From: a virus
Taxonomy: Duplodnaviria; Heunggongvirae; Uroviricota; Caudoviricetes
Length of the DNA stretch: 11,321 bases
IMG/VR virus record: IMGVR_UViG_2700989272_000002
Coordinates: 1 to 11,321 of that record
Strand: one strand, 5' to 3'
Numbering within the stretch: position 1 is the first letter of the stretch; each line of letters starts with the position of its first letter. The notes beneath the pieces were generated by a model. It had not been told where the DNA came from and made no database searches. It worked only from the letters and a program-made list of their open reading frames with translations. The position numbers were made by a program, and so were the translations under genes. This document shows, one piece after another, positions 1-11,321 of the stretch.

Positions 1-249
1 GCTTTTTTCTCAGCTATCGTCCTCTTATTTTGCCGTTACATTTCTTTTTGCACTCTAATGATTAATTTACAATAATAATATCGGTAATTATTGAGTAATA
101 ATAAATTGATTATTGCAAATGTAATTTAATTCCATCTTCGCGTTATATTCCAATCTTTAATCTCCGCATGGAACAAGTTGCATGCGTGACTATATTAAGA
201 CAACTTATAACCACCAAAACATTTGCTTTGCAAGCAAAAACAGTGACCA

Positions 250-278
250 TTGACTCTAAGAAAATTCCGATCTATTGT
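250..278 (+). promoter_or_regulatory. candidate sigma70-type promoter (-35 TTGACT, 17-nt spacer, -10 TATTGT)
   Basis: TTGACT at 250-255, a 17-nt spacer, then TATTGT at 273-278, about 35 nt upstream of the ATG at 313. Such hexamer matches are common by chance in AT-rich DNA. Confidence 0.2.
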
Positions 279-312
279 TAGGATCATCAAAGTTACTTAA
301 CAGTATTCCGAA

Positions 313-414
313 ATGAAAATACAAAGCAAGCTAATTGTCTTATTAAACATTATCATTGCATTTATATTATTTGAGCTTTTAGCTCAAAAATTTGGTTTGA
401 GTACATTATTTTAA
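313..414 (+). CDS. hypothetical 33-aa hydrophobic peptide (MKIQSKLIVLLNIIIAFILFELLAQKFGLSTLF)
   Basis: ATG at 313 to TAA at 412-414, translated by hand. It codes two N-terminal lysines followed by an uninterrupted hydrophobic stretch, like a single-pass membrane peptide. No convincing Shine-Dalgarno precedes it, and AT-rich DNA yields Ile/Leu/Phe-rich ORFs by chance. Confidence 0.2.
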   Translation: MKIQSKLIVLLNIIIAFILFELLAQKFGLSTLF

Positions 415-563
415 AGCAAGATAAACAATATCGGGCACTCTAGTTTTTATAATTAACAATTAAACGTCCATAAAATGTTATTTACTTTTCTTCGCTATTG
501 TCATATCTTAATATTGTGGCTTACGCCACTCTACTTTCATCACATTTTGTACGTTTATGTACT

Positions 564-593
564 CGCCATGAAGCTCTTTCATGGCGATTTTTT
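564..593 (+). terminator. rho-independent terminator-like hairpin (plus strand)
   Basis: Perfect 9-bp stem, cgccatgaa (564-572) paired with ttcatggcg (578-586), with a 5-nt loop, followed by a TTTTTT run at 588-593. Confidence 0.5.
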
Positions 594-859
594 ATTCTTA
601 ATCCAAGAACATACTCCCTACCTATAGCAAAATCACTTTTTTAACAAAAGAATAACGTATTTAGGTAATCATTACGAATTTACCCTATAGGTGCTACTGG
701 CCATTCAATATCCGGTGCTACTGATGTATCAACACTGTTCAGCAACACCCGATATGTCTTCCATGCCGTCAGTAACGATGTCTCTTCCTCCGTTGCGATC
801 TCCAGCTCAGCAACAGTCTGAACGTACCAGGAACAGCCTCCTTCAGGGCTTGAAGGATA

Positions 860-3800
860 TCAATGTTCGCTTCCTGTTAACTGCCGGACAAGTGCAACCA
901 GTTCGCTTACCTGATTTTCCAGAGTGCTGATCCGGGTGCCTGCTGTTGCCAGATTTTGACGTAGCGTTGTGTTTTCCTCTTCCAGCGCGGTAACGCGATC
1001 ATCTGTTTCACGGGCGACCTGAACAAGTAAACCCGTCACGGCGGAGTAGTCAACATTAAGATAGCGAGTTTCTTCGCGTAGCTCGTTGCCGTCAACGGTC
1101 GGACCTTGCAACTCTTCACCATAATGAGTAAACGATCCCACAGCTTCTGGTATCGCCTCCATTACTTCCTGTGCAATAACGCCAGCATAAGGCATCCCGT
1201 TTTCCCTGAGCGTGTAGGTGTATCCGTTCATTTTACGGATTGCTTTCGTCGCGTCGCTGATAACGAGAATATCGTCTTTAAGGTCGCGGTCTGATGACTG
1301 ATTCAGCGTTGTGCAATTAATAGCGCCATTTACATCAAACAACTGGCCTGCTGACGTTTTTTGCGCATAAAACAGATACGCAGCAGACGTTCCAACCTCA
1401 AAAACGTTTTGTCGATCACTTGATCCCCATACTTTTGCGGCAAATGATAGTTCTGTATTACCTAAGTTCTGTAAAACAAAACGATTTCCAGTCCCTGTTT
1501 GTTTTGTAAGAGTTAAATCAACAGTTGAGTTAACCTCATCCTTGTTGATAGTGAGCGCCTGCGCTTTAGCCCCGTTAACAGCACCTGTTTTGAGTTGAAC
1601 CGCGCCGTCATTACCATTTAACAGTATCTCAGCTCCGCTAAAGAAATTTTTTAGCGACAGCATCTTACTTACGCCGACTGATGAACCCAACGCCCACGCG
1701 AGAGAATTACCGGTGCTATCAAACCCACGTACAAAGCAATCCATTTTGCTATAGTCTGACGTGCTTCCAAGGACATCAATTCGCCCTCCGCCAGATTTTA
1801 CCGGGTTAGATGTGGTTAATGACCTGACAGCAAGATCGGTAGATGAATTGAGATCGTCTACTGTTAGTAATTTCTTCCATTCCTGAATCGTCCCTGCCTC
1901 AATTGTTCTTCCCCAAAAACCGGAATTTCGACCTCCGAACTGTACAGCGTAATTTTTACTAAATTGAACATGTATGCCGCCGAGGTTCATAGAACCAGCG
2001 GGGCCGTTTGCACCGCCTGAGATCGGTTTAAATTTTTGTATATTATCGGTGTGTTGGGCGTTCCAGTCCTGACCTGTTATCGTTGATATACCTGATCCGG
2101 TTGCAATAAAGCCAGACGCTTTAAGATTTTGCACATCAAGTCTGTCGTTTGCAAAATTATATGAAATTGCGGTGCTGGTGCTTCCGGCATCATCATAATC
2201 GCTTTTATGAATAAACCAGTTTCCACCATTAGCAATGAGAGTATAAGTAGGCGTGTTAGCCGGGCGATCTGTTTCATTAAATCTTATTGCCGGGTTAGCA
2301 CTATTTATTTGTAAAGGTTTTTCGACCGTTGATTTCAGTATCGCACTATCTACAATTAAATTACCTTCTGAGGTAAAGTCTAGATATTTTGTAGCACCAG
2401 CTGAACCACCGTATGTAAATCTTATTGTTAATCGACCTTGCTCATTTGGAAAAGTCTGAACATACATATCAGCGGCAAGGCGCACAGTGTTATCATTTGC
2501 TAACAGTCTCGTATGGAGCATCCCGCCAGTAGTGTATGCGCCAGTAGAATCACTAGTCCTATCGAGAAATAGACTATTAAGCTGAGGGCTGTTATCCCTG
2601 CCTAATCCAAGATTAGTTCTGGCACCATCAATAGTTGCCGCGCCAGTGCCACCATGAGAAACATCAAGCGGTATCCATTTTTTTTGTGTATCGCTGTAAC
2701 AACCCCATGATGAGGCGGTTAAACCCAGGCGCATGGATTTATCATGGTTATATAACCATGTTTCGCTATTCAATTGGTCAAGACGGTCCACTTCATTTTT
2801 GCGAGCGTGGCGTGTCCATTGCGGGCCTATTGTCGGACTCCAGCGATAGGTATAAAGCGAGCGAGTAGTCCATCCCTGAAATACACCTGTATACGCTGGT
2901 GTTCCATCTACCTGACTAATAAAACCAGTAAGATTACCTTCGCCTGATGCAATAGACGGAAAACCTGTTGCGGAAGCAAAAATGCGCATAAAGCCAATAT
3001 AACCGGATGGATCACCGGAAATATCAGGACAATTGCGCGGTGATGATCCCAAACCGATGTTAGCACCAACAATACCCTGAGCATGGTTGCGATAATTAAG
3101 TGCGTCCGCCGCAGATTTCGCCGCGTTTGTTTCACTGGATTTAGCATTAGTTTCGCTGGCTTTAGCGTTTGTTTCGCTGCTCTTTGCTGCTGCCTCGCTA
3201 TTTTTCGCGTTGGTTTCTGATTTTTTGGCGGCTGTCGCGGAGTTTGCCGATGCAGTTTGTGAGTCTGCTGCCGCCTGTGCGCTGTTATCCGCATTCGTCT
3301 CAGACGTTTTTGCGGCCTTCGCGGAATTTCCTGCCGCCGTTGCCGAGGAAGCTGCGCTACTGGCGCTCAAGGATGCGTTCGTTTCTGATGATTTCGCTGC
3401 CTCTTTTGAGGCCGCCGCATCCCGGGCTGAGGTGGCAGCTTCTGACGCTTTCGTGGTCGCGGTGGATGCAGAAGTGGCGGCTGATTGTTCTGACGTTTTC
3501 GCCGCACCGGCACTGGTAGCTGCCACGCTTTTTGAGGACTCTGCAGCGGCAGCACTTTTTGAGGCTTCAGTGGCCTTTGTTGATGCCGTTCCTGCGCTGG
3601 AAGACGCTGACTGAGCCGACGAAGCGGCCTGTCCGGCTGACGTGCTGGCTGCACGTGCTGAGCCTGTAGCATCAGTCGCATGGGTTGCCGCCTCACGGGC
3701 TGATGTGCCGGCATCGCTGGCTGACTTCTTCGCGGCTGCCGTGTCCTGTGCCACTGCGGACGCGTTACGCGCCACCTCTTCCACCATCAGTTCAAAGCGG

Positions 3801-4111
3801 CGCAGTGCCTCCGGACGGGCATCATCCTCCGTCATGGCACCGAGAAAATCATTCAGCGTACCCGGTTGTGAGTCTTCATACACGGTGATGGTCCCGGCAT
3901 GCGATGGCGGGAAGCCTTCCACCAACAGAATAACGCTGTACTGACCGTACTCAACGTCCATGCTGTAACGCCCTGCTTCATCCGGATTTTCAGATGCCAC
4001 CGTGTTCACCACCACCGTGGTGCTGTTACGTTTTGCTTTCAGCTGGATTGTGCAGTTCTGTACCGGTTTACCTGCACCGTCTTTCAGTACACCTGAAATC
4101 TTTACTGCCAT
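860..4111 (-). CDS. stf: side tail fiber protein (lambda Stf-like N-terminus; Ala/Ser/Thr-rich repeat section; long distal region; C-terminal intramolecular-chaperone-like domain)
   Basis: Minus-strand ORF of 1085 codons. The N-terminus MAVKISGVLKDGAGKPVQNCTIQLKA... matches my recollection of lambda Stf. The ORF track starts at 4117, but that codon is GTG; the first ATG is at 4111 and gives the MAVKISG start, so I call the start there. Stop is TGA at 860-862. It sits directly after lom, as stf does in lambda. Confidence 0.85.
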   Translation of the reverse strand: MAVKISGVLKDGAGKPVQNCTIQLKAKRNSTTVVVNTVASENPDEAGRYSMDVEYGQYSVILLVEGFPPSHAGTITVYEDSQPGTLNDFLGAMTEDDARPEALRRFELMVEEVARNASAVAQDTAAAKKSASDAGTSAREAATHATDATGSARAASTSAGQAASSAQSASSSAGTASTKATEASKSAAAAESSKSVAATSAGAAKTSEQSAATSASTATTKASEAATSARDAAASKEAAKSSETNASLSASSAASSATAAGNSAKAAKTSETNADNSAQAAADSQTASANSATAAKKSETNAKNSEAAAKSSETNAKASETNAKSSETNAAKSAADALNYRNHAQGIVGANIGLGSSPRNCPDISGDPSGYIGFMRIFASATGFPSIASGEGNLTGFISQVDGTPAYTGVFQGWTTRSLYTYRWSPTIGPQWTRHARKNEVDRLDQLNSETWLYNHDKSMRLGLTASSWGCYSDTQKKWIPLDVSHGGTGAATIDGARTNLGLGRDNSPQLNSLFLDRTSDSTGAYTTGGMLHTRLLANDNTVRLAADMYVQTFPNEQGRLTIRFTYGGSAGATKYLDFTSEGNLIVDSAILKSTVEKPLQINSANPAIRFNETDRPANTPTYTLIANGGNWFIHKSDYDDAGSTSTAISYNFANDRLDVQNLKASGFIATGSGISTITGQDWNAQHTDNIQKFKPISGGANGPAGSMNLGGIHVQFSKNYAVQFGGRNSGFWGRTIEAGTIQEWKKLLTVDDLNSSTDLAVRSLTTSNPVKSGGGRIDVLGSTSDYSKMDCFVRGFDSTGNSLAWALGSSVGVSKMLSLKNFFSGAEILLNGNDGAVQLKTGAVNGAKAQALTINKDEVNSTVDLTLTKQTGTGNRFVLQNLGNTELSFAAKVWGSSDRQNVFEVGTSAAYLFYAQKTSAGQLFDVNGAINCTTLNQSSDRDLKDDILVISDATKAIRKMNGYTYTLRENGMPYAGVIAQEVMEAIPEAVGSFTHYGEELQGPTVDGNELREETRYLNVDYSAVTGLLVQVARETDDRVTALEEENTTLRQNLATAGTRISTLENQVSELVALVRQLTGSEH
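3119..3229 (-). repeat. about five tandem 21-nt repeats inside stf encoding SETNAK-type heptapeptides
   Basis: The motifs gtttc and tttagc/ctttgc/tttcgc recur at a 21-nt period (for example gtttc at 3129, 3150, 3171). The protein reads KKSETNAKNSEAAAKSSETNAKASETNAKSSETNAAK. They lie within a longer Ala/Ser/Thr-rich low-complexity region at about 3104-3766. Confidence 0.7.
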
Positions 4112-4120
4112 ATTCACCCC

Positions 4121-4149
4121 ACAAAAAAGCCCGCCTGAACCGGCGGGCT
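4121..4149 (-). terminator. rho-independent terminator-like hairpin between lom and stf (minus strand)
   Basis: On the minus strand, a 7-bp GC-rich stem (plus-strand gcccgcc 4129-4135 paired with ggcgggc 4142-4148, 6-nt loop) is followed by TTTTTT (complement of the A-run at 4123-4128). It lies 27 nt after the lom stop and about 10 nt before the stf ATG. Confidence 0.6.
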
Positions 4150-4175
4150 GTCATAACACTGTGTTACCTGGCTAA

Positions 4176-4775
4176 TCAGAACTTATAACCGACACCCACG
4201 ATGAAACCGTCAGTGCGCCAGTCGCCACTGCCGGAGCCTTCATAAGCAATATCAATGGCCACCGATTCGGTCGGGTTAAACTGCACGCCAGCTCCCCACG
4301 CCAGAGACGTGTTGCTGTGGCGACCGTCATCACTTCCGGTCAGCACATCGTGCGTTTTCCCCTTGTTGTCAGTTACGCGGAGATAATCCCCGGAGAAAGT
4401 CGACACACGGCTGTAAGCCACACCCGCCATCGCATACGCGCTGAACCATTCATTCACGCGTACAGACGGCCCCGCCATCACGCTGAACCAGCGGTTACGT
4501 AAGGAATCTTCATGCCAGCGGGTATCGCTGTAACGGGTCAGCTGGCGATTCTTGTCTCCTGCATAGCTGAATGACGTCACCAGCCCTAGTGTGTCCGTAA
4601 ACTCATAACGGTATTTCACGTTAATCCCGTTCAGATCATCGCTGCCGGGAACGTTCGTCGAGGCATGAAGATAGCCCGCGCTCAGCGTGGACTGATGTTC
4701 AGACGCCCATGCAGGCGCACCGGATACGGCCAGACAGATGGCTGCGGACAAAATGGCGGCATAAAGTTTACGCAT
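4176..4775 (-). CDS. lom: outer membrane beta-barrel protein Lom (Ail/Lom/PagC/OmpX family), phage moron
   Basis: 199-aa ORF with a signal-peptide-like N-terminus (MRKLYAAILSAAICLAVSGAPAWA). Its C-terminus, ...VDIAYEGSGSGDWRTDGFIVGVGYKF, matches my recollection of lambda Lom. A GAGAGG Shine-Dalgarno-like motif sits about 8 nt before the ATG. It occupies the lambda position between J and stf. Confidence 0.9.
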   Translation of the reverse strand: MRKLYAAILSAAICLAVSGAPAWASEHQSTLSAGYLHASTNVPGSDDLNGINVKYRYEFTDTLGLVTSFSYAGDKNRQLTRYSDTRWHEDSLRNRWFSVMAGPSVRVNEWFSAYAMAGVAYSRVSTFSGDYLRVTDNKGKTHDVLTGSDDGRHSNTSLAWGAGVQFNPTESVAIDIAYEGSGSGDWRTDGFIVGVGYKF

Positions 4776-4798
4776 AATTACCTCTCGCTTTTCTGCAA

Positions 4799-4824
4799 TA
4801 AAAAAGGCGCCAGAAATGGCGCCC
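4799..4824 (-). terminator. rho-independent terminator-like hairpin between J and lom (minus strand)
   Basis: On the minus strand, stem GGCGCC (4818-4823) paired with GGCGCC (4806-4811) around a 6-nt loop, followed by TTTTTT (complement of the A-run at 4800-4805). It lies 20 nt after the J stop and about 24 nt before the lom ATG. Confidence 0.55.
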
Positions 4825-4843
4825 GCATATGGGTTATGAAAAT

Positions 4844-7800
4844 TCAGCTAATCGTGATACCTGCTGTGGATTTCTTCATCACCACAACCAGCAAATCGCT
4901 GATACTGGCTGTGGGATACCAGTCATTTACCAGCCACGCTGATACCGAAAACTCCAGCGTCATGTGACCGCGACCAGCAGGCATATCAATAACACCTGTA
5001 TAAACCAGCGTATTATCCAGCGCGGTACGGTTATAAATTTCAGCACCGTTTTTCTTCACTATCAGGCGGCATGACGAATAAATATCGTTATTCTCCCGCT
5101 CATGTTTAGCGCCACGAAACGCCACCGCGGGAATAACAATCTGCCGGTCAAACGGCTGATCGTCATAAACCCTGACGGTAATGGTCCCTGATGGCCACCG
5201 CTCCGGTGCACGGGAGTCCCGGGGGAAAGCTTTGCCCACTGTTTTAACGAGATCGCCTTCAATCTGGTTCGCGGACAGTTTTCCCAGAACCCGACAGTTC
5301 TCGTTAATCGTGACATTGTTGAGCGTCCCGGCGTTCGCATTCACACTGCCACTGATATCCGCATTTTTAGCGGTCAGCTTTCCGTCCGGTGTCAGGGAAA
5401 ATACCGGTGGATTTCCACCACTGGTAATGGTGGGGGCCGTCAGGCGTTTGAGGAACACGTCGTTCATGAATATCTGGTTGCCCTGCGCCACAAACATCGG
5501 CGTTTCATTCCCGTTTGCCGGGTCAATAAACGCGATACGATTGGCGGCAACCAGAAACTGGCTCAGTTTGCCTTCCTCTGTATCCTCCATGCTGAGGCCA
5601 AGCCCCGCGACATAATGCTTACCGTCTTCGGTCTGCTCAATTTTGACGCCCCACATGGCGTTCCATTTATCGTTAGCGTCCTTCCACTCTTTCGAAAACT
5701 CCTCCAGTCTGCTGGCGTTATCCTCCGTCAGCTCGACTTTTTCCAGCAACTCCTTGCCGAGATGGGATTCGGTTATCTTGCCTTTGAAAAAATCCAGGTA
5801 ACCTTCCGCATCATCGCTCGCCCGACCGACGGCCTCCACAAATGCCGATTTGCCAACGGTGTTCACACTGCGAACGTAAAAATAATAATCATGGCCCGGT
5901 TTGATATTGATACTGGCGGCTATCCAGTACAGCCCCGTGCCAAGATAGCGGGCTGTGGTTTCAACCTGCCTGATATCGGTAATCCGCTTTTCCGAGAACC
6001 AGAACTCAAACTGTACCGTCGGATCATAAACCGCAAGATGCGGCGTGGCGGTTATCTGAAAATAGCCCGGCGTCAGCTCAATCCGCGACGGTGCTGCCGG
6101 TGCGGCGATCCGGAACGATACCGATGCCGGATCGCCCTGCTGTCCCCACGCATTTACCGCCCGGACCGTCAGCCTGTAGTTCCCCAGCGCCAGTTGCGTG
6201 AAGCGGTATGTGGTTTCCGTCGTCCTGGCCGTGCTGACCAGCCGCTCACTGCCGTCATCCGCTGCCACGGTCAGGCGAAGCATAAAGCTCACGCCCTTCA
6301 CCACCTTCGGCGTGTCCCATCGCGCCAGCACCTGATATTCCCCGCTGTCTGCGGTGACTTCGGCGGTCAGATGCTGCACTGCTGGCGGCGTGACACCATT
6401 CACCGTGCCGCTCTGGTCACCGTCAAAGTGCGCCCCGTTATCCACGATGGCTTCTTTCTCCGGTACATGCTGCACGGCAGTGATGGCATACGTGCCGTCG
6501 TCGTTCTCACGGATACTCACACAGCGGAACAGGCGCTGGCGCAGCGTCGGCAGCTTCAGCCCCCACACGCTGTACTCGGCAACGCCGTCAGGAACCCGGC
6601 TCACTTTCACCTTCACGCCGTCGGTGACGGACTGGACCTCCACGCTGACCGGATTGCCACTTCCGTCAACCAGGCTTATCAGCGTGGTGCCGGAGGATGG
6701 CAGCGTGATTTCACGGTCGAGCGTCAGCGTCCGGGTCTGGCTGTTCACCGCCAGCACGCGCCCGCCGGTGCTGATACCGGCATAGTCATCATCGCAGATT
6801 TCAATGACATCGCCCGGTACATGGCGAAGCCCTTCTGCGCCGACGCTGAAATCCACGGTCTGCGTCTCCAGCAGTTCTGTTTTAATCAGCCACAGCCCGG
6901 CGCGGTGCGCCTGCCCCCGACTGGTACAGCCAAACGCATCCATCTTCGTGACGTTACGACCGTAACGGGCAATGGCCTGCGAGTCCTCCACAAGCTCTGT
7001 TGCCGTCTCCCAGCCGTTATCCGGGTCAATCCAGTTCACTTCAACGGCATTATGGCGGTCTTTCAGGGCGCTGAAGCTGTAGCGGAATGGTGCGCCATCA
7101 TCCGGCATCACCACATTACTGCGGTTATAGGTCCACACCTTATCTGATGGTCGGTCCTGCACGAACGTCAGCGTCTGCCCGTTCCATACCGGCATACAGC
7201 GCATCGCCGAGCAGAAATCACTGAGCACATCCCACGCCTTGCGCTGTGTGGTCAGGTACGCATTACAGGTGATGCGCGGCTCCGTGCCGCCAAAGCCGTC
7301 CGGCACCGACTGGTCGCAGTACTGGCCGATGACATACAGCGCCCATTTATCCACATCCGCCGCACCAAGACGTTTCCCCATGCCGTAGCGCGGATGGGTC
7401 AGCATATCCCACAGACACCAGGCCATGTTGTTGCTGTATGCCGGTTTAAACGTTCCGTCCCAGATACCGCTGTATTGCCGCGTCTGCGGGTTATAATTCG
7501 ACGGCACCTGCAGAATACGCCCGCGAAGATGATAATTACGGCTCACCTGCTGGCTGCCGAACTGCTCCGAGTCCACCTGCACGCCGACCAGTGCCGTGTT
7601 CGGGTAGCACTGTTTCACATCGATAATTTCGGTGTATGACGACCAGAGCGTTTTGTTCTGCAGCTGGTCTGTGGTGCTGTCCGGCGTCATCCTGCGCATC
7701 CGGATATTAAACGGGCGCGGCGGCAGGTTATCCACCACCACCGAGGCCAGATACTGTGAAGTGGTTTTACCCTTAATGGTGATGTCTTTTTCCGTCACCC

Positions 7801-8239
7801 AGCCACCGTTACGTTGTATCTGAACCAGCAGGCGGACTTCCGATGGATTCCTGTCCCCCTTTGAGGTGGTTTCCACCAGTGCCTGCACACCGAAGGTAAA
7901 ACGCAGTCGGTCAATGTTTGCCGACGTGATGGTCCGGGTGATCGGCGTGTCGTATTTCACTTCCGTACCCAGCACCGTCTCGGAGCCGGAGGATTCAAAT
8001 CCCTCCGGCGGAGTCTGCTCCTGCTCACCAGCCCGGAACACCACCGTGACACCGGCGATGTTGGTATTCCCCTCACTGTCCAGCACCGGCGTACTGTTCA
8101 GCAGTACGCTTTTTAATCCATCCACCGGACCTTCAATCGGCCCTTCACTGATGGCGTCTATCACGCTCAGCATCTGGGATGATTTCAGGTTGTCCTTCGC
8201 TTCGCGCGGGGTATGCCCCTTACTGCTGCCTTTACCCAT
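4844..8239 (-). CDS. J: tail tip / central tail fiber protein J (host specificity protein)
   Basis: 1131-aa ORF. The N-terminus [20 protein letters not shown]... and most of the length match my recollection of lambda gpJ (1132 aa). A GAGGA Shine-Dalgarno-like motif immediately precedes the ATG. Stop is TGA at 4844-4846. The last ~150 residues look different from lambda. Confidence 0.95.
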
Positions 8240-8261
8240 TCCTCACGCTCCATAAACGACA

Positions 8262-8281
8262 AAACCGCCCGCAGGCGGTTT
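8262..8281 (-). other. conserved-looking hairpin in the I-J intergenic gap
   Basis: Perfect 8-bp inverted repeat, aaaccgcc (8262-8269) and ggcggttt (8274-8281), with a 4-nt loop, inside the 60-nt gap between the I stop and the J start. On the minus strand it is followed by TGTCGTTTATGG, which is not a clean U-tract. Confidence 0.35.
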
Positions 8282-8299
8282 CACATAAAATGTTTTGCA

Positions 8300-8971
8300 T
8301 CAGCGACCAATCACCACAACCTGACCACCGTCCCCTTCGTCTGCCGTGCTGATTTCCTGAGATACCACCCGCGACCCCACGCGCATTTCACCGTACAGAA
8401 CGGGCAGAACATTGCCCTGGGCAACCATGTTATCCAGTGAGGAGAAATACGTGTTTTGTTTGCCGTTATCCGTTGTCTGTGTACGGGGAGTTCTGGCTTT
8501 CGGTGCCAGCATCTGCGCCACACCACCAAGTACCATACTGGCACCGAGAGAAAACAGGATGCCGGTCATACCACCGGCCCCAATGGCTGCCCCCCATGCT
8601 GCAAGGGTGGCTCCGGCGGTAAAGAATGATCCGGCAATGGCGGCTGCTCCCAGGACAATCTGGAATACGCCCCCTGACTTGGCCCCGGCGACTCTGGGAA
8701 CAATATGAATCACAGCGCCGTCAGGCAGAACCTCATGTAACTGCGCCGTCAATCCGGACGTGCTGACATCCCGCCCGGCAATCCGTACCTGATACCAGCC
8801 GTCGCTCAGTTTCTGACGAAACGCCGGGTTCTGCATGGCCAGCGCCCGGATGGCTTCAGCCCCCGTTTTCACACGAAGGTCGATGCGGCGGCCAAATCGT
8901 TGTAAATCCCCGTAAAGGCAGATGCGCGCCATGCCCGGTGACGCCAGAGGGAGTGTGTGCGTCGCTGCCAT
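8300..8971 (-). CDS. I: tail tip assembly protein I
   Basis: 223-aa ORF, MAATHTLPLASPGMARICLYGDLQRFGRRIDLRVKTGAEAIRALA..., matching my recollection of lambda gpI (223 aa). Its 5' end overlaps the 3' end of K by about 100 nt in another frame, as in lambda. Confidence 0.9.
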   Translation of the reverse strand: MAATHTLPLASPGMARICLYGDLQRFGRRIDLRVKTGAEAIRALAMQNPAFRQKLSDGWYQVRIAGRDVSTSGLTAQLHEVLPDGAVIHIVPRVAGAKSGGVFQIVLGAAAIAGSFFTAGATLAAWGAAIGAGGMTGILFSLGASMVLGGVAQMLAPKARTPRTQTTDNGKQNTYFSSLDNMVAQGNVLPVLYGEMRVGSRVVSQEISTADEGDGGQVVVIGR

Positions 8972-9612
8972 TTGTCGGTATACCTCTCTCGTTTGCTCAG
9001 TTGTTCAGGAATATGGTGCAGCAGCTCGCCGTCACCACAGTAAATGGCGGCATGATTCGGCACCGATGAACCAAAACAGCACAGCAGCACATCGCCCGGT
9101 TGTGCTGATGACAACGGCACCTGATACAGCCCTGTGGCCTCCAGATTATCCAGATAGAGATTCTGACCGTGACGCCACCAGTCATCCCCGCGATGAAAAT
9201 TCGGCATCTCAATCCCCGCCAGATGATAAGCATCCCGGAACAGCGTGTAACAGTCCGTCACCCCGTGCTCAAAGCGCCGCCCGGTGAGATGCGGCACACA
9301 GCGGAACTTATGAATCGCCCCCCGGCAGACCAGCAACCACGGCAAATCACTCTGCACCTGCAGCCGCCGGTCAGCCTCACTCAGCCAGGGCAGACCACCG
9401 GGGTGGCTGTGGACCAGCGCCACAATCTCACCCTGCATTTCTGCCTGCAGCCAGTCCTCCGGAGCCATCCGGAAATAATCCTCCGGCTCACCGGAAATAT
9501 TCACGCAGGGAAAATATCTTTCCCCCTCCGGCGTTCTCACCACGAAGCCGCACGACTCCGCTGGCGCACATCGCCGGGCGTGCGCCAGAATCGCTGATTC
9601 TGTCTCTGTCAT
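8869..9612 (-). CDS. K: tail tip assembly protein K (JAB/MPN-type metalloprotease motif plus NlpC/P60-like C-terminal half)
   Basis: The ORF contains a JAMM-type motif, HSHPGGLPWLSEAD (H-x-H-x7-S-x2-D), and downstream Cys/His residues typical of NlpC/P60 (..DCYTLF.., ..NHAAIY.., ..HHIPE). I call the start at the ATG at 9610-9612 (MTETESAIL...), 4 nt after the L stop. The lambda-annotated 199-aa form would start at the internal ATG at 9466-9468 (MAPEDW...). The track ORF runs to 9687, but that part overlaps L. Confidence 0.8.
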   Translation of the reverse strand: MTETESAILAHARRCAPAESCGFVVRTPEGERYFPCVNISGEPEDYFRMAPEDWLQAEMQGEIVALVHSHPGGLPWLSEADRRLQVQSDLPWLLVCRGAIHKFRCVPHLTGRRFEHGVTDCYTLFRDAYHLAGIEMPNFHRGDDWWRHGQNLYLDNLEATGLYQVPLSSAQPGDVLLCCFGSSVPNHAAIYCGDGELLHHIPEQLSKRERYTDKWQRRTHSLWRHRAWRASAFTGIYNDLAAASTFV

Positions 9613-9616
9613 GGGA

Positions 9617-10315
9617 TTACTGCGAAAGTTTGTTAATGGAAAGGAAGCCGCCAAAGTTGCCGACGTTATTGCGAAACTTACAGCCACTCAGGCATTTGCT
9701 GCATTTATCCTTCGTGATATCGGACGTTGGCTGGTCATATTCATCCGCGACCGCCGGACCGTGATAACCGCACTCATCGCCGCGATAGGTCCAGGTGCAG
9801 GTGTTGGCCAGCATGATACGTCCCGGAAAAACAGCGCCGTCCGTTTCCGTCGGCGTGGACAGTACAAAAGAGGCACTCACCGCGCTCAGTTCGCTGCACT
9901 GCTCAATGCGCCAGCGGCTGATCACCTCCTGCTCCGGATCGGCGTCGCTGTTTCCGTTGACGAAGTTCACCGCATCCAGAAAACGGGCGTAAACCTTACG
10001 CCGGACCACCGTTCCGCCGACCAGACTCTGCAGATCTTCCGCCATCCCGGTGACCATACCGTACAGGTTAGAAACCGTCAGCGTGGGGCGCGTACTGGTG
10101 CCTTTGCCATTCAGTTCAAAACCACTCCCCTGAATGGGATACGGCTGATACTGTCGCCCCTGCCAGGTGACCGGCTCACCTTTTTCGTTCTGCTCATTAC
10201 AGAAAAAATAACGTTCTCCACCGACCTCTGTCAGGTCGATTTCCCAGAGCACCACGCTGGCCGACTGCTCCGCACGGGTGCATTCATTCAGTGTTTCCTG
10301 CCGGATATCCTGCAT
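9617..10315 (-). CDS. L: tail tip protein L (Cys-rich C-terminus consistent with the reported Fe-S cluster site)
   Basis: 232-aa ORF, MQDIRQETLNECTRAEQSASVVLWEIDLTEVGGERYFFCNEQ..., matching my recollection of lambda gpL (232 aa). The C-terminal ~60 aa carry five Cys (..CTWTYRGDECGYHG..KDKCSKCLSGCKF..). The start ATG shares one base with the M stop codon. Confidence 0.9.
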   Translation of the reverse strand: MQDIRQETLNECTRAEQSASVVLWEIDLTEVGGERYFFCNEQNEKGEPVTWQGRQYQPYPIQGSGFELNGKGTSTRPTLTVSNLYGMVTGMAEDLQSLVGGTVVRRKVYARFLDAVNFVNGNSDADPEQEVISRWRIEQCSELSAVSASFVLSTPTETDGAVFPGRIMLANTCTWTYRGDECGYHGPAVADEYDQPTSDITKDKCSKCLSGCKFRNNVGNFGGFLSINKLSQ

Positions 10316-10644
10316 CAGTTCACCACCTGTTCAAACTCTGCGCTGAACTCAACACGCAGCATACTGACCCGCGACGACCATTTTGCGCAGGTCACCTTTA
10401 TCTGCCGCCACTCATAAGGCGGCGTCCACAGAAAGGCTTTCCAGCCCCCGTGCTCTTCCAGAAACGACTCCAGTACCGTGGCCTCCTCACGGGGGACAGA
10501 AAGCGTCACGCTGTACGTTTTCAGGTTGGCATTCAGCCCGGCAGGCGCTCGCTGGGAATAGCCATCACCAAAGCGCACCTTTCTTACAGAAGGGGCCGAA
10601 GCCACATCCATACCGGGTTTCACTTTCCAGCGGAAGGTTTTCAT
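10315..10644 (-). CDS. M: tail tip protein M
   Basis: 109-aa ORF, the same length as lambda gpM. Its ATG (10642-10644) overlaps the H stop TGA (10641-10643) as ATGA, which suggests translational coupling. Its position between H and L matches lambda. Confidence 0.9.
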   Translation of the reverse strand: MKTFRWKVKPGMDVASAPSVRKVRFGDGYSQRAPAGLNANLKTYSVTLSVPREEATVLESFLEEHGGWKAFLWTPPYEWRQIKVTCAKWSSRVSMLRVEFSAEFEQVVN

Positions 10645-11321
10645 CGTCCACCTCCGGAGAACAGGCCACCATCACGCATCTGTGTCTGAATTTCATCACG
10701 GGCACCCTTGCGGGCCATGTCATACACCGCCTTCAGAGCAGCCGGACCTATCTGCCCGTTCGTGCCGTCGTTGTTAATCACCACATGGTTATTCTGCTCA
10801 AACGTCCCGGACACCTGCGACCGGCTGTCAGCCAGACTGCCCGGTGTACCGACATAACCACCGGTGGCATAGCCGCGCATCAGCCGGTAGAGATTCCCCA
10901 CGCCAATCCGGCTGGTTGCCTCCTTCGTGAAGACAAATTCACCACGGTGAACAATCCCCGCTGGCTCATATTTGCCGCCGGTTCCCGTAAATCCTCCGGT
11001 TGCAAAATGGAATTTCGCCGCAGCGGCCTGAATGGCTGTACCGCCTGATGCGGATGCGCCGCCACCAACAGCCCCGCCAATGGCGCTGCCGATACTCCCG
11101 ACAATCCCCACCATTGCCTGCTTAAGCAGAATTTCTGTCATCATGGACAGCACGGAACGGGTGAAGCTGCGCCAGTTCTGCTCACTGCCGGTCAGCATCG
11201 CTGCCATATTCTGTGCAATACCATCAAAGGTCTGCGTGGCTGCACTTTTTACCTGCGACATACTGTCCGTGGCGCTCTCTTCCCACTCACTCCAGCCGGA
11301 CTTCAGGCCTGCCATCCAGCT
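10641..11321 (-). CDS. H: tail tape measure protein H, C-terminal fragment (5' end lies beyond the window edge)
   Basis: The reading frame is open through the window end (codons at 11316-11321 continue the frame upstream of the listed Met). The Gly-rich C-terminal region and the position immediately upstream of M, with an ATGA stop/start overlap, fit lambda gpH. Confidence 0.85.
   Translation of the reverse strand, partial: SWMAGLKSGWSEWEESATDSMSQVKSAATQTFDGIAQNMAAMLTGSEQNWRSFTRSVLSMMTEILLKQAMVGIVGSIGSAIGGAVGGGASASGGTAIQAAAAKFHFATGGFTGTGGKYEPAGIVHRGEFVFTKEATSRIGVGNLYRLMRGYATGGYVGTPGSLADSRSQVSGTFEQNNHVVINNDGTNGQIGPAALKAVYDMARKGARDEIQTQMRDGGLFSGGGR

Follow-up and report, generated by a model that had tools for sequence, protein, structure and literature searches.

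A lambda-type side tail fiber with a C-terminal S74 chaperone domain and a tfa remnant downstream

Introduction

The range of strains to which a phage, or a delivery particle derived from one, can attach is set by its fiber tips. In lambda, the side tail fiber (Stf) relies on a separate tail fiber assembly protein, Tfa. The window analyzed here, a stretch of 11,321 nucleotides from a viral contig (IMGVR_UViG_2700989272_000002), encodes a Stf that a first-pass annotation of the sequence took for a lambda attachment domain fused to a fiber that folds itself and sheds its C terminus, with no tfa gene behind it. Literature searches turned up no paper that deals specifically with S74 domains in lambdoid Stf, and no experiment was found on the window's Stf or on any lambdoid Stf of the S74 type.

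Results

Layout of the stf locus

On its minus strand, the window covers the distal end of a block of lambda-type tail genes (Table 1). As expected of a lambda-type Stf, a phage_tail_N anchor is encoded after J and lom. The open reading frame (ORF) at 860..4117 on the minus strand has 1,085 codons and opens VNMAVKISG, with a GTG at 4117. The start of stf is likely the ATG at 4111, giving 1,083 residues, because lambda Stf and the lambda tail fiber chain 9e7m open MAVKISG; the in-frame GTG upstream is probably not the start. Residue numbers in this text count from the ATG, and Pfam coordinates, which count from the GTG, run two higher (Ser940 is Ser942 and Lys945 is Lys947).

Table 1. Features of the stf locus and its neighbors, in window coordinates
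Feature	Position	Strand	Basis or remark
Tape measure gene, C-terminal end	10641-11315	-	
M	10315-10644	-	
L	9617-10315	-	
K-like gene	8869-9687	-	
I	8300-8971	-	
J	4844-8239	-	
lom	4176-4775	-	
stf, side tail fiber gene, 1,083 aa	860..4111	-	ATG at 4111, stop codon at 860-862; ORF list and translation
phage_tail_N attachment domain, lambda-type, aa 1-134	3710..4111	-	Pfam PF08400, E = 1.2e-71
Shaft rich in Ala/Ser/Thr, aa 135-337	3101..3709	-	lambda-like until about aa 284, SETNAK-type repeats beyond
Distal fiber, presumed receptor-binding modules, aa 338-939	1295..3100	-	Bas20 similarity, mosaic modules, phrog_6578
Peptidase_S74 chaperone domain, aa 940-1083 (144 aa, 15.9 kDa)	863..1294	-	predicted release by a cut before Ser940
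Ser940 codon, predicted nucleophile and scissile Ser	1292..1294	-	first residue of the Pfam match; aligns with T5 pb1 Ser1264
Lys945 codon, predicted general base	1277..1279	-	aligns with T5 pb1 Lys1269; at least 90% conserved in 32 homologs
Long C-terminal helix of the chaperone domain, aa 1022-1079	875..1048	-	AlphaFold2 fragment positions 135-192 of 196, pLDDT 93-97
48-nt spacer, stf stop codon to annotated tfa remnant	812..859	-	nearly invariant across loci with an S74 tip and a stub
tfa 3' remnant, last ~45 codons and stop of the tail fiber assembly gene	680..823	-	Caudo_TAP, tblastn, PHROG, RefSeq; in the stf frame

The N-terminal layout is identical to that of lambda Stf. Residues 1 to 94 match the lambda tail fiber chain (PDB 9e7m, E = 7.8e-52), and residues 1 to 277 are 84% identical to lambda (orf-401). 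No similarity between lambda Stf and the window's fiber was found beyond about residue 330, and the window's stf has neither a lambda-like distal half nor a cognate tfa downstream. The phrog_6578 "tail fiber protein" profile, a full-length PHROGs family, scores 1116 bits on Stf, and the NCBIfam search gave no meaningful family for the fiber or for the tfa remnant.

A 21-nt tandem repeat lies within the shaft (3129-3179), and the GC content drops from 56 to 62% at 3150-4111 to 38 to 47% distal of about 3100 and to about 30% downstream of 680. The shaft appears to be the left-hand boundary of the exchanged distal part. The GC break at this boundary was counted toward the reading of the tfa remnant as a recombination scar and homology arm (see below).

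The C-terminal chaperone domain

The Pfam profile Peptidase_S74 (PF13884) matched residues 940 to 991 over profile positions 1 to 57 of 58 (E = 2.3e-13; 50.7 bits against a gathering cutoff of 22), with the Ser of SDRDLK as the first matched residue. The three residues Ser, Asp, and Lys of SDxxxK do not vary in an alignment including T5 pb1. Across 32 homologs, conservation is at least 90% both for the SD...K motif and for a YTY...AGVIAQE...P block; these homologs are protein-database matches, all at most 342 aa long and many of them partial, that served only for conservation and for the structure-prediction alignment.

In the AlphaFold2 model (pLDDT 84), which covers the C-terminal 196 residues, a region rich in beta structure and a small alpha/beta region precede a terminal helix of 58 residues. 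The helix presumably forms a trimeric coiled coil; its matches to coiled-coil profiles in the Pfam search were weak. When the modeled C terminus was used in a fold search, solved chaperone domains of the S74 type were the best matches. A plain PDB sequence search matched only the lambda N terminus and the chaperone region of S16 gp37 and did not reach T5 pb1 or endoNF, whereas the fold search did. The domain therefore resembles S74 members in its C-terminal position, in an alpha/beta part followed by a long helix, and in its fold.

These results bear out most of the first-pass annotation, which had likened the last ~144 residues to an S74-type chaperone, now recovered by both profile and fold, attached to a lambda-Stf N-terminal domain, a fusion upheld by profile, alignment, and fold evidence. 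The Ser and Lys codons lie where it had placed them and align with Ser1264 and Lys1269 of T5 pb1. Its Y-x-Y...GVIAQEV...PE block corresponds to the conserved block above, its terminal helix is modeled as one long helix over the last ~58 residues (pLDDT 93 to 97), and its estimate of ~16 kDa for the released fragment agrees with the 15.9 kDa computed from the sequence for 144 residues. It had also likened the C terminus to T5-type fibers, which holds for the chaperone domain, where 27% of the final 200 aa are identical, but not for the tip, where no sequence similarity was detected.

By homology, Stf is predicted to cleave itself between Ser939 and Ser940, into a mature fiber of 939 aa (97.6 kDa) and the 144-aa fragment. 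In T5 pb1, Arg1250 of a neighboring subunit senses correct folding, and Asp1239 and Thr1263 are the oxyanion-hole residues. The P1 residue here is Ser939, versus Thr in T5 pb1 (Thr1263). The region of Arg1250 and Asp1239 is gapped in the alignment, and the Arg1250 column falls in a gap of the window's Stf, a point that counts against the main reading given below.

The remnant of tfa

Positions 859 to 1, downstream of stf, had been described as free of any tfa gene. This is correct as far as an intact gene is concerned, but the stretch is not empty, as it holds a stub of tfa at 680-823. The Caudo_TAP profile matched the stub at positions 87 to 130 of 131, its C-terminal 44 positions (E = 5.7e-18). 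In tblastn, the stub (683-823) corresponded to residues 147 to 193 of lambda Tfa/TfaQ with 74 to 77% identity (E = 1e-18; lambda Tfa, 74%), and this was the only part of Tfa that the lambda Tfa/TfaQ search found in the window. Several PHROG tail fiber assembly families also match it. The stub retains about 45 of the 194 Tfa codons; the N-terminal three-quarters of Tfa, including the fiber-binding domain, are missing. It has no ATG or ribosome-binding site and is not a full-length, two-domain Tfa. RefSeq labels the stub in related genomes a partial pseudogene, [quoted passage not shown] It reads open in the stf frame directly after the TGA.

We also looked for an intact tfa in near-identical complete genomes, namely, Escherichia coli IAI1 (100% identical over 600-1300) and strain Res13-Lact-EB12-05 (98.6% over 1-4200). 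None lies downstream there; an AraC-family regulator, insertion sequence (IS) fragments, and ybhB/bioA come next. These genes mark the border of a prophage at the lambda attachment region. Compared with tfaQ, the window's stub has eight nonsynonymous and six synonymous codon differences, some at conserved Tfa positions. The stub reads as the remnant of an earlier Tfa-dependent tip that has since been replaced, and it is the best evidence for such a replacement.

A mosaic junction behind stf

We compared the stop-codon junction in 58 loci. Clustering gave 8 groups of fiber tips, 4 of S74 sequences (at a 93% threshold), and 16 of downstream flanks, and the stubs end in at least 10 different ways. 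In the S74-type loci examined, a nearly invariant block runs from the chaperone end through the TGA and the 48-nt spacer into the stub, for ~25 nt. Beyond these ~25 nt, the loci split into different tfa 3' types, with endings such as ...WPALP*, ...WPVAPIG*, ...WPAVPVME*, ...WPANPVRE*, ...WPEEPDTV*, ...VWPPPSKR*, and others. The type of stub end follows the downstream flank, whereas the mid-stub sequence assorts freely. The stub is open to a tfa-type stop in 55 of the 58 loci; two of the exceptions are at a contig end, and one (L024) is frameshifted.

The Qin site beside ydfJ gives a direct comparison: one strain has an intact stf and a full tfaQ there, and another has an S74 tip and the stub, with a downstream flank of identical type. 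The junction motif was found in 49 IMG/VR viral contigs but not in any GTDB species-representative genome, so the pattern described here is that of E. coli-type prophages.

Since the same junction is joined to many tips, tfa ends, and flanks, the stub appears to be a recombination scar. The pattern is that expected from crossovers inside the conserved ~130-nt 3' end of tfa, and the stub probably acts as the right-hand homology arm for fiber-tip swapping.

We also considered whether the terminal helix (...ENQVSELVALV.QLTGSE) always travels with the stub. This was rejected on account of a distant S74 fiber (P0094) without a stub: in this other E. coli prophage (locus L013), the S74 fiber with the shared helix is followed by a terminator and chromosomal genes.

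Related fibers

The architecture is known, common, and already annotated in RefSeq, where WP_195714419.1, [quoted passage not shown] is 98.3% identical to the window's Stf over its full length. The S74 end with the stub occurs in 801 of 5,426 complete E. coli genomes (~15%; at least 80% query coverage), and the same type of S74 domain is present in 858 phage records, including T5-like, rV5-like, and T4-like phages and Drexlerviridae. The first-pass annotation had implied that the arrangement is unusual, which does not fit with a protein type that RefSeq names, that about 15% of complete E. coli genomes carry, and that cultured phages share.

Phages mEp460, Ayreon, and PhiR70_1 have the same lom-stf-stub layout and the same stop-codon junction as the window. 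Their fibers and that of IAI1 have common ends and a shuffled middle (about aa 330 to 900), with lengths of 830 to 1,252 aa. The mEp460 Stf, for example, is 92.5% identical over aa 1 to 501 and 89.1% over aa 662 to 1083, with no alignment between. The lateral tail fiber of the Nonagvirus FritzHoffmann (Bas20) has the same Pfam architecture, phage_tail_N plus Peptidase_S74, and 69 to 71% amino acid identity over aa 311 to 501 and 662 to 1056 (79% nucleotide identity). It differs in its anchor (35% identical), in an unrelated module at aa 502 to 661, and in having no stub downstream, and Bas20 is virulent rather than temperate. No Tfa is annotated in Bas20, and lambda Tfa/TfaQ had no significant match in its first 30 kb, which hold the structural genes.

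T5 pb1 (PDB 4uw7 and 4uw8) shares a similar chaperone domain, with 27% identity over the last ~200 aa, whereas its bullet-shaped tip has no detectable sequence similarity to the window's tip. The chaperone of the K1F endosialidase (PDB 3gw6), the founding member of peptidase family S74, is 12% identical in a structural alignment; it follows a tailspike with an enzymatic sialidase domain, in contrast to the long fiber here. Stf and Tfa of lambda (Ur-lambda's side tail fibers) are encoded at the same position after J and lom, and the stub corresponds to Tfa residues 147 to 193 (74%), but the lambda distal half and the dependence on the 194-aa Tfa have been replaced in the window by unrelated modules and the S74 domain. 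The closest engineered design is the lambda-K1F STF chimera (Brodel et al. 2024, PMC11338833), a functional fusion of the lambda Stf N terminus to a spike with an S74 chaperone. The chimera is man-made and fused at Stf residue 528, while the natural fiber switches at about residues 285 to 340.

Discussion

The explanation that we consider likely as a whole is that the window encodes a lambda-type Stf anchor joined to a self-folding distal fiber with its own S74 chaperone, with the tfa stub as a relic and homology arm. It combines direct observations (the domains recognized, the conservation of key residues, the match in fold, the lack of an intact tfa, and the mosaicism of the stub) with a predicted cleavage, a predicted independence from Tfa, and a putative role in recombination. 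The first ~135 residues of Stf, the lambda anchor, would dock onto the tail tip, and the distal modules beyond the shaft would presumably bind a surface glycan. By analogy with the K1F endosialidase and T5 pb1, three S74 domains would seed the assembly of the beta-rich tip before them into a folded trimer. A correctly folded tip would be followed by a cut at the Ser939-Ser940 bond, made by Ser940 itself with Lys945 as its activator; the cut would free the 15.9-kDa chaperone fragment and leave the 939-aa mature fiber. A fiber with its own S74 chaperone would make a separate Tfa protein unnecessary, and we infer that the window's Stf folds independently of Tfa. The stub and the conserved chaperone domain would offer homology for recombination, by which this tip type may have spread into many prophage backbones; lambdoid prophages share a conserved tfa 3' end, which is why the stub could still supply such homology.

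Several of these steps have precedents. In T5 pb1, Ser1264 and Lys1269 have a shown or proposed role in self-cleavage, an S1264A mutant is no longer cleaved, and the protein needs no helper to fold and cleave itself in E. coli (PMC4690869). The S74 domain is absent from cryo-electron microscopy maps of assembled virion fibers (PMC12143355). The engineered lambda-Stf(1-528)-K1F fusion works on lambda particles (PMC11338833), and mEp460 completes both lytic and lysogenic cycles (PMC9836094). Homologous recombination between lambda and Rac inside tfa has been shown experimentally (PMC3945230).

The fiber could instead be a decaying gene of a defective prophage, in which the loss of tfa has left a fiber that does not fold and the S74 similarity is a dead relic. 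Many related loci do lie in degraded prophages, such as a copy at the Qin site with truncated stf, lom, and J; other copies are disrupted by IS elements, and the stub of L024 is frameshifted. However, the window's stf is an uninterrupted ORF of 1,083 codons with lom, J, I, K, L, and M intact upstream, conservation extends to the catalytic Ser and Lys and to the core motifs, and plaque-forming phages carry the same architecture, so that decay seems improbable to us. Another possibility is that the fiber still requires Tfa, provided in trans by another prophage, and that the S74 domain merely assists. E. coli genomes usually have several lambdoid prophages bearing an intact tfa; the stf/lom region matches a median of 2 and a maximum of 14 places per genome, and intact tfaQ is present in other strains. 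Against this stands the window's tip, which is unrelated to lambda's, while Tfa is tip specific: North et al. reportedly described in 2019 that Tfa recognizes its cognate fiber tip via a variable N-terminal domain. Homologous S74 fibers moreover work in phages whose structural-gene region lacks any gene annotated as tfa or resembling lambda Tfa (Bas20), and T5 pb1 folds alone in E. coli. We therefore regard a need for Tfa in trans as very unlikely.

The open frame of the stub suggested a further alternative, namely, that the stub is functional, either as an appendage to Stf made by read-through of the TGA or as a small peptide with the oligomerization segment of Tfa. Its position in the stf frame immediately after the TGA and its open frame up to a tfa-type stop in nearly all of the loci speak for it. 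Yet all loci share one ancestral junction, so the frame is inherited and the 58 loci are not independent; common ancestry, together with repeated recombination with intact tfa, accounts for the shared and open frame. A scar could account for an open, in-frame stub in this way, although that account does not in itself argue against a function. Also against it are the codon differences from tfaQ, with nonsynonymous changes outnumbering synonymous ones (8 versus 6) and hitting conserved Tfa positions, and the lack of both a start codon and a recognizable read-through context. The stub also seems dispensable for S74 fibers, because Bas20 and L013 have none and one copy is frameshifted. We give a functional stub only a slight chance. 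The specific version in which occasional read-through of the TGA adds the Tfa oligomerization segment to the S74 end, yielding a hybrid of two fiber-folding systems, was judged unlikely on the same codon differences, stubless fibers, and frameshifted copy, and we hold it to be extremely improbable.

A tip with a built-in chaperone would move without a partner gene and would thus be easy to transplant, and engineers already use lambda-K1F fusions. The locus described here is a natural counterpart of that design and is common in E. coli prophages. What our comparison adds is modest: the tfa 3' leftover and the chaperone domain behave as a shared right-hand homology arm, which would let self-folding tips, including modules common to virulent phages, replace Tfa-dependent ones. 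Such an arm helps explain the mosaicism of stf loci and extends the known recombination within tfa, with no new mechanism.

Module sharing within the fiber gene

Over about 2 kb (996-3058, minus strand), the distal fiber sequence has 79% DNA identity to the lateral tail fiber gene of FritzHoffmann (Bas20; L009, 2922-6104). FritzHoffmann is a virulent Nonagvirus, and the match is a case of module sharing at the fiber locus between temperate and virulent coliphages. The module spanning residues 502 to 661 is present in the related Stf of phage PhiR70_1 but missing from the fibers of Bas20 and mEp460, although both have the two modules flanking it, and it appears to be a cassette that can be exchanged on its own. 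Where the similarity to lambda Stf stops, there is a tandem repeat encoding SETNAK-type heptads. The Ala/Ser-rich region around it varies in length among homologs and may be the left-hand crossover zone in tip exchange.

Features of the fiber gene and its downstream flank
Feature	Position (nt)	Strand	Remarks
Low-GC stretch	1-680		About 30% GC; without convincing ORF
Hairpin	563-587	+	Strong, 11 pairs, then TTTTTT; terminator-like
tfa remnant and spacer	680-859	-	In the stf frame, immediately 3' of the TGA stop
Internal fiber module	2129-2608	-	aa 502-661
Ala/Ser-rich region	3101-3709	-	Surrounds the 21-nt repeat
21-nt tandem repeat	3129-3179	-	2.4 copies

At the other end of the fiber is the Peptidase_S74 (S74) domain. 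In the protein-database matches P0066, P0031/P0033, and P0039, the same S74 end is joined to unrelated domains (NlpC/P60, Phage_Tail_Tip, or terminase GpA), but these fusions may be chimeras that gene calling or assembly created where prophages join other sequence.

The tfa remnant and its flank

Behind the stf stop codon, the open frame of the tfa remnant reaches a tfa-type stop in 55 of the 58 loci sharing this junction; two of the others end at a contig edge before the stop, and one, the stub copy on the IMG/VR contig L024, is frameshifted. We consider translation of the remnant through read-through of the stf TGA unlikely. The open frame probably reflects inheritance from a single ancestral junction together with renewal by recombination. 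The stub is absent altogether at L013 (Escherichia coli GCA_020346045.1 contig, 780-1140), which encodes a distant S74 fiber with 33% identity to the last 196 residues of the window's fiber and with the same terminal ...ENQVSELVALVKQLTGSE helix.

In the AT-rich flank, positions 600-680, adjoining the stub, are nearly identical to the sequence that follows an intact tfaQ where the Qin prophage is inserted (ydfJ side, L005/L007). The window's prophage occupies the lambda attachment region, on the ybhB side, and the tfaQ-type end with at least its adjacent flank is therefore present in two different prophage locations. For the stf strand, terminator prediction gave no counterpart to the plus-strand hairpin, which looks like a terminator of transcription heading towards stf from the AT-rich side.

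Follow-up and report, generated by a model that had tools for sequence, protein, structure and literature searches.

The J protein of bacteriophage lambda (gpJ; P03749; PDB: 8xcj, gpJ713-LamB; 8xck; 8iyk) uses LamB as its receptor. The trimeric receptor-binding domain (RBD) puts four distal loops into LamB, and the RBDs move apart at their lower end; the central straight fibre is compacted by newly formed hydrogen bonds, a twist travels upward, and this is followed by a flip of the helical shaft and opening of the hub (PMC11101478). J residues 960–1132 are hypervariable among prophages, and natural indels and variation in J homologues concentrate at four hot spots, 1012, 1048, 1077, and 1107 (Maddamsetti et al., 2018; PMC6646904). 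The classic natural exchange of a J C terminus is that of the phage 434 host-range J (lambda h434; OM418627), which switches the receptor from LamB to OmpC.

Two further natural gpJ C termini, A8 and 1A2, were grafted onto lambda J and gave OmpC-mediated DNA delivery into lamB-deleted cells (Brödel et al., Nature 2024; PMC11338833). A8 accepted the OmpC proteins of both K-12 and EDL933, whereas 1A2 accepted EDL933 OmpC but not K-12 OmpC. In a lamB ompC double deletion carrying EDL933 OmpC (G17), 1A2 reached 98% delivery at an MOI of 242, and at the top MOI it gave at least 76% delivery for 20 of the 23 natural OmpC variants; it failed on G1 (MG1655/K-12; ≤2%), G2, and G40. In wild-type MG1655, where LamB is expressed, 1A2 delivered to 5% at an MOI of 50 versus 98% for lambda J at an MOI of 174 (PMC11338833). 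The source sheet for Extended Data Fig. 2, panel C, of the same study lists 1A2 values that equal those of the K-12 panel; these conflict with the text of the paper and with the G17 and Extended Data Fig. 8 data, and the sheet is probably a copying error. For A8 gpJ, a closed state (PDB: 9wca) and an open state (PDB: 9wcb) have been deposited, the latter containing A8 gpJ713 with three OmpC chains (G17, EDL933).

Here, we describe the J gene of a viral stretch of 11,321 nt (the window), in which a lambda-type J body is joined to a C-terminal domain of the 1A2 class.

The window encodes an intact J protein with a lambda-type body

An uninterrupted open reading frame on the minus strand, at 4844..8239, encodes an intact protein of 1131 amino acids. 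It was assigned as gene J, the tip attachment or central tail fibre protein, from its translation, six Pfam models, and homology to lambda. All six Pfam matches scored above their cut-offs and followed the lambda order (FNIII-A_GpJ, Phage-tail_3, Ig_J, Ig_J_second, Phage_Tail_Tip, and Ig_GpJ_C); the protein thus has the full domain architecture of a lambda-type tip attachment protein J, including the C-terminal Ig_GpJ_C domain.

Full-length BLASTP against lambda J (NC_001416, 1132 aa) gave 1019 identical residues out of 1131 (approximately 90%), and the differences are concentrated at one end. Over residues 1–981, the two proteins are identical at 953 of 981 positions (97.1%) versus 65 of 150 (43.3%, with one single-residue gap) over residues 982–1131. 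A previous sequence-only reading had described this J as near-identical to lambda gpJ except for its last ~150 residues, and the alignment bears this out: the C-terminal 150 amino acids are far from essentially identical to those of lambda. The C-terminal peptide quoted in that reading is exactly the end of the translated protein.

On the basis of lambda identity, residues 1 to ~964 (5346..8239, minus strand) make up the lambda-type part, comprising the hub, two FNIII/Ig domains, the alpha-helical shaft, and the central straight fibre. At the DNA level, lambda 14000–18450 is collinear with the window at 95.0% identity in a single blastn HSP. The J body is only ~78% identical in DNA to that of the VT1-Sakai prophage (Sp15, E. 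coli O157:H7; AP000400). The minus-strand genes read, in lambda terms, as the end of H, then M, L, K, I, J, lom, and a side-tail-fibre gene (stf), which is the tail-module order expected for J and is shared by the annotated VT1-Sakai and E. coli IAI1 prophage loci. Open reading frames of lambda M, L, and I length are open in the window, as are lom and stf.

The J C terminus is a recombined cassette

The divergent receptor-binding (or "specificity") region covers residues 982–1131 (4847..5296, minus strand), with the Ig-like RBD proper at approximately 997–1122, as delimited by the drop in identity, Pfam, and a structural model. In 60-nt bins, DNA identity to lambda lies between 0.85 and 1.00 through J nucleotide 2940 and between 0.45 and 0.63 from nucleotide 2941 to the end of the gene. 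In local blastn, the lambda-like HSP stops at window position 5294 (lambda 18450). This step from ~95% to ~55% identity over 450 nt far exceeds the chance variation along J.

The window was aligned with lambda, the VT1-Sakai prophage, and the IAI1 prophage in a four-way alignment, and identity was scored in 100-nt bins. At 5400–5301, the window is closest to lambda (0.92; IAI1, 0.88; VT1-Sakai, 0.88). In the adjacent bin, 5300–5201, identity to lambda is 0.50, compared with 1.00 for IAI1 and 0.99 for VT1-Sakai. Informative sites in this alignment place the recombination joint in the conserved linker ...(A/S)GTLNNVTI at J codons ~965–976 (5312..5345, minus strand), and map it to ~5345–5319: lambda bases are present at 5348–5345, with codons 964–965 reading GGC AGT as in lambda, and Sakai/IAI1 bases are present from 5319 onward, with prophage-type bases from codon 974. 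The interval of divergence proposed in the sequence-only reading, 4844–5300, fits these data, with the true joint slightly upstream. The engineered gpJ chimeras of Brödel et al. (PMC11338833) were fused in the same linker, at lambda residue 964.

Gradual drift by point mutation was ruled out as the source of the divergence, because identity changes stepwise and because the same 450 nt are 99%–100% identical in other prophages with different J bodies. The divergent part of J is therefore a recombined cassette, and the gene is a natural chimera that is lambda-type from codon 1 to approximately 965–973. The window protein was also compared with the IAI1 prophage gpJ (WP_000515723; NC_011741 844826–848305). 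All 150 RBD residues of that protein are identical to those of the window, the RBD DNA is 99.8% identical, and the following spacer and lom are of the same type. Unlike the window protein, IAI1 gpJ is 1159 aa long, carries N965 and S970 in the linker, and differs in the alpha-helical shaft, where its segment at window residues ~835–866 has 28 additional residues.

The exchange extends into lom

The gene downstream of J, lom (4176..4775, minus strand), encodes an Ail/Lom outer-membrane protein of 199 aa (Pfam Ail_Lom, E = 3e-120) and belongs, like the RBD, to the non-lambda block. Amino acid identity of the window Lom is 46% with the lambda protein but 88% and 92.5% with those of VT1-Sakai and IAI1, respectively. 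In blastn, DNA homology to lambda returns only at window position ~4303, close to the 3′ end of lom, so that the non-lambda block measures ~1 kb and takes in the RBD, the 68-nt spacer behind J, and the larger part of lom. Thus, lom was exchanged together with the RBD cassette of J. The spacer contains a terminator-like GC hairpin followed by a T-run (4805..4824, minus strand), 20 nt past the J stop codon; the pattern scan found two such sites in the region against 1.5 expected from shuffled sequences, which makes the hairpin a weak signal on its own.

The divergent C terminus has the Ig-like J receptor-binding fold

Pfam family PF12421 (Ig_GpJ_C) matches J residues 1001–1131 with an E value of 9e-39. 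An AlphaFold model of the RBD, built with 15 sequences, consists of a beta-sandwich at approximately 997–1122 with a mean pLDDT of 81. When the model was searched against the PDB with Foldseek, the top matches were 9wcb, 9wca, 8xck, and 8xcj (TM 0.70–0.72, probability 1.00). The Pfam match, the model, and the Foldseek matches all identify the Ig-like beta-sandwich of J RBDs, and the divergent C terminus is thus, by its modeled fold, still an Ig-like J receptor-binding domain. Among PDB chains, the closest in sequence is "A8 gpJ 713" (E = 1e-65), followed by lambda gpJ (E = 1e-44).

Loop limits were taken from the predicted model together with the published hot spots (PMC6646904); residue ranges for the lambda loops L1–L4 are absent from the text of PMC11101478. 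Predicted loop 1, residues 1004–1017 (5189..5230, minus strand), corresponds to hot spot 1012; it is non-strand in the model, is an indel site between RBD classes, and is identical to loop 1 of Sakai and 1A2. Predicted loop 2, residues 1048–1051 (5087..5098, minus strand), has the sequence RENN and corresponds to hot spot 1048. Predicted loop 3, residues 1074–1076 (LDN; 5012..5020, minus strand), matches hot spot 1077, where the 434-type RBD has an indel, and predicted loop 4, residues 1104–1115 (4895..4930, minus strand), corresponds to hot spot 1107 and is one residue shorter than in lambda. In the alignment of RBD classes, these hot-spot positions carry the indels that separate the classes.

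The window RBD belongs to the 1A2/VT1-Sakai class

The 150 C-terminal residues were compared with phage records by tblastn, and the matches fell into discrete classes. The closest class, at 93%–95% identity, contains VT1-Sakai, PPompW prophages, many long-tailed Stx2a phages, 2G7b, PhiR5_1, and vB_EcoS-640R1; OmpC is the known receptor for 1A2, a member of this class. The second, at 60%–65%, contains mEp460_4F5, several Stx1a phages, and A8, for which the receptor is also OmpC. Lambda, which uses LamB, stands at 43%, and the h434 type, which uses OmpC, stands at ~40%.

The 1A2 gene sequence came from OCR-damaged PDF text in the Nature supplement, with five illegible codons and several corrupted ones. 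Frameshift-tolerant dynamic programming was used to align this DNA with the window C-terminal peptide. Of 145 readable 1A2 residues, 131 are the same in the window; among the others, several plainly reflect damage by the OCR. Since 1A2 matches VT1-Sakai at all readable positions except one, it can be identified as the O157 Sakai-type RBD. Over residues 982–1131, the window RBD aligns with that of VT1-Sakai at 93.3% identity without any indel, and with 1A2 at ~94% identity over readable positions. The four variable loops are equal in length, and the junction lies in the same conserved linker; the window RBD is a member of this class. VT1-Sakai J differs from the window protein outside the RBD, where its divergent body is split by mutation and that of the window is lambda-type. 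The likeness to 1A2 is one of sequence, and for 1A2 itself the use of OmpC, and not LamB, was established experimentally.

The other classes are separated from the window by both identity and indels. The A8-class RBD has a short loop 1 (…PRTNSYASG…) and a long loop 2 (…NFNSNNQQSYWYS…), whereas loops 1 and 2 of the window have the lambda length. Compared with the window sequence, A8 lacks 4 residues in loop 1 and carries 5 extra ones in loop 2, and the two RBDs are 63.7% identical; they share the fold (TM 0.70) and the conserved C-terminal strand ...(S/T)IS. The 434-class RBD, at ~40% identity with other indels, is likewise a separate class. The lambda RBD, 43.3% identical, differs in all four loops.

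The window allele of the RBD is not new. Of 5426 complete E. coli genomes in a collection, 3496 contain matches of at least 80% identity to the 457-nt RBD segment (median, two copies each), and 164 records of the collection match it at 99% identity or above. Since DNA of this class is so widespread, the novelty of the cassette is low; the class is common and already described. The whole 11.3-kb window had no match at 99% identity or above among complete E. coli genomes and phage records, the best matches being 94%–98% identical with mosaic coverage. Our literature searches found nothing relevant on the receptors of the related isolates 2G7b, 2H10, ev099, mEp460, and the PhiR phages, and no reports on Stx-phage J and OmpC.

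The window allele differs from the 1A2/Sakai allele at ten residues, with a low dN/dS ratio

Ten substitutions separate the window RBD from that of VT1-Sakai (given as window residue, position, Sakai residue): R1042S, R1048K, N1050H, N1051T, K1062R, V1079I, T1081S, R1090H, D1106N, and S1124A. Five of the ten are located in loops predicted by the model, including three in loop 2 (R1048K, N1050H, and N1051T) and one in loop 4 (D1106N). The dN/dS ratio between the two RBDs is 0.16 overall, 0.35 in the loops, and 0.11 elsewhere. Strong positive selection between the two alleles was thus ruled out, and the overall ratio argues for conserved function with, at most, fine-tuning.

The main alternative to a plain 1A2-like specificity is that these ten substitutions have retuned a 1A2/Sakai-class RBD to another subset of OmpC alleles, to another porin such as OmpF, or to both, given that porin use in lambda and phi21 can be shifted by a small number of mutations. 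The J protein of phi21 acquires OmpC use with one mutation and OmpF use with a few more, and the OmpC allele range of A8 already differs from that of 1A2. The substitutions named above for loops 2 and 4 cluster in predicted hot-spot loops, the dN/dS ratio is higher in the loops than in the rest of the domain, and public proteins of the 1A2 family show many variants of the same two loops. Against this, the ratio is below 1 in the loops as well as overall, loop 1 is identical to that of 1A2, there are no indels relative to 1A2, and the host that carries an identical RBD has an EDL933-like OmpC, the type that 1A2 accepts. We therefore consider such retuning quite unlikely. The proposal that the window/IAI1 allele is a functionally distinct sub-type of 1A2, with another OmpC-allele range or dual porin use, is also unlikely, if a little less so. 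If it were true, the allele would be a natural snapshot of an arms race between the RBD and OmpC, and the gpJ toolbox could reach OmpC variants beyond those accessible to A8 and 1A2, for example G40.

The same ratio bears on the idea that the prophage is defective and the cassette a leftover with no current role in adsorption. Truncation or frameshifting has reduced many database relatives to J fragments (P0023, P0026, P0034, P0035, and P0110), VT1-Sakai J is itself annotated as split by mutation, and, as noted above, none of the complete genomes in the collection has the whole window at 99% identity or more. The window J, however, is uninterrupted over 1131 codons, its neighbours (the M-, L-, and I-length frames, lom, and stf) are open as well, and a dN/dS of 0.16 points to selection on the protein, making decay very improbable; moreover, a defective prophage would leave the binding partner of the domain the same.

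OmpC is the likely receptor of the window J

We regard it as likely that the C-terminal RBD of this chimeric J, which belongs to a lambda-like E. coli prophage, docks on OmpC rather than LamB. The reason for favoring OmpC is that 1A2, the closest tested relative, uses it and that the next class, A8, has been solved in complex with it. Judged by homology, the exact window allele most likely uses OmpC too. The earlier suggestion of a different receptor or a LamB variant is supported in its first part, by homology to the OmpC-using 1A2 and A8 (over the RBD, ~94% and 63.7% identity, respectively, with ~40% for h434, in the alignments with OmpC-type J proteins). Its second part fares poorly, as 1A2 barely transduces LamB-positive K-12.

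Continued use of LamB, perhaps the LamB allele of the natural host, would make the divergence a product of co-evolution with LamB variants. The fold and domain family are indeed those of the lambda RBD, and phi21 J uses LamB. The lambda RBD is only 43% identical, though, and the partner in the nearest solved complex is OmpC. The 93%-identical 1A2 works through OmpC in lamB-deleted cells and gives 5% on LamB-positive wild-type K-12, so that retention of LamB appears highly improbable.

For OmpC docking, the IAI1 strain provides a natural point of comparison; its OmpC was examined as a stand-in because the RBD of the IAI1 prophage is identical to that of the window. In this single host, OmpC is EDL933-like, not K-12-like, at two surface-loop indels (GSVSGEG-MTNNG and the TIAGRNY/VINGRNY insertion). 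This OmpC type fits an RBD that takes EDL933-type but not K-12 OmpC. The expected targets of the window RBD would be EDL933-type and most natural OmpC alleles, but probably not K-12 OmpC; A8, which takes K-12 OmpC, differs from the 1A2 type in this respect.

In the mechanism that we propose, the knob at the far end of the central tail fibre would consist of three Ig-like RBD copies, whose variable loops would dock on the trimeric porin OmpC, not LamB. The open-state A8-OmpC entry indicates that the trigger principle described for lambda also operates with OmpC. The signal-transmitting parts of the window J are lambda-type; for example, residues 902–933 in the central straight fibre are identical to lambda. 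We therefore expect the lambda trigger to work here with OmpC in place of LamB: OmpC binding would spread the RBDs, a twist would pass up the central straight fibre, and the tail tip would open for DNA ejection. Overall, the window protein resembles lambda gpJ in architecture, in sequence over residues 1–981 (97%), in RBD fold, and presumably in trigger mechanism. It differs from lambda in the RBD (43% identical), in the receptor, which is LamB for lambda, and in the adjoining lom product (46% identical).

Discussion

The elements of this interpretation are individually familiar. Hypervariability of the J C terminus, receptor switching by C-terminal exchange in lambda h434, and OmpC use by the 1A2 class are all published, and our data leave the current understanding unchanged. 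The locus shows, at the nucleotide level, how the specificity region of J is exchanged as a module at a conserved linker; such exchange was known before, and the linker is the very point now used in biotechnology to retarget lambda particles. For the prophage itself, the RBD sequence gives a probable receptor for the tail tip, OmpC of non-K-12 alleles. The practical value lies in host-range prediction for this prophage and in one more natural allele for RBD engineering.

A second mosaic boundary within J

A second mosaic boundary was located inside the tail-tip protein J, at approximately window positions 5500–5800 (residues ~815–915). Across this interval the window sequence is still lambda-like (87–99%), whereas the comparison prophages, E. 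coli IAI1 and VT1-Sakai, fall to ~60%. IAI1 J also carries 28 additional residues in the region of the alpha-helical shaft compared with the window J. The shaft thus looks like one more part of the protein that can be exchanged.

Genes downstream of J

The non-lambda block that contains the J receptor-binding domain (RBD) also holds the lom gene (window 4176–4775, minus strand). The lom product shares 92.5% identity with its IAI1 counterpart and 88% with that of VT1-Sakai, against 46% with lambda Lom, and DNA homology to lambda returns only at ~4303, close to the 3′ end of the gene. Terminator-like GC hairpins followed by a T-run, both on the minus strand, were found directly past the J stop codon (4805–4824) and directly past lom (4128–4149). 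They are only suggestive as terminators, since the two found are no enrichment over the 1.5 expected from shuffled sequence.

The side tail fibre gene (860–4117, minus strand) encodes a 1085-amino-acid product with a lambda Stf-like N terminus (85% DNA identity to lambda 19458–20491) and a long, low-complexity middle section rich in Ala and Ser, in which there is a single short tandem repeat of 21 nt (3129–3179). A Peptidase_S74 intramolecular-chaperone domain sits at the C terminus (residues 942–993) and is followed by a coiled coil; this S74-type distal end is unlike the Stf/Tfa system of lambda. Downstream of the gene is a 124-nt remnant (699–822) that matches the 3′ end of tfa in lambda (22412–22535) at 81% identity, and the equivalent IAI1 site is occupied by a pseudogene annotated as a partial "tail fiber assembly protein". 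The remnant looks like a scar left when the distal end of the fibre was replaced.

Integrity of J and possible triggering of HepS

Many public relatives of the window RBD occur in frameshifted or truncated J fragments (protein handles P0023, P0026, P0034, P0035, and P0110), and the annotation of VT1-Sakai J (L006 5729–9201) describes it as split by a mutation. Decay of J seems to be common among resident prophages; in contrast to these relatives, the window J is intact.

In the published source data for gpJ C termini grafted onto lambda J (PMC11338833; Extended Data Fig. 2, panel C), the 1A2 and A8 values given for the EDL933-OmpC strain are those of the K-12-OmpC panel and conflict with the paper's text, its G17 data, and its Extended Data Fig. 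8 data, probably because of a copy error in the sheet.

A 32-residue J peptide (residues 902–933) has been reported as a trigger of HepS, the abortive-infection nuclease of Gifsy-1 (PMC13043305). The corresponding window residues (5441–5536) are identical to lambda, F924 included; judged by this peptide identity, the window J would trigger HepS.

Follow-up and report, generated by a model that had tools for sequence, protein, structure and literature searches.

The K protein of phage lambda (gpK; NP_040598, annotated with 199 aa) is needed for tail assembly and is absent from the mature virion (PMC10721106, PMC12617516), where mass spectrometry did not find it (PMC10721106). It combines a JAB domain with an NlpC/P60 domain and was predicted in 2006 to process the I protein (PMC1779556), and a 2025 conference report from the Davidson group describes a deubiquitinase-like protease action of gpK on gpI (PMC12908700). 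Taken together, the lambda literature suggests that the JAB domain of K would cut the ubiquitin-like domain off the N-terminus of I while the tail tip is assembled. Some phages carry versions of K that have only the NlpC/P60 domain (PMC1779556).

The motif of JAMM metalloproteases has been defined as E-x(n)-H-S/T-H-x7-S-x2-D (PMC300881). Among the closest described enzymes are PfJAMM1 of P. furiosus (5lda/5ld9), DSY2949 (2kks) and AfJAMM of A. fulgidus, which consist of a single JAMM domain of ~110-130 residues with the same E...HxH...S..D arrangement as K (PMC300881); in 5lda, JAMM1 is bound to the ubiquitin-like SAMP2, which parallels the proposed action of K on the ubiquitin-like domain of I. 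K differs from these minimal JAMMs, with which it shares 22-27% identity, in being fused to a C-terminal NlpC/P60 domain and in its role in phage tail assembly. The eukaryotic JAMM isopeptidases Rpn11 and CSN5 have the catalytic motif and core fold in common with K but, unlike K, contain insertions, belong to large complexes and cleave isopeptide bonds, whereas the proposed target of K is a linear fusion within gpI. The C-terminal domain of K resembles E. coli MepS/Spr (8xup; PF00877) in its fold and in its Cys-His-His triad, and this domain is unaffected by the question of where K starts.

The stretch of DNA analysed here (the window, 11,321 nucleotides) contains a block of tail tip genes from a lambda-like prophage on the minus strand, which runs from the end of H through M, L, K, I, J and a lom-like gene to the side tail fibre, as read from the list of open reading frames (ORFs):

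10644-10315, minus strand: M (ORF list)
9617-10315, minus strand: L, minor tail protein (232-aa ORF; annotations in related records)
9617..9619, minus strand: stop codon TAA of L (end of the ORF)
8869..9612, minus strand: full-length K, tail tip assembly protein with JAB/JAMM and NlpC/P60 domains (ORF; PF14464 and PF00877)
8300-8971, minus strand: I, ubiquitin-like tail assembly protein (ORF; PF06805 match)
4844-8239, minus strand: J (ORF list)
4176-4775 of the window: lom-like gene

The window and lambda share the L-K-I-J synteny and the JAB plus NlpC/P60 architecture of K, and the segment is 96% identical to lambda. K lies between the L and I genes and upstream of J, both in the window and in related records, which is the position characteristic of the lambda-type TAPK. 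Among phage records, PhiR70_1 (98.9%) and phage 21 (98.3%) come closest. Of 5426 complete E. coli genomes, 4375 contain segments with at least 80% nucleotide identity (median, 3 copies in those that have any); the tail segment of the window is thus a very common element. On the 3' side of the lom-like gene, an ORF of 1085 aa (860-4117, minus strand) occupies the side tail fibre position and appears unbroken, unlike the frameshifted stf of laboratory lambda.

The first-pass annotation had proposed that K starts 48 codons upstream of the start annotated in lambda, and the ORF agrees with it exactly: the K frame runs without interruption from the ATG at 9612-9610, through the internal ATG, to the TGA at 8871-8869, giving 247 codons and a 744-nt coding sequence. 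Only 4 nt (TCCC) separate the upstream ATG from the stop codon of L (TAA, 9619-9617). The positions that matter for the start, all on the minus strand, are as follows:

9610..9612, minus strand: proposed true start ATG of K, 4 nt past the L stop, with no Shine-Dalgarno (SD) sequence
9469..9612, minus strand: 48-codon extension of K, residues 1-48 (profile match, AlphaFold2 model, dN/dS)
9319..9603, minus strand: Prok-JAB domain (PF14464), residues 4-98 (Pfam match)
9556..9558, minus strand: Glu19 codon (segment PAESCG), encoding the catalytic Glu that lies upstream in the JAMM motif (invariant in 135/135)
9480..9484, minus strand: internal GGAGG within codons Glu42-Pro43-Glu44, 11 nt before the internal ATG
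9478, minus strand: window equivalent of the base missing in the lambda reference (GGAGGC[G]TATTT); the window reads GGAGGATTATTT
9466..9468, minus strand: internal ATG, codon 49 (Met49), aligned with the annotated lambda K start (NC_001416 14276)
9370..9411, minus strand: JAMM zinc-site motif H68-S-H70-x7-S78-x2-D81 (HSHPGGLPWLSEAD; translation, invariant residues)
8941..9282, minus strand: NlpC/P60 (PF00877) papain-like peptidase domain, residues 111-224 (Pfam; Cys121, His187 and His199 invariant)
Peptide sequence expected from the long form: MTQTESAILAHAR...

We conclude, with a probability of roughly 90%, that K is a single 247-residue protein which starts at the ATG at 9612-9610 and is predicted to contain complete JAMM/JAB and NlpC/P60 domains, and that the 199-aa form would be an artefact. 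An open stretch of 48 codons is expected by chance with a probability of about 0.1, (61/64)^48, and is weak evidence alone. The extension is nevertheless open far beyond chance, because it matches Prok-JAB (E=3e-5) and is under frame-specific purifying selection.

The domain profiles distinguish the two forms clearly. Against Prok-JAB, which has a curated cut-off of 25 bits, the 247-aa K scored 53 bits, with residues 4-98 aligned to profile positions 4-103 of 114. The 199-aa K matched only profile positions 63-103 and, at 22.8 bits, stayed below the cut-off, whereas the 48-residue extension alone matched profile positions 3-51 (24.3 bits). The expectation that the short form would truncate the domain was therefore borne out. 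PF00877 was matched equally by both forms, over the whole profile (positions 1-105 of 105) and with 47 bits, where the cut-off is 23. We consider this part of K to be a predicted cysteine peptidase domain, with Cys121, His187 and His199 as its putative Cys-His-His triad.

As had been noticed before, the sequence HSHPGGLPWLSEAD (residues 68-81, nt 9411-9370) lies just after the internal Met, and an acidic residue required by the JAB fold had been expected upstream of it. This residue was found in the extension as Glu19, so that the full motif of K reads Glu19 ... His68-Ser69-His70-PGGLPWL-Ser78-EA-Asp81. Glu19, H68, S69, H70, S78 and D81, as well as the Cys121, His187 and His199 of the C-terminal domain, are invariant in all 135 unique homologues. 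PDB 2kks aligns with residues 7-106 of K, PxExCG segment included, and the Glu of its PNEACG pairs with Glu19 in the PAESCG of K.

The strands that had been anticipated in the extension were also seen in an AlphaFold2 model of K, which was built on 20 homologues and is of moderate overall confidence (mean pLDDT 69), lower in the NlpC/P60 part than in the N-terminal domain. For residues 1-100, the mean pLDDT of 10-residue blocks ranged from 57 to 92. The predicted secondary structure comprises helices 3-15, 51-60 and 79-88 and strands 20-27, 30-35, 62-70, 92-96 and 99-103, and the elements within the extension (helix 3-15, strands 20-27 and 30-35) have pLDDT 82-92. An N-terminal helix together with a central beta sheet, which is a feature of the MPN fold, is thus present in the predicted model. 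In Foldseek searches the top matches of the model were P. furiosus JAMM1 (5lda/5ld9), Rpn11 and CSN5, with E=6e-5 and a target TM-score of 0.63 for 5lda, and the C-terminal half matched NlpC/P60 peptidases of the MepS type. Residues ~1-105 are therefore predicted to form a complete minimal JAMM/JAB zinc metalloprotease domain with Glu19, His68, His70, Ser78 and Asp81. Without the first 48 residues, which supply helix 1, strands 1 and 2 and the catalytic Glu, a K begun at Met49 would have no functional JAB domain. The predicted domain boundary and catalytic residues of K thus require the long start.

Phage records, IMG/VR and GTDB species genomes together provided 170 loci, from which 135 unique full-length K coding sequences with 46-100% protein identity were obtained. 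The scan of viral contigs gave only loci at least 96% identical, too similar for an analysis of divergence, and the diverged set came from the scan of genome contigs. All homologues in the 46-77% identity range carry an ATG between relative codons -1 and +5, and in several of them, e.g., L128, L149, L130 and L124, this upstream ATG is the sole plausible start in the first 70 codons. Codon 49 is Met in 93 of the 135 unique sequences and Ile, Leu or Val (ATC, ATT, ATA, CTG, GTT) in the remaining 42, and a start-type codon occupies this position in only 4 of the 44 homologues below 90% identity. A K homologue was found in 1743 phage records, 1720 of which cover at least 80% of the 247-aa query. 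When 60 of these records were sampled (HK97, T1-like, Klebsiella, Burkholderia, Ralstonia, Vibrio and Rhizobium phages), 59 of the alignments began within query residues 1-11 and the remaining one at residue 19.

The upstream codons are also under coding constraint, as the earlier proposal would predict. For residues 8-48, dN/dS was 0.21 in the K frame versus 1.29 and 1.53 in the shifted frames. Pooled over 475 pairs, it was 0.33 for residues 2-48, 0.17 for residues 50-106 and 0.16 for residues 107-247; the higher value of the extension (0.33 against about 0.17) is partly due to the variable residues 2-7. The idea that the extension is a separate small gene was ruled out, since it is in frame with the remaining JAB domain in 135/135 unique homologues.

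The distance between L and K is short throughout the family. A long upstream ORF, the L homologue, was recognised in 127 of the 135 unique loci, and in 126 of these 127 the distance from its stop to the K ATG is between -8 and +11 nt, with a 1-nt TGATG overlap of the two codons in 16 diverged loci. Members of the lambda group have either 5 nt or 4 nt between the two genes: lambda-type sequences read CAGTAAATCCCATG with a 5-nt gap (NC_001416 about 14125-14133), and CAGTAATCCCATG with a 4-nt gap is found in the window (9610-9621), phage 21 and PhiR70_1. Each spacing is frequent in this group, with 53 and 34 unique loci. This 1-nt polymorphism is intergenic and has no coding effect. In the prophages of Shigella flexneri (L109) and E. 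albertii (L114), no stop codon interrupts the K frame for about 90 codons ahead of the K ATG, and the protein search also returned L-K and K-I products of fusion length (311-431 aa) with PF05100 or PF06805; the probable explanation is read-through calls, or prophage copies that are frameshifted or degraded.

The initiation signals appear at first sight to favour the internal ATG. The proposed start has no Shine-Dalgarno sequence (anti-SD duplex, +0.7 kcal/mol), and the GGAGG before Met49 gives -9.5 kcal/mol. We propose that ribosomes terminating on L may re-initiate at the SD-less ATG of K by translational coupling, because the two genes are spaced by 4-5 nt here and conserved overlaps occur elsewhere in the family. 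The GGAGG is the likely reason why the 1982 annotators and gene callers picked the internal ATG. A metagenome gene caller gave a 199-aa K on a contig where the frame is open for 247 codons, and ~11,000 sequences fall into four 199-aa clusters of a protein collection, in which the listed 247-aa clusters hold several times more sequences.

The internal signals could also mean that phages of the lambda group make two products, a full-length K coupled to L and a 199-aa K' (the remaining part of the JAB domain followed by NlpC/P60) translated from Met49 via the GGAGG, as in lambda C/Nu3 or S107/S105. We regard this as improbable, although less so than the other alternatives. Besides the -9.5 kcal/mol duplex, it has in its favour that the internal ATG is present in 89 of 91 lambda-group sequences, that the SD codons are nearly invariant in this group and that NlpC/P60-only versions of K exist. 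However, the 42 sequences with Ile, Leu or Val at codon 49 include 2 inside the lambda group, the SD is absent outside it, and L114 keeps the GGAGG though its codon 49 is ATC. A spacing of 11 nt between SD and ATG is long. The GGAGG itself is explained by the conserved codons for Glu-Pro-Glu, and its conservation is not unusual in a closely related group in which 26% of codons are fully invariant. That the internal GGAGG and Met49 ATG are functional and yield an NlpC/P60-only K' whose ratio to full-length K tunes tail tip assembly would, in our view, be a rather unlikely arrangement; if true, K/K' would be another nested-gene pair in the lambda late operon.

The single 247-residue K has to be reconciled with the lambda reference (J02459/NC_001416), which annotates only residues 49-247 and in which the upstream K frame, intact in the window, is closed. 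One G is absent there at 14266/14267: the alignment shows GGAGGC-TATTT in the reference and GGAGGCGTATTT in phage 21 and others. As a result, the ATG at NC_001416 14133 opens a 76-codon ORF that reads MTQTESAILAHARRCAPAESCGFVVSTPEGERYFPCVNISGEPE and is then out of frame, and the K frame runs into a stop, TGA, seven codons ahead of the annotated ATG. The G is present in 49 of 51 lambda-type loci, which encode an intact 247-aa K. An exact match to the reference across the region was found only in J02459, its RefSeq copy, OR474059 and OR974322, and some two dozen further records, with 99% identity or more, contain one additional base. The G and the intact 247-aa ORF are found in the independently sequenced PV340536, lambda imm434, DE3, KT232076 and LC730321. 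The full-length K of PV340536 is 96% identical to that of the window, where ATT in place of the GCG T of real lambda gives Asp45 instead of Ala45. The lambda sequence notes of a commercial supplier reportedly list a G insertion at 14266.

Contigs as close to the lambda K protein as lambda itself were found in assemblies of unrelated bacteria (Neobacillus, Pseudoxanthomonas, Pseudomonas, Shewanella, Paenibacillus, Bradyrhizobium and Streptomyces-group strains; loci L091-L103, L105, L112, L113, L115, L116, L120, L123 and L139), some of them about 48.4-48.5 kb long with a coverage near 1x. They look like contamination with laboratory lambda DNA and served as independent de novo sequences of lambda. 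All contaminant contigs with the lambda-type site carry the extra G. In addition, in 454 sequencing of ATCC lambda published in 2011, 232 of 235 reads contain an extra G at reference position 14267, an insertion that was assigned to no locus (PMC3059205 Table S5). The same table lists a G deleted at reference position 138, near cos/nu1 and beyond the part covered by the window, in 36 of 37 reads, which suggests a second single-base discrepancy in the lambda reference.

As judged from these comparisons, the short lambda K annotation stems from a one-base omission in the 1982 reference, which is most likely a sequencing error: the missing G puts the first 44 codons out of frame, and the next ATG was then taken. 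This modifies the earlier proposal in one respect. The internal ATG (9468-9466) does correspond to the annotated lambda start, but the window is not lambda, and in the lambda reference the upstream frame is broken; the annotated start is thus a by-product of an error in the reference sequence rather than of a choice between two in-frame ATGs.

It is very unlikely that the missing G is a real mutation of the sequenced stock, with K made from fragments of 76 aa and 199 aa or by ribosomal frameshifting. OR474059 and OR974322 are indeed identical to the reference across the region, but OR974322 carries the reference annotation and comes from a chicken cloacal swab, which suggests a reference-guided assembly. 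Against a mutation stand the G in DE3, lambda imm434, KT232076, LC730321 and PV340536, in dozens of de novo assembled contaminant contigs and in nearly all reads of ATCC lambda. Programmed frameshifting in the lambda reference was likewise rejected, as real lambda DNA has the G.

Least tenable of all is the reading that accepts the lambda annotation as correct and takes the 48 codons upstream for a decayed remnant or untranslated spacer: the strong SD of the internal ATG, the J02459/NC_001416 annotation (copied as 600 nt into DE3 and lambda imm434, which carry the G) and the thousands of gene-caller sequences speak for it, but it would leave unexplained the frame-specific purifying selection in the extension, the invariant Glu19 and the failure of the short form at the JAB threshold, the lack of a start codon at position 49 in most distant homologues, a 148-nt non-coding gap that is anomalous beside the tight L-K juxtaposition family-wide, and a frame break that 49 of 51 lambda-type loci do not have.

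The start of gene I, which overlaps the 3' end of K by 103 nt in the window, presents the opposite annotation problem. Lambda annotates a 223-aa I from the ATG at 8971, with the same 103-nt overlap, whereas PGAP and some phage records call a 190-aa I from a GTG that overlaps the K stop (GTGA at 8872; compare loci L170, L003 and L004). The Pfam Lambda_tail_I profile is matched over positions 2-83 of 83 by the long I and over positions 26-83 only by the short I; because of this difference, the short call probably truncates the ubiquitin-like domain. A third candidate start is the ATG at 8932 (Met14, MARICLYG).

The long start of K is already known in practice. WP_032146220.1 (PGAP 'C40 family peptidase'), UMO75434 of phage 21 and XSB43581 of PhiR70_1 have the same 744-nt coding sequence, which starts 4 nt past the L stop and is 98-99.8% identical to the window at the nucleotide level; they show essentially no difference from the K described here, with the long start already annotated. 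PV340536 of lambda is also annotated with 744 nt, and most current annotations already use the long K. In the literature that we searched, no explicit statement that the lambda K annotation is truncated was found, and none for "14266"; the only trace is the line in PMC3059205 Table S5. The one useful contribution of this analysis is to connect the base missing from the reference explicitly with the truncated K annotation, a connection that was not found in the literature searched.

The value of this link is practical only, and it teaches nothing new about the biology of the phage. J02459/NC_001416, the most widely used phage reference, still gives K as 199 aa, a form in which the catalytic Glu and one third of the JAB domain are missing. 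Cloning K from the annotated start is predicted to produce a crippled enzyme, and the same pitfall applies to the design of guides and primers and to mutations at 14133-14275, which would be mapped as "intergenic". The reference would be corrected by inserting a G at 14266/14267 and starting K at 14133. Such a correction is timely, as gpK is now reported to act as a deubiquitinase-like protease on gpI.
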